A stretch of DNA of 64,000 nt from the NCBI GenBank assembly GCA_965224085.1, contig CBDCYI010000005.1, positions 2,144,001-2,208,000 of the forward strand. Reading direction: 5' to 3'. Origin of the DNA: Candidatus Marinacidobacterales bacterium. GTDB taxonomy: Bacteria; Acidobacteriota; Vicinamibacteria; Marinacidobacterales; SMYC01. This document shows positions 1 to 64,000 of the stretch, one piece after another. Position 1 is the stretch's first letter. Each line of letters begins with the position of its first letter. The notes below the pieces were generated by a model, which worked only from the letters and a program-made list of their open reading frames with translations, was not told the DNA's origin and did no database searches. A program made the position numbers and the translations under genes.

Positions 1-284
1 AAACGCTTACGCCACAATTCGGCTCAAAACGCGCTCTTCCCGGACCGCCATCACGCTGCATGCCCATCGACCAACCAGGGGCTATTGCAACGGCGATGCC
101 AGCGCGCGCGTTCACGGTGAAAGCACACTAACCCGTCTGATAACAAGCCTTTAGCTCGGGAGCGCAAATCGGCGGTGGTGTAGCCTGAACAGCCACACTT
201 CGAAGCGCGCGTAGTGGATCGTAGCGGCCGGCGACGAATCGGTGGAGTCGAGGCAAGCTTTCCCCGACCGGCAACGACAACACT

Positions 285-584
285 CTACCCATGAGGACTT
301 TTAGGGTTGAGAAGACTCGAGCGCGATGACGCGCGTGCACGGCGGATAAACCGATGAGAGTTAACGAATACACGAAAACAGTATTGGCACTGGTCGAGAT
401 GAGATATTAACCGCTCACGGTCGCTCGCATCTCCAAGGTTCCAACCGTCCCAACCATCAATGAGCTGGGCGAGCGCTTCCGCGTCAGGGCAGCGCGTGGG
501 TTCGAGGATTGTGCGCCGCCGTGTCACGCTAGCTCGCGAGGTCTTTCGTGCCGTGCCACAATGTTCATCGGGACATCCTCCCAA
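285..584 (-). CDS. Small zf-HC2 (zinc-binding anti-sigma-like) protein; start uncertain
   Basis: CPDAEALAQLIDG...RERLISHLDQCQYC fits the HxxxCxxC ZAS motif; directly downstream of an ECF-like sigma gene on the same strand. Confidence 0.55.
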   Translation of the reverse strand: MGGCPDEHCGTARKTSRASVTRRRTILEPTRCPDAEALAQLIDGWDGWNLGDASDRERLISHLDQCQYCFRVFVNSHRFIRRARASSRSSLLNPKSPHG

Positions 585-621
585 TTTTCACGTCCAATAG
601 GCCTTTCAGGTATCGTCTCGG

Positions 622-1455
622 TTAGACGGACAACGGCGCGCGATTCGGCACGTCTGGGAAAATGGTCTCCAGATCTATCGCTAGCTCAGAGCGGCCTATC
701 AAGGACTCGAGCGTCTCCCAACGGACCCCGGCTTGCTCCAGCCGGCAACGGATCCGCTTCAGCAACCTGGTGATGCGGGCGTAGATGGTCTTCGGTTTGA
801 GGTTCACCAAGTTCGCGATTTCCGGCACGCTCAGCCCTTCATCGAAACGCATCTTGAGGAGCAATCGGTCCTCCGAGGAGAGATCCCCGGTCGCGTCTTT
901 GAGTTGCGACTCCAGCTCACCGAGGAGGCCTGCGGCCTCGTGGCGATCGCAATCGTCTACGTAGCGCGTGGTTGCCAGCCGGGCCAGCACTTCTTCGTCA
1001 ACGCAAAAGAATCGCTCACGACGGGGAAGCTTTCCCGCGAGCTCCCATAGCTCGTCTTTTGTGCGGTCGCATTCGGTGCTCGTCAAGAGAATTTCCCGCG
1101 CTTGGTGGAAGTCGAAACCGTCCCGGTACAAGAGGGTCTCGAGCTTCATCGCGACCGTCCCGAGCTTCCGTGCCACCGTCGAGGGGCGCCATTTTCCCCA
1201 CTTCTGTGTGCGGAAATCTAGAAAGAGACGCTGCACAACGACCGTTAAATAGGTCTTGAACTGGCTCTCGCCCCGGAACTTCCTGATCCGGGCATAGTCG
1301 TTCTCGACGAGCTTGAACATCGTGAACGACGCGAAATCCTCCCGATCCTCGGACGTCAGGCGATGACGCCGCGAGATATAGCCGAGAATTTCTCCGACAC
1401 ACAAGTAGTGTGTTTCGAATAGTTTGCGACCTCCGCCGCGTTTATTCCTCTGCAT
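622..1455 (-). CDS. RNA polymerase sigma-70 family (ECF-like) sigma factor
   Basis: Region 2-like EDFASFTMFKL..FRGESQFKTYLTVVVQRLFLDF; region 4 HTH LSSEDRLLLKMRFDEGLSVPEIANLVNLKPKTIYARITR. Confidence 0.85.
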   Translation of the reverse strand: MQRNKRGGGRKLFETHYLCVGEILGYISRRHRLTSEDREDFASFTMFKLVENDYARIRKFRGESQFKTYLTVVVQRLFLDFRTQKWGKWRPSTVARKLGTVAMKLETLLYRDGFDFHQAREILLTSTECDRTKDELWELAGKLPRRERFFCVDEEVLARLATTRYVDDCDRHEAAGLLGELESQLKDATGDLSSEDRLLLKMRFDEGLSVPEIANLVNLKPKTIYARITRLLKRIRCRLEQAGVRWETLESLIGRSELAIDLETIFPDVPNRAPLSV

Positions 1456-1626
1456 ATCGACGCCTCCGCACTCCCGAAACTATGGCCTTTTACTGGTGTC
1501 AACGCTGGGGGGGCTGAAACCGAACAGCTAAAAGCTTTTTTTTCCAAAAAAAAAGCGCCGGAGCGCGGCCAGGTCGAGGTTGAGCGAAGCCAAGCTAGGG
1601 GCCCTGACCCTAGACAGTTGTATTGT

Positions 1627-2736
1627 TTAGAGCAGTCTTTGATAGAGGGATTCGTATTGCGGGATGATTTTCTGGCGATCGAACTCGGAGCCGGCGCGCT
1701 CGCGAGAAGCCTCGGCGAAACGTGCATGTTTGGCGTCGTCCGCAAGCAGCTCGATGGCGGCATCAGCCATCGCACGGACTTCGCCGACCGGGAGCAGATA
1801 GCCCGTTTCACCGTGAAGGACCACTTCGGGAAGCCCGCCCACGCGAGCGCCCACGACGGGCACATTGCAGTTCATCGCCTCGAGCGCCACGAGGCCAAAG
1901 CTCTCCTGCTCGCTCGGAAGAAGAAAGAGGTCCACCGCGGTCAGAAGAGTCTCCAAGTATTGCTGCTCGCCGAGAAAGTGAACGTGCTCGGTGAGGCCGA
2001 GCTCTTTGACGAGCTGGCGAACGAAGAGCCGCTCCGGCCCTTCGCCCACGAGCAGAAGCTTGGCCGGAAGCTCGCGGCAGACGAGCTCGAAAACACGAAC
2101 AACGTCGCTGACGCGCTTCACGGGGCGGAAGTTCGAAGCGTGCATCAAGATCTTCTCGCCGTTCGGCGCCCAACGTTCGCGACCGCAATCCGGACCATTC
2201 CCGCGGGTGGTGTCGATGAAGTTGTAAATGACGTCGATGGATCGTTCGAGAGAAAATTCCTTGATCGTTCTCCTTTTGAGATATTGCGAAACGGCCGTCA
2301 CCGCATCGGAGACTTGCATCGCGAAACGCGTGACGCGATGAAACGATTCGTCCGTACCGACGAGCGTGATGTCCGTCCCGTGGAGGGTCGTCACGATCTT
2401 GGGCGCCCCGTCGCCAATAATCTCCCTCGCGAGGAAAGCACTCACCGCGTGCGGCACGGCGTAATGCGCGTGGATCACGTCGAGGTGCTCGTCCGAAGCG
2501 ACCTCGGCCAGCTTCGTCGCGAGGCCGAGCGTGTAAGGCGGGTATTTGAATAGTGGATAGCTCGCGACCTCGACTTCGTGGACAACCACGTTCGGGTTGA
2601 AAGCCCGCAGCCGAAAGGGAACGGAGTAGCTGACAATATGCACGGTGTGGTCCCGCTCGGCGAGGCCGAGCGCGAGCTCTGAGGCGACGACACCGCTTCC
2701 GCCTTGTGAGGGATAGCAAACAATAGCGATGCGCAT
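1627..2736 (-). CDS. bshA: N-acetyl-alpha-D-glucosaminyl L-malate synthase (GT4)
   Basis: [65 protein letters not shown]; TGATG overlap with bshB1. Confidence 0.93.
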
Positions 2737-3461
2737 CACGTGATCCGCGTGAAAGGCCGGTCGAAAAACGCGACCGGATCCGCGACCTTCATGGCTTCGC
2801 GTAGGTAGAAACCTTCGCCGAAATCGGTGTCGATGAGCGCGCCGTGATAGCGATCCAGCGCTTCGACACGATCGAGAAAGCTCGGGTGACTGATATAGGT
2901 CGTTGGGGCCGCCTCGTCCTCGTTGTGAAGCTGCGAGGCATAGGCGCGCACGGCGCGCATCTTGTCCTCATGGTACGGCGTGATATCCACAATGAAAGAA
3001 GGCGCTATCTTGTGAGGCACGAGGTAGTAAATCACACAATGCGGACGGTGCGGCTCTCCATCCGCTTCGAGCTTCTGAAGCCCCGCAAGGTAGGCCCCCT
3101 CGGCGACCAGAGTACCGGACGCCGTATGATCCGGATGATTGTTCTCGGGGTAGTTTGTAAATACAAGCTTGGGTCGATGTTCGCGAATCGCCTCCGCGAC
3201 GGCGCGCTTCGTCTCGTCGTTCACGGTGAGACGACCGTCTCCAAGATCGAGCGATCGCCGCAGCGAGACGTTGAGAACCTCCGCGGCCTGGCGCGCTTCC
3301 GCAGCCCGAAGCTCGGGAGTCCCGCGCGTACCCATCTCTCCAGAGGTGAGATCGATAATCCCCGTCCGATAACCAAGCGCCGCCAACTTGAGCATCGTCC
3401 CCCCCATACAAAGCTCGACATCGTCGGGATGCGGCCCAAAAGCTAGAACATCAAGAGGCAT
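2736..3461 (-). CDS. bshB1: Bacillithiol biosynthesis deacetylase (PIG-L family)
   Basis: LDVLAFGPHPDDVELCMGGT, DLTSGEMGTRGT, HPDH; adjacent to bshA; ATG at 3461 preferred over the longer ORF start. Confidence 0.9.
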   Translation of the reverse strand: MPLDVLAFGPHPDDVELCMGGTMLKLAALGYRTGIIDLTSGEMGTRGTPELRAAEARQAAEVLNVSLRRSLDLGDGRLTVNDETKRAVAEAIREHRPKLVFTNYPENNHPDHTASGTLVAEGAYLAGLQKLEADGEPHRPHCVIYYLVPHKIAPSFIVDITPYHEDKMRAVRAYASQLHNEDEAAPTTYISHPSFLDRVEALDRYHGALIDTDFGEGFYLREAMKVADPVAFFDRPFTRIT

Positions 3462-3625
3462 GTCCGCAGTGTACTTCAGGCGGCGGCGAAGGGGCGTTGT
3501 CGGACCTACGGCGGGTGATGGAGAACAGAGAGAACTCTTCCACTCCGATCGCCGCTGGCCAGACGTCGCCAATAAAGCGCGCTCCCCAAAGCTTCTCGAA
3601 AGGGCGCCTATACTGCCACAATATT

Positions 3626-3639
3626 ATGATATATATCAT
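3626..3639. promoter_or_regulatory. Palindromic operator candidate for the TA operon
   Basis: Perfect 14-bp palindrome ATGATATATATCAT in an AT-rich patch just upstream of the antitoxin. Confidence 0.5.
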
Positions 3640-3650
3640 GGTAGAATTCA

Positions 3651-3917
3651 GTGATGGTTACTATGACAAACAATCTGCACGTGCCGTTGCCTGCCGATTT
3701 GAACGACGAGCTACGGACAGAAGCCGAGCGCTCCGGTCGGCCGGCGACCGAGATTGCGAGAGAGGCAATTCGGCTATTTCTGCGTCAGTGTCGCCGCCAG
3801 GCTCTGCACGAAGAGATCGCTGCCTACGCACGGAGCGTCGCCGGCACCGCGGCTGATCTAGATCCCGCGCTCGAGGATTCCGCGCTCGAGGTTATCGACT
3901 CACTAGACGAGACGTGA
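3651..3917 (+). CDS. Ribbon-helix-helix (CopG-like) antitoxin
   Basis: LHVPLPADLNDELRTEAERSGRPATEIAREAI RHH pattern, acidic tail, GTGA overlap with toxin; start may be ATG 3663. Confidence 0.8.
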   Translation: MMVTMTNNLHVPLPADLNDELRTEAERSGRPATEIAREAIRLFLRQCRRQALHEEIAAYARSVAGTAADLDPALEDSALEVIDSLDET

Positions 3918-4261
3918 GGCGCGGAGAGGTTTATCGAGCGGAGCTCCGCCCGCGGTCGGGATCAGAACAGCGAGGCACGCGTCCAGTGATCGTGGTTTCT
4001 CACGACGGTTTCAACGAAGTCGATACGTGGCGCTCGATCATCATTGTTCCCGTGTCCACCTCGGCAAAGCAAGCCGTACGGAGTGCAACCGCTGTGCCGC
4101 TGCCAAAAGGCGCCGGGGGCCTCTCCCAGGATAGTGTTGCGCTTTGTCACCAAGTCACCACCCTCGACCGAGCGAAGTTAGTCAAGAGGCTTGGCTCATT
4201 GGCATCCGACGATTTGACCCGCGTCGCGCTCGGCCTGAAAGCCTCGCTCGATCTGGACTAA
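3914..4261 (+). CDS. mazF: PemK/MazF-family type II toxin
   Basis: MRRGEVYRAEL.PRSGSEQRGTRPVIVVS, DSVALCHQVTTLDR. Confidence 0.9.
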   Translation: MRRGEVYRAELRPRSGSEQRGTRPVIVVSHDGFNEVDTWRSIIIVPVSTSAKQAVRSATAVPLPKGAGGLSQDSVALCHQVTTLDRAKLVKRLGSLASDDLTRVALGLKASLDLD

Positions 4262-4283
4262 AGGGATCGGTGGGCCGCGCGCT

Positions 4284-4290
4284 GGGGATG
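4284..4290. repeat. Detached outer tip of the IS256 left TIR (3' exon of intron copy A)
   Basis: GGGGATG; removing 4291-6183 rebuilds GGGGATG-TCCCGGCCGCTGTTGAATTTGG, an IS256-like terminus; the exact outer base (4284 or 4285) is uncertain. Confidence 0.7.
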
Positions 4291-6183
4291 GTCGAGTAGC
4301 TCAGCCATTCGGCTTTCGCCCTCACAGATCCGAGCGTGCGGCTTTCCCGCACTCGGCTCCTCCTGAAGGTATACCCGAAATCAGACAAGGCAAGGTAGTC
4401 GGGACGGAGTGAGGTGAGGGACTGGTAGGGGAAAGCGCTCCAACAACAAGTGAAAACGAGGCCAGGTCATTCGGCGCTGACTCCGCCGACGAAGGCTTCG
4501 AAACCACAACCGTGTCACCTCCTCAGAAAAGGATTGGAGAGAGCGGATGTTGCTGGGAAGTCCGTAGTACGCGTAGTGACCGCGCAGCACCTGGCAAAGC
4601 CAGCGATGCTGGACGGCGACTGGAGCATGCATACGTTGCTTCGCGCGAAGCCGTAGCGACTTGAGTTTGGCTCGTAGCCGCTGGCTCTGCGTTTTGCGCT
4701 TCACGACGAAACGGCCATCGCGGGTTCTCCCACAATAATGAGTGAAACCCAGGAAAGCGAACGTCGCACACCGCCAAAGGCCCCGTTGCTCGCGTGACAA
4801 GGAAGGTAATCTCCCGAACTCGAGCAAACGGGTCTTGTTCTCGTGGAGCGCAAGCCCGAATCGGGCTAGTCGCTCCTTGAGCGCTCTCATCATCCTGCTG
4901 GCATCGGTCCGATGCTGGAAGCCCATGACGAAGTCGTCAGCGTATCGCACGATGGAAATACGGCCTTGTGCTTCGAGCCGGCGCCATCGATGAACCCACA
5001 GATCTAGAACGTAGTGCAGAAAGACGTTAGCCAAGAGCGGGCTCACACCTGCCCCTTGCGGTGTCCCTTCAGTTGTCTCGCTCCACTCTCCTTTCTCCAG
5101 CACGCCGGCTCGCAACCACTGACGGATGAGTCGAAGGATGCGTTTGTCGGCGACCCGGTGCGAAAGCATCCGCATCAACCACTCGTGGTCCACCGAGTCG
5201 AAGAACTTGCGGATGTCCGCGTCGAGAACCCAGTTCACGCGTTGCGTCATGAGCGCGGTGTGGAGCGCGTGCAACGCTTGGTGCGGGCTCCGTCCGGGCC
5301 GAAACCCGTACGAGAACCCGATGAAATCGACTTCGTAGACGGCGCTCAAAACCTCGGCTACCGCTCCTTGGACAATCTTGTCTTCCAGTGCGGGGATGCC
5401 AAGAGGGCGCTTTCCGCCATCCGACTTAGGAATGTACACGCGCCGCACCGGTAGTGGTCGGTAGCGACCGGCGTGTACCCGCGAGCAAAGATCCTTGATG
5501 TTGCTCACGAAGTTCTTCTCGTAATCGGCGACAGTCTCTCCGTCGACACCAGCGCTTGCGCTGCGCTTCAACCGACGAAACGCTCGATAGAGCGCTTCGT
5601 GATCCACGTGATGCAGCAACGCAGTGAACCGAGCCTTTCTATCTCGCTTCGCTGCTTCGTTCACCCGCGTGAGATTTGGCGGTAAGGCGACCCGGCGCTG
5701 TGTCCGGACCTTAGCCCTCTCCCGTGGGTTCCCTCCAGGCCGATCCCTTCCCTCCACCATCTCGTTGCCTTCGATAGCTTCCTCAGTACTATGAATCGGT
5801 CCGACTTCCGGCCTCAGCTCAGCACCGCGCTTCGGTTTTCCCTTGCGCGACGCCCCCATCGGTGACCATTCCGATGGACCCGGCCGGACCTCCTGGGTCC
5901 CGAAAGGAACTCTTCGTACGTGATGTGGTCCACGACCCCGGCGGAGCGTAACCATCTCGCGATAGCGATGGCCCACATGCTGCCTTCATTGACGGGAATC
6001 AACTCGGCCTTCCGCGATATTCAGCATTTCGAGGCTACATTCACACACCCTGCACGACCCCTGTCTACGCTTCGGACCCCGCGTTGCCACGACGCCCGCA
6101 AGACTCGGTCCCGACCTGTCCGCTACGACTTTTGGTCGGATTGGACTTCCACCCATAGGCTCCTTTCAGTTAGCCCAGCGCAC
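4291..6183 (-). mobile_element. Group II intron, copy A (complete, 1893 nt; probably bacterial class E)
   Basis: 5' GTGCG at 6183; domain V GAGCCGAGTGCGGGAAAGCCGCACGCTCGGATC; 3' end CTACTCGAC at 4291; internal RT ORF; EBS1-like loop TTGA-TTCCCG-TCAA complementary to 5' exon CGGGA. Confidence 0.93.
4381..5760 (-). CDS. ltrA: Group II intron reverse transcriptase/maturase without En domain
   Basis: FTALLHHV, AGVDGET, RPLGIPALEDK, SYGFRPGRS, DADIRKFFD, GTPQGAGVSPLLAN, RYADDF, FLGFTH; true start uncertain because ATG 5760 lies in RNA domain III. Confidence 0.92.
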   Translation of the reverse strand: MVEGRDRPGGNPRERAKVRTQRRVALPPNLTRVNEAAKRDRKARFTALLHHVDHEALYRAFRRLKRSASAGVDGETVADYEKNFVSNIKDLCSRVHAGRYRPLPVRRVYIPKSDGGKRPLGIPALEDKIVQGAVAEVLSAVYEVDFIGFSYGFRPGRSPHQALHALHTALMTQRVNWVLDADIRKFFDSVDHEWLMRMLSHRVADKRILRLIRQWLRAGVLEKGEWSETTEGTPQGAGVSPLLANVFLHYVLDLWVHRWRRLEAQGRISIVRYADDFVMGFQHRTDASRMMRALKERLARFGLALHENKTRLLEFGRLPSLSREQRGLWRCATFAFLGFTHYCGRTRDGRFVVKRKTQSQRLRAKLKSLRLRAKQRMHAPVAVQHRWLCQVLRGHYAYYGLPSNIRSLQSFSEEVTRLWFRSLRRRSQRRMTWPRFHLLLERFPLPVPHLTPSRLPCLV

Positions 6184-6220
6184 TCCCGGCCGCTGTTGAA
6201 TTTGGTCGGGTAGCGGCGGC
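6184..6220. repeat. IS256 left TIR, inner part
   Basis: TCCCGGCCGCTGTTGAATTTGGtcgGGTAGCGGCGGC; 22-bp perfect inverted match (6184-6205 vs 7608-7629) plus a further 12-bp match. Confidence 0.88.
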
Positions 6221-6234
6221 ACCTGTGAATACTC

Positions 6235-7530
6235 TTAGGCAGCAAACTCATCGCTGTCAAGAGATTTCTGTTTGCTTCTAAGCGCGTGAACGAGAGCGCC
6301 CATATGGCGATAGCCTTTGATACGCCGGAACTTCTTCTCCGCCGTGACGACGCCGAGAGCGGTCCATCGGCGAACCATCGAAGGACTCTTCCAACGCTTG
6401 ACGTTTCTCGATACTCTTCGAATGGTTCCGTTGAGATTCTCAATGGCGTTCGTCGTGGCAAGAGACTGGCGAAGTAACTCGGGCAGAGCGAGCTTCACGA
6501 CCGTGAGCGTCTCTTCCATCCCTTCGCGAAGGCTTCCGGCAGCTTCATCGTGGCTGTTTCGCTCGAGCCACGACACCAATGCCTGAAGTCGCTTGCGCGC
6601 CTTGTCGGCACTCTTGCACTTGTAGGCTTTCTTCATCGTCTGGAGCACGTAGGCGTGACGAGACTTGGGAAGGTACGAGCGAAGATTTCGGAGTTTATGG
6701 ATCTGGCACCTTTGGATGACCGCGAGATCCCCCAACACGTCGACGAGTGCCTTGCGGATACCTTTGCCTCCGTCCACTACACAGAGAATCGACTCATCGA
6801 CGCGCAAGCCTCGCTCGAGAAGGTCCTGCAACATCGCGGTGCACACCCGAGAGTTTTCCGTCGAGCCCAGCCATATACCCAGGGGCACCTTCGTTCCATC
6901 TATTGTGATACCGAGAGTTACGACGACGGTCTGGCCGGCCACCTCAAGGCCATCCATCATCAGTGCCGCAAGTTCGTACTCCTCTAGCCGCCGAGACAGG
7001 TATTGCTCGAGCTTCTTCGTCGTCTGGCTCACGAGGTGACGGCTGGCGGCACTCTTGCTCGTGCCACGAGACTTCAACTTGGCCGCGGGTTTGTCCAGAC
7101 TCCGTTCGTAATTTCGGGTCGATACCCCCACCAAGATCTGATTCAACACTCGCTCTGGAAGCGGGTCTTCTTCGCGGAAGGCTTCGAAGTGTGGAAGCGA
7201 CGCCTCCTCACCAGACTTCGAACGCACTCGAGGTCGCGACACTTGGATGCGACGACCACCGAAGCTCAGCTCTCCGTTCGTGCTCCCCCAGTGGTTATGA
7301 GTTCGCTCCTTCTCGTGCTTGCCCTTGAGCCCCGCGACCTCCTCGGCGTCCTCTCTGAGCAGTAGGTGCAGAGCTGTCAGTCCTTGCTCGTACACCCATT
7401 CCGTCAGATCCGCCTTCGTGGCCGCGATCCCAGCTATCATCGGTAGCAGTATCTGACCGGCTTGGCCAACTACCTTGCCCGTAGGCGAGTGCGTTTGCTT
7501 TCTTACTGGCTTCTTTGATTTCCTAGGCAT
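6235..7530 (-). CDS. IS256-family (Mutator-like) DDE transposase, intact
   Basis: RPRVRS, GVSTRNY, LMMDG, VVDGGKG, QRCQIHKLRN, TTNAIENLN, KKFRRIKGY. Confidence 0.93.
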   Translation of the reverse strand: MPRKSKKPVRKQTHSPTGKVVGQAGQILLPMIAGIAATKADLTEWVYEQGLTALHLLLREDAEEVAGLKGKHEKERTHNHWGSTNGELSFGGRRIQVSRPRVRSKSGEEASLPHFEAFREEDPLPERVLNQILVGVSTRNYERSLDKPAAKLKSRGTSKSAASRHLVSQTTKKLEQYLSRRLEEYELAALMMDGLEVAGQTVVVTLGITIDGTKVPLGIWLGSTENSRVCTAMLQDLLERGLRVDESILCVVDGGKGIRKALVDVLGDLAVIQRCQIHKLRNLRSYLPKSRHAYVLQTMKKAYKCKSADKARKRLQALVSWLERNSHDEAAGSLREGMEETLTVVKLALPELLRQSLATTNAIENLNGTIRRVSRNVKRWKSPSMVRRWTALGVVTAEKKFRRIKGYRHMGALVHALRSKQKSLDSDEFAA

Positions 7531-7595
7531 TGGTGGCTCCTTGTCCCCCTCTGGAGACGGTTGTTTGGCAGACCTATTCTTAGGCCGGCCAAGGA

Positions 7596-7629
7596 GCCGC
7601 CGCTACCCCAAATTCAACAGCGGCCGGGA
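7596..7629. repeat. IS256 right TIR, inner part
   Basis: GCCGCCGCTACCCCAAATTCAACAGCGGCCGGGA, immediately followed by intron start GTGCG. Confidence 0.88.
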
Positions 7630-8025
7630 GTGCGCTGGGCTAACTGAAAGGAGCCTATGGGTGGAAGTCCAATCCGACCAAAAGTCGTAGCGGACAGGTC
7701 GGGACCGAGTCTTGCGGGCGTCGTGGCAACGCGGGGTCCGAAGCGTAGACAGGGGTCGTGCAGGGTGTGTGAATGTAGCCTCGAAATGCTGAATATCGCG
7801 GAAGGCCGAGTTGATTCCCGTCAATGAAGGCAGCATGTGGGCCATCGCTATCGCGAGATGGTTACGCTCCGCCGGGGTCGTGGACCACATCACGTACGAA
7901 GAGTTCCTTTCGGGACCCAGGAGGTCCGGCCGGGTCCATCGGAATGGTCACCGATGGGGGCGTCGCGCAAGGGAAAACCGAAGCGCGGTGCTGAGCTGAG
8001 GCCGGAAGTCGGACCGATTCATAGT

Positions 8026-10058
8026 GTGTGCTGGGCAGCGTCCAGATCAGGAAGGTTGAAGTCCCTCTGGTGCTCGGATGAGGAGCGCCATATCCAAAAG
8101 CGGGGGTAACGCCTCGCTGGCCGGGGAACGCGGATAAGGAGAACCCTAAACGGGCACGAAGTTGGAAACGATGGCTACTGCCAAGGGGATGTACCTAAGT
8201 TCGGGTTCTGTCCACTGGACAACTGGAGGACAGGGTGTCCACCGCGAGGTGGAATCTGAAGGGTATGCGGAGCAGTACCGGGCCGTAATCGAGGGGGCGA
8301 CCCCGTTGATGAACCGGTCGGCCAAAGGTGGGGCAAGGTCGAGCCTGCACTATGGAGGCGAAGGCGTTCTCATTCACCCACCGAATCAAGGTGTTTGCGG
8401 ACGGCACGGTACGGAAGATCTGGACGTGACCCCAGGAGGGCTCATTGGGTTCCCGAGTGGCGTCGGGATAAGCGACCCTATAAGCGAGAGCGAAATGGGA
8501 AGTGAAGCCGGGTGAGTCGTCGGACAGCCCAATAGTACCTGAAGCGCGGTGAAAGTCGTGTGATCGAGAGATCGGCAGCCGAGTGGGCTGGGGAAGGGGG
8601 CTGGCAAAGGTGGTTGGTGACAACAAGGATGACAGACGAGTAAGGGCGATGACGCGGATAAGTTCCTTTAGTGAAAGACCCAGAAGTGATCGTCCGAGGA
8701 AACTGTCGGCCTGGTTGAACCCAACGGGTGAGAGGAAGGTCCACTCTCTGGTGGACAAGATATACAAGCGGAAGAACTTGGAGCTGGCCTGGAACCGAGT
8801 GAAGCGGAACAAGGGTGCCGGTGGCATCGATGGACAAACTCTGGACGAGTTTGAGGAGCAGCTTGATGCGCACCTCAACCGACTCCATGAGGAGCTCAAG
8901 ACCGATGCCTATCGTCCACTACCTGTTCGGCAGAAACTCATTCCCAAGGCTGGACAACCGGGAAAGTTCCGCCCGCTCGGCATTCCGGCCGTTTATGACC
9001 GCGTGTGTCAGCAGGCACTGCAGAACCGGTTGGAACCGATCTTCGAGCAGGTGTTCGATGCCGCCAGCTTCGGATATCGACGAGGAAGATCGACAAAGGA
9101 TGCTTTACGCAAGATCTGGCAAGAGATCGAAGAGGGTTACGAGTGGATCGTGGATGCGGATCTTTCCAATTTCTTTGGGACTGTGGACCATGAGAAGCTC
9201 CTCGCTCTTGTTGCCAAGCGAGTGTCGGATGGTCGCGTCCTTCGTCTTATTCGCAGCATGCTCAAAGCAGGCTGCATGGCGGAGGGGAGACGGCTCCCGA
9301 CCGAGCAAGGTGCACCGCAAGGCGGTGTGGTCTCACCGATCTTAAGTAACGTCCTTTTGACTCCGTTTGATCGGGAGATGCGCCATCGTGGCTATCGCCT
9401 GACGCGGTATGCCGACGACTGGGTCGTGACATGCTGCACCAAGGCAGAGGCCCAGAAGGTGCTGGCCGAAGCCCGGATGATCCTTACGACGTTGGGTGTA
9501 ACCTTGAACGTGGAGAAGACTCGTATCGTTCACGTTGCACACGGCTTCGAGTTCTTGGGATACAAGATCAAGCGGGGTAGTCGCCCTTTGGCCCTACCCT
9601 CACACAAGATCCGTACGGGTGTCCGCAAGGGTGACCTGTACGCGTACCCTCGACAGAAGTCGCTCCAGCACTTCAAGGATCAGATTCGGCGACGGACCTG
9701 TCGCAAAGCTCCTGTGAGTACGCAGCAGCTAATCGACGAGATCAACCCGGTTATTCGCGGTTGGGGTCTTTACTATCATAAAGCTCACGTCCGCAAGCTC
9801 TTCGCGCGTCTCGATCGTTGGATCCTGCGACGTATCTGGTCGCATCGGTTCAAACGCTGGCGCTGTCGGGGGTGGAAGCAGCTCCCGGAGCGTCAGCTCT
9901 ACGATGAGATGGGCCTCGTACGCTTTGTCTTCCTGATTCCTTCCATCAAGCCGCGATGAATAATCCAACCTTTGTGAAAGCCGGATACGGGAAAACTGTA
10001 TGTCCGGTTTGAGCGGCGGACGGGGGTCAGCGCTGCGGTGCGCCCCCTCCGACCCGAC
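8026..10058 (+). mobile_element. Group II intron C (complete, 2033 nt) nested in copy B; possibly class F-like
   Basis: 5' GTGTG at 8026; domain V AAGCCGGATACGGGAAAACTGTATGTCCGGTTT at about 9978-10010; 3' end CCGACCCGAC at 10058; excision restores CATAGT|ACTGAGG exactly as in copy A. Confidence 0.93.
8649..9959 (+). CDS. ltrA: Group II intron reverse transcriptase/maturase of intron C, no En domain
   Basis: KVHSLVDKIY, NKGAGGIDG, RPLGIPAVYDR, SFGYRRGRS, GAPQGGVVSPILSN, RYADDW, FEFLGY; clearly divergent from the A/B RT; start uncertain. Confidence 0.92.
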   Translation: MTRISSFSERPRSDRPRKLSAWLNPTGERKVHSLVDKIYKRKNLELAWNRVKRNKGAGGIDGQTLDEFEEQLDAHLNRLHEELKTDAYRPLPVRQKLIPKAGQPGKFRPLGIPAVYDRVCQQALQNRLEPIFEQVFDAASFGYRRGRSTKDALRKIWQEIEEGYEWIVDADLSNFFGTVDHEKLLALVAKRVSDGRVLRLIRSMLKAGCMAEGRRLPTEQGAPQGGVVSPILSNVLLTPFDREMRHRGYRLTRYADDWVVTCCTKAEAQKVLAEARMILTTLGVTLNVEKTRIVHVAHGFEFLGYKIKRGSRPLALPSHKIRTGVRKGDLYAYPRQKSLQHFKDQIRRRTCRKAPVSTQQLIDEINPVIRGWGLYYHKAHVRKLFARLDRWILRRIWSHRFKRWRCRGWKQLPERQLYDEMGLVRFVFLIPSIKPR

Positions 10059-10085
10059 ACTGAGGAAGCTATCGAAGGCAACGAG

Positions 10086-11231
10086 ATGGTGGAGGGAAGG
10101 GATCGGCCTGGAGGGAACCCACGGGAGAGGGCTAAGGTCCGGACACAGCGCCGGGTCGCCTTACCGCCAAATCTCACGCGGGTGAACGAAGCAGCGAAGC
10201 GAGATAGAAAGGCTCGGTTCACTGCGTTGCTGCATCACGTGGATCACGAAGCGCTCTATCGAGCGTTTCGTCGGTTGAAGCGCAGCGCAAGCGCTGGTGT
10301 CGACGGAGAGACTGTCGCCGATTACGAGAAGAACTTCGTGAGCAACATCAAGGATCTTTGCTCGCGGGTACACGCCGGTCGCTACCGACCACTACCGGTG
10401 CGGCGCGTGTACATTCCTAAGTCGGATGGCGGAAAGCGCCCTCTTGGCATCCCCGCACTGGAAGACAAGATTGTCCAAGGAGCGGTAGCCGAGGTTTTGA
10501 GCGCCGTCTACGAAGTCGATTTCATCGGGTTCTCGTACGGGTTTCGGCCCGGACGGAGCCCGCACCAAGCGTTGCACGCGCTCCACACCGCGCTCATGAC
10601 GCAACGCGTGAACTGGGTTCTCGACGCGGACATCCGCAAGTTCTTCGACTCGGTGGACCACGAGTGGTTGATGCGGATGCTTTCGCACCGGGTCGCCGAC
10701 AAACGCATCCTTCGACTCATCCGTCAGTGGTTGCGAGCCGGCGTACTGGAGAAAGGAGAGTGGAGCGAGACAACTGAAGGGACACCGCAAGGGGCAGGTG
10801 TGAGCCCGCTCTTGGCTAACGTCTTTCTGCACTACGTTCTAGATCTGTGGGTTCATCGATGGCGCCGGCTCGAAGCACAAGGCCGTATTTCCATCGTGCG
10901 ATACGCTGACGACTTCGTCATGGGCTTCCAGCATCGGACCGATGCCAGCAGGATGATGAGAGCGCTCAAGGAGCGACTAGCCCGATTCGGGCTTGCGCTC
11001 CACGAGAACAAGACCCGTTTGCTCGAGTTCGGGAGATTACCTTCCTTGTCACGCGAGCAACGGGGCCTTCGGCGGTGTGCGACGTTCGCTTTCCTGGGTT
11101 TCACTCATTATTGTGGGAGAACCCGCGATGGCCGTTTCGTCGTGAAGCGCAAAACGCAGAGCCAGCGGCTACGAGCCAAACTCAAGTCGCTACGGCTTCG
11201 CGCGAAGCAACGTATGCATGCTCCAGTCGCC
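10086..11231 (+). pseudogene. ltrA: C-terminally truncated RT/maturase of intron copy B
   Basis: Matches copy A protein (one W/R change) up to RMHAPVA, then reads into unrelated DNA to a stop at 11339. Confidence 0.85.
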
Positions 11232-11279
11232 ATCGGGCTCGACGAAGAGGGCACCAATCTAGTTCTCTCCCGACCGATC

Positions 11280-11858
11280 GATACGATCTCGGCGCCCGGG
11301 CGTTGCGGGCGGTGTGTCGGCGGCGCGCCGACCTTGTAATTGAAAACCTTGCTCTGCGGCAGCAGGTGACGGCGCTCAAGAAGGAGCGCCCCAGGCCACC
11401 GCTCGACGACACGGACCGCGCATTCTGGGTTGCGCTCCGAAGCTCGTGGCCGGCGTGGGCGAGCCGCTTGGTCATCGTCAACGCAGACACAGTCGCCCGG
11501 TGGAATCGGGATCGATTCCGACGATTGGACTCGGAATCTCGCGCAGACGCTATCCAGGCCGACCTCGGATTGATGCCGAGACCCGCCACCTCATCCGCAC
11601 GATGTCGCAAGACGGCTGGGGCGCACCTCGTATCCACGCCGAGCTCAAGAAGCTCGCGGCGGCAGTTTCCGACCTAGCGCTCAGCGGTACCTCGCTTGTA
11701 TATCAGCTACCCACGAGGATCGTTGCCACTTGGGGCTCGAAAAAGACACGCCGAACGAGAGACTCATTACGCCGCGACCGTCACCCACGGCGAAAGTTGT
11801 CGCGCTGCCGAGAGTTGGTGGACTGCACCACCGCTACGCGTGGAGCGACGCAGCGTAG
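11280..11858 (+). pseudogene. Internally deleted rve-type integrase/transposase remnant
   Basis: ENLALRQQV..DRAFWVAL..DTVARW, GRPRIDAETRHLIRTM..WGAPRIHAELKKL and C-terminal VVALPRVGGLHHRY in shifting frames; catalytic core absent. Confidence 0.75.
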
Positions 11859-12287
11859 GGCAGTTTTATCGTCGCGAAACTCGCACCGCGGGAGCAGTCG
11901 TAGCTTGTGTTCTCCAGTTCGTGAAACCACAGGCCGCGTGTTCCTGGCAGCGTTTCGCCTACGTCGAGTCCGCCATCGTCCTCATCGCCGAGCCCCATGG
12001 GCCCAACTGTACCAGCGGACTAATAATGATGACGGACAGGTGTGATTGTTGGTCCTTCGCCATGATCGTGATATGGTCTGTGTGCGGTAGTGTATCGAAC
12101 GCCGTTCGCCAATGTTGAGTTGCGCGTCGGGTAGCGCAGGGAATCGTTGAATCGCCACGATAGTCGTCCTCAACGGGCTGTTCTCGGAGGCTGAGCACGG
12201 TGACCATTCTTACGGGCTGCGCGCCCAGCCCGTATGGGCTTTCGTTGTAGTCCGCAGCGGAGCGGGACCTTCGTAAGGAGAGAATGG

Positions 12288-14801
12288 ATGATCAGGACAC
12301 TCGCTCTTGGTGCCGTGATCGCGGGGATCGGGCTGGCAATAGGTAGCAGCCCGGTAGGCGCCTTGCCGTCCCCCGGGCAAGAAACAGGGGCCGTATCCGC
12401 TGCGTCGTTCGCGCGCGAGACCCCGACCGAGCCCGCAGCGCCCTCTCCTTCCCCTTCCGTTACGTCCGAAGCCCTGACCGAGGTGGTTCAGAGCTACTGC
12501 CTGGTCTGCCACGACGACCAGCAGATGACCGGGAACGTCTCGCTCCAGAACTTCGACGTCGAAAGAGCGGCGGAGCAGGCCGAGACGGCCGAGCGGATGA
12601 TCCGGAAACTGCGCTTGGGGATGATGCCGCCTGCAGGCATGCCCCGCCCCGAAGCGGACACCCTCCTGGCGCTGGTGGAGACCCTGGAGTCGAATGTCGA
12701 CGAGGCGGCCCGGACCGCTCCCGATCCAGGCGGGCGTCGGTTCCAGCGGCTCAGTCGGGTCGAATACGAGCGTGTGATCCACGACCTGCTGGCCCTGGAG
12801 GTGGACGCGGGCAAGTGGCTCCCTGTCGACCTTCTCATGGGCGCCTTCGACAACCAGTCGGCCGCCCAGCCGTTATCGCCGACCGTCCTGGATTCGTTTC
12901 TGAGGGCCGCCAGCGAGGTCGCTCGGCTGGCGGTGGGGAACCCCAAGGCCGCCCCCACCACGACGAAGCACGTGAATCCGGAGCGGGTTTCGCAGCACGC
13001 CTGGGATCGGCTCGAAGGCGCTCCGTTCGGAACCCGGGGAGGCATGGTGGTGACCCACGACTTCCCGGCGGACGGAGAATACGTCTTCCAGGTGAAGACC
13101 AAACAGGGGAGTGGGAATCAGACGGCGGTAGAGGATCTTGACATTTCCATCGACGGCGAGGGGGTCGCGCTCCTGATGCTCGAGCACAACGCAGGGGGGC
13201 GCAAGCGTGATGGCGTCGGCATTTTGCTGGCCGACCTGGAGGCGCGGGTCGGCATCCAGACCGAGCCGATCTTCGTCCGCGCGGGCCAGCACACGGTGTC
13301 GGCGGCGTTCGTCAACCTCATCGACGGTCCGTACGAGGATCGGTTCAGTCCTGTCGGATGGTCGGCCACCCATCCAATTACGAGCCAGCAGTACGGAATC
13401 ACCGGGCTGACGCACCTCAGCGAGCTGTGGATCACGGGCCCCAGCAATGTGTCCGGAGTGTCCGAGACGGCGAGTCGCCGAAAGATCTTCACCTGCCACC
13501 CGGCCTCGTCCGCCGAAGAGCGGCCCTGCGCCGAGTCGATCCTCACCGAACTGGCGACGCAGGCCTATCGGCGACCGGTGACGCAGCAAGACGTGGCGGA
13601 CCTGCTGTACTTCTACGACGAGGGAGCCGCCGAAGAGGGATTTGAACGCGGGGTTCGGATGGGGTTGCAGTCCATCCTCATGTCGCCCGATTTCCTGTTC
13701 CGGCTGGAGCGGGAGCCCGCCAGCGCCCGGCCGGGTGAGAGCTATCGACTGAGCGACGTCGAGCTCGCGACACGGCTCTCCTTCTTTCTGTGGGCCACGG
13801 CCCCGGACGAGGAACTCCTCGAGGTCGCCGCGAGCGGCCGGCTTTCGAACCCTGTCGTCCTCGAGCAGCAGGTCGAGCGGATGCTCGAGGATCCCCGGTC
13901 CGAGACGCTCGCCACCCGTTTCGCGCACCAGTGGTTGAGGCTGGAGGACGTCGGGGAGATCTGGCCGCAAGCGTATCTGTATCCGGATTTCACCGGACAG
14001 CTCGCCGACGCGTTGGTGCGGGAGACCGAGCTGTTCTTCCAGTCCCTTGTCGACGAGGACCGGAGCCTGCTCGAGCTCTTGGACGCCGACTACACTTTCG
14101 TCAACGAGCGTCTGGCCCGGCACTACCAGATCGAAGGAATCTACGGGGATGGATTCCGCCGTATCCAGTACCTGGACGACGGGCGCCGTGGAGTCCTCAG
14201 CCACGCGAGCGTGCTGCATCTGACCTCCATGGCGGACCGGACGTCTCCGGTGCTGCGCGGGAAGTGGGTCATGGAGGTGCTGCTCGGGTCGCCGCCGCCG
14301 CCGCCGCCGGAGAACGTGCCGGCTTTCGAGGAAACTCCGGCCGTCGACGAAGGCCGCCCTCTAAACACGCGCGAGCGGATGGAAGCACACCGCGCCAGCC
14401 CGGCGTGTAACTCCTGCCACCGCTTCATGGACCCGATCGGTCTGGCGCTCGACAGCTTCGACGCCACCGGCAGGTGGCGGATCCGTGAGAACATGGTGCC
14501 GCTCGACACGCGGGGCGACTTCTACGACGGTACGCCGATCGCCACGCCCACCGAGCTTGTCGGCGCGCTCCTGAAGCGCCCGATCCCGCTCGTACGGAAC
14601 TTCACCGAAAACCTGCTGTCATACTCGCTCGGCCGTCCCGTGGAGCACTTCGACCAGCCGACGATCCGCGCGATCGTCCGAGAGGCTGAAGCCAACAATT
14701 ATCACATGTCGTCCTTCATCTTCGGAGTGGTGAAGAGCTATGCTTTCCATATGAAACGGATGGAGCCGGCCGTCACCGCCGACGCTGGGGCCGGCCATTA
14801 A
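12288..14801 (+). CDS. Secreted diheme PSCyt/PSD-domain protein (DUF1587/1592/1588/1585/1595 type), paralog 1
   Basis: Signal peptide, CLVCH and CNSCH heme motifs, RLSRVEY, ELATRLSFFLW..PDEEL, RTSPVLRGKWV, PPPPP; AAGGAG RBS before ATG 12288. Confidence 0.85.
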   Translation: MIRTLALGAVIAGIGLAIGSSPVGALPSPGQETGAVSAASFARETPTEPAAPSPSPSVTSEALTEVVQSYCLVCHDDQQMTGNVSLQNFDVERAAEQAETAERMIRKLRLGMMPPAGMPRPEADTLLALVETLESNVDEAARTAPDPGGRRFQRLSRVEYERVIHDLLALEVDAGKWLPVDLLMGAFDNQSAAQPLSPTVLDSFLRAASEVARLAVGNPKAAPTTTKHVNPERVSQHAWDRLEGAPFGTRGGMVVTHDFPADGEYVFQVKTKQGSGNQTAVEDLDISIDGEGVALLMLEHNAGGRKRDGVGILLADLEARVGIQTEPIFVRAGQHTVSAAFVNLIDGPYEDRFSPVGWSATHPITSQQYGITGLTHLSELWITGPSNVSGVSETASRRKIFTCHPASSAEERPCAESILTELATQAYRRPVTQQDVADLLYFYDEGAAEEGFERGVRMGLQSILMSPDFLFRLEREPASARPGESYRLSDVELATRLSFFLWATAPDEELLEVAASGRLSNPVVLEQQVERMLEDPRSETLATRFAHQWLRLEDVGEIWPQAYLYPDFTGQLADALVRETELFFQSLVDEDRSLLELLDADYTFVNERLARHYQIEGIYGDGFRRIQYLDDGRRGVLSHASVLHLTSMADRTSPVLRGKWVMEVLLGSPPPPPPENVPAFEETPAVDEGRPLNTRERMEAHRASPACNSCHRFMDPIGLALDSFDATGRWRIRENMVPLDTRGDFYDGTPIATPTELVGALLKRPIPLVRNFTENLLSYSLGRPVEHFDQPTIRAIVREAEANNYHMSSFIFGVVKSYAFHMKRMEPAVTADAGAGH

Positions 14802-14836
14802 ATAAATATTACCCAACAGTTGAGGAGACTCAGACC

Positions 14837-16237
14837 ATGTCCTACGTCACGGGCAAACACATACCTCGACGGACCTTTCTCCGGGGTGCCGGCGCCATGG
14901 TGGCGCTGCCGTTCATGGAGGCGATGGTACCGGCCGGGCGAGCCTGGCAAGACCCCGCGTCGGAGCGGTTCACGCGCTTCATCGGCGTTGAAGAATCGAT
15001 GGGCTGTGCCGGCGGCAGCGACTGGGGCGACCAGAAGCACCTCTTCGCGCCGGCGAAGGTCGGTCGCGACTTCGATTTCATAGAGGACAGCCATCTGAAG
15101 CACCTCGAGGCGTTCCGGGACTATCTGACGGTCGTCAGCCAGACCGATGTGAGAATGGCGAGCTCCCTGACGCCCGACGAGATCGGTGGCGGCCACGATC
15201 GCGCGTCTGCGGTGTTCCTGACCCAGGCCCATCCGCTGCGCAAATCGGGCGTGGTCTACCTCGGCAAATCGCTGGACCAGTACCATGCCGACCGCTTCGG
15301 ACAGGATACCGTGCTGCCCTCGCTGGAGCTTACCACCGAGCTGGGGGGTCCCGGCGGGTGCGAATACAGCTATCACTGCGCGTATGGAACGACGATCGCC
15401 TGGGCGAGTCCCATCTCGCCGCTTCAGCCGATCGCCGATCCGAGGACCGTGTTCGAGCAGCTCTTCGGCGTCGGTGACTCGGCGGCGGATCGTGCTGCCC
15501 GGCGGCAGACGAACGGGAGCCTGCTCGACTGGGTCGGTACCAAACTGGCCGAGCTGAAGCGGGAGCTGGGAGCGGTGGACCGCCAGACCCTGGACCAGTA
15601 TACGACCCACATCCGCGAGATGGAGCGGCGGATCCAGCTGGTCGAGGCGAAGAACGCGAGCGGCGAGGAGCGCGCGATGCCGGAGGCGCCGTCGGGTGTT
15701 CCCGACCGGTGGGAGGATCATCTGCAGTTGATGTTCGACCTCCAGGTGGTGGCGTTGCAGGCGGACCTCACGCGCGTGATCACCCTCAAGCCCGGGGCCG
15801 ACCGATCGAGCATGACCTTCCCGGAGTGTGGAACGAGCAAGCCGTGGCACTCGGCCTCGCACCACGGAAACACGCCCGAAGGCATCATGGACTACAACAA
15901 GATCAACCGGTACCGCCTGGGTCAGTTCGCGTACTTCCTGGAGAAGCTGAAGAACACCATCGAGGGTGACGCTTCCCTGCTGGACAAGACCGTCATCGTC
16001 TGGGGCTCCGCGATGGGGGATGGGAACGTGCACAACAACGTTCGCTGCCCGCTGCTCCTGATGGGGCACGCGAACGGAGCGCTGGAGGGCAACCTCCACC
16101 TGAGGGCCGAGAAAGGGACGCCGATGGCGAATGTCTTCCTGAGCCTGATGCATCGAATCGGACACGACGACATGGAGTTCTTCGGCGACAGCACAGGCGA
16201 ATTCCCGCTGAGCTTTCCCGGAGAGTCTGTGGATTAA
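14837..16237 (+). CDS. HXXSHH (DUF1552) family protein, paralog 1
   Basis: Tat-like PRRTFLRGAG..ALPFMEAM, WHSASHHG, GNVH. Confidence 0.85.
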   Translation: MSYVTGKHIPRRTFLRGAGAMVALPFMEAMVPAGRAWQDPASERFTRFIGVEESMGCAGGSDWGDQKHLFAPAKVGRDFDFIEDSHLKHLEAFRDYLTVVSQTDVRMASSLTPDEIGGGHDRASAVFLTQAHPLRKSGVVYLGKSLDQYHADRFGQDTVLPSLELTTELGGPGGCEYSYHCAYGTTIAWASPISPLQPIADPRTVFEQLFGVGDSAADRAARRQTNGSLLDWVGTKLAELKRELGAVDRQTLDQYTTHIREMERRIQLVEAKNASGEERAMPEAPSGVPDRWEDHLQLMFDLQVVALQADLTRVITLKPGADRSSMTFPECGTSKPWHSASHHGNTPEGIMDYNKINRYRLGQFAYFLEKLKNTIEGDASLLDKTVIVWGSAMGDGNVHNNVRCPLLLMGHANGALEGNLHLRAEKGTPMANVFLSLMHRIGHDDMEFFGDSTGEFPLSFPGESVD

Positions 16238-16250
16238 AGGGGGGCAAGCA

Positions 16251-18173
16251 ATGAAACCGAGAGCAGGGGCGTGCCTGATCGCTGTCGTCCTCGCAATCGC
16301 GCTAGTGAGTGGGACGGCCGCCGCTGAAGATCGGGCGCTGCTGGACGCGACGAAGCGCGGTGACGTGGGGGCCGTCCGGTCGCTGCTCGCCGATGGCGCG
16401 GATCCGAACGCGGCCCAGGGGGACGGTTTGACGGCGCTGCACCTGGCCGCCCAGGCTGGGAACATAGAGATCGCCCAACTTCTGATCGATGCGGGGGCCC
16501 GGGTCGCGGCGACGACGCGGATCGGCGGCTACATGCCGATACACCTCGCCAGCGGGGCCGCTCAGGCATCCCTCGTCAGCGCGCTCATCGAGGCCGGCGC
16601 CGAACCGGGGGTGGCGACGACGGGTAGCGGCGTGACGACGCTCCACCTCGCCGCGAAAGCGTTCAACGGCGAGAGCACGGTCCGTGTGCTGCTGGAGCGC
16701 GGCGCACCCGTGGACGCGCTGGAGGCCTCCGCCGGGCAGACGCCGTTGATGTTCGCGGCGTCGTACGGCCGCACGGCAGCGGTCCGCGAGCTCCTCGGTC
16801 ACGGCGCGGATCCAGCGATCCACACCGAAGTCGTCGATGTGTTGAAGAGAATGGTCATCGACCAAGCAGCGCAGACACGCCTCCAGGAGGCGCAGAAGGA
16901 GATCCTCGAGAGCTCGCCGGAGGGAACCGGCCGGGGTTTGACCCCTGCGGAGGCGCAGGCGGCCGTCGCCGTCCAGCGCGAGTTCCTGCGCTCGGATGAG
17001 GCCATCGAGAAGTTGCTCGTGGACTTCCATCCGGGCGATCTGGCGAACCGAAGGCTTTACATGGCGACGGAAGTCGAGTACCTGGCGCGACCGTGGTTTG
17101 AGACGCTGGTCGGCAAAACAGGCGGGTTGACGGCGTTGCTGCACGCGGCCCGCGAAGGCCATATCGAAGCGGCGGAGGCGCTCCTGGACGGCGGAGCCGA
17201 CATCGACCAGGTCAGCGGCGGCGACGGAAGCAGTCCCCTCGTCAGCGCCGTGCAGAATGGTCACTTCGATCTGGCGCTGGTTCTGATCGAGCGCGGCGCG
17301 AATCCGAACCTGGCGACCCACACCGACCGGGTCGCACCGCTCTTTGGTGTGCTGCAGACCCAGTGGGCGAACTTTACCAGTCACCCGGTGCCCAGAGCGC
17401 ATGAGCACCAGCAGAGCACGTACTTGGACGTGCTGCGTGCGCTGCTGGCGGCGGGCGCCGACCCGAACGTGCCCATCAAGAGGCACCTGTGGTACTGGGA
17501 ATTCGTCGTCGGACGGGTGGGGCTCGACGTCAACGGTGCCACCCCGTTCTGGCGGGCCGCGTTCGCGCTGGACATCGAGGCGATGAAGCTGCTGGCGGCC
17601 TCCGGCGCCGACCCGAACGTTCCGACCAGGTGGGACGAGGTCGGCATGAGAGGTTCACGGCAAGAGGACGGGCGAAGCGGGGATGACTCGGGGTTGCCGC
17701 CGTTTCCCAAGGGCACGGCCAACATGTATCCCATACACGCTGCGGCGGGGGGTGGTTGGCTGGGGTTTGTAGCCGTCGACTTGCGCCAGGTGCCGAACAA
17801 CTTCTTCTATGCTGTGAAGTACCTGGTCGAGGAGCATGGCGCGGACGTCAACGTGCCCAACTCGTGGGGTTACACGCCGCTCCACTATGCGGCGGCCAGG
17901 GGCGACAACCGCCTCATCGATTACCTGCTGGCGAAGGGCGCCGACCTGCACGCAATCAGCCGGCTTGGCCAGTCGGCGGTCGATATGGCCCGTGGCGGCG
18001 GAGCCGGATACCACCGTCGGTCGCCGTTCCCGGAGACCGTGAAGTACATGTTGCGCCTCGGCGCCGAGTTCAAGTGTATCGACACCCACTTCCGGGGCAC
18101 CGGGGCCTGGTGCCCGGGTGCTGGCGTGCCGCCGTTCGAGGGAGCGATAATAACGCTACCACCACCCCAATAG
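16251..18173 (+). CDS. Secreted ankyrin-repeat protein, paralog 1
   Basis: Signal peptide; repeated GxTALHxAA / GAD(P/V)N ankyrin units. Confidence 0.88.
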   Translation: MKPRAGACLIAVVLAIALVSGTAAAEDRALLDATKRGDVGAVRSLLADGADPNAAQGDGLTALHLAAQAGNIEIAQLLIDAGARVAATTRIGGYMPIHLASGAAQASLVSALIEAGAEPGVATTGSGVTTLHLAAKAFNGESTVRVLLERGAPVDALEASAGQTPLMFAASYGRTAAVRELLGHGADPAIHTEVVDVLKRMVIDQAAQTRLQEAQKEILESSPEGTGRGLTPAEAQAAVAVQREFLRSDEAIEKLLVDFHPGDLANRRLYMATEVEYLARPWFETLVGKTGGLTALLHAAREGHIEAAEALLDGGADIDQVSGGDGSSPLVSAVQNGHFDLALVLIERGANPNLATHTDRVAPLFGVLQTQWANFTSHPVPRAHEHQQSTYLDVLRALLAAGADPNVPIKRHLWYWEFVVGRVGLDVNGATPFWRAAFALDIEAMKLLAASGADPNVPTRWDEVGMRGSRQEDGRSGDDSGLPPFPKGTANMYPIHAAAGGGWLGFVAVDLRQVPNNFFYAVKYLVEEHGADVNVPNSWGYTPLHYAAARGDNRLIDYLLAKGADLHAISRLGQSAVDMARGGGAGYHRRSPFPETVKYMLRLGAEFKCIDTHFRGTGAWCPGAGVPPFEGAIITLPPPQ

Positions 18174-18302
18174 CGCCGTTCGAAACCCGGTTGGCTTACC
18201 AATACCACTGGCGAGCCCTGCGGGGCATACGTTTGCCTCCCCTCGGCGCCGTCGAAGCCCTCGTCGGGGCCGAATCTTCAAGAGACTCCGACGCCGCTCG
18301 AC

Positions 18303-18714
18303 TTGGAAATACTCCCCTGCGAAGACAACCCCGTGAATCAATTGGTCGTCACGGAATTTCTCGACGTGCTCGGCTGCAAAGTGGACGCGGTAGCGAAGGG
18401 ACTGGAAGCGCTCGAGGCCATTGCCTCGAAATCGTACGACCTCGTGCTAATGGATTGCCACATGCCAAAACTTGACGGGTACGAAACGACGCGGCGGATC
18501 CGAAGAGCGGAGTCGAAGCGTGCGTCAATCGATGACGATGAATCGTGGACGTCACTTACACTCCCGTCTGACGATCGTCGCCTTGACGGCGGACGCCGTG
18601 GAAGACGCCCGGCAATCGTGCCTTGACGTCGGAATGGACGACTACTTGTCGAAACCCTTCACTCAGACACAGCTGAACGACATATTGTCCACTTGGAGCG
18701 TCCGAGCGAGATGA
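18303..18714 (+). pseudogene. Frameshifted receiver-domain remnant (hybrid histidine kinase C-terminus type)
   Basis: EDNPVNQLV..YDLVLMDCHMPKLDGYE in one frame, IVALTADA..GMDDYLSKPF in another. Confidence 0.75.
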
Positions 18715-18733
18715 AATCGAATTCGAGTGCCGC

Positions 18734-20560
18734 TCAGCAGGAGACGCAGTTGTGATTGTTGACCGAGCCGAGCTGCTCCAATAACGCCAAGGCCTCCGGA
18801 AATGGCTGCACGCGCTGCACGGGACCGTTCGCCATGTCAGCCGTCGACTGCCCGCGACGGCTTATCGCGTTGACATCGCAACCTTTATCGTAAAGATACT
18901 GGACCATCTCCGCGTCGCCGCGACTGGCGGCGTGGTGTAGCGCGTTATAGGCATCATGATCCCGGGCGTTCACGTCTGCGCCCAACTCTTCGACGAGGTA
19001 GCGTACCGCCGCCATCGAGCCCGCGGGGTGATGGCGATGTGAGTTCGCCGCGAAGCCTCTACCATAGCCCACCCCCGCCGCGGCGAGGAGAGGACTGACG
19101 GCATCGCCGCCCGGTGGCACCGGGACCACGCCCGAGACGTCTTCTTTTTCCTCTTGCGGGCCAATGCCATCGCTTGGATCGACTTCCGGTTTCAAAGTAG
19201 GAAAATTCGGGTCGGCGCCGTAGGCCACGAGAAGCTTCATGGCGTCGACATCCGTACCATAGGCGGCGCGCCAGAAGGCGGTCGCGCCGTTCTCGTTCAC
19301 GCCGGAGAGGTCGAAGTTATAGCCGGAGTACCACAATTTCTTTTTCAGTCGGGCGTTGGGATCGGCGCCGGCCTCGAGCACCAATTTCATGAGCTCGAGA
19401 TAGGAGACTTCCTGCTGCCGGTAAGCCTGTGGCTGCGGGTAGAGGGCTTTGGGCGACCACTGCAAATTGATTGCGCCGTAGAGGGGTGTCGCTCCCGCTT
19501 CGCTCGCTAGGCTCGGGTCCGCTCCCCGGTCGAGCAGAGACTTGGCGAGATCGAAGTGGCCGTTGATGGTCGCGATGAGAAGGGGGCTCGTGTGATCACC
19601 GCCGCTCGCGACGTTGACGTCCGAGCCCGCGGCGACGAGCGCCTCGACGGCTTCCCGATTGCCTTGACGCGAAGCGAGAAGGAGCGCGGTCATCCCGCCT
19701 TGATTGCCGACGAGCTCGCCAAAAGGGCTACGGCGGAAGCGGCGCCGTTGCTCGGTTTTCTTTTCGCCTCCGACACCCGGAACCCATCCGAAGACTTTGG
19801 CGAAAACGCTCTTTCCCTCGTCCTTGGAAGGTGGGGTCTCTTCGACGCCCTTGGGCGGCTCCACACCTTTGGCTTCGGCCGCCGCAGCGGCCTTGGCGGC
19901 GGCTTCGCGTTCGTTGCGGCGCTCGCGGTCGGCTTCGGACCACTTCTTCTCGATCGCGGCGGTCTCGACGATTTTGGTTGCCATCGTGATGTCGGCGCCG
20001 TTTTCGACGAGCACGTCTATCACATCACCCCGGTTGTAAGCGGCCGCGAACATGAGCGCCGCTTGTCCCCGGGACGGCTCGACGGCGTTCACTTCTGCGC
20101 CGTGCTCCAAGAGAATGGACACCGCGTCGGGATTTCCCGAGGCCGCCGCAAGCATGAGAGGCGTCGCGCCCATCGACGTCGAGACGTTGACGTCCGCCGA
20201 AGCGTTCACGAGGGTTTCCACCACGGCCGCGTCGCCGGTCTTCGCGGCGAGGAAGAGCGGTGTGAACGCGCCGAGCCGGGTTGCGGCCTTCACGTTGGCG
20301 CCCGCGTAGAGAAGCATTTCCGCCATCTCGACATCCGCTTTCACCGCGGCCCAGTGAAGAGCGGTCATGCCGTCGCCTTGAGCCGCGTTCACGTCGACGC
20401 CTTGTTTCAACAAGGCGCGCACGGTCTCCCCGTCGCCTTGCCTCGCGGCGTCCGCCACCGGTGACGCACCCATTTTCGGAATATCTTTGGGTGCTGCCGC
20501 AATGAGGGCGACGCAGCACAAAGCGGCTGAAGCGCTAAGTCCTAGCTTGTTTGCCAACAT
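18734..20560 (-). CDS. Secreted ankyrin-repeat protein, paralog 2
   Basis: Signal peptide, ankyrin units, ends NNHNCVSC; GGAG RBS before ATG 20560. Confidence 0.88.
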   Translation of the reverse strand: MLANKLGLSASAALCCVALIAAAPKDIPKMGASPVADAARQGDGETVRALLKQGVDVNAAQGDGMTALHWAAVKADVEMAEMLLYAGANVKAATRLGAFTPLFLAAKTGDAAVVETLVNASADVNVSTSMGATPLMLAAASGNPDAVSILLEHGAEVNAVEPSRGQAALMFAAAYNRGDVIDVLVENGADITMATKIVETAAIEKKWSEADRERRNEREAAAKAAAAAEAKGVEPPKGVEETPPSKDEGKSVFAKVFGWVPGVGGEKKTEQRRRFRRSPFGELVGNQGGMTALLLASRQGNREAVEALVAAGSDVNVASGGDHTSPLLIATINGHFDLAKSLLDRGADPSLASEAGATPLYGAINLQWSPKALYPQPQAYRQQEVSYLELMKLVLEAGADPNARLKKKLWYSGYNFDLSGVNENGATAFWRAAYGTDVDAMKLLVAYGADPNFPTLKPEVDPSDGIGPQEEKEDVSGVVPVPPGGDAVSPLLAAAGVGYGRGFAANSHRHHPAGSMAAVRYLVEELGADVNARDHDAYNALHHAASRGDAEMVQYLYDKGCDVNAISRRGQSTADMANGPVQRVQPFPEALALLEQLGSVNNHNCVSC

Positions 20561-20582
20561 TGGTGACTCCATCAAACGTCGT

Positions 20583-21950
20583 TCAGATCGCCATCTCGCC
20601 CGTACTGTCGCCGAAGGTCTCGATGTCCATCCCCATTCGGCGGAGGACCGTCAACATCGCGTTCGCCATCGGGGTGCCGTCCTCCGCCTTGTGGTGGAGG
20701 TTCCCCTCGAGTTGTCCGTTCGCGTGTCCGGCAAAGAATAACGGGCATCTCTTGTGATTGTGTATGTTGGAGTTGGCCATCGGCGAGCCGTAGATGATAA
20801 GCGTCTTCTCGAGCAAGTTGGACTCGCCGTCCATCGTGTTTTCCAGCTTCTCGAGGAAGTAGGGAATCATGCTGATGTGATAGGTGTTGATCTTCGCGAA
20901 CTCTTTGATCCGCTTCTCCTGGTCGCGATGATGCGAGGCTGAATGGAATCCGGTGTTGATACCGCTATCCGGATAAACGCGTCCCGAGGCGTCGCGGCCG
21001 AGCTTGAACGAGAACACCCGCGTCACGTCCGACATGAAGGCCGCCGCCTGCAAATCGAACATGAGCTTCATGTGCTCTTCGAACGAGTCCGGAACGCCGA
21101 TGGGCGCATCGGGTAGCTCACGCTGCTCGCCACTCGTATTCTGGGCCTCGGTTTTCTGAATCCTGCGCTCGATCTCGCGCACGTTCTCGAGGTAGTTGTC
21201 GAGCCGGCGCCGATCTGTCGGGCCGAGGTCTCTTTTCACCAGTGCGACCTCGTTCGTGATCCAGTCGAGGATGCTGCTGTTGGTGCGCCGGCGCTCGGCG
21301 CGCTCTTCGGGCGTCGCGCCCTCGCCAAACATTTGATCGAAGACCACGCGGGGGTTCCGGATCATCGGCAGGGGAGCGGTGGGCGAGGCCCAGCTGATCG
21401 TGTCGGTGTAGATGCAGGAATAGCCGTAGGTGCAGCCGCCGGCCTGGTCGACGTTCTCGATCGAAAGCTGCATCGAAGGGATGGCCGTGTCCTGCCCGAA
21501 CTGCTTCGCATACAACTGATCCATCGACGTACCCGCGTATACGTCGTTGCCTTCGGTCTGCTTCGGGTGGGACTGAGTCAGGAAGACGGCGCTGGAGCGG
21601 AAATGGTCGCCGCCGATCTCGGGAAGCGAGAAGGCTTCGGCGTTGCGCACATCGGTGTTGCTTACGATGGTGAGGTATTTGCGGAACGGCTCGAGCGGCT
21701 TCAAGCTGCTCGGCGAAAGATCGAAGTCGCTCCCGACAGCCGCCGGCGCCCACATGTTCTGCTCGATACCGATCTTCGTGCTGCCGGCGGCGCCGTGGAC
21801 CATTTCTATGCACACCAGGCGCGACGGTGTCGACGTGCCATCGGCCCATGAACGGGCGGGCACCATGGCCTCGAGAAACGGCAGCGCCACCGTTGCGCCC
21901 ATGCCGCGAAGAGCTGCCCGGCGGGACATGTGCTTGTTGGTGATGTACAT
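20583..21950 (-). CDS. HXXSHH (DUF1552) family protein, paralog 2
   Basis: MSRRAALRGMGATVALPFLEAM, FHSASHH, SNIHNH. Confidence 0.87.
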   Translation of the reverse strand: MYITNKHMSRRAALRGMGATVALPFLEAMVPARSWADGTSTPSRLVCIEMVHGAAGSTKIGIEQNMWAPAAVGSDFDLSPSSLKPLEPFRKYLTIVSNTDVRNAEAFSLPEIGGDHFRSSAVFLTQSHPKQTEGNDVYAGTSMDQLYAKQFGQDTAIPSMQLSIENVDQAGGCTYGYSCIYTDTISWASPTAPLPMIRNPRVVFDQMFGEGATPEERAERRRTNSSILDWITNEVALVKRDLGPTDRRRLDNYLENVREIERRIQKTEAQNTSGEQRELPDAPIGVPDSFEEHMKLMFDLQAAAFMSDVTRVFSFKLGRDASGRVYPDSGINTGFHSASHHRDQEKRIKEFAKINTYHISMIPYFLEKLENTMDGESNLLEKTLIIYGSPMANSNIHNHKRCPLFFAGHANGQLEGNLHHKAEDGTPMANAMLTVLRRMGMDIETFGDSTGEMAI

Positions 21951-21991
21951 CTCGTGTGCCTCCTAATGCAGGATCGTATCTTAGAAAATTT

Positions 21992-24427
21992 CTAAGGTTC
22001 TACCGAGCTTGTGTGCTCGTCGCGCTCCACTCGACTCGATTGAAAAGCGGCGCTATTGATGACGCCGCGAATGAAAGTGGACATGCGATAGTCTTTCGTC
22101 TTCGCTTCGCGCGCGATGGCACGCACCGTCGGCATGTCGTAATACTCGACGCGGCGGCCGAGGCCGTAAGTCAGGAGGCTCTCGGTGAAACTCATGATCA
22201 CCGCGTCCGAGTGCTTCAAGAGCGCGTCCCGGAGCCCGGCAGGCCCGTCCATGGGCGTGCCGTCATAGAGCTCGCCCGAGGGGTCGATGGGGTTCCCGGC
22301 GTCTTTGATGCGCCAGGCGCCCGTGACGTCGAAATTCTCGAGCGCGAGCCCGAGGGGATCGATGACGCGGTGGCACGACGTGCAAGCGGGGTTCGCCCGA
22401 TGAGCTTCCATCGCTTCGCGCACCGACAAAACTCTGCCCTCCGCGAGGTCTTGCGTTTCCGCGAGATCGGGAATGTTCGGTGGCGGTGGCGGCGGGGGGC
22501 TACCGAGAAGCACTTCCATGACCCATTTCCCGCGCTGCACCGGTGACGTGCGGTCCGCAATCGAAGTCAAGGTCAAGATGCTTCCGTGGCCGAGGATGCC
22601 GCGTCGCTCGGTCCCTTCGAGCGAGACGCGCCGGAACTCCGGGCCGGTGACATTCGGGAGGCCGTAATGTTTCGCGAGGCGCTCGTTGGCAAACGTGTAG
22701 TTCGCGGTCAGAAGATCGAGAGCGCTTCGATCCTCGCGTATCAAGTAGTCGAAGAACAGCTCCGTCTCGCGCTTCAAAGCCTCCGAGAGCTTCTGGTCGT
22801 ATTGCGGGTAGTGGAGGTAATCCGGATGCAACCGGTCCAGGTCTTGAAGGCGCAGCCATTGAGTGGCGAATCGCGTGGCGAGTGCATCCGCTTTTGGATC
22901 CGCCAGCATTCGGTCGACTTGATCCGAGAGCAACGCGGGGTCGGCGAGAGCGCCCTGGCTGCCGAGCATCCGGAGCTCGTCGTCCGGCGCAGAGCCCCAA
23001 AGAAAGAACGACAAGCGTGACGCTAGCTCGACGCCACCGACCCGGTAGTTTGGGCTGTCCTCGGTGGCGTCCGGCATTTGTTCGAGGCGGAAGACGAAAT
23101 GCGGGCTTGCCAAGATGGCTTGGAGGGCCGTTCGTATGCCCGCTTCGAAACCGGCTTCGTCCGCGCCTGTCTGGTAGAAGAACATCAGACCTTCCACGTC
23201 GTTCTCGTCAACGGGTCGGCGATAGGCTTGGCTCGTGAGACGCGAAACGATTTCGGTAGCGCAAGGCGCTTCGTCCCGCGCGGAGACGGGACGGCACGTG
23301 AAGATGCGGCGGCGGCTCGGCGTCTCGGAGATGCCGGTCACGTCGTGCGGGCCGTTGATGCTGAAAAAGCGCAAGTGTGGCACAGTCGTGACGCCATGCG
23401 CTTTTCCGATCGTCGTATCCGCGAGCGTGTGCTCGACGGGACGGATCAAGTCGTCGACGGGCCCTTGATAGCGCTCTATGAAGGCGGCGGAAACTCTGTG
23501 CGGACCTGCGCTTATGTGCACTGGATCGCTCTCGATCACTACGCCGTTGAGATCCGATTCGTGCATCAACGGGTCGATGTCGATAAGCGCGACGCGCACG
23601 CCGTTCACGGAAACTTCGAGCTGCTCGTTGTCACCGGCCGTCAAACCATAAAGAAAACCTGTAGGGGTGCTGTGGAGCTGGGCTTTGAAAATATAGTCGC
23701 CATCGGCGGGGAAGTTGTGCACGACGGAAAGTCCCCCGCGTGTTCCCATGGGCGCTCCTTCGACGTGCTCGACTTGAGATTCGCGTCTCGAAATCTTGTA
23801 GGTCTCTTCGGTAGCGCTCGCGAGAGGATCGCCCACGGCGTCGCGGCTGATCCGGCCCGCCGCGCGCAGGTAGCCCTCCATGAGGGTAGCTGACATCGTC
23901 TGCACGTCGGCGATGTTGTCGAAGCCGTCGCTGATCGTGTCGGGCGGCAAGAACGCCGACACGTCGACCTCGAGCGACAGCATGTCTCGAACCGCGCGTG
24001 CATATTCGGCGCGGTTGAGTCGTTGGAACGTTCTTCGTCCGGGGTTCGGATGCTCCGCGGCGTAAAGGTCGATGCCTGTTTCGAGGGACAAAGCGAAGGC
24101 TTGCGAATCCGCAGTCTCGGGTTGCGGCGCTATCGGCGGCGGCATCATCCCGAGGCGCAGCTTGCGGATGACCTTTTCGGCGACCTCCGCACTCTCTTCG
24201 GGGCGAGAAACGTCGAAAGATTCGAGCGTCAATCCCCCGGTCTGCGCGGCGTCGCTATGGCACATGAGGCAGTAATCCTCGGCCATCGCGTTCATCGCTT
24301 CCGTCGACATCATCGCGGGGGCGGTAGGGCTTTCTTTCTCGGGCTCGGCGGCTCGGGCTGCGCCGCCATCCGCAAAAAAGGCAAGGCATAAAGCTGCCGT
24401 GGCGAACGCCAAGCCAAACTTTCTCAT
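21992..24427 (-). CDS. Secreted diheme PSCyt/PSD-domain protein, paralog 2
   Basis: Signal peptide, CLMCH and CTSCH, RLNRAEY, ELASRLSFFLW, RTSPVQRGKWV. Confidence 0.87.
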   Translation of the reverse strand: MRKFGLAFATAALCLAFFADGGAARAAEPEKESPTAPAMMSTEAMNAMAEDYCLMCHSDAAQTGGLTLESFDVSRPEESAEVAEKVIRKLRLGMMPPPIAPQPETADSQAFALSLETGIDLYAAEHPNPGRRTFQRLNRAEYARAVRDMLSLEVDVSAFLPPDTISDGFDNIADVQTMSATLMEGYLRAAGRISRDAVGDPLASATEETYKISRRESQVEHVEGAPMGTRGGLSVVHNFPADGDYIFKAQLHSTPTGFLYGLTAGDNEQLEVSVNGVRVALIDIDPLMHESDLNGVVIESDPVHISAGPHRVSAAFIERYQGPVDDLIRPVEHTLADTTIGKAHGVTTVPHLRFFSINGPHDVTGISETPSRRRIFTCRPVSARDEAPCATEIVSRLTSQAYRRPVDENDVEGLMFFYQTGADEAGFEAGIRTALQAILASPHFVFRLEQMPDATEDSPNYRVGGVELASRLSFFLWGSAPDDELRMLGSQGALADPALLSDQVDRMLADPKADALATRFATQWLRLQDLDRLHPDYLHYPQYDQKLSEALKRETELFFDYLIREDRSALDLLTANYTFANERLAKHYGLPNVTGPEFRRVSLEGTERRGILGHGSILTLTSIADRTSPVQRGKWVMEVLLGSPPPPPPPNIPDLAETQDLAEGRVLSVREAMEAHRANPACTSCHRVIDPLGLALENFDVTGAWRIKDAGNPIDPSGELYDGTPMDGPAGLRDALLKHSDAVIMSFTESLLTYGLGRRVEYYDMPTVRAIAREAKTKDYRMSTFIRGVINSAAFQSSRVERDEHTSSVEP

Positions 24428-24753
24428 TCTCTGACTCCCGTCACCCGTGGCAGCCGACTCCCAAACGCGAGCATTATCATTTCGACCAGAAAACGCCCAC
24501 ACGAGGATAGAGGCTTCGGCGGCGTGGACCCTCCGTGGCCATTATCCCGCGACCATGGGTAGGTTTGTCAATCGTTGCGCGGCCGGAACCCCTTCTAAGA
24601 GAGTCAAAACTTTGTTAAATCGTTTAATTGGTATCTTTTAGAGACACTCTGCCGGCCACACGGGGTTTCTGGCTAACATTAATTGTAGGCATGGCGTGTG
24701 CGACACGTGTATATGATGGTTTCGGCTCTTCGAGCATGAAAGGAAATCTCACG

Positions 24754-25560
24754 ATGATGACAGCGAAGCGACTCGCAATAACCCTTTGCGCGGCGGTGAT
24801 TCTCTCGGCAGGTACGCTGGCGTCCGAATCTCCAGTCCTCGAGCGGATCGTCGCAAGCGGGAAGATCCGCATCGGCATGTCCGGCGACCAGGCACCTTTC
24901 AACGTCAAGAACAAGGCGGGGGAGCTCATTGGCTTTGAAGTCGACTTGGCCAATTTTGTCGCCGATGCGCTCGGCGTCGAGGTCGAGTTCGTGACGAGAG
25001 CGTTTCCTGATCTTCTGGATGCCTTGAAGGATGGGGAGGTCGACATCGTCATGTCGGGGATGACCATCACCGCGGCACGAAGTCTTGACGCGGTGTTCGT
25101 GGGGCCATACATCGTGTCGGGGAAATCCGTTCTCGCGAAATCGCGAGCGCTCGCGGGTGGCGAAACGGCTCAGGACCTCAATCGCTCCGGTATCACGGTG
25201 GCGGCGATCCGTAACTCGACGAGCGAGGCCTTTGTCAAGAAGAGGCTCGCGAATGCGAAGCTCGTCACTGTCGAGCACTACGACGACGCGATCCAAATGG
25301 TCATCAAAGACGAGATCGACGCGCTCGTCGCCGACGTGCCGGCGTGTAACCTCGCGGTGTTTCGCTATCCGGACGAAGATCTCGCTACGCTCTCCGCGCC
25401 TCTTACGGTGGAGCCCATCGGGATTGCGGTGTCGGCGAGCGAGCTGCCCCTGCAAATGCTCCTCGACAATTACGTCAGCGCCTACGAGGCTTCGGGCCTC
25501 CTCGAGATGCTGCGCGTTCAGTGGCTGGAAAAAGGCGACTGGGTAGAGTCGCTTCCGTAA
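24754..25560 (+). CDS. Polar amino-acid ABC substrate-binding protein (SBP family 3), no adjacent permease
   Basis: IRIGMSGDQAPF, GFEVDLA, DIVMSGMTITAAR; signal peptide; AAGGA RBS. Confidence 0.88.
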   Translation: MMTAKRLAITLCAAVILSAGTLASESPVLERIVASGKIRIGMSGDQAPFNVKNKAGELIGFEVDLANFVADALGVEVEFVTRAFPDLLDALKDGEVDIVMSGMTITAARSLDAVFVGPYIVSGKSVLAKSRALAGGETAQDLNRSGITVAAIRNSTSEAFVKKRLANAKLVTVEHYDDAIQMVIKDEIDALVADVPACNLAVFRYPDEDLATLSAPLTVEPIGIAVSASELPLQMLLDNYVSAYEASGLLEMLRVQWLEKGDWVESLP

Positions 25561-25634
25561 ACCCCTTTCGAGGCAACCTTCGTTGCGGCGCCACCGTCCA
25601 AAGAACATCGGATTAGTGCGCTCAGGAGGCCTCG

Positions 25635-25810
25635 ATGTTCTCGGTTCTCATTCACGATCTACGCTACGCGATTCGCTCGCTCGCTCGCTAAAGGGCCGCT
25701 CCTTACCGGGGTGGCCATCCTCTCGCTCGCCCTCGGCATCGGTGCGAATACCGCGATCTTCACGTTGTTCGATCAAGTGCTGCTTCGGAGGCTCCCCGTC
25801 GAGGATCCGT
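25635..25810 (+). pseudogene. N-terminal remnant of an ADOP/MacB-type ABC permease
   Basis: [19 protein letters not shown], then a frameshift in a (CGCT)n run, then [33 protein letters not shown]. Confidence 0.75.
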
Positions 25811-25890
25811 ATTCTTCGGTTCATCGCGACGCTCCTGAAAGAAGAACCACGATGCTAACTCAAAAAGCGATGTTGCCTCAATGGGCTTTG

Positions 25891-27138
25891 CTATCGCTTG
25901 GCGAAGTCCGTCTTCGTCGCCGCCAAGATATCGGATATCGCGGCGCGATCGGTCTCGGATAGGTGGGCGAAGTTTTCGCTCATGTCCTCGCCCTCGAGCA
26001 CTTCCCTAAAGCGTTGGTAGATGTAAGCCTTGACCTCGCCAGGTAGCGCGTCGAACGCCTCGGAGTAAATGAGATAGCTGCACGGATAGCGGAAAAGGCG
26101 CGTCGCGAGATCGAGCTGGCGCAGCGATCGGCCTTTCGCATCGCGCGGACCCTTTTTTACGAATGTCTCGGAAAAGTTGGAGCTGCCGGCGATGGGTGCT
26201 TCGAGCTCCGCTTCGTGGGCGAACAGCATCGCATCGACGAGCGGTTCGGCAATCTCGGCAATCTCCTTTGGGGGCTTGGACGTCGCCGCGGAGCGCGCCT
26301 GCCAGCTCACGCGCGTGATGAGATTCTGGATGTGTATCTGATGCTCGATCACCATCAAAGCTACGATGTCGCTGTGATCGCCAAGATAGGGTCCGGTATC
26401 GATGAGCTCGCTCAGGTCCGTCCGATTCGCGCCCGCCGCGAAATCCGTGCTCGCCGCGTCGCCGGGGGCGGCCGTCACGAATACGTTTCCGAGGTGCGAC
26501 TGGCTTCCGTGGGTCCCGGTGACATAGAAGCCGCCCCATCGTTTTTCGATGGGCGTCTCCTCGGTCGTGAGATACCACCCTTCGTGATAAGCCGCTCGGC
26601 CGCTCGCGTCGGGAAGGCCCGAGCCGATAATGTGGCGGGGAACGCCGCCTCCCGTCATCGAGTAGGAATCGTGACAGCGAAGGCAAAGAAACGTTTGCCG
26701 CTCGAACGCGGGACGTGCGCCCTGCGCCTGCTCGAGTGTGTAGAAGACGGCGCCGAGCTCCGGCGCCATCGTAGAGATCTCGAGACTCGGGCTTTCCTGG
26801 ACCCATGCGACATAGACGTCGTCTTTGAAGTAGATCGCGCGCGGCGTCTCGGGTGCGATGAGGCCTTTTTGAAAGCTGGTCTTCGAGAAGACGAGTATCT
26901 GCGAGTCGACGTCGATGTCGAGCTCGCGTAGGACGGAGGAAAGATAGCCGTTCGGCGCCTCGAATTTCAGTTGCGCATCGCCGGCGTCAATTCTCTGTTG
27001 CAGGCGCGCAATCGCATCCCGTGGCGCCGAAGACGCATAGCCAATCTCCGGAAATTCCTTGTCATACCGAAGCTGCGCTACCGTCGACGTCGCTGCGAGC
27101 GTGACCAAAGTGAGGGAAATAGGGAGCCGTGACGCCAT
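25891..27138 (-). CDS. Secreted monoheme cytochrome c-type protein of unknown function
   Basis: Signal peptide, single CLRCH motif, [34 protein letters not shown]. Confidence 0.7.
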
Positions 27139-27159
27139 CCTCGTATCCTACTACCACGG

Positions 27160-27348
27160 CTAGGTGCCGTGGCCGGCCCAGAAAGCGGTAACGTCGTATG
27201 CCGCGACTCTCTTGGCCTTCGATGGACTAAAACGTACAAGCTGGGCCACCGGCCGGCCAGCTTTAGAGATGATGATCTCCTCCCCCGCAGCCACCCGGGC
27301 TAACAGCTTCGACAGATGTGTCTTGGCCTCGTGGATGTTGACTTCCAT
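27160..27348 (-). pseudogene. Phd/YefM antitoxin, apparently fused by deletion to the last codons of a PIN toxin
   Basis: MEVNIHEAKTHLSKLLARVAAGEEIIISKAGRPVAQL then AAYDVTAFW; upstream tandem GACTAAGTT boxes at 27360-27380. Confidence 0.7.
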
Positions 27349-27449
27349 GTCTCATACTAGACTAAGTTTAGGACTAAGTTAAATCTAGTTTAAAAAGTAG
27401 TCGCTGCGAACGTCTCCTGGCGATGTGACCTTTTGAAGGCGGGCCGACG

Positions 27450-27780
27450 ATTCTTCGGCGTCGTGTTGTACTCGACGACGAAACGGGTAAGGGAAATCGG
27501 CATCCGGGTGGCGCTCGGTGCTCGCGCCGCCTCGGTAAGCGCTTTGATCTTGCGAAGCGGGCTCGAGCCGGTGTTGTCGGGGATCGTCGTCGGCGCGGTC
27601 GCTGCGCTCCTGCTGGCGCGAGCGATGTCGAGTCTTCTCTTCGGGGTCGCGCCTTTCGACCTTCCGACTTTCGGCTCCGTCGTCGCGCTCGTTCTCGTCG
27701 TGGCCGCCCTCGCTTGCGCGCTACCGGCGCGCTGGGTAACCCGCGTCGATCCGACGAGCGCCTCCGCACCGACTGAGCGC
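27450..27780 (+). pseudogene. C-terminal remnant (FtsX-like) of an ADOP-type permease
   Basis: GVVLYSTTKRVREIGIRVALGA..LLFGVAPFD..ALPARWVTRVDP. Confidence 0.75.
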
Positions 27781-27823
27781 TTGCCAGGACCTCGGTAGTG
27801 AACGTTGCTGCGATCGGCAACGG

Positions 27824-28098
27824 TTACCGGCGGGCCTCCCTAAGCTCTAGGTCATCGAACCAGGCGCGACCACGCGCACCTGTGTTATCGGTATCGACCA
27901 TTAGCGCCAGTGCCGTCACCATCTCCGGCGTTTCTCCAAAGAACCGCTCGAAATCTTTGATGAAATCGCGCTCCTCGTTCACCCATTGACCCGCATCCCG
28001 ATCGCCGCTCCGTAGGACCACCGTCGCGATATTGCTGGAGTAGGGGCTCGGGTACACGCGCCGACGGGCTCCTTGGCCGCCCAAACGTAGCAGACCGC
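27824..28098 (-). pseudogene. DUF3047-like protein, C-terminal fragment bounded by the IS
   Basis: VVLRSG..GQWVNEERDFIKDFERFFGE..ALMVDTDNTG..AWFDDL. Confidence 0.65.
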
Positions 28099-29185
28099 TG
28101 CCTTGGTGCACAACTCCGATAGAGGCCGAGAGCTCGCTTGGCCCCGACTCCCATCATCCGATCATCTCGCTATCAGGCATCCCGAGCGCCGTCATGGTGT
28201 TGAGAATCTTGCACCCGATCCTTGCCTCGACTCTCTGTGCCGCCAACCCTCTCGCTCGCATCGCTGAGCCCACGATAGCCTTGTAGCGATGGAACGTTGT
28301 CTCGACTTTGCTCCGTTTGCTGTAGCCCGATTCTGTGTGCCACTTTCGTTTGCCGAGCCGAGCTTGTGCTGCAATGTTGCGATTGCGCTGTCGGCTGCTC
28401 GCCGGCCCCGATGCGAGCTGGGCGCCCTTGCGCGGCGGTATCAGCACCCTCGGCGAGCGATGAGCGCTGTGATTCTCGATTGCCTCATAGACGCCGCTGG
28501 CGTCGTATGCGGTGTCAGCTCTGGCCGATGAGATGGGACTGTCGCTCTGTCTGACAAGCGATGCAACCCGCGATGAATCGCGGGCTCTTTTGCTCGTCAG
28601 CTCGCCGGCGACGACTTCGCCAGTCTGCTCGTCGACACACAGATGGAGCTTGCGATAGTCCCTGCTATTTGGTGCTCTGCGCAGCTGGCCGGCGTGGACA
28701 GCGAGACCGCTGCTGTCGATCAAGATGTGCAACGGCGTCTTCTGCTTGTCTTGGTAGAAGGGGACCTTACCCAGCTTCGCCTTGCGCCTCGAAATCGTGG
28801 TGTGATCGGGCACATCATTGTCTAGCTTCATCAGAGCGAACAACGACCGCAGCAATCCCTCGCTCTGTCTAGATGACAGATGAAACACCATGCCCAGGGT
28901 GACAGCCGTCTCGATGGCGTGGTTCGAGTACTTGCGTTGACGGCCCGGTTTCCTCCTCCTCGGCCGGGGCGCGTCCCAGTTCACAAGCTTGCCGGCGGTG
29001 AGCGAGATCCAGACGGTCAGGCTCCCACGGTTGCGTAGACCCGCCTCATATTCACGCCAATTCCTCACGCGATAGGCCTTCTTCACATACTTCCGCTGAG
29101 TGCGTTTGAAAATGCTCATGGGGAACCTCGTATCCGCGAGTACAGGACAATTGTGGACCGAGATCGCGAGTTGTGCACCAAGGCA
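28099..29185 (-). mobile_element. IS5-family (IS903 group) element, 1087 bp
   Basis: Perfect 18-bp TIRs TGCCTTGGTGCACAACTC at 28099-28116 and 29168-29185; no target-site duplication. Confidence 0.9.
28154..29119 (-). CDS. IS5-family (IS903 group) transposase
   Basis: YRVRNWREYEAGLRNRGSLTVW, VPDHTTISRR, IDSSGL, RKLHLCVD, ADTAYD, GYSKRSKVET. Confidence 0.92.
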   Translation of the reverse strand: MSIFKRTQRKYVKKAYRVRNWREYEAGLRNRGSLTVWISLTAGKLVNWDAPRPRRRKPGRQRKYSNHAIETAVTLGMVFHLSSRQSEGLLRSLFALMKLDNDVPDHTTISRRKAKLGKVPFYQDKQKTPLHILIDSSGLAVHAGQLRRAPNSRDYRKLHLCVDEQTGEVVAGELTSKRARDSSRVASLVRQSDSPISSARADTAYDASGVYEAIENHSAHRSPRVLIPPRKGAQLASGPASSRQRNRNIAAQARLGKRKWHTESGYSKRSKVETTFHRYKAIVGSAMRARGLAAQRVEARIGCKILNTMTALGMPDSEMIG

Positions 29186-30161
29186 AATAGTTGACGGCAA
29201 ACGCGATGCAAAGGAACAGGGCCAAGCCGAGGCGCAACGCCTCGACACGGAGGCGAAGCAGACCATTACCGAGGCCGAGGGGCTTCTTGCGGCAACCCTT
29301 GCGGTTGACGATCGCCTCGATTGGGACGCGGAGCGCGATACGCGACAATTTAAGGCGTTCTCGTTCCCAGATCGTCCGCAGAGGCCAGCATCCAGAGACC
29401 TTGTCCTTCCACCTAAGCCCGGTCTTGGGTGGTTACTGCGAGGTCGCCTTCGAAAGTGGGAGGATGCGTGCGAGAAGCAGGAAAGCCTTCACATAGACGC
29501 GGAAGCGAAGGCGCAGGAAGACTGGAAGGAGGCCGTACGCCAATACGAAAAGGCACGGGAAGACGCTCGACAACAATACGAGAGCGACAAGGCGCAGTTC
29601 CTTAATGGACAGGAGCGTTCAAACAAGGCGCTTGCCGAGTTTAGACGGGCTTTCGAAGCTGGAGAGGTATCTGCAATCGTCGAGTACTGCTCCCGCGTTC
29701 TCGAGAGGTCGCATTATCCGGACTGGGTGGTGATGAGCAACAAGGTCGAGTTCGATGAGGACTCAGGGTTCGTAGTCGTTGATCTTGAGCTTCCCGCTGT
29801 CGAGACAACCCCTACAACAGCGGGGTACAAGTTCGTCTCCCGTGACAATAGCGCAGAACCAATCCCGCTCAAGAAGAAGGAAGCCGACGCGCTTTATGAA
29901 TCGATTCTCGACCAACTCGTCCTGAGGACGATCCATGAAATTATCGAGGCCTGCTATATTGACACGGTTAAGGGAGTACTTCTCAATGGCTGGGTGACCA
30001 GCGTCGATAGTGCAACTGGAAACGATTCCCGCCAACGCCTTCGTTCAGTTCTTGCAAACAGAGTTACCTTTGAAGCTTTCGACCTGAATCGTATCGACCC
30101 CGCCGCCTGTATTCAGCGCCTTAGTGAAGGGGTGGGTCAAGTCGAACAGGCGGACAGATGA
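29186..30161 (+). pseudogene. Protein resembling the N-terminal module of long Mrr-type endonucleases; 5' end removed at the IS boundary, no Mrr catalytic domain
   Basis: Coiled-coil then RSHYPD..VVDLELP..LYESILDQLVLRTIHEI..NGWVTSVDSATG..FDLNRIDPAACIQRL; the called ORF start (29100) lies inside the IS. Confidence 0.6.
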
Positions 30162-31381
30162 TTCACTGCTGCGAGAACTGTGGTGCGAAACAAGAATCTG
30201 ATGCTCGGTTCTGTGCTCAGTGCGGGAGAGAACTACCACAGGTTGCTCCTGTACAAGAAGTTGAAGCCGAAGCCCTACGCGCAGAAATTGCTAGTTTGCG
30301 TGTGGAGCTAGAGTCGGTCGAGGACGCGGTCGAGATTCAGTCTTTCGGATTCTATGAACCGCGGTATGGTTTCGAAACTTCCAAGGAGTATGTTGACCGC
30401 CTCAATGCTATTCGAGACGAACAGAAGGCCATGATTCGAGACAAGTCTGCCACAGTCTGCCCGAGAGACTGGGTGGTGGATGGCAGCCTCGCGAAAGGCC
30501 GACAGATGATGGCCGAACACTCCCAACTGATGTTGCGCGCGTTCAATGGCGATTGCGATGCGGCAATCGGCAGGGTTAAGTACGACAACGTTGCAAGGGT
30601 CGAAAAGCGAATCAGTAAGGCTTTCGAGGCTATCAACAAGCTAGGAGCGACGAAGAGAATCGCTATTGCTGAAGAGTACCTCCAGAAGAAGCTGGCGGAG
30701 CTACATCTCGTGCACGAACACCGAGAGAAACTTTACGAAGAGAAAGAGGAACAGAGAGAAATCCGAGAGCGGATGCGTGAAGAACAAAGGGCAGAGAAAG
30801 AAATCGAGAAGGCGTGCCGTGACGCAGAAGAAGAGGAGCAACGCTACGTCAAGTCGTTTGAGGAGGCACGGGCCCAATTAGACAAAGCCACGGGTGCTCA
30901 GGTTGACAAGCTTGAAGGCCTCGTACAGAAGCTGGAGCAAGAGCTTGCGACGGCGATCGACAGGAAGTCCAAGAGCATGGCACGCGCCCAGCTCACGAGA
31001 TCAGGGCACGTCTACGTGCTGTCGAACGTCGGTTCCTTCGGCGAGGGCATCTACAAGATCGGAATGACAAGAAGACTCGAACCACTTGAGCGGGTGAATG
31101 AGTTAGGCGATGCTTCGGTTCCGTTTCGGTTTGACGTTCACGCAATGATTTACTCCGAAGATGCTCCAAGACTTGAGAGTGCCCTGCACGAGGTGTTCGC
31201 CGCTCGTAGGGTTAATCGCATTAACCTCCGACGTGAGTACTTCCGCGTCACTATTGACAAAATCATGGCGGCAGTCGAAAGGCATCACGGCACCGTGACT
31301 TTTGTGACCAAGCCGGAGGCAGATGAGTTCCGCAAGTCCAGCGCCATCCGCGCCGATGAAGAACCAAGCACCAGATCATGA
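30158..31381 (+). CDS. Zinc-ribbon + DUF4041 + T5orf172/GIY-YIG protein (PD-lambda-1/SNIPE-like)
   Basis: CENC..FCAQC, QSFGFYEPRY, LMLRAFNGDCD, GHVYVLSNVGSFGEGIYKIGMTRRLEPLERVNELGDASVPFRFDVHAMI, RVNRINLRREYF. Confidence 0.82.
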   Translation: MIHCCENCGAKQESDARFCAQCGRELPQVAPVQEVEAEALRAEIASLRVELESVEDAVEIQSFGFYEPRYGFETSKEYVDRLNAIRDEQKAMIRDKSATVCPRDWVVDGSLAKGRQMMAEHSQLMLRAFNGDCDAAIGRVKYDNVARVEKRISKAFEAINKLGATKRIAIAEEYLQKKLAELHLVHEHREKLYEEKEEQREIRERMREEQRAEKEIEKACRDAEEEEQRYVKSFEEARAQLDKATGAQVDKLEGLVQKLEQELATAIDRKSKSMARAQLTRSGHVYVLSNVGSFGEGIYKIGMTRRLEPLERVNELGDASVPFRFDVHAMIYSEDAPRLESALHEVFAARRVNRINLRREYFRVTIDKIMAAVERHHGTVTFVTKPEADEFRKSSAIRADEEPSTRS

Positions 31382-31726
31382 GATACTGTCGCGTTCTCCA
31401 CAGCCTGACGGCCACCCCGAATGAATGAAACGCGGTAGTCTCTGGAGGTGGCACCAGCTCAGAGGTCGGCTCAACGTTGGTGCGACTGAGCCCGTCCCGT
31501 CCTGTGCCAAAACTCGGCCCTTTTGAAATAGGCCATAAATCAGCAACTTAGTGTCTGTGTTTGCGACCGGGCCAAGGGCCGTGGGCTTTACAATCGTCTT
31601 GGGCGGGCGGGTCGTCACCATGCAGATGACCACCTAGTCGAGAGCGAATATCGAAGCATGTTCCTGAAGCTGTTTCCACGCTACGCCGGTCGAGCCCGCC
31701 GAGGGGCTACCGTCGCCGGCGACCAT

Positions 31727-31960
31727 CTACGCGGCACGGCAGTAGTAGTTGAGAATGCCCCCAAGTCGCTCTCGCGACACGATGGGGCCAGCGTCATTCG
31801 CGCTTGCCGGCAGAGGTGTGATGAGCTCGTTGCCGAGACCTTGGTGGTTCCGTTCTGTGTGATAGTGCACTACGTATTCGGTTACCGCTGTGCGCAGGTG
31901 TCGCTCACTGAGAGGTACGAAGCCGTCGAGACACTCTCGACGTATGGAGAGAACGAAGCT
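31727..31960 (-). pseudogene. C-terminal remnant of an rve-type integrase/transposase
   Basis: Minus strand reads [46 protein letters not shown]-stop; a possible element end TGTGCCAAAACTC at about 31503. Confidence 0.7.
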
Positions 31961-32268
31961 GGAGAAGATAAGGGCGAGAGACCGCGACGTTGATCTTTAC
32001 TCGCCATGCTCCCCGCGGTCCAACCGTTGCCCCTATTGCGGACACACGTCAATCGCCACTCCGGACCGTTCGACACCGGTCATGACCGGAGAACCTTCGC
32101 AGGCACACCGTGCTCTGCCGTCGGCAAGGGAGAGCGGCGACTGAGCCGATCCCGCGCCGCCAATCTCTTGACGCAGGAAAACGTTCCTGGCCCAGCGCGG
32201 AACTAGGGCGTCGCCCGAGGCGTACATGTAGCGTCGAGACGAGAAAATCCTTCGCCGCTTCGAGAAGC

Positions 32269-33570
32269 TTATTCCGTGATCTTGCGGACCGTGTTTATGA
32301 AGTCGCGGTGGCCTTTTCTGGGGTCGTAGACGATGACCGGCCTCAGACGGCCAGCGATGGTGTTGGGGCTCGCGCGCGCATAACTCATCAACCTTCTCGC
32401 CAACGTCGTGCGCGCTTCGGACGTTGCCTCGTCGCGGGGGATGCCGGTGAGCAAATCGTTCAGCGTCAGCCGCCATGGCTCTTCACGAAGAAGGGCGTCG
32501 ACAACGATGGCTTTGAGCACGTTGTGAGAAAAATTGAAGTAGAGCGCCACGGGGGAATAAGTGTCTGCAGAAGGACGCTGTTCTTCGAACGCTTTGACCA
32601 AGTCGTCGCGATACTCGGAAAAACGCTCGTGGAAGCTCGAGAGCATGTCCTGGTACGGCTCCAAAGACGATGGCGGGGTGCCCACGAAGGCGCGTGGATC
32701 GGTCGAAAGGCCGTTCAAGAGCCCTTCGACGATCGTGTCGCGCGCATCGCCTTCGCTGCCAGCCTCCCTGAGGATCTTATAGGCTTCCATGAGCGCCGCG
32801 AGCGCTGACAAGACCCAGGGATAGTCGGGGACATTGTCGATGCGCATCCTGATGACGTCGCGTTCGTAATTCGTCTCGAATCCGAAACGAAGATGGCTAC
32901 CCAGAATCGCCGCGTGCGCGAGAGCGATACGTGTGCGATGCTCGAGATTCAACTTGCTCACTTTCGCGAGCAAACGATCGTAGGCGCCGATGTCGGATTC
33001 GAAATGGGCTGTGGCAATCAGGATGAGCGTCTCGGCATTCGAGACGAAATAGTGTCCGCTACCGTCGGGCCCGTGGAGCTCACCGAGGAGCCGCGTCAGC
33101 CGATCGAAGTTTTCGTCCGCGCTTCCCTCATCCCACGCGCGAAGCGAGAGAAGAGCGATCGCGTAAAAGAAGTAATAGTCGAGAAGAATGGCGATAACGG
33201 TCTCCTTCGACTTTTGGGGCTCGGGCATGTCCATAAGGAATAGAGCTACGTCGACAGGGATGGTCTCCTCGTTGAATTTCTCCGCTTTGCCATCCCAGTC
33301 GATCAGCACGTGGAAGCCGTCTTCGCGGGTTTTCTTGTCGAGGGCCCAGATGGTCCGCTCGAGAGAAACTTGGCCCGAGCTCGTCAGGAAGAGGTTCGCG
33401 CGCATGCTATTCGCGAGCTCCGTCAAAGCCGCTTGGAACCGGGGTGGCTTCGAGTAGGCCGCGACCATGTCCCGTCGGGCCGCCCCCTTCAGAATCGCTT
33501 CGACCTGATCGCAAGCACTCGTGAACGTGACAGGTTCTTTGGGGCGAGAGCGCTTGCGCTTTTTGACCAT
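32269..33570 (-). CDS. Hypothetical protein (433 aa)
   Basis: Long ORF with natural amino-acid composition; no motif recognised. Confidence 0.7.
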   Translation of the reverse strand: MVKKRKRSRPKEPVTFTSACDQVEAILKGAARRDMVAAYSKPPRFQAALTELANSMRANLFLTSSGQVSLERTIWALDKKTREDGFHVLIDWDGKAEKFNEETIPVDVALFLMDMPEPQKSKETVIAILLDYYFFYAIALLSLRAWDEGSADENFDRLTRLLGELHGPDGSGHYFVSNAETLILIATAHFESDIGAYDRLLAKVSKLNLEHRTRIALAHAAILGSHLRFGFETNYERDVIRMRIDNVPDYPWVLSALAALMEAYKILREAGSEGDARDTIVEGLLNGLSTDPRAFVGTPPSSLEPYQDMLSSFHERFSEYRDDLVKAFEEQRPSADTYSPVALYFNFSHNVLKAIVVDALLREEPWRLTLNDLLTGIPRDEATSEARTTLARRLMSYARASPNTIAGRLRPVIVYDPRKGHRDFINTVRKITE

Positions 33571-33688
33571 AGAAGGACGATGCTCGATTGGGTGGGAATT
33601 CTAGCATCCGATGGGGCGCTCCTCGCTCGTTGTTCCTTTCTGCCGGCGGCGATAGACTGAGCCACTTCGTTTCGCAGGAAGGTAGGGC

Positions 33689-35444
33689 ATGAGGGGTTTC
33701 GTCTTTCTAGGGTTCTTTTTAGCTGTCGCTGCGGCACCTTTCTCGCTTCGTGCGGCCGATGAAGCAAGCCTACTGGGCGAGGTCGATGCGCAAGCTCTGG
33801 AGCGCCACGCGCGGGCCATCGTCATGCACCGGCGCGATGGCGGAAGCCCTGGCGAGAACGCGGCCGTGGATTATGTGGTCGAGACGTTGAGGGCCGAGGG
33901 TATCGACGTCGAAGTGCACTTGTTTCCCGGCTATGTCAGTAATCCCGGACGATGCGCTCTGCGGGTGGAAGGTGCGGAGCCGCGCGAGCCGACTTGCCGC
34001 ACCCAAGCACTCGCCGCGCCAACGGCCCCGGGCGGCGCCCACGGAGAGCTCGTCTATATCGCTTCCGGCACCCCGAGCGATTACGAGAACGTGGACGTCG
34101 AAGGCAAGGTCGTTCTCGTGAACGCCCTGCCGCTTCCTTGGGGTGTCAAGGATGCCGAAGATCGAGGAGCCGTGGGGGCCGTCTTCATGTCCTATTCCGA
34201 GCTCATCCAAGAGCTCACCGTCAGTCCCATCTGGGGAACGCCGACCCACGAAAACTACGAAGAGCTTCCTTCGATCCCGAGCGTCAACATCAACAAGCCG
34301 GACGGGGACGCGCTTCGCGAAGCTCTCGCGTCGGCCCCCGTGACGGTCGCGATGGAAACCGAGGTCGACACGGGTTGGAAAATGCTAAAGCTCGCGGTGG
34401 CGACCGTAGAAAGCGAAAAGGACGCCGACGGGTTCGTGCTGGTCGGCGGCCACATCGACGGCTGGCATTACGGAGCCGTCGACGAAGGCGCCTCGAACGC
34501 CGCGATGGTCGAGATGGCGCGTATCTTTCACCGTCATCGAGGCGAGCTCGAGCGAAGCTTGAAAGTCGCCTGGTGGCCGGCGCACTCGAATGGCCGCTAT
34601 GCCGGCTCGGCCTGGTTTGTCGACTATGCGTGGCTCGAGCTTCGCGACCATGCGCTGGCCTATATGAACATCGACGGGGTCGGTCAGATGGGCGCGAGTG
34701 TCTACCGCTCGAGCAATACGGCTTCGATGGACGAGCTCGCGAGCGCGGTGTTCCGCGACTGTCGCTTCGGTGGCCGGCCGGGCTAGCCGCCCCGGACGCA
34801 ACTCGGATCAAGGCTTCTATGGCATCGGGATGCCACTTCTCCAATTCAGTCACGGGCGTGTCGACCCGGGCGGCCGCTATTGGTTCTGGCATACGACGGA
34901 AGACACGTTCGATAAGATTGACTTCGGGATTCTGACCGGTGATACGAAGCTTTACGTCGCCGCTCTTTCTAGGCTGTTAACGAACGCGATCCCACCGATA
35001 CGACTGGCGGCCGCGATCCAAGAGCTGACGGAACGTCTCGAGGAGCGGAAAGCCTGGGCGGGCGATCAATTCGATCTGTCGAGCGCCTTAGGCAAAGCGG
35101 CCGAGCTTCATCGTGCGGCGCTCGAGCTCGATCGGCGCCTCGCGACCTATTCCGGAGCGTCTACCGCGGACGTCGTGCGGCGCATGGTGCGCGTGATCCG
35201 CCCCGTCTTGCGCGTGACCTATGAACGAAATGGGCCCTATCACCAAGACCCGGCGCTCCAAGTGGCCACGATCCCTGGACTCGCGCCCCTCGAGACGCTT
35301 TCGAACCATCCGCGCGGGAGCGACATCTACCGTTTCACCCAGGTGCATCTCGTCCGAGAGCGGAATCGGCTCGAGGATAGTCTCGACCAAGCCATCCGTG
35401 AGGCGCGGGCGCTTGCGCGCGTCCTCGGCGAAAATGTGCGCTGA
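33689..35444 (+). pseudogene. PA-domain M28 peptidase split by a frameshift near 34755
   Basis: Signal peptide, VDVEGKVVLV, VLVGGHIDGWHYGAVDEG, YMNID; continues in the next frame with RNSDQGFYGIG and WHTTEDTFDKID. Confidence 0.75.
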
Positions 35445-36348
35445 CCAAGCCTCGGGCGTGCTAGCTCGGCTTCTGGGAGCGCGCGGAGCGAAGCGTTTTC
35501 TCGAGAACCACTGGCCTCACGACATCTTCCTCTGCCACGGCGCTAAAAAACGGCTCCGGGGCCTGACAGACATTCCCGAGCTCGAGAGCGTGGAGAGCCT
35601 TCTTCGATGTCCCGCTGACCGCTTGATGGTGCAAAACGATCACCGCACGCTCGTCTGCGAGAATCCCGACGAAGCGCGCGAGCTCTACGACTGGGGCTAC
35701 CAACTCTATTGGGACAACATCCAACCTGAAAGCGAGAGTTTCGATGCGTGGATACGCGGGCTCGAGGACGAGCTCGGGCTTCCGCGGGGCTTGATCCGAT
35801 GCAACGCCTTTGCGTGTACCCGTGAGTGCTCGACCGTGCCGGGATTCCATTTCGACTACGGCGAAGGGTTCAGCATCCAAGTACAGGGCAAGAAGCAGTG
35901 GCGCTATCTCGACAATCGTCACGTGCGCTACCCGGATTTCACCTATATGCTCGGCGAATGGGTCGAGCCCGATAAGAAGCATTTCTTCGAGCGCGGCGCG
36001 CCGGAACGGCTCCCGGCGGGCAAAAGTGTCGTCATGAAACCCGGCTCGGTGCTCTTTCTACCCCGCGGGGCATGGCACACGACCGTGCCGATCGGCGCGT
36101 CGCTGCACATAGACATTGATGTGGAGACGCCGACTTGGGCGACGGTCATGCTTCAAACGCTCGAGCGGGAGCTCTTGCGCGAGGAACATTGGAGGGAGCC
36201 CATCGATACGCATTCGCGAAGGACGACCGAGGACGCGGAGGAGCGATTGCGTGAGCTTCTCCAAGAGCTCTCCGAGCGCGTTGGCCGTTTTGACCCTGGG
36301 CGGACGTTGAAGCGCGCCGGACTCGAGAGTGCACGCTTTGGGGGCTAA
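35434..36348 (+). CDS. JmjC/cupin-4 (YcfD/ROX-like) 2OG-Fe(II) oxygenase
   Basis: GFHFD..FSIQVQGKKQWR and MKPGSVLFLPRGAWHTT give the HxD...H triad. Confidence 0.82.
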   Translation: MCADQASGVLARLLGARGAKRFLENHWPHDIFLCHGAKKRLRGLTDIPELESVESLLRCPADRLMVQNDHRTLVCENPDEARELYDWGYQLYWDNIQPESESFDAWIRGLEDELGLPRGLIRCNAFACTRECSTVPGFHFDYGEGFSIQVQGKKQWRYLDNRHVRYPDFTYMLGEWVEPDKKHFFERGAPERLPAGKSVVMKPGSVLFLPRGAWHTTVPIGASLHIDIDVETPTWATVMLQTLERELLREEHWREPIDTHSRRTTEDAEERLRELLQELSERVGRFDPGRTLKRAGLESARFGG

Positions 36349-36354
36349 CAGAGC

Positions 36355-36957
36355 ATGAGCACGAACGACAGCCAGTCCCTTGCGCAACAGACGACGCTTC
36401 ACCTCCTGGACGAAGTGCGCGCGGGGAACGAAGCCGCCGTTTCGCTTCTCTACAAACGGCACTTAGCGCGACTGCAGAGGTGGGCTCGAGGACGGCTTCC
36501 GTGCGGGGCGCGAGAGATGATGGACACGGACGACTTGGTCTAGCAGGTGCTCATGAAGACGTTGCGTCACGTGGCTTCGTTCGAGCCCACCCACACCGGG
36601 GGCTTCTAGTCCTATTTGCGCGCGGGGGTGACGAATCTCATCCGCGACGAGCTGCGCCGGCGTCAACGGCAGCCGCCTGGGCATCAAACGGCAAGCAGCG
36701 TCGAAGCCTTCGGCCCGTCGCCTCTCGAGGAGCTCATCGGTCGGGAAAAGCTCAATCGCTACGAGCGCGGTCTCTCACAGCTTGCTGAGAGCGACCGCGA
36801 AATGGTGGTCGCCCGTCTCGAGCTCGGCTTGAGCTACGACGAGATCGCGAAAGAACTCGGAAAACCGAGCGCGGACGCGGCGCGGATGGCGGTGACTCGC
36901 GCGGTCACGCGACTCGCAGAGGAGGTGCGTGGCGCGAAGGGCTCGCGGCGCTCGTAA
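36355..36957 (+). pseudogene. ECF sigma factor with two in-frame TAG stops
   Basis: RLQRWARGRLP..DTDDLV*QVL..GGF*SYLR..NLIRDELRR..LGLSYDEIAKELGKPSADAARMAVTRA; TAG at 36541 and 36607. Confidence 0.82.
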
Positions 36958-36983
36958 TCGTCAACGACTCTCGAGAAGCAAGC

Positions 36984-38921
36984 TCAGCGCGGTGCGGCCA
37001 CGGCGTTGTCGACGTCCAGCCGCCAATTCGCAACGACCTGGATGTTTCGGCGCCGCGGCCCGCGGTCCATCATCAGAAATCGCCGCCCATCGGGCGAGAC
37101 ATCGAAGCTCGTGTCGGACTCGAGCTCGAATGCGTCGGCTACGAATAACGCCTCTGGTCGGCTTGCCGTGAAGCGCGCACCGAGCGTCACCTCCGCAACC
37201 ATGACAGTGTCTTCCTCGAGAAAGAAGAGCTCATGGCCATCCGTGCTCCACACGGGGTGGGATCCGCCTTCGAGAGAAACGCGCGTGCGTCCTCCTGAAT
37301 CAGGGTAAGGCTGCACGTAGATCTCGGTGCGGTAAGACTCCTCGGAAGCGTACGCGATCCAAGCGCCGTCGGGCGACAGCCGCGCTTGCCACTCCCAGTT
37401 GCGGGTCACCATGATCGGCTGCACGCCGTCGTTCGCACTCACGTCGAGGGTGCCAATGTCCCCGAGAGTCTCTGGGCGCAGGCGGCTCACGATGAGTGCG
37501 TTATGGTGCGGGGACCATGCGCTCGGGCATATCGGCTCCGGGCTGCGTGCGAGCACGATGGGCGGACGGCTACCGTCCACGGGCGCGGAACGAAGCAGAA
37601 TCTCTCCATCGCCCGCAGTGCAAAATGCCACTTCCTCGCCGCCCGATATCCAAATCGGGAAGTGATTGTCTTCTCCATCTGACGTGAGCCGTGTTCTGCC
37701 GCCGCGCGTGAGGTCGATGACCCAAATGCCCGACGCGTCCACTTCGATCATCTCAGCCGCGACCATCGTGCCGTCTGGAGACAAACGCAAGTTCGCATAG
37801 CGACCGGCGTCGGCGGCAGGCGTCGCGTGCGATCCGTCGCGGTCGACCCACATTAACGATCGCTCGCGCGTGGCGGGGATGTAGGCGAGAGTACCGTTGT
37901 CGGAAAGCGTGTACTGTGAGCCATAGGGCCGCATCACGCTCAAACTTTGCGTCACGCCCTCGAGCACGCGAGCCGGTGGCCCTTCGAGCGTCAGCGTCTC
38001 GGCGTCAAAAGGCGCGGCGAACAAGGACCCCGCTCGGGCGAAGACGAGATGTCCAGGCGACAGGTACATGGGGCTCGTTCCCAACGATTCGAACCGTTTG
38101 ATCGCACCGGTCTCGAGCGACAGCGCGCCGATAGTGTCGATTCGGAAATCCGCGGTCACGATAGAGAATAAAACGGATTTTCCGCCCGGGAGCATGGCCG
38201 GAAACGAGTGCCGAAATTCCCCGTTATCGCGGTCCGGCGTCGTCACGGGCTCAGGGAGCCCGCCTTGGGCGTTGACGGCGAGAAGGCCGTTAGTCGTGTA
38301 GTCGGTGAAGACGATCGTATCGTCGGCGCCCCAGCTCGCACTCGATCCTTTGCCGGCGACCGCATCGCAAATCGTGATGGCGTTGCCGCCGGCGACCGGT
38401 ACTCTCTTGAGCTTGTTGTCGTTTGCAAAAAACGCGATCCATTTGCCGTCCGGTGAGAAGAACGGGTTGTAAGGGAGCTCGCTCCCTCGGATGAGCTGAG
38501 CTTCGAATGAAGAGAGCGGTCGGTAGTACAACTGCTGCTCGTCCTCGTAGGCGGTGCCGTCACCACGGGGCGATAGCGCGAGCGACGGACCCCAGTCGAC
38601 GTCGAGCTCTTGGCCCGCCGCAAGCAGAATGTTGAAGCGCAGCACGTCGGGCGGTGTGACGTCCGGAGTCAGCCAGGAGGTAGCGGCAACGGCCAGAGCT
38701 GCCGCCGCAGCGCCTCCCAGAAGAAACGGTGGGAGCGCACTCTTCGCGGCGCGCCGCCCCCCCCAGCGCTCCTTCGATGCGGTGCTGATGACGCCGAGAG
38801 AATGCAAGAGCGCCCGATTCATCGCGCCAGCGCTCGGATAGCGCTCCGCGGGATCGGGGTGCAAGGCGCGCTCGACGACCACGACGAAATCATCGGGCAC
38901 GCCCGGTCGCAAGTCGCGCAA
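36984..38921 (-). pseudogene. C-terminal part of a Ser/Thr kinase-TM-TolB/PD40 beta-propeller protein
   Basis: Kinase subdomain XI (VVERALHPDPAERYPSA), TM helix, repeated (F/L/V)SPDG motifs; kinase N-terminus missing or scrambled. Confidence 0.8.
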
Positions 38922-38924
38922 AAG

Positions 38925-39288
38925 CTGTCCCTCGGCCTGACGACCGCGCGGTGGCCCTCAAGCTGTTGCGAGACGCTGGGCTGAGTCGAGCGCGCGCGAC
39001 TCTGTCGTCCGAGAGGCGCAGCTTCTCGCACGCGTGAGCCATCCGAACGTCGCGACCGTTTACGGCGCGGATACGCATGACGGGCGTACCGGCATCTGGG
39101 TGGAATATTTGCGCGGGCGTACGCTCGAAGAGATGCTCGACGACGGTCCTCTGAGCGCGAAGGAGCCTCGACCGGGAACCTGTTGGTCACGAGATGGAAC
39201 AGCAACACGCCCACGCTATAGATGTCCGATTGCGCGGATTCCGGCTCGCCTCGGAACACTTCTGGCGCCACATAGAACGGCGTGCCCG
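38925..39288. pseudogene. Scrambled Ser/Thr kinase fragments in both orientations
   Basis: + strand about 38925-39165: VALKLL, REAQLLARVSHPNVATVYG, IWVEYLRG; - strand about 39160-39288: GTPFYVAPEVFRG..SDIYSVGVLLFHLVT. Confidence 0.75.
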
Positions 39289-39624
39289 AACGTCCCGTCG
39301 CCCCTCTACTATCGCGGCGTGCTCTACACGTTGAAAGAAGGCGGCATCCTCACCTCTTTCGACCCCGAAACCGGTGAGGTGATGAAGCGGGGACGTTTGC
39401 GCGGCGCCCTCGGCGCCTATTATGCGTCGCCGGTCGCCTCGGACGGCAAGATCTATGCCGTGAGCGAAGAAGGTAAAGTTGCCGTGATTCAAGCCGGCGC
39501 TCAGTGGGAGCTTCTCGCCGTCAACGCGATGGACGAGGGCTCGAAGTCCACGGTCGCGATCGTCGACGGCAAGCTCTACGTTCGGACGTATGACGCGCTC
39601 TACAGCTTCGCCGAGCCCAACTAA
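39283..39624 (+). pseudogene. C-terminal fragment of a PQQ-like/BamB-type beta-propeller protein
   Basis: PNVPSPLYYRGVLY, YYASPVASDGKIY, STVAIVDGKLYVRT. Confidence 0.72.
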
Positions 39625-39677
39625 AGTCGCGAGCCGACGCTTCTAGAAATCCGCCAGGGATCGTTTGGCTCGGAAAA

Positions 39678-39713
39678 ATGACAGGTAACTGTCAATTTGA
39701 CATAATACTGTTA
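39678..39713 (+). promoter_or_regulatory. Sigma70-like promoter overlapped by tandem inverted-repeat operators
   Basis: ATGACA-N17-CATAAT; boxes TGACAG-GTAA-CTGTCA (39679-39694) and TGACAT-AATA-CTGTTA (39698-39713). Confidence 0.6.
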
Positions 39714-40141
39714 TGGAGGGGACGGTACGTCGTGTGTTGGACGCGTCTCAGGAACTGGTCGAGGCGATGGCGCAGCTCCGCGAACAGATGGCGCGCCGCG
39801 CCGGCGCCACCCGTGCCTCCTGGCGTGTACTGGCGGCGGCCACCGGACAGGGGCGCACGGTGCCTCAACTAGCGCGGCGCCTCGGTGTGAAACGTCAGAG
39901 CGTCCAACGCCTCGCCGACCAGCTCGTCGAGTCGGGCCGGGCCCGTTACGAGACCAATCCCGATCATCGTCGATCCCCGCTTCTGAAGCTCACGGAGTCC
40001 GGCGAGGCCGCGCTGAAGACGCTCCAGCGCGAGCTCACCGATTGGGAGTCCGATTTGGGCGCCGAGCACGAGTTCGAGCTCGAGGAGCTCGAGACAGCAC
40101 TCTACGTCTTGCGCGCGGTGCGGGCGCTCGTCCGAGTGTAG
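39713..40141 (+). CDS. MarR-family transcriptional regulator
   Basis: WRVLAA..TVPQLARRLGVKRQSVQRLADQL..NPDHRRSPLLKLTESG. Confidence 0.88.
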   Translation: MEGTVRRVLDASQELVEAMAQLREQMARRAGATRASWRVLAAATGQGRTVPQLARRLGVKRQSVQRLADQLVESGRARYETNPDHRRSPLLKLTESGEAALKTLQRELTDWESDLGAEHEFELEELETALYVLRAVRALVRV

Positions 40142-41116
40142 ACGAGCACAAGCGCGGCGACCAGCAAAGTGAGGCCCGCGGAGCCGACAAATGTCACGCC
40201 CCCGACGGTCTCGTACAAAATGCCACCCGCGATGAGCCCCGCGATGCTCGCGAGGCTTCCGACACTGCTGCCGAAGCCCTGTATGGCCCCCTGAAAGCGC
40301 TCGCCTGCTGCGTTCGCAAGAAGCGCGAGAAACGATGGCCACATCAGACCGTTTCCGAGCGAGAAGAGCAAGGCGCCCACATAGAGCAACGTCCGGCTCG
40401 GACTCGTGAACAACAGGAACGACGTCGTGAGGATCGCAGCACCTCCACACACGAGCGCCGCGTCCGAGAACCTGCGACCGAGCTTTCCGAGGAGCGGCCC
40501 CTGCACGAGAACCGTGGTGAGCCCGAGAAAAGAGAAGAACAACCCGATGTCGGTGATAGACCATGAGAGCCCCTGGAGCGCATATACCGGAAACGCCGTG
40601 TAGAACAAATTGAACGCGAGGAAGATGACGAAGTAAAGGAGCAGCAAGAACGGTATTTGCGGAAGCGCGAGCACGTCTTTCCACGCGACTGTCCCTGGCC
40701 CGTCGATATTAAAACAATCCTTGTGCTCCTGCCCGAACACTTTGTGCACGGACGGTCGCGGGGGGGGCCTCCGCGAGCACGCAAGGGCGGGACTCGGGAA
40801 GATAGAAAGCGATCACCCCGGAGGCGACGAGCGAGATGAGGAGGGCGGCTACGACGGGTATGACTTCGCCGAAACGCGTCGCGCCCAAAAGCCCCGCAAG
40901 CGTGGGTCCGAGGATGAAGCCGAGGTTTCCGGCCACCGCCATCTTGCCGAAGCTCGTCTTGCGATCCGCCTCGTCCGTCACGTCCACGAGATAGGCGTTG
41001 GCGACAGAAACGTTCCCGCCCGTCCCCGCCCGTCAAGCCGTCGAGCGCTCTCGCAATGAAGAGAGTCAAAAGAGGCAGCGTCACCACGAAGGCGCCGAGG
41101 AGCGCCGAGTCCACGT
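40102..41116 (-). pseudogene. MFS transporter (TetA/DHA1-like), 5'-truncated and frameshifted
   Basis: LFIARALDGLTGG, DVTDEADRKTSFGKMAVAGNLGFILGP and a six-TM C-terminal half spread over three frames. Confidence 0.78.
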
Positions 41117-41233
41117 GGCGTTGTTGCACCGCTCTTGGCTGAGCGCGAAATCTACCTATGGTGGTGGCCGAGGTAATGTTCGACCATGAAGTATCCCAAG
41201 CGCAGCCAGTACAAGCACGCGAAGCAGAAGAAG
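41117..41233 (+). mobile_element. Left-end remnant of a second IS903-group element
   Basis: GGCGTTGTTGCACCGCTC (13/18 identical to the TIR at 28099); ATG 69 nt inside encodes MKYPKRSQYKHAKQKK, similar to MSIFKRTQRKYVKK whose ATG is 66 nt inside. Confidence 0.65.
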
Positions 41234-41234
41234 T

Positions 41235-42587
41235 TATCCCGCTCCTTTCAAAGATATCAATCTGCGCTATCTCAAACGCTTGCAAGAAATTGGCGAATGT
41301 CACGCGGGATACTCAGGTCATGAAAGAGGCTATCATGTGGCGGTTGCGTCCGTGGCCATGGGCGCCAAAGTGATCGAGAAACATTTCACGCTCGACAGGA
41401 CGATGGAAGGCATCGATCATAAAGTCAGCCTCTTGCCGGAAGAGTTCGAGGCAATGGTCGATAGCGTGCGCCAAGTCGAACAAGCGATGGGGTCGGAGGT
41501 GCCGCGTCAAATCACGCAAGGTGAACAGATGAATCGCGTCACCTTGGCCAAAAGTTTGGTGAGCGTCTGTGACATTCGTCCCGGAGAGACGATCGAAGAG
41601 CGTATGGTCGATGTGAAGAGTCCCGGCCGCGGATTGCAACCGAACGCTAAATCGAAACTGATCGGCATGACCGCCAAACGTGAAATCAAAGCCGGCTAAT
41701 TTTTCTTTCCCAGCGATCTCGAACAAAAATCGATCTTGGCGCGCGATTATCAGTTGAAACGCCCTTGGGGAGTCCCGGTACGGTACCACGACTATCGCGC
41801 GATCTTGAAAAAAACGAATCCCGATTTCCTCGAGTTTCATTTGAGCTACAAAGACATGGAAGCGGACATTCGCCAATACTTTGACGAAGAGTACGACATG
41901 GATTTGATCGTGCACAGTCCCGATTTGTTTCCCGGCGACCATCTTTTGAATTTAGCGGCTGAGGACGAATCTTACCGAAAACGTTCGGTACAAGAACTCC
42001 AACGAGTCGCCGATGTCACGCGCGAGCTACAACCCTTTTTCAAAAAAGCGTCGCACCCTTTGATTGTTGTTAGCGTCGGGGGCTTCACCAAAGACGCGCA
42101 TTTGCCGGCGGAAGACCGCGATCGTTTGTACGAGATTGTGGCGCAAAGCCTCTCCGAGGTCGAATCCGAAGGCGTGGAATTCATTCCACAAACGCTGCCT
42201 CCGTTTCCATGGTACTTTGGCGGGCAATTGTATCTCAATGTGTTTGTGACTCCGGAGGATTCCGCCGCCTTTTGCGAAAAACACGGGTATCGTCTGTGTT
42301 TGGACATTTCGCATTCCAAACTGGCCTGTAACCATTACAACCTCTCGTTCAAAGAGTTTGTGGAATGCGTCGGTCCTCATTCCACGCATCTGCACATTGT
42401 CGACGCTGCCGGCGTTGACGGCGAAGGATTGCAAATCGGCGAAGGCGAAGTCGACTTTCCCGCATTGGCCGCCGATCTGGACAAAACGGCGCCCAACGCG
42501 TCTTTCATTCCCGAAATTTGGCAAGGCCACCAAAACAAAGGGGAAGGGTTTTGGATCGCTATGGATCGCCTAGAACAGTGGTTTTAG
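41235..42587 (+). pseudogene. NeuB-family synthase-SAF-TIM barrel fusion, 5'-truncated with an internal stop
   Basis: YPAPFKDINLRYL, GYSGHERG, IEKHFTLDRTMEGIDHKVSL, VKSPGRGL, TAA at 41697 then in-frame FFFPSDLE..LDISHSKL..HLHIVDA..FIPEIWQGH; lower GC. Confidence 0.8.
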
Positions 42588-42772
42588 ACCCGCAGCTGAC
42601 GACACCGAGTCTCATCGCCGCCCAGCGTAAATCGCTTCGCCGACGATGGGCCAAAAAAAAATGAGCCGCGTGGTTGCCGAGGCCTGACCGCCGGGAACGA
42701 GGAAACGGATCGGCTGCTTGTTTTGATTCCATCAACACTGCATGCTACGCTCCCCATCCGTGAAGCTCTTGA

Positions 42773-44413
42773 ATGTGGTTCGGGCGGACCGGAAAAACTG
42801 ACGTGAGCGGGCCGACGCGTCGCGACTTTCTACGGACCCTGGCCGGAACCGTTTCGGGCATTCAACTTGCTTCTTTCTCCGAGGGCACACTACTTTCTTC
42901 CTCTGCGCCTGCTGCGTTCCGCGGTAACGGCGCGGACGACCAGGAACCCTTCGACGTCTGCGTCGTCGGGTCGGGTCCGGCAGGAACGATTCTGGCTTGT
43001 GAGCTGGCTGATCATGGAATCCGGACCTTGCTGGTCGAAGGAGGACCGCTGCCCGGCGATCGTCCACGATATAAACCCAACCAGTATCCAATCGAGCTAA
43101 CGCGATTTCTGGGTGCGGGAGGCACCTCCAACCTCTGGTCGGGAAGCTGCCCGCGGTTTCAGCCCTTCGATTTCTCGCCCGCCAATCCGTACGTCTCCGC
43201 GGATGCACCCTGGCCGATCACCTACGAAGACATCGAGCCGTATTATCAGAAGGCCGAGCGCGAGCTACAGGTCGAAGGTGGCCCACTGAGCCGCTACGCC
43301 TCTCCCCGGTCGTCTCCTTACCCTTTTCCCTTGGGCTCCGACCCGGGGTTTTCCTGGATGGAAGGAATCTTCGCAGATGCAGGGCTGGTCATCGAGCAGC
43401 CTCCCATGTCGGCTGGCGGAGGCATCAGGATAGCCAAGACTCACTTGCCTCGTTTCGAGTCCTCGGAAACTGGGACCCTCCTTCGTGGAACCAGGGTACT
43501 CCGGGTTCTGGTGGAGCCCGACGGCGAGGTCACTGGCCTCGAGGCCCAGCGCCAGAACGGCGAAAAGACCATGCTTCGGGCCAGGCGATACGTGCTCGCC
43601 TGTGGAGGAATCGAGACGCCCCGGCTTCTGCTTCTCTCCCGAACGTCGCGCTTTCCTCGAGGCGTCGGGAACGACCACGATCTGGTCGGACGATTCTTCA
43701 TGGAGAATCTGTCGGTCAATATCGGCACCGCCGATCTCAAGACAGAGCCCAGCCCTCGAGGCACCGTGGAAGCGATCTGCTGGCAGTTCTACGAGCAGCT
43801 CAAGGCCCGCGGCCTGGGTGGGGCGCTGTTCGAGTGTTTTCTTACGCCGAATTCCGAGCACAAGGTCGACATCGAGCACCCGGTCGACAGTTTTCTTCGC
43901 TGGTGGAAGGGCTACGACTCGCGGGTTCTGCTGGCAGTCATGATGGAGATGAAGCCGAGCGAATCGAATCGCATTACTCTTGATGAGAACCGGCGCGACG
44001 TCTTCGGTCTTACCGAGGCCGCGCTGTCACTGCAGGTATCGGAACACGAACGGAGAACCCTGGAACGACTCCGTGATCTGGCGCTCACGATTTTCGAACG
44101 CTTGGGGGCGGAAAACGTGGAGCTGGCGGAGGAGCAGATCGGATGGACTCATCACCACATGGGCGCCTGTCGAATGGGACGCGACGAAAGGACAAGCGTT
44201 GTCGACGAACAGCTCAAGGTCCACGGAACCCGGAACCTTTATGTGGCGGGAAGCGCTCCTTTTGTAACCTCTGGCGCCAACGGTCCGACGCTCCTGTTGA
44301 CCGCGCTCTCTTTGCGGCTCGCGGATCATCTGAGAAGCGAGACCAAGGTCGTGAGCTCCAGAGAACGCTTTCTCAGGGTACAGCCAATGACTGGCAGATA
44401 TGTCGCACGATAG
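42773..44413 (+). CDS. Tat-exported GMC-family FAD oxidoreductase
   Basis: TRRDFL, DVCVVGSGPAG, GGTSNLWSG, CGGIETPRLLLLS, HHMGACRMG, NLYVAGS. Confidence 0.88.
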   Translation: MWFGRTGKTDVSGPTRRDFLRTLAGTVSGIQLASFSEGTLLSSSAPAAFRGNGADDQEPFDVCVVGSGPAGTILACELADHGIRTLLVEGGPLPGDRPRYKPNQYPIELTRFLGAGGTSNLWSGSCPRFQPFDFSPANPYVSADAPWPITYEDIEPYYQKAERELQVEGGPLSRYASPRSSPYPFPLGSDPGFSWMEGIFADAGLVIEQPPMSAGGGIRIAKTHLPRFESSETGTLLRGTRVLRVLVEPDGEVTGLEAQRQNGEKTMLRARRYVLACGGIETPRLLLLSRTSRFPRGVGNDHDLVGRFFMENLSVNIGTADLKTEPSPRGTVEAICWQFYEQLKARGLGGALFECFLTPNSEHKVDIEHPVDSFLRWWKGYDSRVLLAVMMEMKPSESNRITLDENRRDVFGLTEAALSLQVSEHERRTLERLRDLALTIFERLGAENVELAEEQIGWTHHHMGACRMGRDERTSVVDEQLKVHGTRNLYVAGSAPFVTSGANGPTLLLTALSLRLADHLRSETKVVSSRERFLRVQPMTGRYVAR

Positions 44414-45671
44414 TCCCAGACGAGCGTTTGCGTATCTGCTAGCCGGTCAGTATCCCATAGCTCTCTGGGCGATTTTTCTTCTGGCCCTGGGGCTGCGCGT
44501 CTACCAGGCATCCAGCCATACGTTCACACAGGATGAGCTCCCGAACATTCGCATTGCGGAAACCATCCGTCTGAGTCTCTCGGAGCCTCACCTGGTGTTC
44601 AGAAGCCAGGGGCATCCGCTGCTCATTGCCTACATGACGCACTTCAGTTCTCTCGTCTTCGGCAAGAGCCTCCTCGGGTACCGGGCGGCGATGGTTCTCA
44701 TGGGCGCCCTGACCTGCCTGGCCTTGTACCGCGTTGGGAAGGTGGTCGATTCCAAGAGCGTCGGCCTGTGGGCTGCCGCCCTGATCGCCATCGACCAGTT
44801 CCACGTCACCGGGTCGGGCAGCTTGAACAGCCACGAGATTCCCTTGATTCTCTTCGGAACACTCGCACTTCAGAGCTGTGCGCGAATCGCGCCGCAAGGG
44901 GACCTGCGGCCATTCATCGGTATGGGCGCATGGATGGGTCTGGCCTACCTGGGAAAAGAAACCGCCCTGATGCTTTTTCCGGCCCTCTGGGGTTTCATGC
45001 TGCTTTCGAAGGAGCGCCGGGCGGTTCTCACCGATCCCCGCTGGTACCTCGCCCACCTGGTATTCGCGGCAGTTGTGGCGCCCGACATCATCTGGAACCT
45101 CGCACACGCATCGGACGGCGGTTACATGCAGGAATCCTACCGTAAGGCCTCTGGCGGAACGGTACAGATTCAGTTCAAAGCTCTCAGCCTTTTCATCGGC
45201 GAATTGTTCATGATGGTCGACCCCAACGTGCTCGGAGGAACGAAGGAGTACTGGTGGTGGCCCCAACGGACCATGCACTGGGTGGCCGGTCTGCTCTATC
45301 TCTACTGCACGATCTGGGCGTGGCGCTTCCGGCGGAGGCCCATCGTGTTGCTGCTCCAACTCGCCTTTCTCGTTACCGTCATGGTGGTCACTGTGATGCC
45401 GGGGAAGCAGAGATTCGATCCCTTCTGGTGGGCCTCCATGGCAATGAGCCCCGCCATTATCCTGTCGGGCCTGTACCTCAGCGAGTGGGTCCGCCGGACC
45501 CGCCGCAGCCTGTGCGTCATCGTTCCTTTGCTCGTATGGCTCCTCGTTAGAACGGTTCAAACTCTTTCGGGCCTGGCCTTGGCGTTGGTTGACGAGTTGT
45601 GGTTGGTGCCAGCGCTGGGGACGTTGGTGTACTATCGCCCTCATCGCCACAGCCAGCCAATACACCTATAA
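44400..45671 (+). CDS. GT-C fold membrane glycosyltransferase (ArnT/PMT_2-like)
   Basis: TQDE, GHPLL, GLAYLGKETA, multiple TM segments. Confidence 0.75.
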   Translation: MSHDSPRRAFAYLLAGQYPIALWAIFLLALGLRVYQASSHTFTQDELPNIRIAETIRLSLSEPHLVFRSQGHPLLIAYMTHFSSLVFGKSLLGYRAAMVLMGALTCLALYRVGKVVDSKSVGLWAAALIAIDQFHVTGSGSLNSHEIPLILFGTLALQSCARIAPQGDLRPFIGMGAWMGLAYLGKETALMLFPALWGFMLLSKERRAVLTDPRWYLAHLVFAAVVAPDIIWNLAHASDGGYMQESYRKASGGTVQIQFKALSLFIGELFMMVDPNVLGGTKEYWWWPQRTMHWVAGLLYLYCTIWAWRFRRRPIVLLLQLAFLVTVMVVTVMPGKQRFDPFWWASMAMSPAIILSGLYLSEWVRRTRRSLCVIVPLLVWLLVRTVQTLSGLALALVDELWLVPALGTLVYYRPHRHSQPIHL

Positions 45672-45726
45672 GTAGAAACAATGCTGATCTCCGCATGAGC
45701 ATTCTCGAAGCGTCCTTTCGTGGATT

Positions 45727-45757
45727 ACTGGCCCGGTGAATTGGTCACCGGGCCAGT
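45727..45757. terminator. Strong hairpin, possible terminator
   Basis: ACTGGCCCGGTGA-ATTGG-TCACCGGGCCAGT, a 13-bp perfect stem 55 nt after the GT stop; no U-tract. Confidence 0.4.
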
Positions 45758-46133
45758 CGTCACACGAAACGCATGCGGTAGCATGCAGGATCTCGCCTAT
45801 TTCCCTATGGGGAGGGTATTGTATTCAGCGAGTGACCCGATAGTTGAGCCGCACGCGTTCGTGTGACGGTGGGCGGGCCTTGTCAAGGTTTACTTATAAT
45901 TCCCAAAGAAAACTCGTGTCGTCGCTGAGCACAAATGGCCGATTCCTGTGGTTCGGCGCCGAAAAGCGCCTAGAAACCGCCCGCAGAGACCTCAGACCGG
46001 ACGCAAAACTGAAAGTAGAACCACCACGCCGCTTGCTAGAAACGACCCCAACAAGCTGGCTGCTAGTAACCGAGAAGCGCGCAGGAAGCGGTTAGCCGAT
46101 AGCCGAATAGGCGGGAGGGCCAGCCTTGCCTGT

Positions 46134-46149
46134 TGTTTCACGTGAAACA
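46134..46149. promoter_or_regulatory. parS: parS centromere site
   Basis: Perfect consensus TGTTTCACGTGAAACA about 70 bp upstream of parA. Confidence 0.93.
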
Positions 46150-46218
46150 CTCGTCCGCGCGCGCTATGCTATCCTCTATCCCGCTCACCAAGGTGAGGGA
46201 GTCCAACGCACCTAAGCC

Positions 46219-46998
46219 ATGTCGCGTATCATTGCTATCGCCAATCAGAAGGGCGGGGTCGGCAAAACGACGACGGCCATCAACGTTAGTGCCTCCGTCG
46301 CGGCTGCGGAGAGACGCGCGCTCGTCGTCGATATGGACCCACAAGCGAATCTGACTAGCGGACTCGGTATCGACACGGACCGTCTCGATCGACAGACGAT
46401 TTATCGAGGGATCGTCGACGGCGTTTCCGCCGACGGCTTGATTCGCGACACCGAGCTCGAAAGGCTCAAGGTGCTTCCTTCGGAGCGCAACTTGACAGGC
46501 GCCGAGCTCGAGCTCGTCGACCAGCCTCAACGGGAATACCGCCTCCGCGAGCTCCTTGCTCCGATCGCCGGGACGTTCGATTTCATCTTCATCGATTGCC
46601 CACCTTCGCTCGGCCTTCTCACCGTTAACGCGCTCGTCGCGGCCGACACGGTTCTCGTGCCGCTGCAATGTGAATTTTTTGCGCTCGCCGGCGTCAGCGA
46701 GCTCATGACGACGGTAAGCCGGGTGCGCGGGAGCTTCAACCCCCGCCTCGCCGTTCTTGGCATCGTCTTCACGATGGTTGATGAGCGCACAAACCTCACG
46801 GCTCAAGTTATGGAAGACGTCCGCGCCGCCTTTCCGCAGACCGTTTTCGACAGCGTCGTTCCGCGAAATGTGCGCCTCGCGGAGGCGCCCTCGTTCGGCA
46901 AGCCGATTCTGCTATACGACATTCGTTCAAAGGGCGCAGAGGCGTATCTCGATCTGACCAAGGAGCTATTGCGTCATGAAGAGAAAAGCTCTCGGTAA
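46219..46998 (+). CDS. parA: Chromosome partitioning ATPase ParA/Soj
   Basis: ANQKGGVGKTTT, DMDPQANLTSGLG, IDCPPSLGLLT, PRNVRLAEAPS. Confidence 0.95.
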   Translation: MSRIIAIANQKGGVGKTTTAINVSASVAAAERRALVVDMDPQANLTSGLGIDTDRLDRQTIYRGIVDGVSADGLIRDTELERLKVLPSERNLTGAELELVDQPQREYRLRELLAPIAGTFDFIFIDCPPSLGLLTVNALVAADTVLVPLQCEFFALAGVSELMTTVSRVRGSFNPRLAVLGIVFTMVDERTNLTAQVMEDVRAAFPQTVFDSVVPRNVRLAEAPSFGKPILLYDIRSKGAEAYLDLTKELLRHEEKSSR

Positions 46999-47851
46999 AG
47001 GCCTCGCGGCGCTACTACCGGACGAGCCGGCAACGGGCGGGGCGCAGCTTGTCGAGATCAACCCCGAACGCATCGACCCCAACCCGGAACAACCGCGTCA
47101 GAGCATGGACGAAACCAAGCTCGGCGAGCTCGCTCGATCCATGACGGAGCATGGAATTGTTCAACCCATCGTCGCGAGGCGCGTTGGGTCCCGGTTTCAA
47201 ATCATTGCGGGGGAGCGCCGGTGGCGGGCGGCACAGCGAGCCGGCTTGAAGAAGGTTCCCGTAATCGTCCGTGATGTGGACGATCGGCAATTGCTCGAGG
47301 TCGCGCTCGTCGAGAATATCCAGCGGGAAGAGCTGAACCCTATGGAAGAAGCCGCGGCTTATCGCCGCCTCGTCGGCGAGCTGGGCTACTCTCAAGAACA
47401 AGTCGCCGAGCGTGTCGGCAAGGATCGGTCCACCGTCGCCAACTTGCTGCGACTTCTCCGGCTGCCGCGCGGCGTACGCCGGCTCATCGAGGAGCAGAAG
47501 CTCTCCCCGGGACACGCCCGACCGCTCTTGGCGCTTCCCAAAGCGGAAATGCAAACGGAAATCGCCGAGCTTATCGTCACGAGGGGTCTGAGCGTTCGCG
47601 AGGCAGAGCGTTGGGTCCAAGCCGCCTCAAAACCCCCGTCGAGCAAGCCCAAAGAGCGGGCGGACCCCAACACACGAGAAGCCTCGCGACAAATGGAGCA
47701 AGCGCTGGGAACGGCCGTGCGCATTCGCCGCCAAGGTGCAAAAGGCGCGAAGGGCCGCGTCGAGATTGACTTTCATTCCGAAAACGAGCTACACCGTATC
47801 TATCAAGCCGTCGTGAGCGGAGCTCGCGCGGCGAAGAAGAAGAAATCATAG
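46976..47851 (+). CDS. parB: ParB/Spo0J partition protein
   Basis: [40 protein letters not shown]. Confidence 0.95.
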
Positions 47852-47894
47852 ACAGGAGCCAGAAGGAAACGGTGCGCCAGAGCATGAAAGGGGT

Positions 47895-48305
47895 TTGGAG
47901 CCAGTGAAGAAAAAAGGCGAAGCTAGCGGAGAGCTCGAGGGTTTTCTGAGCGAAGGCACGTCATTCCAGGGCGAAGTCTCGTTTCACGACACGCTGCGCA
48001 TCGACGGTAAGTTCCATGGAGCTGTACAGTCGGGACGCCGTCTCATCATTGGCGAATCCGCCGATGTCGATGCCGAGATCCAGGTTGCGATCTTGACGGT
48101 CGCTGGTCGGCTCCGGGGGCGGGTACGCGCGAGCGAGCGTGTCGAGCTTCATAAAACGGCGCGCGCAGAGTGCGCGATCGAGTGCGAAACCCTCGTCGTC
48201 CACGAAGGTGCGCGATTCGACGGCCAGTGCGCGATGTCGAAGAAGGGCGGTCCACGCAACGTGTCCAGAAACGACAATGTGAAACAAATAGTTTATTCTA
48301 AATAG
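47895..48305 (+). CDS. Bactofilin (polymer-forming cytoskeletal protein)
   Basis: FLSEGTSFQGEVSF..LRIDGKFHG..LIIGESA..GARFDGQCAM. Confidence 0.87.
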   Translation: MEPVKKKGEASGELEGFLSEGTSFQGEVSFHDTLRIDGKFHGAVQSGRRLIIGESADVDAEIQVAILTVAGRLRGRVRASERVELHKTARAECAIECETLVVHEGARFDGQCAMSKKGGPRNVSRNDNVKQIVYSK

Positions 48306-48347
48306 AAATGGCGGCCAGCAAAAAGAACGTTCCTGTTGGCGCCGTCG

Positions 48348-48377
48348 TTGACGACTGTTAAAAACGCGTGTTATAGT
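48348..48377 (+). promoter_or_regulatory. Sigma70-like promoter of the atp operon
   Basis: TTGACG-N18-TATAGT with TGn extension, 42 nt upstream of the b' start. Confidence 0.6.
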
Positions 48378-48419
48378 TAAAAGCTCTGTGCGGGCATTTT
48401 CGCCAATCAGGGACAGAGT

Positions 48420-48848
48420 TTGATATCCGTCGACGTTACAGCCCTCATCATTTGTGCGCTCGTGTTTGCGCTCGTGTTCGTTCTGAAGAATTTCTTCTTC
48501 GAACCGCTAGCGCAGGCGATGGAGACGCGACAAGCGAGCATTGACCGTGCTGCGAGCGCGTGGGACGACGCCCAGCAGACGATCGAAAAAGCACGCGCTG
48601 ATGTCGCCGCCGCGGTTCAGAGGGCCCGCAACGACGGCTATCAGTGGCTCGACGAAGCGCGCTCGGGAGCCCAGGCCAATGCCAAAGCTTCTTTGAACGA
48701 ACGGCGCGCCGAGACGCAGAAGCAGATCTCCGAAGCACGGCAACGGCTCTCCGACGAGACCGACGAGGCCGTTCGCTCCCTCGAGCGCGACGCTCAGGTA
48801 TTGGCATCCCAGATCGCCAGCAAGATTCTCGGCCGGGACCTAGATTGA
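48420..48848 (+). CDS. atpF2: ATP synthase F0 subunit b'
   Basis: N-terminal TM, FFFEPL, coiled coil ending IASKILGR; operon position. Confidence 0.85.
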   Translation: MISVDVTALIICALVFALVFVLKNFFFEPLAQAMETRQASIDRAASAWDDAQQTIEKARADVAAAVQRARNDGYQWLDEARSGAQANAKASLNERRAETQKQISEARQRLSDETDEAVRSLERDAQVLASQIASKILGRDLD

Positions 48849-48856
48849 CACCTGGA

Positions 48857-49411
48857 ATGACAACGCATCGCAAAACGACCGCGACATTCTTATTCGTCCT
48901 TCTCGTGACAGCCTCCTCACCGGTCTATGCTGCCGAAGGCGGCAACCTTCCGCGTGTCGCCAACTTCGCCATCGTCGCGGCGTTGCTTTTTTTCGCCCTC
49001 CGAGGGCCGCTCGCGGGCTATCTCGTCGCGAGGACGGAGCAAATCCGTAACGAACTGACTGACGCACGAGACAAGAGCAGGCGCGGCGAACAAGAGCGCC
49101 AGCTCGCGGTCGAGCTTCTTGCGAGCCTCGACGACGAGGTCGAAAAGGCCAAGGAAGAAGCCAAGCGCGCTGCGGAGACCGAGCGGGCCCGCATCTTGAA
49201 AGCGGCCGAGGCGGAAGCGGAGCGCATTCGCGAAATCGCGCGCAAAGAGATCGAGAACGAAGTCGAGTCCGGGCGGCGCAAGCTGCTTGCCCTCGCCTCT
49301 GAGCTCGCGGTCTCGCTGGCTCACAAGAAACTCGAGACCTCGATGACCGAAGAGGATCAAAACAGGCTCATCGATCGCAGCATCGAGATTCTCGGACAAA
49401 ACCGTTCATGA
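48857..49411 (+). CDS. atpF: ATP synthase F0 subunit b
   Basis: RVANFAIVAALLFFALRGPL, coiled coil, EEDQNRLID. Confidence 0.87.
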   Translation: MTTHRKTTATFLFVLLVTASSPVYAAEGGNLPRVANFAIVAALLFFALRGPLAGYLVARTEQIRNELTDARDKSRRGEQERQLAVELLASLDDEVEKAKEEAKRAAETERARILKAAEAEAERIREIARKEIENEVESGRRKLLALASELAVSLAHKKLETSMTEEDQNRLIDRSIEILGQNRS

Positions 49412-49965
49412 CAGCCGCGGGTAGCGTGGTCCTCGCCGAGCGCTACGCGCGTGCTCTGCTCGACGTCGTCCTTGAAAAGAAGATGGACGCGACGCGGGTG
49501 GGCGCCGAGCTCACGGAGCTCTCTGAATTCTTCGTCGCCCAGGAGAAGCTCTTCGAGGTCGTGTCGAGCCCGACCGTGGCGTCCGAGACACGAGTCGTGA
49601 TTGTGAACGGCGTTCTCGCGAATCAATCGCTCGTGTCATGCACCCTCAATTTGCTGCGCCTTCTTGCTGCGCGAGGGAGGATGCCGCTGCTTCCGCTCGT
49701 GTCGGAACAGTACGGTCGTCTGCTGCTCGATCACCAAGGAATCCAACCCGGGCATGTGACTTCGGCCCACCTGCTGACGGCGGACCAGCAAAAACGTCTC
49801 TCCGCGAGCCTAAGCAGTGCCCTTGGCAAGACCATGGAGCTCAGCTACAACACCGACGCCGAGCTCGTCGGCGGCCTCGTCGTGCGCATCGGCAATCGTG
49901 TCTACGATGCGAGCGTTATCGCTCAACTGAAACGATTCAAAGAAAAAACACTCTCGAGTTTTTAG
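49408..49965 (+). CDS. atpH: ATP synthase F1 subunit delta
   Basis: [28 protein letters not shown]. Confidence 0.92.
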
Positions 49966-50027
49966 ACTTACGTATCACGAGCCCTGCACGTTGGGCAGAG
50001 GCTCGAGCCGAGGTAAAAGGAACCAGA

Positions 50028-51557
50028 ATGGATATCAGGGCCGATGAGATCACAAAGGTTCTCAAGGAGCAAATTGGCGACTACGAAGCCGATGTCGACG
50101 TTTCCGAAGTGGGCACGGTCGTCTCCGCAGGAGACGGTATTGCACGAATCCACGGGCTCGAGGGCGTCATGTATGGCGAGCTGGTCGAGCTCCCGAACAA
50201 GGTGTTCGGGCTGGCGTTGAACCTCGAGGAAGAATCCGTCGGGCTCGTTCTCTTCGGCGACACGACGCTCATCAAGGAAGGCGACGAAGCCAAACGCACC
50301 CGGAAGATTCTTCAGGTGCCGGTGGGAGAAGAGCTCGTCGGCCGTGTCGTAGACGCGCTCGGCCGGCCTCTCGATGGCAAGGGACCCATCAACGCGAAAC
50401 AAAACAACCCCGTCGAGCGCATCGCGTCCGGCATCATCGACCGCCAGCCAGTAAAAGAGCCTTTGCAGACGGGCATCAAAGCTGTCGACGCCATGATTCC
50501 GATCGGCCGCGGACAGCGTGAGCTCATCATCGGCGACCGACAGACAGGAAAGACCGCCATCGCGGTGGACGCCATCATCAATCAAAAAGGAAAGGACGTC
50601 ATCTGCGTTTATGTCGCCATCGGCCAGAAGCTCTCCACGGTAGCGCAAGTCGTGCAGACCCTCGAAGAAAACGGTGCGATGGAGCACACTATCGTCGTGA
50701 ACGCTTCTGCTTCCGACCCCGCTCCGCTTCAATATCTCGCGCCCTATTCCGGCTGTGCGATGGGCGAATATTTTCTCTACAACGAGCAGCACGCGCTTTG
50801 CGTCTACGACGACTTGTCGAAACACGCGGCGGCCTATCGCGAGATCTCGCTCTTGCTCCGCCGGCCGCCGGGACGCGAAGCCTATCCGGGCGATGTCTTT
50901 TACCTGCATTCGCGCTTGCTCGAGCGGGCCGCCAAGCTCTCCGACGAGAACGGAGGCGGATCGCTCACCGCTTTCCCGTTCATCGAGACGCAAGCGGGCG
51001 ACCTTTCAGCCTACGTGCCTACGAACGTCATCTCGATCACGGATGGTCAGATCTTCCTCGAAGGAGACCTCTTCAATGCCGGCATCCGTCCCGCGGTCAA
51101 TGTCGGTAACTCTGTTAGCCGCGTCGGCGGCTCGGCTCAGATCAAAGCCATGCGCCAAGTGGCCGGTACCATGCGACTCGACCTCGCCCAATATCGCGAG
51201 ATGGCGGCCTTCGCGCAGTTCGGATCCGACCTCGACAAAGCGACCCAGGCGCAGCTCGCCAAAGGCGAGCGTCTCGTCGAGATCCTCAAACAAGACCAAT
51301 ACGAGCCCCTCGCGGTCGAAAAGCAAGTCGCGATCATCTACTCCGCGAATAACGGCTATCTCGACGACCTTCTGGTCTCCGAGTGCGGGCGCTTCGAGCG
51401 CGAGCTCTACGACTATCTCGACGACCGGCACCCGGGCGTGCTCCAGTCGATCCGCGAGAAGAAACACTTCGACGACGAGATCGAACGCAAGGTCAAGATC
51501 GCGCTCGACGAGTTCAAGGGCCAGTTCAAAACCGATTCCGAGGAGCCGGCCGCTTAG
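50028..51557 (+). CDS. atpA: ATP synthase F1 subunit alpha
   Basis: [47 protein letters not shown]. Confidence 0.98.
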
Positions 51558-51589
51558 CTCGCGCCACGCATATTTGAGGACCGAACCAG

Positions 51590-52459
51590 ATGCCGAGCCT
51601 TCGCGATCTGAAGCGCCGCACGCAGAGCGTCAAGAACACGCAGCAGATCACTAAAGCCATGAAGATGGTCTCCGCAGCCAAGCTCCGTCGGGCGCAAGAT
51701 GCCATCCTCTCCGCGAGACCCTTCGCCAAGAAGATGCTCGAGGTGCTCAACAGCCTAGCGACGCGCGCCGACGCGGACGCCCATCCTTTGCTTCGCGAAC
51801 GCGAGCCCGCCAATGTCGACGTCGTCGTCATTAGTGCCGACAAGGGGCTGTGCGGATCGTTCAACGCCAACATCATGAAGAGGGCGGAAGATTTTCTCGG
51901 CGGTGTCCAGTCCGAGACGCTCGACGTTCAAGTTGTCGGCAAAAAGACCCGAGACTATTTCAAGCGCCGCAAATACAACATCCGCCATCAATTCGTGGAC
52001 ATCTTTCGCGACCTCACCTATGACACCGCGGGAAGCATTGCGCAGCCCCTCATCGAACGCTATAGCGACTCGAAATCCGAAGAACGCGTCGATGCCGTCT
52101 ACCTGATCTACAACGAGTTCAAGAACGTCATGCAGCAGGACGTTGTGGTCGAGAGACTCCTGCCGATCGAAAAGCTCCAGTTCGAAAAACCCGAGGAAGA
52201 GCTCGACTACATCTACGAGCCCACCGCGGCCGAAATCTATGACGCGGTGATCCCGCGACACGTCGAGTATCAGGTGTGGCATGCACTTCTCGAATCCGCG
52301 GCGGCTGAGCAAGCTGCGCGCATGACCGCCATGGAGAACGCGAGCAAGAACGCCGCCGAGCTCATCGACCAGCTGACGCTCACGATGAACAAAGTGCGGC
52401 AAACAACGATTACGAGAGAGATTTTGGAGATCGTCTCGGGCGCCGAGGCGATCAAGTAG
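51590..52459 (+). CDS. atpG: ATP synthase F1 subunit gamma
   Basis: QITKAMKMVSAAKLRRA, DKGLCGSFN, ARMTAMENA, ITREILEIVSGA. Confidence 0.98.
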   Translation: MPSLRDLKRRTQSVKNTQQITKAMKMVSAAKLRRAQDAILSARPFAKKMLEVLNSLATRADADAHPLLREREPANVDVVVISADKGLCGSFNANIMKRAEDFLGGVQSETLDVQVVGKKTRDYFKRRKYNIRHQFVDIFRDLTYDTAGSIAQPLIERYSDSKSEERVDAVYLIYNEFKNVMQQDVVVERLLPIEKLQFEKPEEELDYIYEPTAAEIYDAVIPRHVEYQVWHALLESAAAEQAARMTAMENASKNAAELIDQLTLTMNKVRQTTITREILEIVSGAEAIK

Positions 52460-52494
52460 CAGCCAGCAACAAGCAGCAGCAGGGTGTCGAATGA

Positions 52495-54036
<1,542 letters not shown>

Positions 54037-54040
54037 AGCC

Positions 54041-54466
54041 ATGGCAGACACATCCCGGATCGAGCTCGAGATCGTAACGCCCGCGGGCGTCGTCATGCGC
54101 GAGGATGTCGACGAAGTCGAAGCTCCCGGCATCCTCGGCCATTTCGGGGTGCTCCCGGGTCACCGCCCGTTCATGAGCCAGCTTCGCGCGGGCGAACTGC
54201 GCTACCGCACGGGCTCGGCGAATCATTTCGTCGCCGTACACTGGGGCTTCGCGGAAGTCCTGCCGAACAAAGTCACGGTTCTCGTCGAGACCGCCGAAGT
54301 CGCGGAAGATATCGACTTGCAGCGGGCAGAGTCCGCGAAAAAACGCGCCGAAGCACGTCTGCAGCAATTCGGGACGGCCTATGACGCGGACGACGCCCGT
54401 GAAGCTTACGATCGCGCAGAGAGCCGTCTCGAGGCGGCACAGCACGCCCAGAAAAAGCAGAACTAG
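54041..54466 (+). CDS. atpC: ATP synthase F1 subunit epsilon
   Basis: LEIVTP, GHFGVLPGHRP, GFAEV, EDIDLQRAE. Confidence 0.95.
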   Translation: MADTSRIELEIVTPAGVVMREDVDEVEAPGILGHFGVLPGHRPFMSQLRAGELRYRTGSANHFVAVHWGFAEVLPNKVTVLVETAEVAEDIDLQRAESAKKRAEARLQQFGTAYDADDAREAYDRAESRLEAAQHAQKKQN

Positions 54467-54554
54467 GGCACTAGGAGCGGCGCCCTTTAATTGGTGTGCT
54501 CGAACTTCCCCTTCAGCTTAAGAATGCTGACGGCTGACATAGTAAGATGCCGGC

Positions 54555-55421
54555 GTGCATGGGGCTCGCGAGGTTCGTCTGTCGCCGCCCGCCGCCCGCC
54601 CTTTCGTAAAATGGGCCGGGGGCAAAGGCACGCTCGTCGGTGCGATCGCGGAGAGGATTCCAAAGGACCGGACGTACCGCCGCTATGTCGAGCCTTTCGT
54701 CGGCGCGGGTGCTATGTTCTTTTGGATACGCCGCAGCTTTCCCGACCTCCCGGCGACCATCGGCGACTCGAACGAAGAGCTCATCGTCGCCTATGAGGCG
54801 GTGCGAGACGACGTCGACAGTGTGATCAGTAAACTCGAGACCCACGCGCACCTCCATCGTGAAGAGCACTATTACGCCGTTCGCGCGAAAGTGCCGCACG
54901 GAGAGACGGAGCGCGCGGCGCGGTTCATCTACCTCAACCGCACTTGCTACAACGGTCTCTATCGCGTGAACCGGAAGGGGCAGTTCAACGTTCCGATGGG
55001 ACGCTACGACAAACCCAAAATACTCGACCGAGAGAATATTCTCGCGGTATCGACGGCGCTTAGAGACGTGGAGCTTCGTCGCGGGGACTTTGGTGCGCTC
55101 ACGGACGATTGTGGCGCGGGCGACCTCGTTTACCTCGACCCGCCTTACGTTCCATTATCGGAAACGAGCCAGTTCACGAGTTACACGCGGGATGGCTTCG
55201 GACGGCCCGAACAGGAACGGCTCGCAAAAACATTCGCGGCGGGGGTCGCGCGCGGCGCGTCGGTCATTCTCTCGAACAGCGACACGCCGCTCGTGCGGGA
55301 ACTCTACAGCGCGCTGGTGCCGAAACCTTCTTTCGATGCCGTGACAGTGCCGCGCTCGATCAATTCCAAGGCCGGCGGTCGCGGCCGCATCCGCGAGCTT
55401 CTGATTTATCACCATCCGTAG
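54555..55421 (+). CDS. dam: D12-class N6-adenine DNA methyltransferase (Dam-like), no adjacent nuclease
   Basis: PFVKWAGGK, YVEPFVGAGA, YLNRTCYNGLYRVN, VYLDPPY, LSNSD. Confidence 0.9.
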   Translation: MHGAREVRLSPPAARPFVKWAGGKGTLVGAIAERIPKDRTYRRYVEPFVGAGAMFFWIRRSFPDLPATIGDSNEELIVAYEAVRDDVDSVISKLETHAHLHREEHYYAVRAKVPHGETERAARFIYLNRTCYNGLYRVNRKGQFNVPMGRYDKPKILDRENILAVSTALRDVELRRGDFGALTDDCGAGDLVYLDPPYVPLSETSQFTSYTRDGFGRPEQERLAKTFAAGVARGASVILSNSDTPLVRELYSALVPKPSFDAVTVPRSINSKAGGRGRIRELLIYHHP

Positions 55422-55441
55422 CCATCTGTAGATAGCCGCGA

Positions 55442-55873
55442 TCAGCTACGGATCAACACTTTGGCGTTCCCGGCGATGACCGTTTCGCCGTTTCGTTGAA
55501 GGCGCAGCCACACGATATAGGTCCCCGGCTCACTGAACTGATGGCTCGCGCTGAAGCGTCGCTTGAGCTCCATTCCTTCTTCGAAAGGATCGCAATCGGG
55601 CGAGTATTCGGAGTCGGTGTCGTCGTCCCATTCCCAGACCTCGTCGAGGCAGTAATACTCCTCGAGATCCTCGACGTCGTCGAGATCCTTGAGCTCGGCC
55701 GATATACGGATCGTGACGCGAGGGCGCCTTCGGTCGTTTGGCATGCGGGGCCGCATGAACGTGGCCCGCGGCGCCTTCAGTTTGAGCTGCGGCCCATCCG
55801 CCCGCACCGACGTGCTCGAAGCGGACAGCGCCAGCAGCAGTGCGAGTAGCAGCAAACCGACGATTTCTCTCAT
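55442..55873 (-). CDS. Small secreted hypothetical protein, possibly PKD/Ig-like
   Basis: Signal peptide; WEWDD..HQFSEPGTYIVWLRL. Confidence 0.65.
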   Translation of the reverse strand: MREIVGLLLLALLLALSASSTSVRADGPQLKLKAPRATFMRPRMPNDRRRPRVTIRISAELKDLDDVEDLEEYYCLDEVWEWDDDTDSEYSPDCDPFEEGMELKRRFSASHQFSEPGTYIVWLRLQRNGETVIAGNAKVLIRS

Positions 55874-55880
55874 AGTGACC

Positions 55881-57923
55881 CTATCTTAGCACTCGCCTTT
55901 GGAGGGTAGAAACGACCTCGCTCACATCGTCCGTAGGGGCTTGGCAGCTATAGCTCTCGCAGACGTAGAAACGCGGAGCGTCCGGATTGGGACCTGCCGT
56001 TTTGCCTTCGAATAGCGGGATGTCGATCTCCGTGTCCCTCTCGGGGTCGGTGAGGGCGATGGACACGTTAGGTGCGTAAACACTCCAGAGGTCGCTGAGC
56101 GCCTCTTTCGTCGCGGTGGTCTCTCGCGGACCGGCTACGACAATCTCCCGCTTCTCTGAAAGATAGAAATCGACCGCCGCTAGCATTTGCGCGAAACCGG
56201 CCGGCGATCGCTCTAGCTGTGCTTGGAACGCGTGGAGGCTATTCACTGCGAGCAACTCGACGTCGCGCGCGCCCGTGTACTCCGCGAGCTTCAACAAGTA
56301 TGTGGCCGCGATACCGTTTCCGGAGGGGATCGCTCCGTCGAAGCCGGTTTTCGTGCGTGTGATGAGAGGTTCGTGATCGGAACCCGTGAAGTAAAAACCA
56401 CCTCGGTTCTCGTCGACGAAGAGCGTTTTCATCGCGTCCACCATCTGGCGCGCGCGCTCGAGCCACTCCGCGTCGAAGTCGCACTCGAAAAGCTCAACGT
56501 AGCCCGCGAGAAAAAACGCGTGGTCGTCGAGATAGGCCTTGTGTTGCGCTCGGCCGCTCCGATACGTTGCGAGAAGGCGATCGCCGTCATAGAGGGCCGA
56601 TTCAATGAAGCGGGCGGCGCGTCGGGCGGAATCGAGAAATCGATCGTCACCCAAGACGCGGTAGGCCCGCGCCATGGCTACGACCATGAGCCCGTTCCAG
56701 CTCGTGAGAATCTTGTCATCGAGGCCCGGATGCACACGCGCGTCCCGGCTCTTCAAGAGTTTCTGACGCGAAGACTCGAGGCTCTCATCGAAGGACTGGA
56801 GGCCACCCGAGAGATTCAAGATCGTCTTGCCTTCCCAATTCCCCGAAGGCGTCACGTCATAAGCCTTGGCGAAAGGCTCGAAAGCGTCCCCGAGGAGCGC
56901 CCGCAGCTCGGTGTGCGACCACACGTAGAACTTCCCCTCTTCACCTTCGCTGTCGGCGTCCTGGGTGCTGTAATACCCACCTTTGTCGCACTGCATCTCT
57001 CGCAGCACCCACTCGAGGGTCGCTCTCGCGACGCGAGCATAGGCTTCGCTGCCGGTGACGCGGTACGCGTCGAGGTAGACGGGTGCCAAGAGAGCATTGT
57101 CGTAGAGCATCTTCTCGAAATGCGGCACGAGCCAACGCTCGTCCGTCGAATAGCGGTGAAAGCCCCCACCCAGGTGATCGTACATGCCGCCCGCCGCCAT
57201 TTTGTCGAGCGTTAGCTCGACCATCGCGAGAACCTCGCCGTCCCCGCTTGTACTGTGGTGGCGGAGCAGAAGCGAAAGCCCGCCGTAAGGAGGAAATTTG
57301 GGCGCGGGAGAGAAGCCGCCATCGCGCGCATCGAAGCGGGTGCCGAGCTCGCGAGCAGCGAGGCTTACCACATTACGAGTCAGGATCACGGACGTTTTCG
57401 GCGTGGACGAGAGCACTTGCAGCCGCCGCGTTAACGCATCCGACGTTTGTTGTATCTTGTTCCGCTCCTCTGCGAAGACCCGCGCGAGCTCGGTCAACAC
57501 CGTCTTGAAGCCGGGGCGCCCGAAGCGGTCATCGGGCGGAAAATAGGTGCCGCCATAGAAGGGCTTGAGCGCCGGTGTGAGAAACACCGTCAACGGCCAG
57601 CCGCCCGAGCCCGTCATCATTTGAACGGCGTTCATATAAATTTCGTCGATGTCGGGCCGCTCTTCGCGATCGACCTTGATGGAGACGAAGTGCTCGTTCA
57701 AAAGCGCAGCGATCTCCTCGCTCTCGAACGATTCGCGCTCCATCACATGACACCAGTGGCAGGCGGAATAGCCGACAGAGAGCATGAGAGGTTTGTCGTC
57801 GTTGCGCGCCTTTTGGAGCGCTTCTTCTCCCCACGGATACCACGCGACGGGGTTTCTAGCGTGCTGGAGAAGATAGGGGCTCGTCTCGTCGATCAGCCGG
57901 TTCGTTTTACCCGACGCGCTCAC
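55881..57923 (-). CDS. Thioredoxin-domain YyaL/SPATA20-family protein
   Basis: [64 protein letters not shown]. Confidence 0.93.
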
Positions 57924-58960
57924 TCGTCACCGTTTTTGAGCCCGCCCCAGCGGAAGAGCGACGCTCCAGCGGTAAAACCGGCGCCCACGGAGCTGAAGAG
58001 GATAACGTCACCTTTGTCGAGGCGCTGTTCTTCGATCGCGTCGTAGAGCGCGAGCGGTATCGTCGCGCCGGTGGTGTTGCCAAACTTGTGGATGTTCTTG
58101 ACGACTTTCTCCGCGGGAAGTCCAAGCCGCTCCGCGGTCGCGTCTAAGATACGGACATTCGCTTGATGTGCGATCAGAAGCTTCACGTCGGCTGGCGTCA
58201 TGTCGTAGCGGTCGAGAAGTGTCGTGGTCGTCTCGTAGGTGCGTCGCACGGCATATTTAAAGACCTGTCGGCCTTCCTGGTGGACGTAGTGCATCCCTTT
58301 TTGCACGGTCTCATCCGAGGCGGGATGCTGGCTGCCGCCGCCCGGCATGTGGAGAAACTGCCCACCACGTCCCTCGATTTTGTGCTCGAAGCCGATCAAG
58401 CCGGCGTCGCCGTCGGAGGCTTCGAGGAGCACCGCCCCTGCGCCGTCGCCGAAGATGACGCATGTGGCGCGGTCCTGATAATTGACGATGCTGCTCATGA
58501 TGTCCGCGCCGATGACCAGCACGCGCTCGTGCATCCCGCTCGCGATGAATTGCGAGCCGACCGAGAGCGAATAAACGAATCCGCAGCAAGCCGCGGAGAG
58601 ATCGAATCCCCACGCGCGCGAGGCGCCAATCTTGTCTTGAACGAGACAAGCGGTGGCGGGGAACATCATGTCCGGCGTCACCGTTCCGACGATGATGAGA
58701 TCGACATCGTCGGCGGAGAGGCCTCGGCGATCGAGCGCTTCCTGGGCCGCTTTGGACGCGAGCTCTGAGGTGCCCGTACCCTTTTCGGCGATATGTCGCT
58801 CACGAATCCCGGTACGACCATGGATCCACTCATCCGAAGTCTCGACCATCTCGGCGAGGTCCTGATTGCTGAGCACTTTCTCGGGAAGATAGCGCCCAAC
58901 GGACGTGATAGTGGCACGGCGTTGCGTCATGACAGGATGGTCTCCGTTCGCGGCTGACAT
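57920..58960 (-). CDS. fabH: 3-oxoacyl-ACP synthase III
   Basis: [46 protein letters not shown]; start may be ATG 58930. Confidence 0.95.
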
Positions 58961-59129
58961 AATCCCCCAATCCTACGTCGGAGCCAAGTTCCGGTCAATC
59001 CCTAGACGTAGCTATGATTTACGAGCGGCAAACGTGCCGTCCGGCCCCCCGGCTTGAGCGATGGACTCCAAAAGCGTAATATCTGGGGTTGCACGACTAA
59101 CTGCTTGAGAGCAGTAGGGATAAACCATT

Positions 59130-59792
59130 TTGGCGGCAGCGGCTTTTTACGATCTCGATGGCACTTTGGTGAGCACGAACCTCGTACACGTGTTCGCCTT
59201 CTATGCGCGCAACGATCAAGGAATTCTCAAGAGCTTAAAGCGCTCCGCGGCGACGATTGCCGGGCTGCCGATCTTCATCGTTGCCGATGCTTATAGCCGC
59301 AAAGTCTTCAACGACATCTTTTTCAAGTGGTACAAGGGCCAATCTGAAGATCGGCTTCGCTATCTCGCGGAGCACCTTTTCGAGGAAGTCATCGGTCCGG
59401 CGGTCTATCCAGGAACGCTTCCGCTGCTCGAGAAATCGCGAAGAACGGGGCTGCGCCAAGTGATCGTGACCGGCGCCCTCGACATCACGATCCAGCCGCT
59501 CCTGCGATATCTCGGCATTACCGAATATGTCGCCAACCGCCTCGAGTTCGTGGACGGCCACGCCACGGGCCGGCTGAAACCGCCCATTATGGCGAGCGCT
59601 ACCAAAGCGTCCTGGATTCGCACCTATTCGGAGAAAGAGGGCTTGTCGCTCAGCGACTGTTTCGCCTATGCGGACAGCATGAGCGATCTTCCGATGCTTT
59701 CCGTTGTCGGGCATCCGACCGCGACCAACCCGGACATGCGGCTCCGGAGCACCGCCCTTCGCCACGACTGGCCCATCGTGCGTTTGCACTAA
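59130..59792 (+). CDS. HAD-IB family phosphatase (ElbB-like)
   Basis: AAFYDLDGTL, IVTGAL, AYADSMSDLPMLSVVGHP. Confidence 0.85.
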   Translation: MAAAAFYDLDGTLVSTNLVHVFAFYARNDQGILKSLKRSAATIAGLPIFIVADAYSRKVFNDIFFKWYKGQSEDRLRYLAEHLFEEVIGPAVYPGTLPLLEKSRRTGLRQVIVTGALDITIQPLLRYLGITEYVANRLEFVDGHATGRLKPPIMASATKASWIRTYSEKEGLSLSDCFAYADSMSDLPMLSVVGHPTATNPDMRLRSTALRHDWPIVRLH

Positions 59793-59813
59793 TCAAATCA
59801 TGAAAGGCACCGA

Positions 59814-61412
59814 ATGAGTCCCGTTTTGCGGCGGAAGCTCGACCCGGGAACGGTTTACATCGACACCGACTCCGCGCCGCGCTTGATTCACTACGGCGAG
59901 GATTTTTGGGAAGAGGACCTTCCCGTTGGCGCACGCGTCATTTATCCAAAGCCTCCGATTCAGGGACTTCCAAACCCTCGCGGCGCGATCCGGCACGCGG
60001 TAAACCACCCCCACGGTTGCGATCCGCTCCACGCGCAACTCAGCCCGGGGATGAAAGTCACCATCGCCGTCGACGACATCAGTTTGCCGCTACCCCCGAT
60101 GATCACACCGGACACGCGGCAGACGGCGCTCGAAGTCGTTCTCGAGTTGCTCGAGGATCACGGGGTCGACGACGTCCACATCATCGTTGCGAACTCGCTC
60201 CACCGGAAGATGACGGAGCCGGAGATGCGCCGCATGGTGGGCGCCGGAATCCACGACGCGTTTCATCCGGACCGCTACTACTGTCACGACGCAGAAGAGC
60301 CGGACGGTATCGTCTATCTCGGAAAGACCGACCGCAGCGAGCACGTGCGCATCAACCGGCGCGCGGTCGAGAGCGATCTCGTCATCTACATCAACATCAA
60401 CCTCGTTCCGATGGATGGCGGCCACAAATCAGTGACAGTCGGCCTTTGCGACTATCGCAGCTTGACCTACCATCACGATCCTCAGACCATCCGCGACTCG
60501 CATGGCTATATGGACCCGCCGGCGTCGGAGCTGAACCACAAATGCGTACGCATGGGCGCTATCGTCGACGAGCACATGAACGTTTTTCACATCGAGACCG
60601 TGCTCAACAACCGGATGTATCACGACCAGCTCGACTTTCTCGGCAAGAACGAGGATGACTTCAGCGAGCTCGACCGGATGAAGCTCCGCGCCACGCGATG
60701 GTCGACAGGGAAGATGCCACGTGCGGCGAAGCGGGCGTTTTTTCACAACCTCCCGGCGCCATACGAGCTCATCGCCTGCTACGCAGGCAAGACCGATCCG
60801 GTGCACGAAAAGACGCTCGAGCGTTGCTTCGACCAATATGCCGTCAAGGTCAACGGCCAGTGCGATATTCTGATCGTCGGCGTTCCCTACATCTCGCCGT
60901 ACAATGTGAACTCGGTTCTCAACCCGCTCCTCGTTCAAGTCATGGGCCCGGGCTATTTCTTCAATCTTTTCCGCGGCAAACCCCTCTTGCGCAAAGGTGG
61001 CGTTCTGATTCTTTGCCATCCCTGCTACGACGAGTTCGACGCGGAGTTCCACCCGAGCTATATCGAGTTCTTCCACCGGCTGCTTCCCGAGACGAACGAC
61101 GCCTTTACGCTCCGCGAGAAATATGAAGAAGAGTTCGCGACCAACCCGAGCTACATACAGATGTATCGTCAAGGGAACGCCTACCACGGCGCACATCCAT
61201 TCTTCATGTGGTATTGGGGCGAGAACGGACGCCAGCACGTGAGCAAGATCATCGCCGCGGGTGCGGAGAATCAGCACGTGCCCGAGCTTCTCGGCTGGGA
61301 TCGTGCGGAGACCCTCGCCGAAGCGATCGCGAATGCGCGCAGCCATATGGGCCGCTCTGCCGAGATCACGATGCTCCATCTTCCGCCCATCATTATCCCC
61401 GAGGTCGAATAG
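59814..61412 (+). CDS. Lactate racemase-like (LarA/DUF2088) domain protein (ElbC-like)
   Basis: [45 protein letters not shown]. Confidence 0.72.
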
Positions 61413-61415
61413 AAC

Positions 61416-64000
61416 GTGAGCGAGAACGAGATCGATCTCGAGAAGACGTTCGACGGGCGACGAATTTTTCTACTCGGCGGCACCGGTTTTCTCGGAAAAG
61501 TGTGCCTGAGCATGCTTCTCGATCGCTTCGAGAACATCGGCCGCGTCTACATGATGGTGCGGGCGAGCACCGAGGAAGAGAGCGAGCTTCGTTTCTGGGA
61601 CACGGTGGTGGCGTCGCCAGCACTCGACCCGCTGAGGACGCGTCACGGGAAGAACCTCGAAAACGTCCTGCGCCAGAAAATCGTCGTCGTCGGCGGGGAC
61701 ATCACCCACGAGCATCTCGGCCTCGGCGCGGACCGCGCGCGAGAGATCGCCGAGGACATCGACGTGCTGCTCAACTCGTCGGGGCGCGTCACCTTCAATC
61801 CGCCGCTCGACGCCGCGCTCAAGACGAACGTCAACGGCACGCTGAACACCATCGCGTTCGCGAAACAGATGAAGCGTCCCGCGCTCTTGCACGTGAGCAC
61901 GTGTTTCGTCGCCGGCAACCGCTCGGGCGAAATCTGGGAGAACGAGCCGCTCATCGGCTACTTCCCGCGCCGAACCGAAGAAGAGTCCGAGTTCAGCGTC
62001 GACAAAGAGATCGACGATTGCGAGCGTCTCGCCGCCCGGGTCAAGGACGAGGCGCGCGACAAATCACTCGCCGATCGATTCCGGGAGAACGCCCGCAAGC
62101 GTTTCCTCGAGGAAGGCCGCGATCCGGGAGACGAGCGCGCGATGAATCTCGCCATTGCCCGGGAGCGCAAGAACTGGATCCGCTCGCGCCTTACCGACCT
62201 CGGTATCGCCAAGGCACAAGACTGGGGTTGGCCAAACATATACACCTATACGAAGAGCCTCGGCGAGCAGCTCGTCGCCGCCGAAGAGGGTATGGCCCGC
62301 GCCATCGTGCGGCCCGCGATCGTGGAGAGCGCTCTCAAGTTTCCTTTCCCGGGATGGAACGAAGGCTTCACGACCACGGCGCCGCTCGTGCGGATGGCCA
62401 TGCGCGGGCAGAATCTGTTTCCGGTGAACACGAACGTGATTCTCGACGTCATCCCTGTCGACATGGTCGCTTCGGCCGTCTTGGCCATCGCGGCGCAGAC
62501 GATGGTGGAAGAGCCCGCTCTCGTGTACCAAGTGTCCTCGGGCGACACCAACCCGTCTCGTCTCGGTCGTCTGGTCGATCTGCTGGGCCTTTTCAAGCGT
62601 CGGTACTTCAAAGAGAAGACCTCGGGCGGCCGGATCATGAATGACATCGCGGCGCGGATGGAAGCGCAAGCGGTCAAGCCGGACGGTTTTGAAAAATACT
62701 CGATGCCGCTTCTCCACAAAGCGACGAAGCAGCTGTCGAAAACGCTCGGCAAAGTCTCGGCGCGGCAAGTGGGGTCGCTCGCGCCTCTCTTCGAGCAAGC
62801 GAAAGACGCGGTGGAGCGTTTCGAGTCCTTCACCAAAGAAAGCGAGGAGCATTACCACACGTTCCGTCCCTTCATCGTCGACAACAACTACGTCTTTCGC
62901 ACCGACAACACACAGGCACTCTTCGGGCGCCTCGAGCAGGACGGCCGCAAGCTCGTTTTCGATCCTAAAGCGATTGACTGGTACGACTACTGGCTGAACG
63001 TTCATCTACCGGGCCTTCAGAAGTGGGTCTTCCCGCGCTTCGATGAGGATGAAAAACCCAAACCGAAACGGGTCTATACGTACAAGAACCTCATTGAGCT
63101 CTTCGACGCGTGCACGAGGAACCATCGAGGCCGCGTCGCGATGCGCATGGAGCGAAACGGCCGCGAAGAGCGCTATACGTACGGAGATTTCCGCGAATGC
63201 GCGTTGCGGGCCGCCGCTTTTCTCCAAGGCAAAGGCGTCAAAGACGGCGACCGCATAGCACTTTTGTCGGAGAACGAACCCGAGTGGGGCATGACCTATT
63301 TCGCCATCGTGCGCACGGGTGCCGCTGCTATACCCCTCGAAAAAGACGTCACGACCGAAGAGATCGTTCGCCTCATCGGCCACGGGGAAGCGCGCGCCAT
63401 CGCCATCAGCCCTGAGCACCTCGCGAGACATCCGAAGCTCGGGGACGCGCTCGATAAAGGGGTGGACCTTTGGACCTTCGACGAGATCTACGCGCTCACT
63501 CCGGAAGCCACCGAGCAAAAAAGAGTCGCGGGACTCCCCACAACGATGAGCGCGGGCTCCACGGCCTCCATTATCTTCACGTCGGGCACAACCGGACATC
63601 CGAAAGGCGTGATCCTCACGCACCGGAACTTCACGAGTCTCCTCGCGAAGCTTCTCTCCGTCTACGACCTCACCCATGAAGACGGCATGTTGAGCGTTCT
63701 GCCGCTCCATCACTCGTTCGAGTTCACGACGGGGTTTCTTCTGCCGCTCAGTCGTGGCGCGCAGATCACCTATTTGAGCGAAGTCACGGGTGAGAGCGTC
63801 AACCGCGAGCTTCGCCGCGGTCACGTGAGCTGCATCGTCGGCGTCCCCGCCCTATGGGACCTCTTGAAACGGCGCATCTTGAGCCGCTTCTCGGACAAGT
63901 CGGAACGCCTCGAAGAGATCGTGAGCGCCGCCATCGACGCGAACTATTTGCTGCGCGAAGAGACGCCGCTCAACCTAGGGCCCCTGCTGTTTTTGCCAAT
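61416..64000 (+). CDS. Multidomain fatty acyl reductase + adenylation enzyme (ElbD-like); partial, runs off the window
   Basis: Absent from the ORF track because it has no stop in the window; GTG 61416, IFLLGGTGFLGKV, HVSTCFVAG, WPNIYTYTKSLGE, then IIFTSGTTGHPKG and LPLHHSFEF. Confidence 0.85.
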   Translation, partial: MSENEIDLEKTFDGRRIFLLGGTGFLGKVCLSMLLDRFENIGRVYMMVRASTEEESELRFWDTVVASPALDPLRTRHGKNLENVLRQKIVVVGGDITHEHLGLGADRAREIAEDIDVLLNSSGRVTFNPPLDAALKTNVNGTLNTIAFAKQMKRPALLHVSTCFVAGNRSGEIWENEPLIGYFPRRTEEESEFSVDKEIDDCERLAARVKDEARDKSLADRFRENARKRFLEEGRDPGDERAMNLAIARERKNWIRSRLTDLGIAKAQDWGWPNIYTYTKSLGEQLVAAEEGMARAIVRPAIVESALKFPFPGWNEGFTTTAPLVRMAMRGQNLFPVNTNVILDVIPVDMVASAVLAIAAQTMVEEPALVYQVSSGDTNPSRLGRLVDLLGLFKRRYFKEKTSGGRIMNDIAARMEAQAVKPDGFEKYSMPLLHKATKQLSKTLGKVSARQVGSLAPLFEQAKDAVERFESFTKESEEHYHTFRPFIVDNNYVFRTDNTQALFGRLEQDGRKLVFDPKAIDWYDYWLNVHLPGLQKWVFPRFDEDEKPKPKRVYTYKNLIELFDACTRNHRGRVAMRMERNGREERYTYGDFRECALRAAAFLQGKGVKDGDRIALLSENEPEWGMTYFAIVRTGAAAIPLEKDVTTEEIVRLIGHGEARAIAISPEHLARHPKLGDALDKGVDLWTFDEIYALTPEATEQKRVAGLPTTMSAGSTASIIFTSGTTGHPKGVILTHRNFTSLLAKLLSVYDLTHEDGMLSVLPLHHSFEFTTGFLLPLSRGAQITYLSEVTGESVNRELRRGHVSCIVGVPALWDLLKRRILSRFSDKSERLEEIVSAAIDANYLLREETPLNLGPLLFLP

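What the first reader, a model, noticed from the sequence alone, without database searches (positions are those of the whole stretch)
4284..7700. A group II intron that homes to IS256 terminal inverted repeats and occupies both ends of one element
Seen: both inverted repeats flanking the transposase end in CCAAATTCAACAGCGGCCGGGA and are followed at the same nucleotide by the intron start GTGCG (6183 on -, 7630 on +). Copy A ends CTCGAC at 4291 followed by CATCCCC, so excision rebuilds ...GGCCGGGA|CATCCCC, an IS256-like tip. The intron has a hairpin TTGA-TTCCCG-TCAA (7811-7824) whose loop UCCCG is complementary to the 5' exon CGGGA. Established: group II introns choose targets by EBS/IBS pairing, and DDE transposases need intact termini. 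Inference: this intron specialises on IS ends. Each IS copy offers two sites, insertion separates the terminal 6-7 bp from the rest of the TIR (1.9 kb for copy A) and probably immobilises the copy, and the still-intact transposase could spread other copies in trans, creating new targets. The intron would act as both a parasite and a brake of the IS.
Basis: partly seen in the sequence, partly recalled or inferred. Interest (0 to 1): 0.9.

Follow-up and report, generated by a model that had tools for sequence, protein, structure and literature searches.

The report
Intron that targets IS256 transposon ends
A self-splicing group II intron in this bacterium inserts almost only into the end repeats of one jumping gene, often at both ends, but a related intron in Sinorhizobium was already shown to target transposon end repeats, so this is a new example and not a new principle.

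Summary
A 1893-nt group II intron with an endonuclease-less RT/maturase sits 7 bp inside the tip of both terminal inverted repeats (TIRs) of an IS256-family element (window 6184-7629).

Genome-wide, 11 of 11 intron 5' junctions follow the TIR motif ...TTCAACAnCnGnCGGGA. All 12 of 12 3' junctions are followed by the IS tip CATCCCC. Three IS copies are occupied at both ends, two of them flanked by perfect 8-bp target duplications. Only two IS ends are free.

Copy B carries a second, nested intron (8026-10058), and it is cut off at 11234.

The idea is not new. RmInt2 of Sinorhizobium meliloti homes into both inverted repeats of ISRm17 (PMC4615759), and intron control of IS spread is in print. New here are:
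- the IS256-family target;
- the same pairing in Acidobacteriota and Methylomirabilota MAGs;
- near-saturation of the sites;
- mosaic TIRs in doubly occupied copies.

The "brake" role stays an inference. Verdict: a new member of a known kind, of moderate interest.

The parts
4276..4283 (.). Candidate left target-site duplication (CGCGCGCT) of the IS. Its right partner is lost with the truncation of copy B.
   Evidence: Inferred from the perfect 8-bp duplications around other copies. Not verifiable in the window.
4284..4290 (.). Terminal 7 bp of the IS left inverted repeat (GGGGATG). It is also the start of the 3' exon of intron copy A (CATCCCC on the - strand).
   Evidence: Free IS ends read ...CGGGACATCCCC.
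4291..6183 (-). Outer group II intron, copy A. It is full length (1893 nt), running 5' GTGCG to 3' CTCGAC.
   Evidence: It carries 2 private substitutions against the 7 other full-length copies.
4291..4361 (-). Domains V-VI of copy A.
   Evidence: RF00029, 53.2 bits.
4381..5760 (-). Intron-encoded protein of the outer intron: 459 aa, reverse transcriptase plus maturase, with no room for a DNA-binding/endonuclease domain.
   Evidence: PF00078 E 6e-39. TIGR04416 365 bits covers residues 55-426 of 459. It is 66-69% identical to rhizobial ltrA genes. The ORF is intact in all 8 full-length copies.
5993..5997 (-). EBS1 (UCCCG) of copy A. The same element is at 7816-7820(+) in copy B.
   Evidence: It lies in the hairpin loop of the RF02005 alignment. 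It is complementary to CGGGA (-5..-1). It covaries with the exon in relatives.
6022..6026 (-). EBS2 (UGCUG) of copy A. The same element is at 7787-7791(+) in copy B.
   Evidence: It pairs with CAGCG (-12..-8) and covaries with the exon in relatives.
6184..7629 (.). Body of the IS256-family element. It is 1446 bp without the two 7-bp tips, so the whole IS would be 1460 bp. The inner left repeat is about 6184-6224 and the inner right repeat about 7590-7629.
   Evidence: (pair I4). Intron-free copies in relatives are given.
6235..7530 (-). IS256-family (Mutator) transposase, 431 aa, intact.
   Evidence: PF00872 and NF033543. The ORF is intact in all 4 full-length IS copies.
7630..8025 (+). Outer intron copy B, nt 1-396.
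8026..10058 (+). Nested second group II intron (2033 nt, GTGTG...GAC). It lies in domain IV of the outer intron, 27 nt upstream of the outer IEP start codon. Its own IEP is at 8583-9959 and its domains V-VI at 9976-10058.
   Evidence: RF00029, 41.3 bits. RVT_1 plus GIIM. TIGR04416, 393 bits. A candidate EBS1, ACUAUG, is at 8349-8354.
10059..11234 (+). Outer intron copy B, nt 397-1572. It is truncated, with no end of the IEP, no D5/D6 and no 3' exon.
11235..12000 (.). Unclassified repeated sequence that replaces the rest of copy B.
   Evidence: Copies 76-87% identical lie elsewhere in the genome. NCBIfam gave no match to two translated pieces.

Best explanation
An RmInt1-like, endonuclease-less group II intron (1893 nt) spreads by retrohoming into one DNA site. 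That site is the sequence 5'-TTCAACA-n-C-n-G-n-CGGGA|C-3', which lies 7 bp inside the tip of both terminal inverted repeats of an IS256-family insertion sequence.

Target choice is by RNA-DNA pairing. EBS2 (UGCUG) pairs with positions -12..-8. EBS1 (UCCCG) pairs with positions -5..-1. A G presumably pairs with the C at +1. The conserved TTCAA further upstream is probably read by the intron protein.

Because the two IS ends are inverted copies of each other, each IS offers the site once on each strand. The intron therefore ends up pointing outwards at both ends.

In the window one IS is occupied at both ends. Copy A is intact. Copy B was in turn invaded, in its domain IV, by a second intron that homes into that spot, and was later truncated.

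Each insertion puts 1.9-3.9 kb between the terminal 7 bp and the rest of the repeat. This most likely disables transposition of that IS copy, because RNA splicing cannot repair the DNA.

Shown here: the anatomy, the site specificity, the native IS ends, the EBS/IBS covariation, and the intact ORFs.
Inferred: retrohoming as the process, the lagging-strand logic, and immobilisation of the IS.
For: Anatomy.

Census of the whole genome:
- 11 of 11 intron 5' ends follow at least 17 nt of the TIR.
- 12 of 12 3' ends are followed by CATCCCC and then by 11 different flanks.
- The count gives 14 recognisable IS ends. Eleven carry the intron. One (C4:1360216) keeps only GTGC before another repeat element. 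Two are free (C4:895324, C7:303).
- Three of 4 full-length IS copies are occupied at both ends and the fourth at one end.
- Perfect 8-bp duplications flank two whole intron-IS-intron units: CTCACGGA on C11 and CCCGGCAG on C4. So the IS inserted first.
- The nested state differs between loci, as expected for separate invasions.

Native ends: nine intron-free copies in nine related genomes end GGGGATG...CATCCCC, with perfect 8-bp duplications in 5 of 9.

Pairing: across the window intron and 13 relatives, cognate EBS1/IBS1 gave 66 of 70 pairs against a shuffle mean of 60.0 (0 of 3000 shuffles reached the observed value). EBS2/IBS2 gave 58 of 70 against 48.8 (1 of 3000). Compensatory pairs include CCCGG/CCGGG, UCCCA/UGGGA, UCCGU/ACGGG and GCCAA/UUGGC.

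Activity: all 8 full-length copies have intact IEP ORFs and differ by at most 2 nt.

Independent assemblies: contigs from three studies bridge flank, tip and intron 3' end (3600-4313) and intron 5' end and TIR (5788-6213).

Precedent for the mechanism: RmInt2 retrohomes experimentally into the IRs of ISRm17 (PMC4615759, passages read).
Against: No experiment here shows splicing, retrohoming or loss of IS mobility.

RNA evidence is weak. RNA-library contigs cover parts of both introns, but DNA carry-over cannot be excluded, and no ligated-exon read from an occupied locus of this genome was seen.

The canonical right-end repeat (CATCC at -12..-8) pairs with EBS2 at only 3 of 5 positions, yet it is occupied. 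So EBS2 pairing is loose or not required.

Among 10 related loci with upstream flank, 3 lie next to non-IS genes and 3 next to ORFs with no family. The clade is therefore not uniformly IS-bound.

The class D label rests on 66-69% identity to rhizobial ltrA genes, not on a tree. The best rhizobial hits are not RmInt1 at its canonical site, because their IBS1 differs from the GAUGAG given in PMC3123198.

The truncation junction at 11234/11235 was not seen bridged in the contigs listed.
Confidence: 0.82

Rival explanations
1. The intron-IS-intron block, or an IS with an intron in one repeat, is itself the mobile unit. The transposase still uses the outermost 7-bp tips, so the blocks at different loci are transposition products and not separate intron invasions.
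For: The 8-bp duplications lie outside the introns, flanking the whole block. This is also what transposition of the block would give. All four transposase ORFs are intact.
Against: The blocks differ. On C11 both introns carry the nested intron. On C4 only the left one does, and in the window only the right one. Only 7 bp of the repeat would remain at each end. In relatives the IS is always the compact 1460-bp form: 622 uninterrupted ends and 0 intron-bearing ends in 30 genomes.
Confidence: 0.06
2. The intron no longer retrohomes. Its copies were spread at the DNA level by homologous recombination or gene conversion between IS copies and by segmental duplication.
For: Gene conversion does occur around these elements. 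Four of 11 occupied repeats are mosaics of the left and right types, all in doubly occupied IS copies. One 3' fragment with its flank is duplicated (C5:1938342 and C5:2298277). Many copies are truncated or rearranged.
Against: Copying an insert that lies 7 bp from the IS tip into another IS copy at a different locus would need homology on the outer side, and only 7 bp are shared there. IEP ORFs are intact in 8 of 8 full-length copies, with at most 2 nt differences. The EBS-IBS match and its covariation in relatives point to RNA-guided targeting.
Confidence: 0.09
3. The inverted second copy is an assembly artefact, that is, a collapsed or duplicated repeat.
For: The two arms are nearly identical (3 differences in 1572 nt). 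Short-read contigs break at the repeat borders.
Against: Two further loci show the same double occupation with their own unique flanks and matching duplications. The assembly has Mb-scale contigs that run through many such repeats. Contigs from three other studies carry the flank-tip-intron and intron-TIR junctions.
Confidence: 0.02

Closest known systems
RmInt2 in the inverted repeats of ISRm17 (Sinorhizobium meliloti GR4; Martinez-Rodriguez et al. 2014, PMC4615759; Toro et al. 2018, PMC5894124; passages read in both)
   Same: It is an endonuclease-less intron of the RmInt1 group. All genomic copies lie in the inverted repeats of one IS. The left and right repeats give two sites per IS on opposite strands. 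Mismatches in EBS2/IBS2 are tolerated. The authors already link this to the lagging-strand bias and to control of the host IS.
   Different: ISRm17 is given as ISNCY family, ISDol1 group (PMC10194956, passage read), whereas the target here is IS256 family. RmInt2 uses a U-A EBS3/IBS3 pair, and here position +1 is C. Shown here and not read in the RmInt2 passages: 12 of 14 ends hit, three IS copies filled at both ends, a nested second intron, mosaic repeats, and the same intron-repeat pairing in other phyla. Figure S1 of PMC4615759 may show double occupation, but supplements were closed.
RmInt1 in ISRm2011-2 (S. meliloti)
   Same: It is an IS-specific, endonuclease-less class D intron. Poor splicing is said to block spread of the host IS (PMC5894124, passage read; PMC4238363, title and abstract in a search listing only).
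   Different: The target belongs to an IS of the IS630-Tc1/IS3 superfamily (title of a cited reference, seen in PMC1802570). It was not described as the terminal repeat in the passages I read. Its IBS1 is GAUGAG-type (PMC3123198, passages read).
IS-targeting introns of Enterobacteriales (E.c.I4 and others) and c-Ha.de.I1 of Hamiltonella (Leclercq and Cordaux 2012, PMC3522654, passages read)
   Same: These introns home to one fixed position in IS elements, and site occupation is tabulated. c-Ha.de.I1 also inserts into other copies of itself, which is a precedent for introns within introns.
   Different: The targets are positions in IS3-like transposases or ISPlu15-like elements, not the terminal repeats. 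In that paper occupation above 80% was seen only where fewer than 10 sites existed. Here it is 12 of 14.
Bacterial group II twintrons (for example Trichodesmium, PMC4649490; search listing only)
   Same: One group II intron sits inside another.
   Different: Here the inner intron sits in domain IV just upstream of the outer IEP start, in 6 of 11 outer copies that hold the site. The outer intron is itself inside an IS repeat, which gives three nested mobile elements.

Membership tests
Mobile group II intron | 5' GUGYG, domain V with the AGC triad, and domain VI with a bulged A near a 3' AY | tested here: met
   GTGCG at the 5' end and ...CUACUCGAC at the 3' end. RF00029 scored 53.2 bits and the alignment shows GAGCCG...CGGAUC. 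RF02005 scored 140.9 bits for D1-D4.
Mobile group II intron | An RT/maturase ORF in domain IV | tested here: met
   PF00078. TIGR04416 scored 365 bits against a cut-off of 300.
Mobile group II intron | EBS1/EBS2 complementary to the 5' exon, with covariation among relatives | tested here: met
   66 of 70 and 58 of 70 pairs, above the shuffles, with several double changes. The sequences are related, so the shuffle figures are not probabilities.
Mobile group II intron | Splicing and retrohoming activity | not testable with these tools
   Only indirect support: intact ORFs, near-identical copies and site specificity.
RmInt1-like / bacterial class D introns | An IEP without a DNA-binding/endonuclease domain | tested here: met
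   The RT/maturase model ends at residue 426 of 459, and there is no HNH or other C-terminal hit.
RmInt1-like / bacterial class D introns | Placement of the IEP inside class D in a phylogeny with reference introns | not tested
   Only 66-69% identity to rhizobial ltrA genes and alignable D1 with them. Which named intron these hits represent was not established.
IS256 family insertion sequence | A Mutator-type DDE transposase | tested here: met
   PF00872 E 4.5e-42. NF033543 scored 224.9 bits against a cut-off of 150.
IS256 family insertion sequence | A single-ORF element of about 1.3-1.5 kb with imperfect terminal inverted repeats and 8-9 bp target duplications (these figures are recalled and come from no call) | tested here: met
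   The element is 1460 bp with imperfect repeats of about 45 bp. Eight-bp duplications are perfect in 5 of 9 intron-free copies and at 2 loci of this genome.
IS-inverted-repeat-homing introns (RmInt2 type) | All or nearly all copies lie at one position of the IS repeats, and both repeats are used | tested here: met
   Eleven of 11 5' junctions and 12 of 12 3' junctions. Both the left and the right repeat are occupied.
IS-inverted-repeat-homing introns (RmInt2 type) | Experimental invasion of a cloned repeat target | not testable with these tools
   This was done for RmInt2 (PMC4615759), not for this intron.

The most novel reading that the evidence does not exclude
A clade of endonuclease-less, RmInt1-like introns has an old, cross-phylum partnership with the tip-proximal motif of IS256-family terminal repeats. 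Where it gains a foothold it acts as a natural suppressor of that IS by cutting off the repeat tips.

In the one genome that carries it, 12 of 14 IS ends are hit and no IS copy keeps two intact ends. Related genomes without it hold up to about 100 copies of the same IS.

A further layer is a second intron that parasitises domain IV of the first. In addition, inverted intron pairs drive gene conversion that scrambles the two repeats of an IS.
Probability: 0.3. Interest if true: 0.7.

Novelty: new member of a known kind. Interest (0 to 1): 0.45.

Why it matters
It adds a second, independent case of a group II intron that uses transposon end repeats as its homing site, here in the large IS256 family.

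It also hints that the pairing is old and widespread. The same arrangement is seen in Acidobacteriota and Methylomirabilota MAGs, and next to an IS256-family transposase on a Sinorhizobium plasmid.

The genome and its relatives give a natural contrast. One genome has nearly all IS ends disrupted. Sister genomes have tens to about a hundred intact copies and no intron. This makes the published idea that introns restrain their host IS directly testable.

For annotation, IS copies with introns in their repeats are easily miscalled as truncated IS elements or as "ltrA next to a transposase".

Tried and rejected
Assembly artefact: rejected (see rivals).

IS inserted into an intron, and not the reverse: rejected. 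Free IS ends are contiguous, and the duplications lie outside the introns.

C11:195321 as an intron copy outside the IS: rejected. Its 5' exon is a 17-nt remnant of the repeat that abuts the end of another repeated element. That element has about 10 copies and a weak Zn_ribbon_IS1595 hit (22.7 bits, below its cut-off of 25.4).

GUUGA in the stem next to EBS1 as EBS2: dropped in favour of UGCUG in the upstream internal loop, which covaries with the exon. My first covariation script used wrong junctions for four loci. It was replaced.

Escape mutations in free ends: rejected. The two free ends are identical to occupied ones.

Selection for better EBS2 pairing as the cause of the mosaic repeats: not supported, because the changes go both ways.

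Identity of the best rhizobial hits: I tried to name them as RmInt1 or RmInt2. This is unresolved. Their exons fit neither the IBS1 given for RmInt1 nor the +1 A of RmInt2.

Sequence after 11234: I recalled a likeness to IS481/IS3-type transposase N-termini, but NCBIfam found nothing.

RNA runs: contigs of one RNA library (X15) lie on parts of both introns and of the transposase. One of them joins an IS tip directly to the repeat, at a locus that is not among the 12 3' exons of this genome. This is neither proof of transcription nor proof of splicing. Parts without cover are not interpreted.

IS copy number as evidence for a brake: confounded. The two complete same-genus genomes hold 24 and 31 free ends, against 14 ends in all here.

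Literature: searches (group II intron with IS256, IS256 family, terminal inverted repeat, homing site) listed no paper on an intron in IS256-family repeats. That holds for this library only. Supplements of PMC4615759 (Figs S1, S2) were closed and may bear on double occupation.

Full report
**What is in the window.**

Reading 3900-12400 and scanning Rfam gives the following order.
- A MazF/PemK toxin gene ends at 4261.
- The 7-bp IS tip GGGGATG is at 4284-4290.
- A complete group II intron lies on the minus strand at 4291-6183 (1893 nt). Its D5-D6 is at 4291-4361, its IEP at 4381-5760 and its D1-D4 hit at 5926-6149.
- The body of an insertion sequence is at 6184-7629. Its transposase is at 6235-7530(-), with PF00872 E 4.5e-42 and NF033543 IS256 family at 224.9 bits.
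- The same intron starts again on the plus strand at 7630.

The second copy is not simple. After 396 nt a different 2033-nt group II intron is inserted (8026-10058). It has its own RT/maturase at 8583-9959 with RVT_1 and GIIM, and its own D5-D6 at 9976-10058. The outer intron resumes at 10059 and breaks off at 11234, which is outer nt 1572. It is followed by an unclassified repeated sequence. Copies A and B differ at 3 of 1572 positions.

**Is the intron tied to the IS ends?**

I laid the whole genome (12 contigs, 6.87 Mb) and searched it with the intron, the IS and the nested intron.

There are 11 intron 5' ends and 12 intron 3' ends. All 11 5' exons end in ...TTCAACA[G/T]C[C/G]G[G/C/A]CGGGA. 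All 12 3' exons begin with CATCCCC and then diverge into 11 different flanks, because one flank is a duplicated segment.

Ten of the 5' exons continue into recognisable IS sequence. The eleventh (C11:195321, next to a 5S rRNA gene) keeps only 17 nt of the repeat. Another repeated element with about ten copies abuts it there.

One further right end (C4:1360216) is followed by GTGC, the first four intron bases, and then by yet another repeated element.

Two left ends are free and read ...CAGCGGCCGGGACATCCCC followed by unique flank (C4:895324 and C7:303).

The tally is 14 recognisable ends: 11 occupied, 1 with a remnant and 2 free.

Of the four full-length IS copies, three are occupied at both ends (the window; C11 1218036-1219481; C4 256434-257879) and one at one end. 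The C11 and C4 blocks are flanked by perfect 8-bp direct repeats, CTCACGGA and CCCGGCAG, outside the introns. So the IS inserted there as an ordinary IS and was invaded afterwards.

The three blocks differ in which intron carries the nested intron.

**The native IS ends.**

Thirty related genomes were searched.
- The same IS (94-97% identical over the full 1446 nt) is common in ten of them.
- Nine copies from nine genomes all have the tips GGGGATG...CATCCCC, with variant tips in two of the 18 ends.
- Perfect 8-bp duplications are present in 5 of 9, and one more is near-perfect.
- The uninterrupted target motif occurs 2 times in this genome and 622 times in the 30 relatives, up to 200 in one genome. 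Its reversed control occurs 0 times.
- The repeat-plus-intron-start motif occurs 11 times here and 0 times in the relatives.
- The intron itself was found only as one 534-nt 3' fragment, again followed by CATCCCC, in one same-genus genome.

**Target recognition.**

Its loop UCCCG (7816-7820) is complementary to CGGGA at -5..-1.

I fetched related introns from other species (79 loci) and from rhizobial plasmids. I located the 5' junction in the closer ones and aligned 13 of them with the window intron.

The loop changes together with the exon: CCCGG with CCGGG, UCCCA with UGGGA, CUCGC with GCGGG, UCCGU with ACGGG, and GCCAA with UUGGC.

A second element, UGCUG (7787-7791) in the internal loop upstream, pairs with CAGCG at -12..-8. 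It also covaries: CGUAG/CUACG, UUGGC/GCCAA, GGUGG/CCAC[U/C].

Cognate pairs total 66 of 70 for EBS1 and 58 of 70 for EBS2. Shuffling exons among introns gives means of 60.0 and 48.8. Zero and 1 of 3000 shuffles reach the observed values. The sequences are related, so these are not probabilities.

The canonical right repeat (CATCC) pairs with EBS2 at only 3 of 5 positions and is still occupied. This resembles the mismatch tolerance reported for RmInt2.

**What kind of intron.**

The IEP is 459 aa. The group II RT/maturase model ends at residue 426, so there is no endonuclease domain.

Its best plasmid matches are rhizobial ltrA genes at 66-69% identity. RmInt1, RmInt2 and Sr.md.I1 of that group are called class D in PMC4615759. 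I did not build a tree. The best hits are not RmInt1 at its canonical site.

All eight full-length copies have intact IEP ORFs and differ by at most 2 nt. The window's copy A carries the two private changes, one of which gives W329 in place of R. All four transposase ORFs are intact.

**The same pairing elsewhere.**

Ten related loci had enough upstream sequence to test.
- In four (two Terriglobia MAGs, a Bryobacteraceae MAG and a Methylomirabilis MAG) a Mutator-family transposase lies directly upstream of the intron. These transposases are only 34-42% identical to the one here.
- In the Methylomirabilis contig the far end of that IS is free and reads GGGGATG|TCCCG. The occupied end has CGGGA|intron|CATCCCC, which is the same site.
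- On a Sinorhizobium meliloti plasmid a related intron starts about 60 nt after the stop codon of an IS256-family transposase fragment (NF033543, 304.6 bits).
- Against this, three loci lie next to unrelated genes and three next to ORFs with no family.

**Known or new.**

Group II introns that home into IS elements are well known (PMC3522654, passages read).

More to the point, Martinez-Rodriguez et al. (PMC4615759, passages read) report that all copies of RmInt2 lie within the inverted repeats of ISRm17. They state that these repeats give two sites per IS on opposite replication strands, and that RmInt2 retrohomes into a cloned repeat target. They add that tighter control of splicing would mean stronger control of the host IS. 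Toro et al. (PMC5894124, passages read) repeat this.

ISRm17 is given as ISNCY family, ISDol1 group (PMC10194956, passage read), so the IS family differs.

My four literature searches listed nothing on IS256-family repeats as intron targets. Nested bacterial introns are also in print (PMC3522654 passages; PMC4649490 in a listing only).

**The brake hypothesis.**

What supports it is circumstantial. In this genome no full-length IS copy keeps two uninterrupted repeats. Some relatives without the intron hold about 70-100 copies.

But the two complete genomes of the same genus hold only 24 and 31 free ends, against 14 ends in all here. Lineage effects can therefore explain much of the contrast.

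The step "an interrupted repeat cannot be used by the transposase" is inferred from what is generally known of DDE transposases. It was not tested.

**Independent data.**

Contigs from runs of three studies carry the flank-tip-intron 3' end junction (3600-4313) and the intron 5' end-repeat junction (5788-6213). Summed depths over the introns are roughly ten-fold those of the unique flank, in line with the copy numbers, although contig depth is not a copy number.

**Verdict.**

The core interpretation, homing to the IS repeats at both ends, is supported. The functional claim is open, and the novelty is modest. The case is a new member of a known kind, and it offers a good natural system for testing intron control of an IS.

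Noticed in passing
window 7608-7629; also G000 C11:1218036/1219481 and C4:256434: In intron-free copies the left repeat reads CAACAGCGGCCGGGA and the right repeat CAACATCCGGCGGGA. This held in all 150 places listed, and in about 40 pairs that I read by eye each IS had one of each type. In this genome 4 of 11 occupied ends break the rule. The window's right end carries the left type. Both C11 ends are mosaics (GCCGGC, GCCGCC). One C4 left end reads TCCGAC. All four lie in doubly occupied IS copies. This suggests gene conversion between the inverted intron-plus-repeat arms.
   Followed up: partly
window 8026-10058; G000 C9:853583-855615 (L083 4584-6616): The nested intron has 7 identical copies. 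Six are at outer-intron nt 396|397, 27 nt upstream of the outer IEP start codon. The seventh lies about 270 nt downstream of a hit to a third kind of group II intron (RF02003, L083 4178-4314). It may therefore specialise on domain IV of other introns. A candidate EBS1, ACUAUG, at 8349-8354 pairs with CAUAGU.
   Followed up: partly
L084 (G000 C11:190000-199000) 1-3131: The 23S rRNA gene match spans 3131 nt for model positions 1191-2925 and contains two group I intron hits (RF00028 at 775-1022 and 1107-1375). A 5S rRNA gene lies at 3275-3391, directly beside an intron-occupied IS repeat remnant.
   Followed up: no
window 3651-4261: A MazF/PemK toxin gene (3914-4261, PF02452 E 6.7e-27) is preceded by an overlapping 88-aa ORF with no Pfam hit. 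This is probably a toxin-antitoxin pair. The IS tip lies 23 bp after its stop codon.
   Followed up: no
G000 C4:1360216 and downstream: An IS right end is followed by only GTGC of the intron and then by a 389-nt repeat with more than 10 near-identical copies, and by a second repeat of 816 nt. The genome is dense in other small mobile elements that cut into the introns. Outer-intron fragments ending at nt 785 and starting at nt 780 suggest another insertion with a 6-bp duplication.
   Followed up: partly
G000 C9:533914 and C9:650051: Two more unoccupied look-alike sites exist. One is a solo 20-nt piece CACAGCGGCCGGGACATCCCC that lacks the upstream TTCAA. The other is the end of a 72%-identical IS relative that reads GCTGGGACATCCCC. 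They may mark the limits of target recognition.
   Followed up: no
window 3600-4284 (run X1): One 6977-nt contig of run X1 matches the flank up to 4284, the first base of the IS tip, and has 2331 nt more. This is possibly an IS-free allele of this locus in that sample. The continuing letters were not shown.
   Followed up: no
L082 (S. meliloti plasmid NZ_CP088117.1) 1091-4869: A rhizobial relative of the intron sits between the C-terminal part of one IS256-family transposase (+ strand) and an inverted, interrupted second IS256-family transposase. This looks like an IS nested in an IS, with the intron at the junction.
   Followed up: partly

What the first reader, a model, noticed from the sequence alone, without database searches (positions are those of the whole stretch)
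8000..10080. A second group II intron whose EBS1 reads the conserved domain III motif of another group II intron (twintron)
Seen: copy A reads GATTCATAGT|ACTGAGGAAGC, while copy B has 2033 nt (GTGTG...CCGAC, with its own RT, DV and DVI) at the bar with no base gained or lost. Intron C contains the hairpin GCCT-GCACTATGG-AGGC (8343-8359), whose loop ACTATG (8349-8354) is the perfect complement of the 5' exon CATAGT. The site lies inside the stem CCGATTC...GGGATCGG after GGA, i.e. the AUAGUA internal loop of domain III. Established: nested group II introns are known. Inference: targeting a structurally constrained ribozyme motif would let C use many unrelated introns as safe sites, and the host intron can fold and splice only after C has spliced out (ordered splicing). 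With the previous finding this gives an IS <- intron <- intron chain.
Basis: partly seen in the sequence, partly recalled or inferred. Interest (0 to 1): 0.85.

Follow-up and report, generated by a model that had tools for sequence, protein, structure and literature searches.

The report
Intron that homes into other introns
A mobile group II intron sits exactly inside another group II intron, and its relatives in many bacteria sit at the same conserved ribozyme motif of unrelated host introns, so this looks like a lineage of introns that parasitises other introns.

Summary
Copy B of a host group II intron differs from copy A by exactly 2033 nt (8026-10058), with no base gained or lost. The insert (intron C) has GTGTG...GAC ends, domains V/VI and an intact RT-maturase ORF without an endonuclease domain. 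The genome holds 7 identical C copies: 6 at the same site of host intron A and 1 at GGTAGT|A in a different, ORF-deleted intron.

Two scans gave 89 related loci. Of 40 non-redundant 5' junctions, 32 read C(A/G)TAGT|, 5 are single-base variants in the same context, and 3 lie elsewhere. 47 of 49 3' exons start with A. Host introns belong to at least four Rfam ribozyme types.

The site lies in a stem / AUAGUA-GAA internal loop / stem just upstream of domain IV. Its basal stem covaries across the insertion, so it is domain III.

The EBS1 loop covaries with IBS1 in six lineages. No EBS2 was found.

Ordered splicing and mobility remain untested. Twintrons and intron-into-intron homing are known. I found no description of a domain-III-specialised, cross-class lineage, but key papers were not readable.

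The parts
8026..10058 (+). Inner group II intron C (2033 nt), GTGTG...CCGAC
   Evidence: Exact difference between host copies A and B. 7 identical copies in the genome. Ends align with those of relatives.
8343..8359 (+). EBS1 hairpin: stem GCCT/AGGC, loop GCACTATGG. EBS1 = ACTATG at 8349-8354.
   Evidence: Sequence. Falls in the variable hairpin loop of the RF02001 alignment. Stem covariation. Loop covaries with the 5' exon.
8394..8394 (+). Candidate EBS3 (U), which would pair with the first 3'-exon base A (10059)
   Evidence: Column is T in 37 of 38 other relatives and A in L078, whose 3' exon starts with T. L103 also has A. This rests on one informative lineage only.
8525..8606 (+). Intron C's own domain III (CAGCCC-A-AUAGUA ... 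GGGGAAG-GGGGCUG)
   Evidence: Same architecture in 36 of 36 distinct relatives, with 14 distinct 5' strands, all pairing at 6 or more of 7 positions.
8649..9959 (+). Intron-encoded RT/maturase (436 aa), YADD present, no endonuclease domain found
   Evidence: Pfam RVT_1 and GIIM only. Best solved relative is GsI-IIC RT, 234.9 bits.
9976..10058 (+). Domains V and VI of intron C
   Evidence: RF00029, 41.3 bits, gathering score 40.
7630..8025 (+). Host intron copy B, 5' part (GTGCG..., domains I-II, J2/3, and the 5' strand of domain III at 8014-8025)
   Evidence: RF02005 at 7664-7887, 140.9 bits. Identical to copy A.
10059..11234 (+). Host intron copy B, 3' part: rest of domain III (to about 10106), domain IV and the RT ORF. 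Identity to copy A stops at 11234, so the copy is truncated.
   Evidence: repeat arm ends at 11234. (match to host query positions 419-1594 only).
4291..6183 (-). Host intron copy A, uninterrupted (1893 nt). Its empty target site CATAGT|A lies between 5788 and 5787.
   Evidence: RF02005 at 5926-6149 and RF00029 at 4291-4361..
6184..7629 (-). IS256-like element core (Mutator-family transposase ORF 6235-7530) flanked by the two outward-facing host intron copies
   Evidence: Pfam Transposase_mut, E 4.5e-42. Host intron 5' exons are the two IS ends, and the 3' exon always starts CATCCCC.

Best explanation
Intron C is a mobile, endonuclease-less, RT-encoding group II intron. It belongs to a clade that homes site-specifically into the conserved internal loop of domain III of other group II introns.

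The excised intron RNA, bound to its RT, recognises the DNA copy of the host motif C(A/G)UAGU|A. The EBS1 loop (ACUAUG) gives 5-6 base pairs, and one further pair probably forms between a U (EBS3) and the first 3'-exon A. The RNA then reverse-splices in the host's sense orientation and is copied into DNA, presumably primed at replication forks as in other endonuclease-less introns.

The motif is constrained by ribozyme function, so it is present in many intron classes. These serve as harmless landing sites, and here they in turn sit in an insertion sequence. In transcripts, C must splice out to rejoin the two halves of host domain III before the host intron can fold (ordered splicing).

Shown: the nesting, the conserved target, EBS1-IBS1 covariation, the diversity of hosts, and the clade structure. 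Inferred: the DNA-level retrohoming route, the priming mode and the splicing order.
For: Exact 2033-nt insertion.

Copies in this genome: 7 identical copies, 6 of 7 in host A and 1 of 7 in a different, ORF-deleted intron (RF02003 type) at GGTAGT|A. Identical empty sites remain: 5 of type A and 1 of type D.

Copies elsewhere: 89 related loci from Planctomycetota, Myxococcota, Gamma-, Beta- and Alphaproteobacteria and metagenomes. Of 40 non-redundant 5' junctions, 32 read C(A/G)TAGT, 5 are single-base variants in the same context, and 3 lie elsewhere. 34 of 37 with at least 22 nt of flank have a J2/3-like GTCRGN or GRCGGM motif upstream. 47 of 49 3' exons start with A.

Host domain I types: RF02005, RF02001, RF01999 or RF02003 in 16 of 20 metagenome loci tested, plus L032, L033, L035, L003 and the window.

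Flank pairing: the two flanks of the insertion pair as a stem, with 10 of 26 at 7/7 and 17 of 26 at 6/7 or better, against 8.3% and 20.5% when flanks of different hosts are combined.

EBS1: the hairpin stem covaries, and the loop changes compensate exon changes in six lineages.

RT tree: one clade of 48 rows (SH-aLRT 99) holds 44 rows labelled domain III, 2 other and 2 unknown. The next relatives (38-42% identity) are not in domain III.
Against: No experiment or RNA read shows splicing or mobility. The joined form 8025->10059 in run X2 may simply be an empty DNA copy, and the contigs from RNA libraries may be DNA carry-over.

The 6 copies in host A are 100% identical and could have spread with the host or by recombination rather than by six separate insertions.

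Seven base pairs cannot explain the specificity. More than 130 other CATAGTA sites in the genome are empty (145 in all, 5 of them empty type-A sites). No EBS2 was found, so part of the recognition is unexplained.

Some junctions carry uncompensated mismatches: L064 (CACAGT), L055 and L081 (EBS1 AGTATG against CGTAGT), and L094/L114 (CATATT).

The domain III label rests on position and architecture, not on a solved or curated structure. The tree is the quick version; the careful search did not finish.
Confidence: 0.85

Rival explanations
1. Passenger model. C entered host intron A once and has no targeting of its own. All later copies arose because the composite twintron, or the IS that carries it, moved or recombined.
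For: The 6 copies in host A and their flanks are 100% identical, so independent insertions cannot be counted within this genome. Host A itself is multi-copy, with 21 matches.
Against: One copy lies in a different intron. Identical host copies exist with and without C. Relatives sit at the same motif in at least four ribozyme types across phyla. EBS1 tracks exon changes.
Confidence: 0.04
2. The target is not domain III but the base of domain IV (DIVa, the RT binding site around the host start codon), as in the Thermosynechococcus elongatus twintrons.
For: In host A an in-frame ATG (10086) lies 27 nt after the site, inside the stem-loop. In T. elongatus, inner introns insert in domain IV between the first two ATGs (PMC2882425, passages read).
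Against: In the ORF-deleted host the ATG is 83 nt downstream, beyond the closing strand of the stem-loop. Conservation of the host A RT with relatives starts near residue 32, around GTG 10183. ORF-less hosts carry the same stem-loop (L030). The inner lineage has the same element followed 43 nt later by its own ORF. The stem-loop directly follows a J2/3-like motif.
Confidence: 0.06
3. RNA-level route. C reverse-splices into the host intron RNA, where the AUAGUA loop is single-stranded and exposed. The twintron then reaches DNA by reverse transcription and recombination, rather than by DNA retrohoming.
For: The target lies in an unpaired internal loop of the RNA. The extra specificity beyond 7 bp is unexplained, and RNA structure could supply it.
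Against: No data here distinguish the two routes. DNA-targeted retrohoming is the established route for bacterial group II introns (PMC12584367, introduction read). Clade members that left domain III target transposase genes, for example DDE_Tnp_IS240 in L098, which fits ordinary DNA homing.
Confidence: 0.08
4. Assembly artefact: the nested arrangement comes from mis-joined repeats.
For: All repeats are 100% identical, and copy B breaks off at 11234.
Against: Seven loci on four contigs have distinct outer flanks. Contigs of run X1 cover the 5' junction without mismatch. Contigs of run X2 cross both junctions, and another X2 contig carries the empty form. The same architecture occurs in unrelated genomes.
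Confidence: 0.01

Closest known systems
Thermosynechococcus elongatus twintrons (ORF-less F3 introns inside F1 introns; Mohr, Ghanem and Lambowitz 2010, PMC2882425, passages read)
   Same: [quoted passage not shown] Inner copies are identical while outer copies are dispersed. Proposed as a way to proliferate without harming the host.
   Different: There the site is in domain IV, between the first two ATGs of the host ORF. The inner intron is ORF-less and closely related to its host, and the case is confined to one genome. Here the site is the domain III internal loop, the inner intron encodes its own RT, and hosts span at least four ribozyme types in several phyla.
Methanosarcina acetivorans nested introns (Dai and Zimmerly 2003; known here only through the review PMC4424553, passages read; the original was not held)
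   Same: Repeated site-specific homing of group II introns into other group II introns, giving a perpetual homing site.
   Different: According to that paper's title, as listed in the review's references, homing there is into related intron ORFs. Here the target is a ribozyme structural motif shared by unrelated introns.
Porphyridium purpureum plastid twintrons (PMC4476101, passages read)
   Same: One inner intron is found in two different outer introns. That paper calls it the first such report.
   Different: Those are organellar, the two outer introns are 78% identical, and the target is in domain IV. Here there are dozens of outer introns of different classes, and the target is domain III.
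Specialised bacterial lineages: IIC introns after terminators, IIB1 introns at start or stop codons (PMC12584367, introduction read)
   Same: A monophyletic intron lineage tied to one kind of genetic context. EBS-IBS pairing is short, as in IIC.
   Different: The context here is another ribozyme's domain III. No terminator-like hairpin precedes the site. The inner intron's domain I is RF02001-like at 27.9 bits, below the gathering score of 32, and was not tested for IIC structure.
Trichodesmium twintron (Pfreundt and Hess 2015, PMC4649490, abstract and passages read)
   Same: A bacterial twintron for which the paper's title and abstract report sequential splicing, the behaviour inferred here.
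   Different: It is a single locus in a host gene. The passages I read gave neither a lineage-wide target nor the insertion domain.

Membership tests
Group II intron (inner element C) | Conserved 5' end GUGYG and 3' end AY | tested here: met
   GTGTG at 8026 and ...GAC at 10058. Most relatives start GTGYGC. L030 and L085 start GCGTGC and L103 starts CCGTGC.
Group II intron (inner element C) | Domains V and VI at the 3' end | tested here: met
   RF00029 at 9976-10058, 41.3 bits against a gathering score of 40, ending on the last base.
Group II intron (inner element C) | RT/maturase ORF in domain IV | tested here: met
   RVT_1 (E 8.9e-43) and GIIM (E 1.3e-15). Solved relatives are group II RTs.
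Group II intron (inner element C) | EBS1-IBS1 pairing with the 5' exon | tested here: met
   6 of 6 pairs in the window. Compensating changes in six lineages. Hairpin stem covaries.
Group II intron (inner element C) | Self-splicing with lariat formation; retromobility | not testable with these tools
   Only contigs were available. The joint 8025->10059 in run X2 can be an empty DNA copy.
Twintron | One intron precisely nested in another, in the same orientation, leaving an intact host when removed | tested here: met
   Removing 8026-10058 gives copy A exactly. Host domain I lies upstream, and the host RT and domains V/VI lie downstream in other copies.
Twintron | Sequential splicing, inner intron first | not testable with these tools
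   Inferred from the split of the host domain III basal stem and internal loop.
Subgroup IIB-type exon recognition | EBS3-IBS3 pair for the first 3'-exon base | tested here: inconclusive
   U at 8394 changes to A in L078, whose 3' exon starts with T. Only one lineage has both sides known.
Subgroup IIB/IIA-type exon recognition | EBS2-IBS2 pairing upstream of IBS1 | tested here: not met
   AAUCG at 8288-8292 would pair with exon CGAUU, but it is invariant while host positions -7 to -12 vary, and it lies in a covarying helix (AAUC/GAUG to AGUC/GACG). No alignment column was complementary in more than 14 of 39 introns.
Endonuclease-less (En-minus) intron classes | No HNH/En domain after the maturase domain | tested here: met
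   The 436-aa protein has RVT_1 and GIIM only, and GIIM ends at residue 409. The phylogenetic class (C, D, E, F and so on) was not assigned because no reference set was available.
T. elongatus-type twintron | Insertion in domain IV between the first two start codons of the host ORF | tested here: not met
   The site is upstream of the closing strand of a separate stem-loop and 83 nt before the ATG in host D.
Domain III of group II introns (target) | Stem-loop between J2/3 and domain IV, with a basal stem and an A-rich internal loop | tested here: met
   Position. Basal stem covariation. AUAGUA opposite GAA(G) in hosts and in the inner lineage. That domain III supplies stacked adenosines is taken from PMC4476101, which cites Robart 2014. 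No curated structure was compared.

The most novel reading that the evidence does not exclude
A widespread, monophyletic clade of RT-encoding group II introns has become a specialist 'parasite of parasites'. It reads the functionally constrained AUAGUA internal loop of domain III, so it can colonise group II introns of several unrelated classes across bacterial phyla. It does this without a detectable EBS2, so an unknown second determinant must supply specificity, perhaps RT contacts to the conserved J2/3 segment or target structure. Because it splits domain III, the host intron's splicing and mobility would depend on the inner intron's splicing.
Probability: 0.5. Interest if true: 0.8.

Novelty: new variant of a known kind. 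Interest (0 to 1): 0.72.

Why it matters
It would show that a ribozyme's own conserved core can serve as a universal landing pad for another retroelement. That gives a natural system of layered selfish elements: IS, intron, intron.

It offers a clean test bed for ordered splicing and for how one intron can gate the activity of another.

It poses a concrete recognition problem. Seven base pairs plus something else select about a dozen sites out of more than a hundred matching heptamers.

There is also a practical point. One published intron-survey pipeline drops twintrons and another misses outer introns (PMC4028801, PMC8919778). Such lineages, and their hosts, are therefore likely under-counted.

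Tried and rejected
EBS2 = AAUCG (8288-8292) pairing with exon CGAUU. Rejected. The segment is invariant in relatives whose hosts differ at positions -7 to -12, and it pairs within the intron, with AAUC/GAUG covarying to AGUC/GACG in L029 and L039.

EBS2-like pairing of intron UCYGA with host J2/3 UCRGA. Rejected. The association is inconsistent in the larger set, and the motif is unchanged in members that do not target domain III.

Systematic scan for any domain I column complementary to host positions -14 to -6. The best column reached 14 of 39 introns, which is background level.

First, unanchored search for the domain III closing strand. It was noisy: 23 of 30 at 6/7 or better against 50.6% in cross-host controls. 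I replaced it with the anchored test.

A strict regular expression for the 3' GRAARG motif caught only 36 of 49 3' exons. By eye, seven of the 13 misses (L031, L038, L066, L067, L083, L089, L090) carry a close variant. L029, L046 and L075 are unclear. L078, L086 and L098 are not domain III.

Phylogenetic class of the two RTs. Not assigned. Only solved-structure hits were obtained and no reference set was available.

The careful tree search did not finish in the time allowed, so the quick tree is reported. It had 56 rows: the window's two RTs plus 54 of 89 loci whose longest ORF in the intron segment was at least 380 aa. The other 35 loci were left out. I reset the labels of L056 and L080 to domain III and of L062 to unknown by hand.

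Sequencing runs. Contigs from RNA libraries X15 and X16 cover parts of C without mismatch, but this does not show transcription. The X2 joint 8025->10059 does not show splicing.

Literature. Searches found no description of a domain-III-targeting lineage. Simon et al. 2008 and Dai and Zimmerly 2003 were not held. Michel et al. 2007 was recalled only and not looked for by id. No supplementary files were opened; the supplements of PMC7306698 and PMC4476101 may bear on prior knowledge.

Pfam found nothing in ORFs right of the copy B break.
Full report
**1. What is in the window**

Two 100% identical inverted-repeat pairs tie a minus-strand element to a plus-strand one. They are 5788-6205 with 7608-8025, and 4612-5787 with 10059-11234. 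The arms are contiguous on the minus strand and separated by 8026-10058 on the plus strand. That is an insert of exactly 2033 nt with nothing gained or lost.

The repeated element is a group II intron, here called host intron A.
- Its 5' end is GTGCG, at 6183 (-) in copy A and at 7630 (+) in copy B.
- Rfam RF02005 matches at 140.9 bits in both copies.
- Domains V/VI of copy A are at 4291-4361, at 53.2 bits.
- It has an RVT_1 ORF.

The insert, intron C, starts GTGTG and ends CCGAC.
- It has domains V/VI at 9976-10058, ending on its last base (41.3 bits; gathering score 40).
- It has a 436-aa ORF with RVT_1 and GIIM and no endonuclease domain.

**2. Copies in the same genome**

The assembly is 6.87 Mb in 12 contigs and holds 7 copies of C, all 100% identical over 2033 nt.

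Six of the 7 lie at the same place in host A...CCGATTCATAGT|ACTGAGG.... The seventh (L003) lies at ...GGGTCGGTAGT|AGCGTTG....
- That second host has an RF02003-type domain I (120 bits) and a weak domain V (29 bits, below gathering).
- Its RT ORF has lost its middle. The ATG lies 83 nt after the insertion site.

Host A is multi-copy, with 21 matches:
- 4 uninterrupted full-length copies;
- 6 copies split at position 418/419 by C;
- 5 fragments.

Five empty host-A sites and one empty copy of the second host's site remain.

Host A itself always has an end of an IS256-like element as its 5' exon and CATCCCC as the start of its 3' exon. It therefore sits 7 nt from the tip of both inverted repeats of that IS.

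**3. Relatives elsewhere**

The C RT found 13 loci in species genomes. Eleven have 62-80% identity. They come from a Planctomycetota MAG, Singulisphaera (four loci in two strains), a Myxococcales MAG, an Ectothiorhodospiraceae MAG and another gammaproteobacterial MAG, Caballeronia, Paraburkholderia and an Acetobacteraceae MAG. It also found 76 metagenome contigs.

I located intron ends with profile HMMs of the first 100 and last 90 nt. Of 89 loci, 49 had a 5' junction, 56 had a 3' junction and 71 had at least one.

After removing duplicates:
- Of 40 5' junctions, 17 read CATAGT and 15 read CGTAGT.
- Five are single-base variants in the same context (CGAAGT, CGTAAT, CACAGT, CATGGT, CATATT).
- Three are different (CCTACG, AATGAA, CATGTG).
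- Of 37 junctions with at least 22 nt of flank, 34 have a GTCRGN or GRCGGM motif 4-8 nt upstream. The three exceptions are the three different ones.
- Of 49 3' exons, 47 begin with A.

**4. The hosts are other introns, of several kinds**

Rfam finds a group II domain I upstream of the inner intron in 16 of 20 metagenome loci tested:
- RF02005 in 3 loci;
- RF02001 in 4;
- RF01999 in 2;
- RF02003 in 7.

It also finds one in L032, L033 and L035 (RF02005), in L003 (RF02003) and in the window.

A second domain V or a second RT lies downstream in L030, L031, L032, L034, L035, L036 and L038. Those host RTs are only 33-45% identical to the window's RTs. Some hosts are ORF-less; in L030, domain V lies 205 nt after the inner intron.

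**5. The target is domain III**

When the flanks are joined, all hosts fold into the same element. It has a 5-7 bp basal stem, an internal loop with (C)AUAGU|A on the 5' side and GAA(G) on the 3' side, and an upper stem-loop.

The basal stem's two strands lie on opposite sides of the inner intron, and they covary. Taking the 7 nt after the GAAG motif as the 3' strand, 10 of 26 hosts pair at 7/7 and 17 of 26 at 6/7 or better. When strands of different hosts are combined, the figures are 8.3% and 20.5% (21 distinct 5' strands).

The element follows a J2/3-like segment and precedes domain IV. The inner lineage carries the same element uninterrupted. In 36 of 36 distinct sequences, a 7-nt 5' strand (the 6-bp basal stem plus the base next to the motif) pairs at 6/7 or better with the 7 nt after GRGAAG. 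In 35 of 36 the motif is (A/G)UAGUA. Its own ORF starts about 43 nt later.

Only domains II and III lie between domains I and IV. This stem-loop is the one next to domain IV, so it is domain III. That domain III contributes stacked adenosines to the catalytic core is taken from PMC4476101, which cites Robart 2014.

I did not compare the element with a curated structure. A residual chance remains that it should be called the base of domain IV.

**6. Recognition**

The loop GCACUAUGG sits on a 4-bp stem that covaries: 98.4% of cells paired, 3 of 4 pairs with changes on both sides, and 0 of 500 shuffles as high.

Where the 5' exon differs, the loop follows:

| Locus | 5' exon (IBS1) | Loop (EBS1) |
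|---|---|---|
| L056 | CGAAGT | ACTTTG |
| L061 | CGTAAT | ATTATG |
| L070, L071, L072, L113 | CGTAGT | ACTACG |
| L078 | CCTACG | CGTATG |
| L103, L107 | CATGTG | CACATG |
| L086 | AATGAA | TTCATT |

Uncompensated cases exist: L064, L055, L081 and L094/L114.

A U at 8394 is a candidate EBS3. It is T in 37 of 38 other relatives and A in L078, whose 3' exon begins with T.

No EBS2 could be found. Yet CATAGTA occurs 145 times in this genome, and only intron sites are occupied. A further determinant must therefore exist, and I could not identify it.

**7. Evolution**

In a quick maximum-likelihood tree, the domain III users and their nearest relatives form one clade (SH-aLRT 99). It has 48 rows: 44 labelled domain III, 2 other and 2 unknown.

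The two others (L078 and L086) group together inside it. L098 is a partial locus that is not in the tree. Its 3' exon starts like that of L078 and encodes a DDE_Tnp_IS240 transposase domain. So EBS1 changes have moved some members on to other mobile elements.

The next relatives (L096, L097 and L101; 38-42% identity) are not in domain III contexts.

**8. Expression**

Public runs hold the element.
- Contigs of run X1 cover the 5' junction without mismatch.
- Contigs of run X2 cross both junctions without mismatch.
- Another X2 contig carries the empty form.
- Contigs from two RNA libraries (X15, X16) cover parts of C without mismatch.

None of this shows splicing or transcription.

**9. Comparison with what is known**

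Twintrons are well known (PMC4424553). Homing of bacterial or archaeal group II introns into other introns has been described in three cases I could check:
- T. elongatus, in domain IV between two ATGs (PMC2882425);
- M. acetivorans, known here through the review;
- Porphyridium, with one inner intron in two related outer introns at a domain IV site, which that paper calls the first such report (PMC4476101).

Other group II introns are the commonest neighbours of group II introns (PMC7306698). One survey pipeline excludes twintrons and another misses the outer introns. A 2025 overview of specialised lineages does not list an intron-targeting one (PMC12584367).

Six full-text searches found no description of a domain-III-specialised lineage. 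The most relevant older papers could not be read.

I therefore rate this as a new variant of a known kind. There is a real chance that database curators have already seen members of the lineage.

Noticed in passing
window 4284-7636 and 7608-11234; genome copies listed: Host intron A is inserted 7 nt from the tip of both terminal inverted repeats of an IS256-like element, facing outward. The same arrangement recurs at other loci (C11:1214110-1223407, C4:252508-259772). Whether the IS can still transpose with split ends is unknown.
   Followed up: partly
window 11234-11235: Copy B of the host intron stops matching copy A at 11234, inside its RT ORF. The sequence to the right has ORFs with no Pfam match. 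The cause of the break is unexplained.
   Followed up: partly
G000:C4:1591245 and L003: The second host (ORF-deleted intron of RF02003 type) has at least two copies, one filled and one empty. Its 5' end shows no clear GUGYG, and Rfam spreads its domain V/VI match over 151 nt, suggesting an insertion or 3' extension.
   Followed up: no
L030, L085, L103/L107 5' ends: Some relatives begin GCGTGC or CCGTGC instead of GTGYGC while keeping a matching EBS1-IBS1 pair. They may be decayed copies or unusual 5' ends.
   Followed up: no
L094 and L114: An internally deleted relative: 1146 nt between both intact ends in L094. It still sits in a domain III context (CATATT|A) and may be an ORF-less derivative.
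   Followed up: no
L045 234-279: An Acido-Lenti-1 RNA match (RF01687, 47.2 bits, gathering score 37) lies between a domain V/VI match and the host intron's domain I on a metagenome contig. The same contig has the same domain V/VI match at both ends (24-114 and 4362-4452).
   Followed up: no
L077 1252-1494, L036 1072-1144, L038 3518-3590: tRNA genes lie close upstream of some host introns.
   Followed up: no
L103 upstream flank; L078 and L098 flanks: Clade members outside domain III sit in transposase genes. L098 and L078 are in an IS240/IS6-type DDE gene just before a YLYRAVD motif. L103 is in a short ORF ending GIDWADQKH; the resemblance to IS110-type transposases is recalled only and was not tested.
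   Followed up: partly
window 12234-14801: An 855-aa ORF with PSD/PSCyt domains (DUF1592, DUF1588, DUF1585, DUF1595, DUF1587) and a weak cytochrome c match. By recall, these families are typical of Planctomycetota, which fits the nearest genome relatives of the intron.
   Followed up: no
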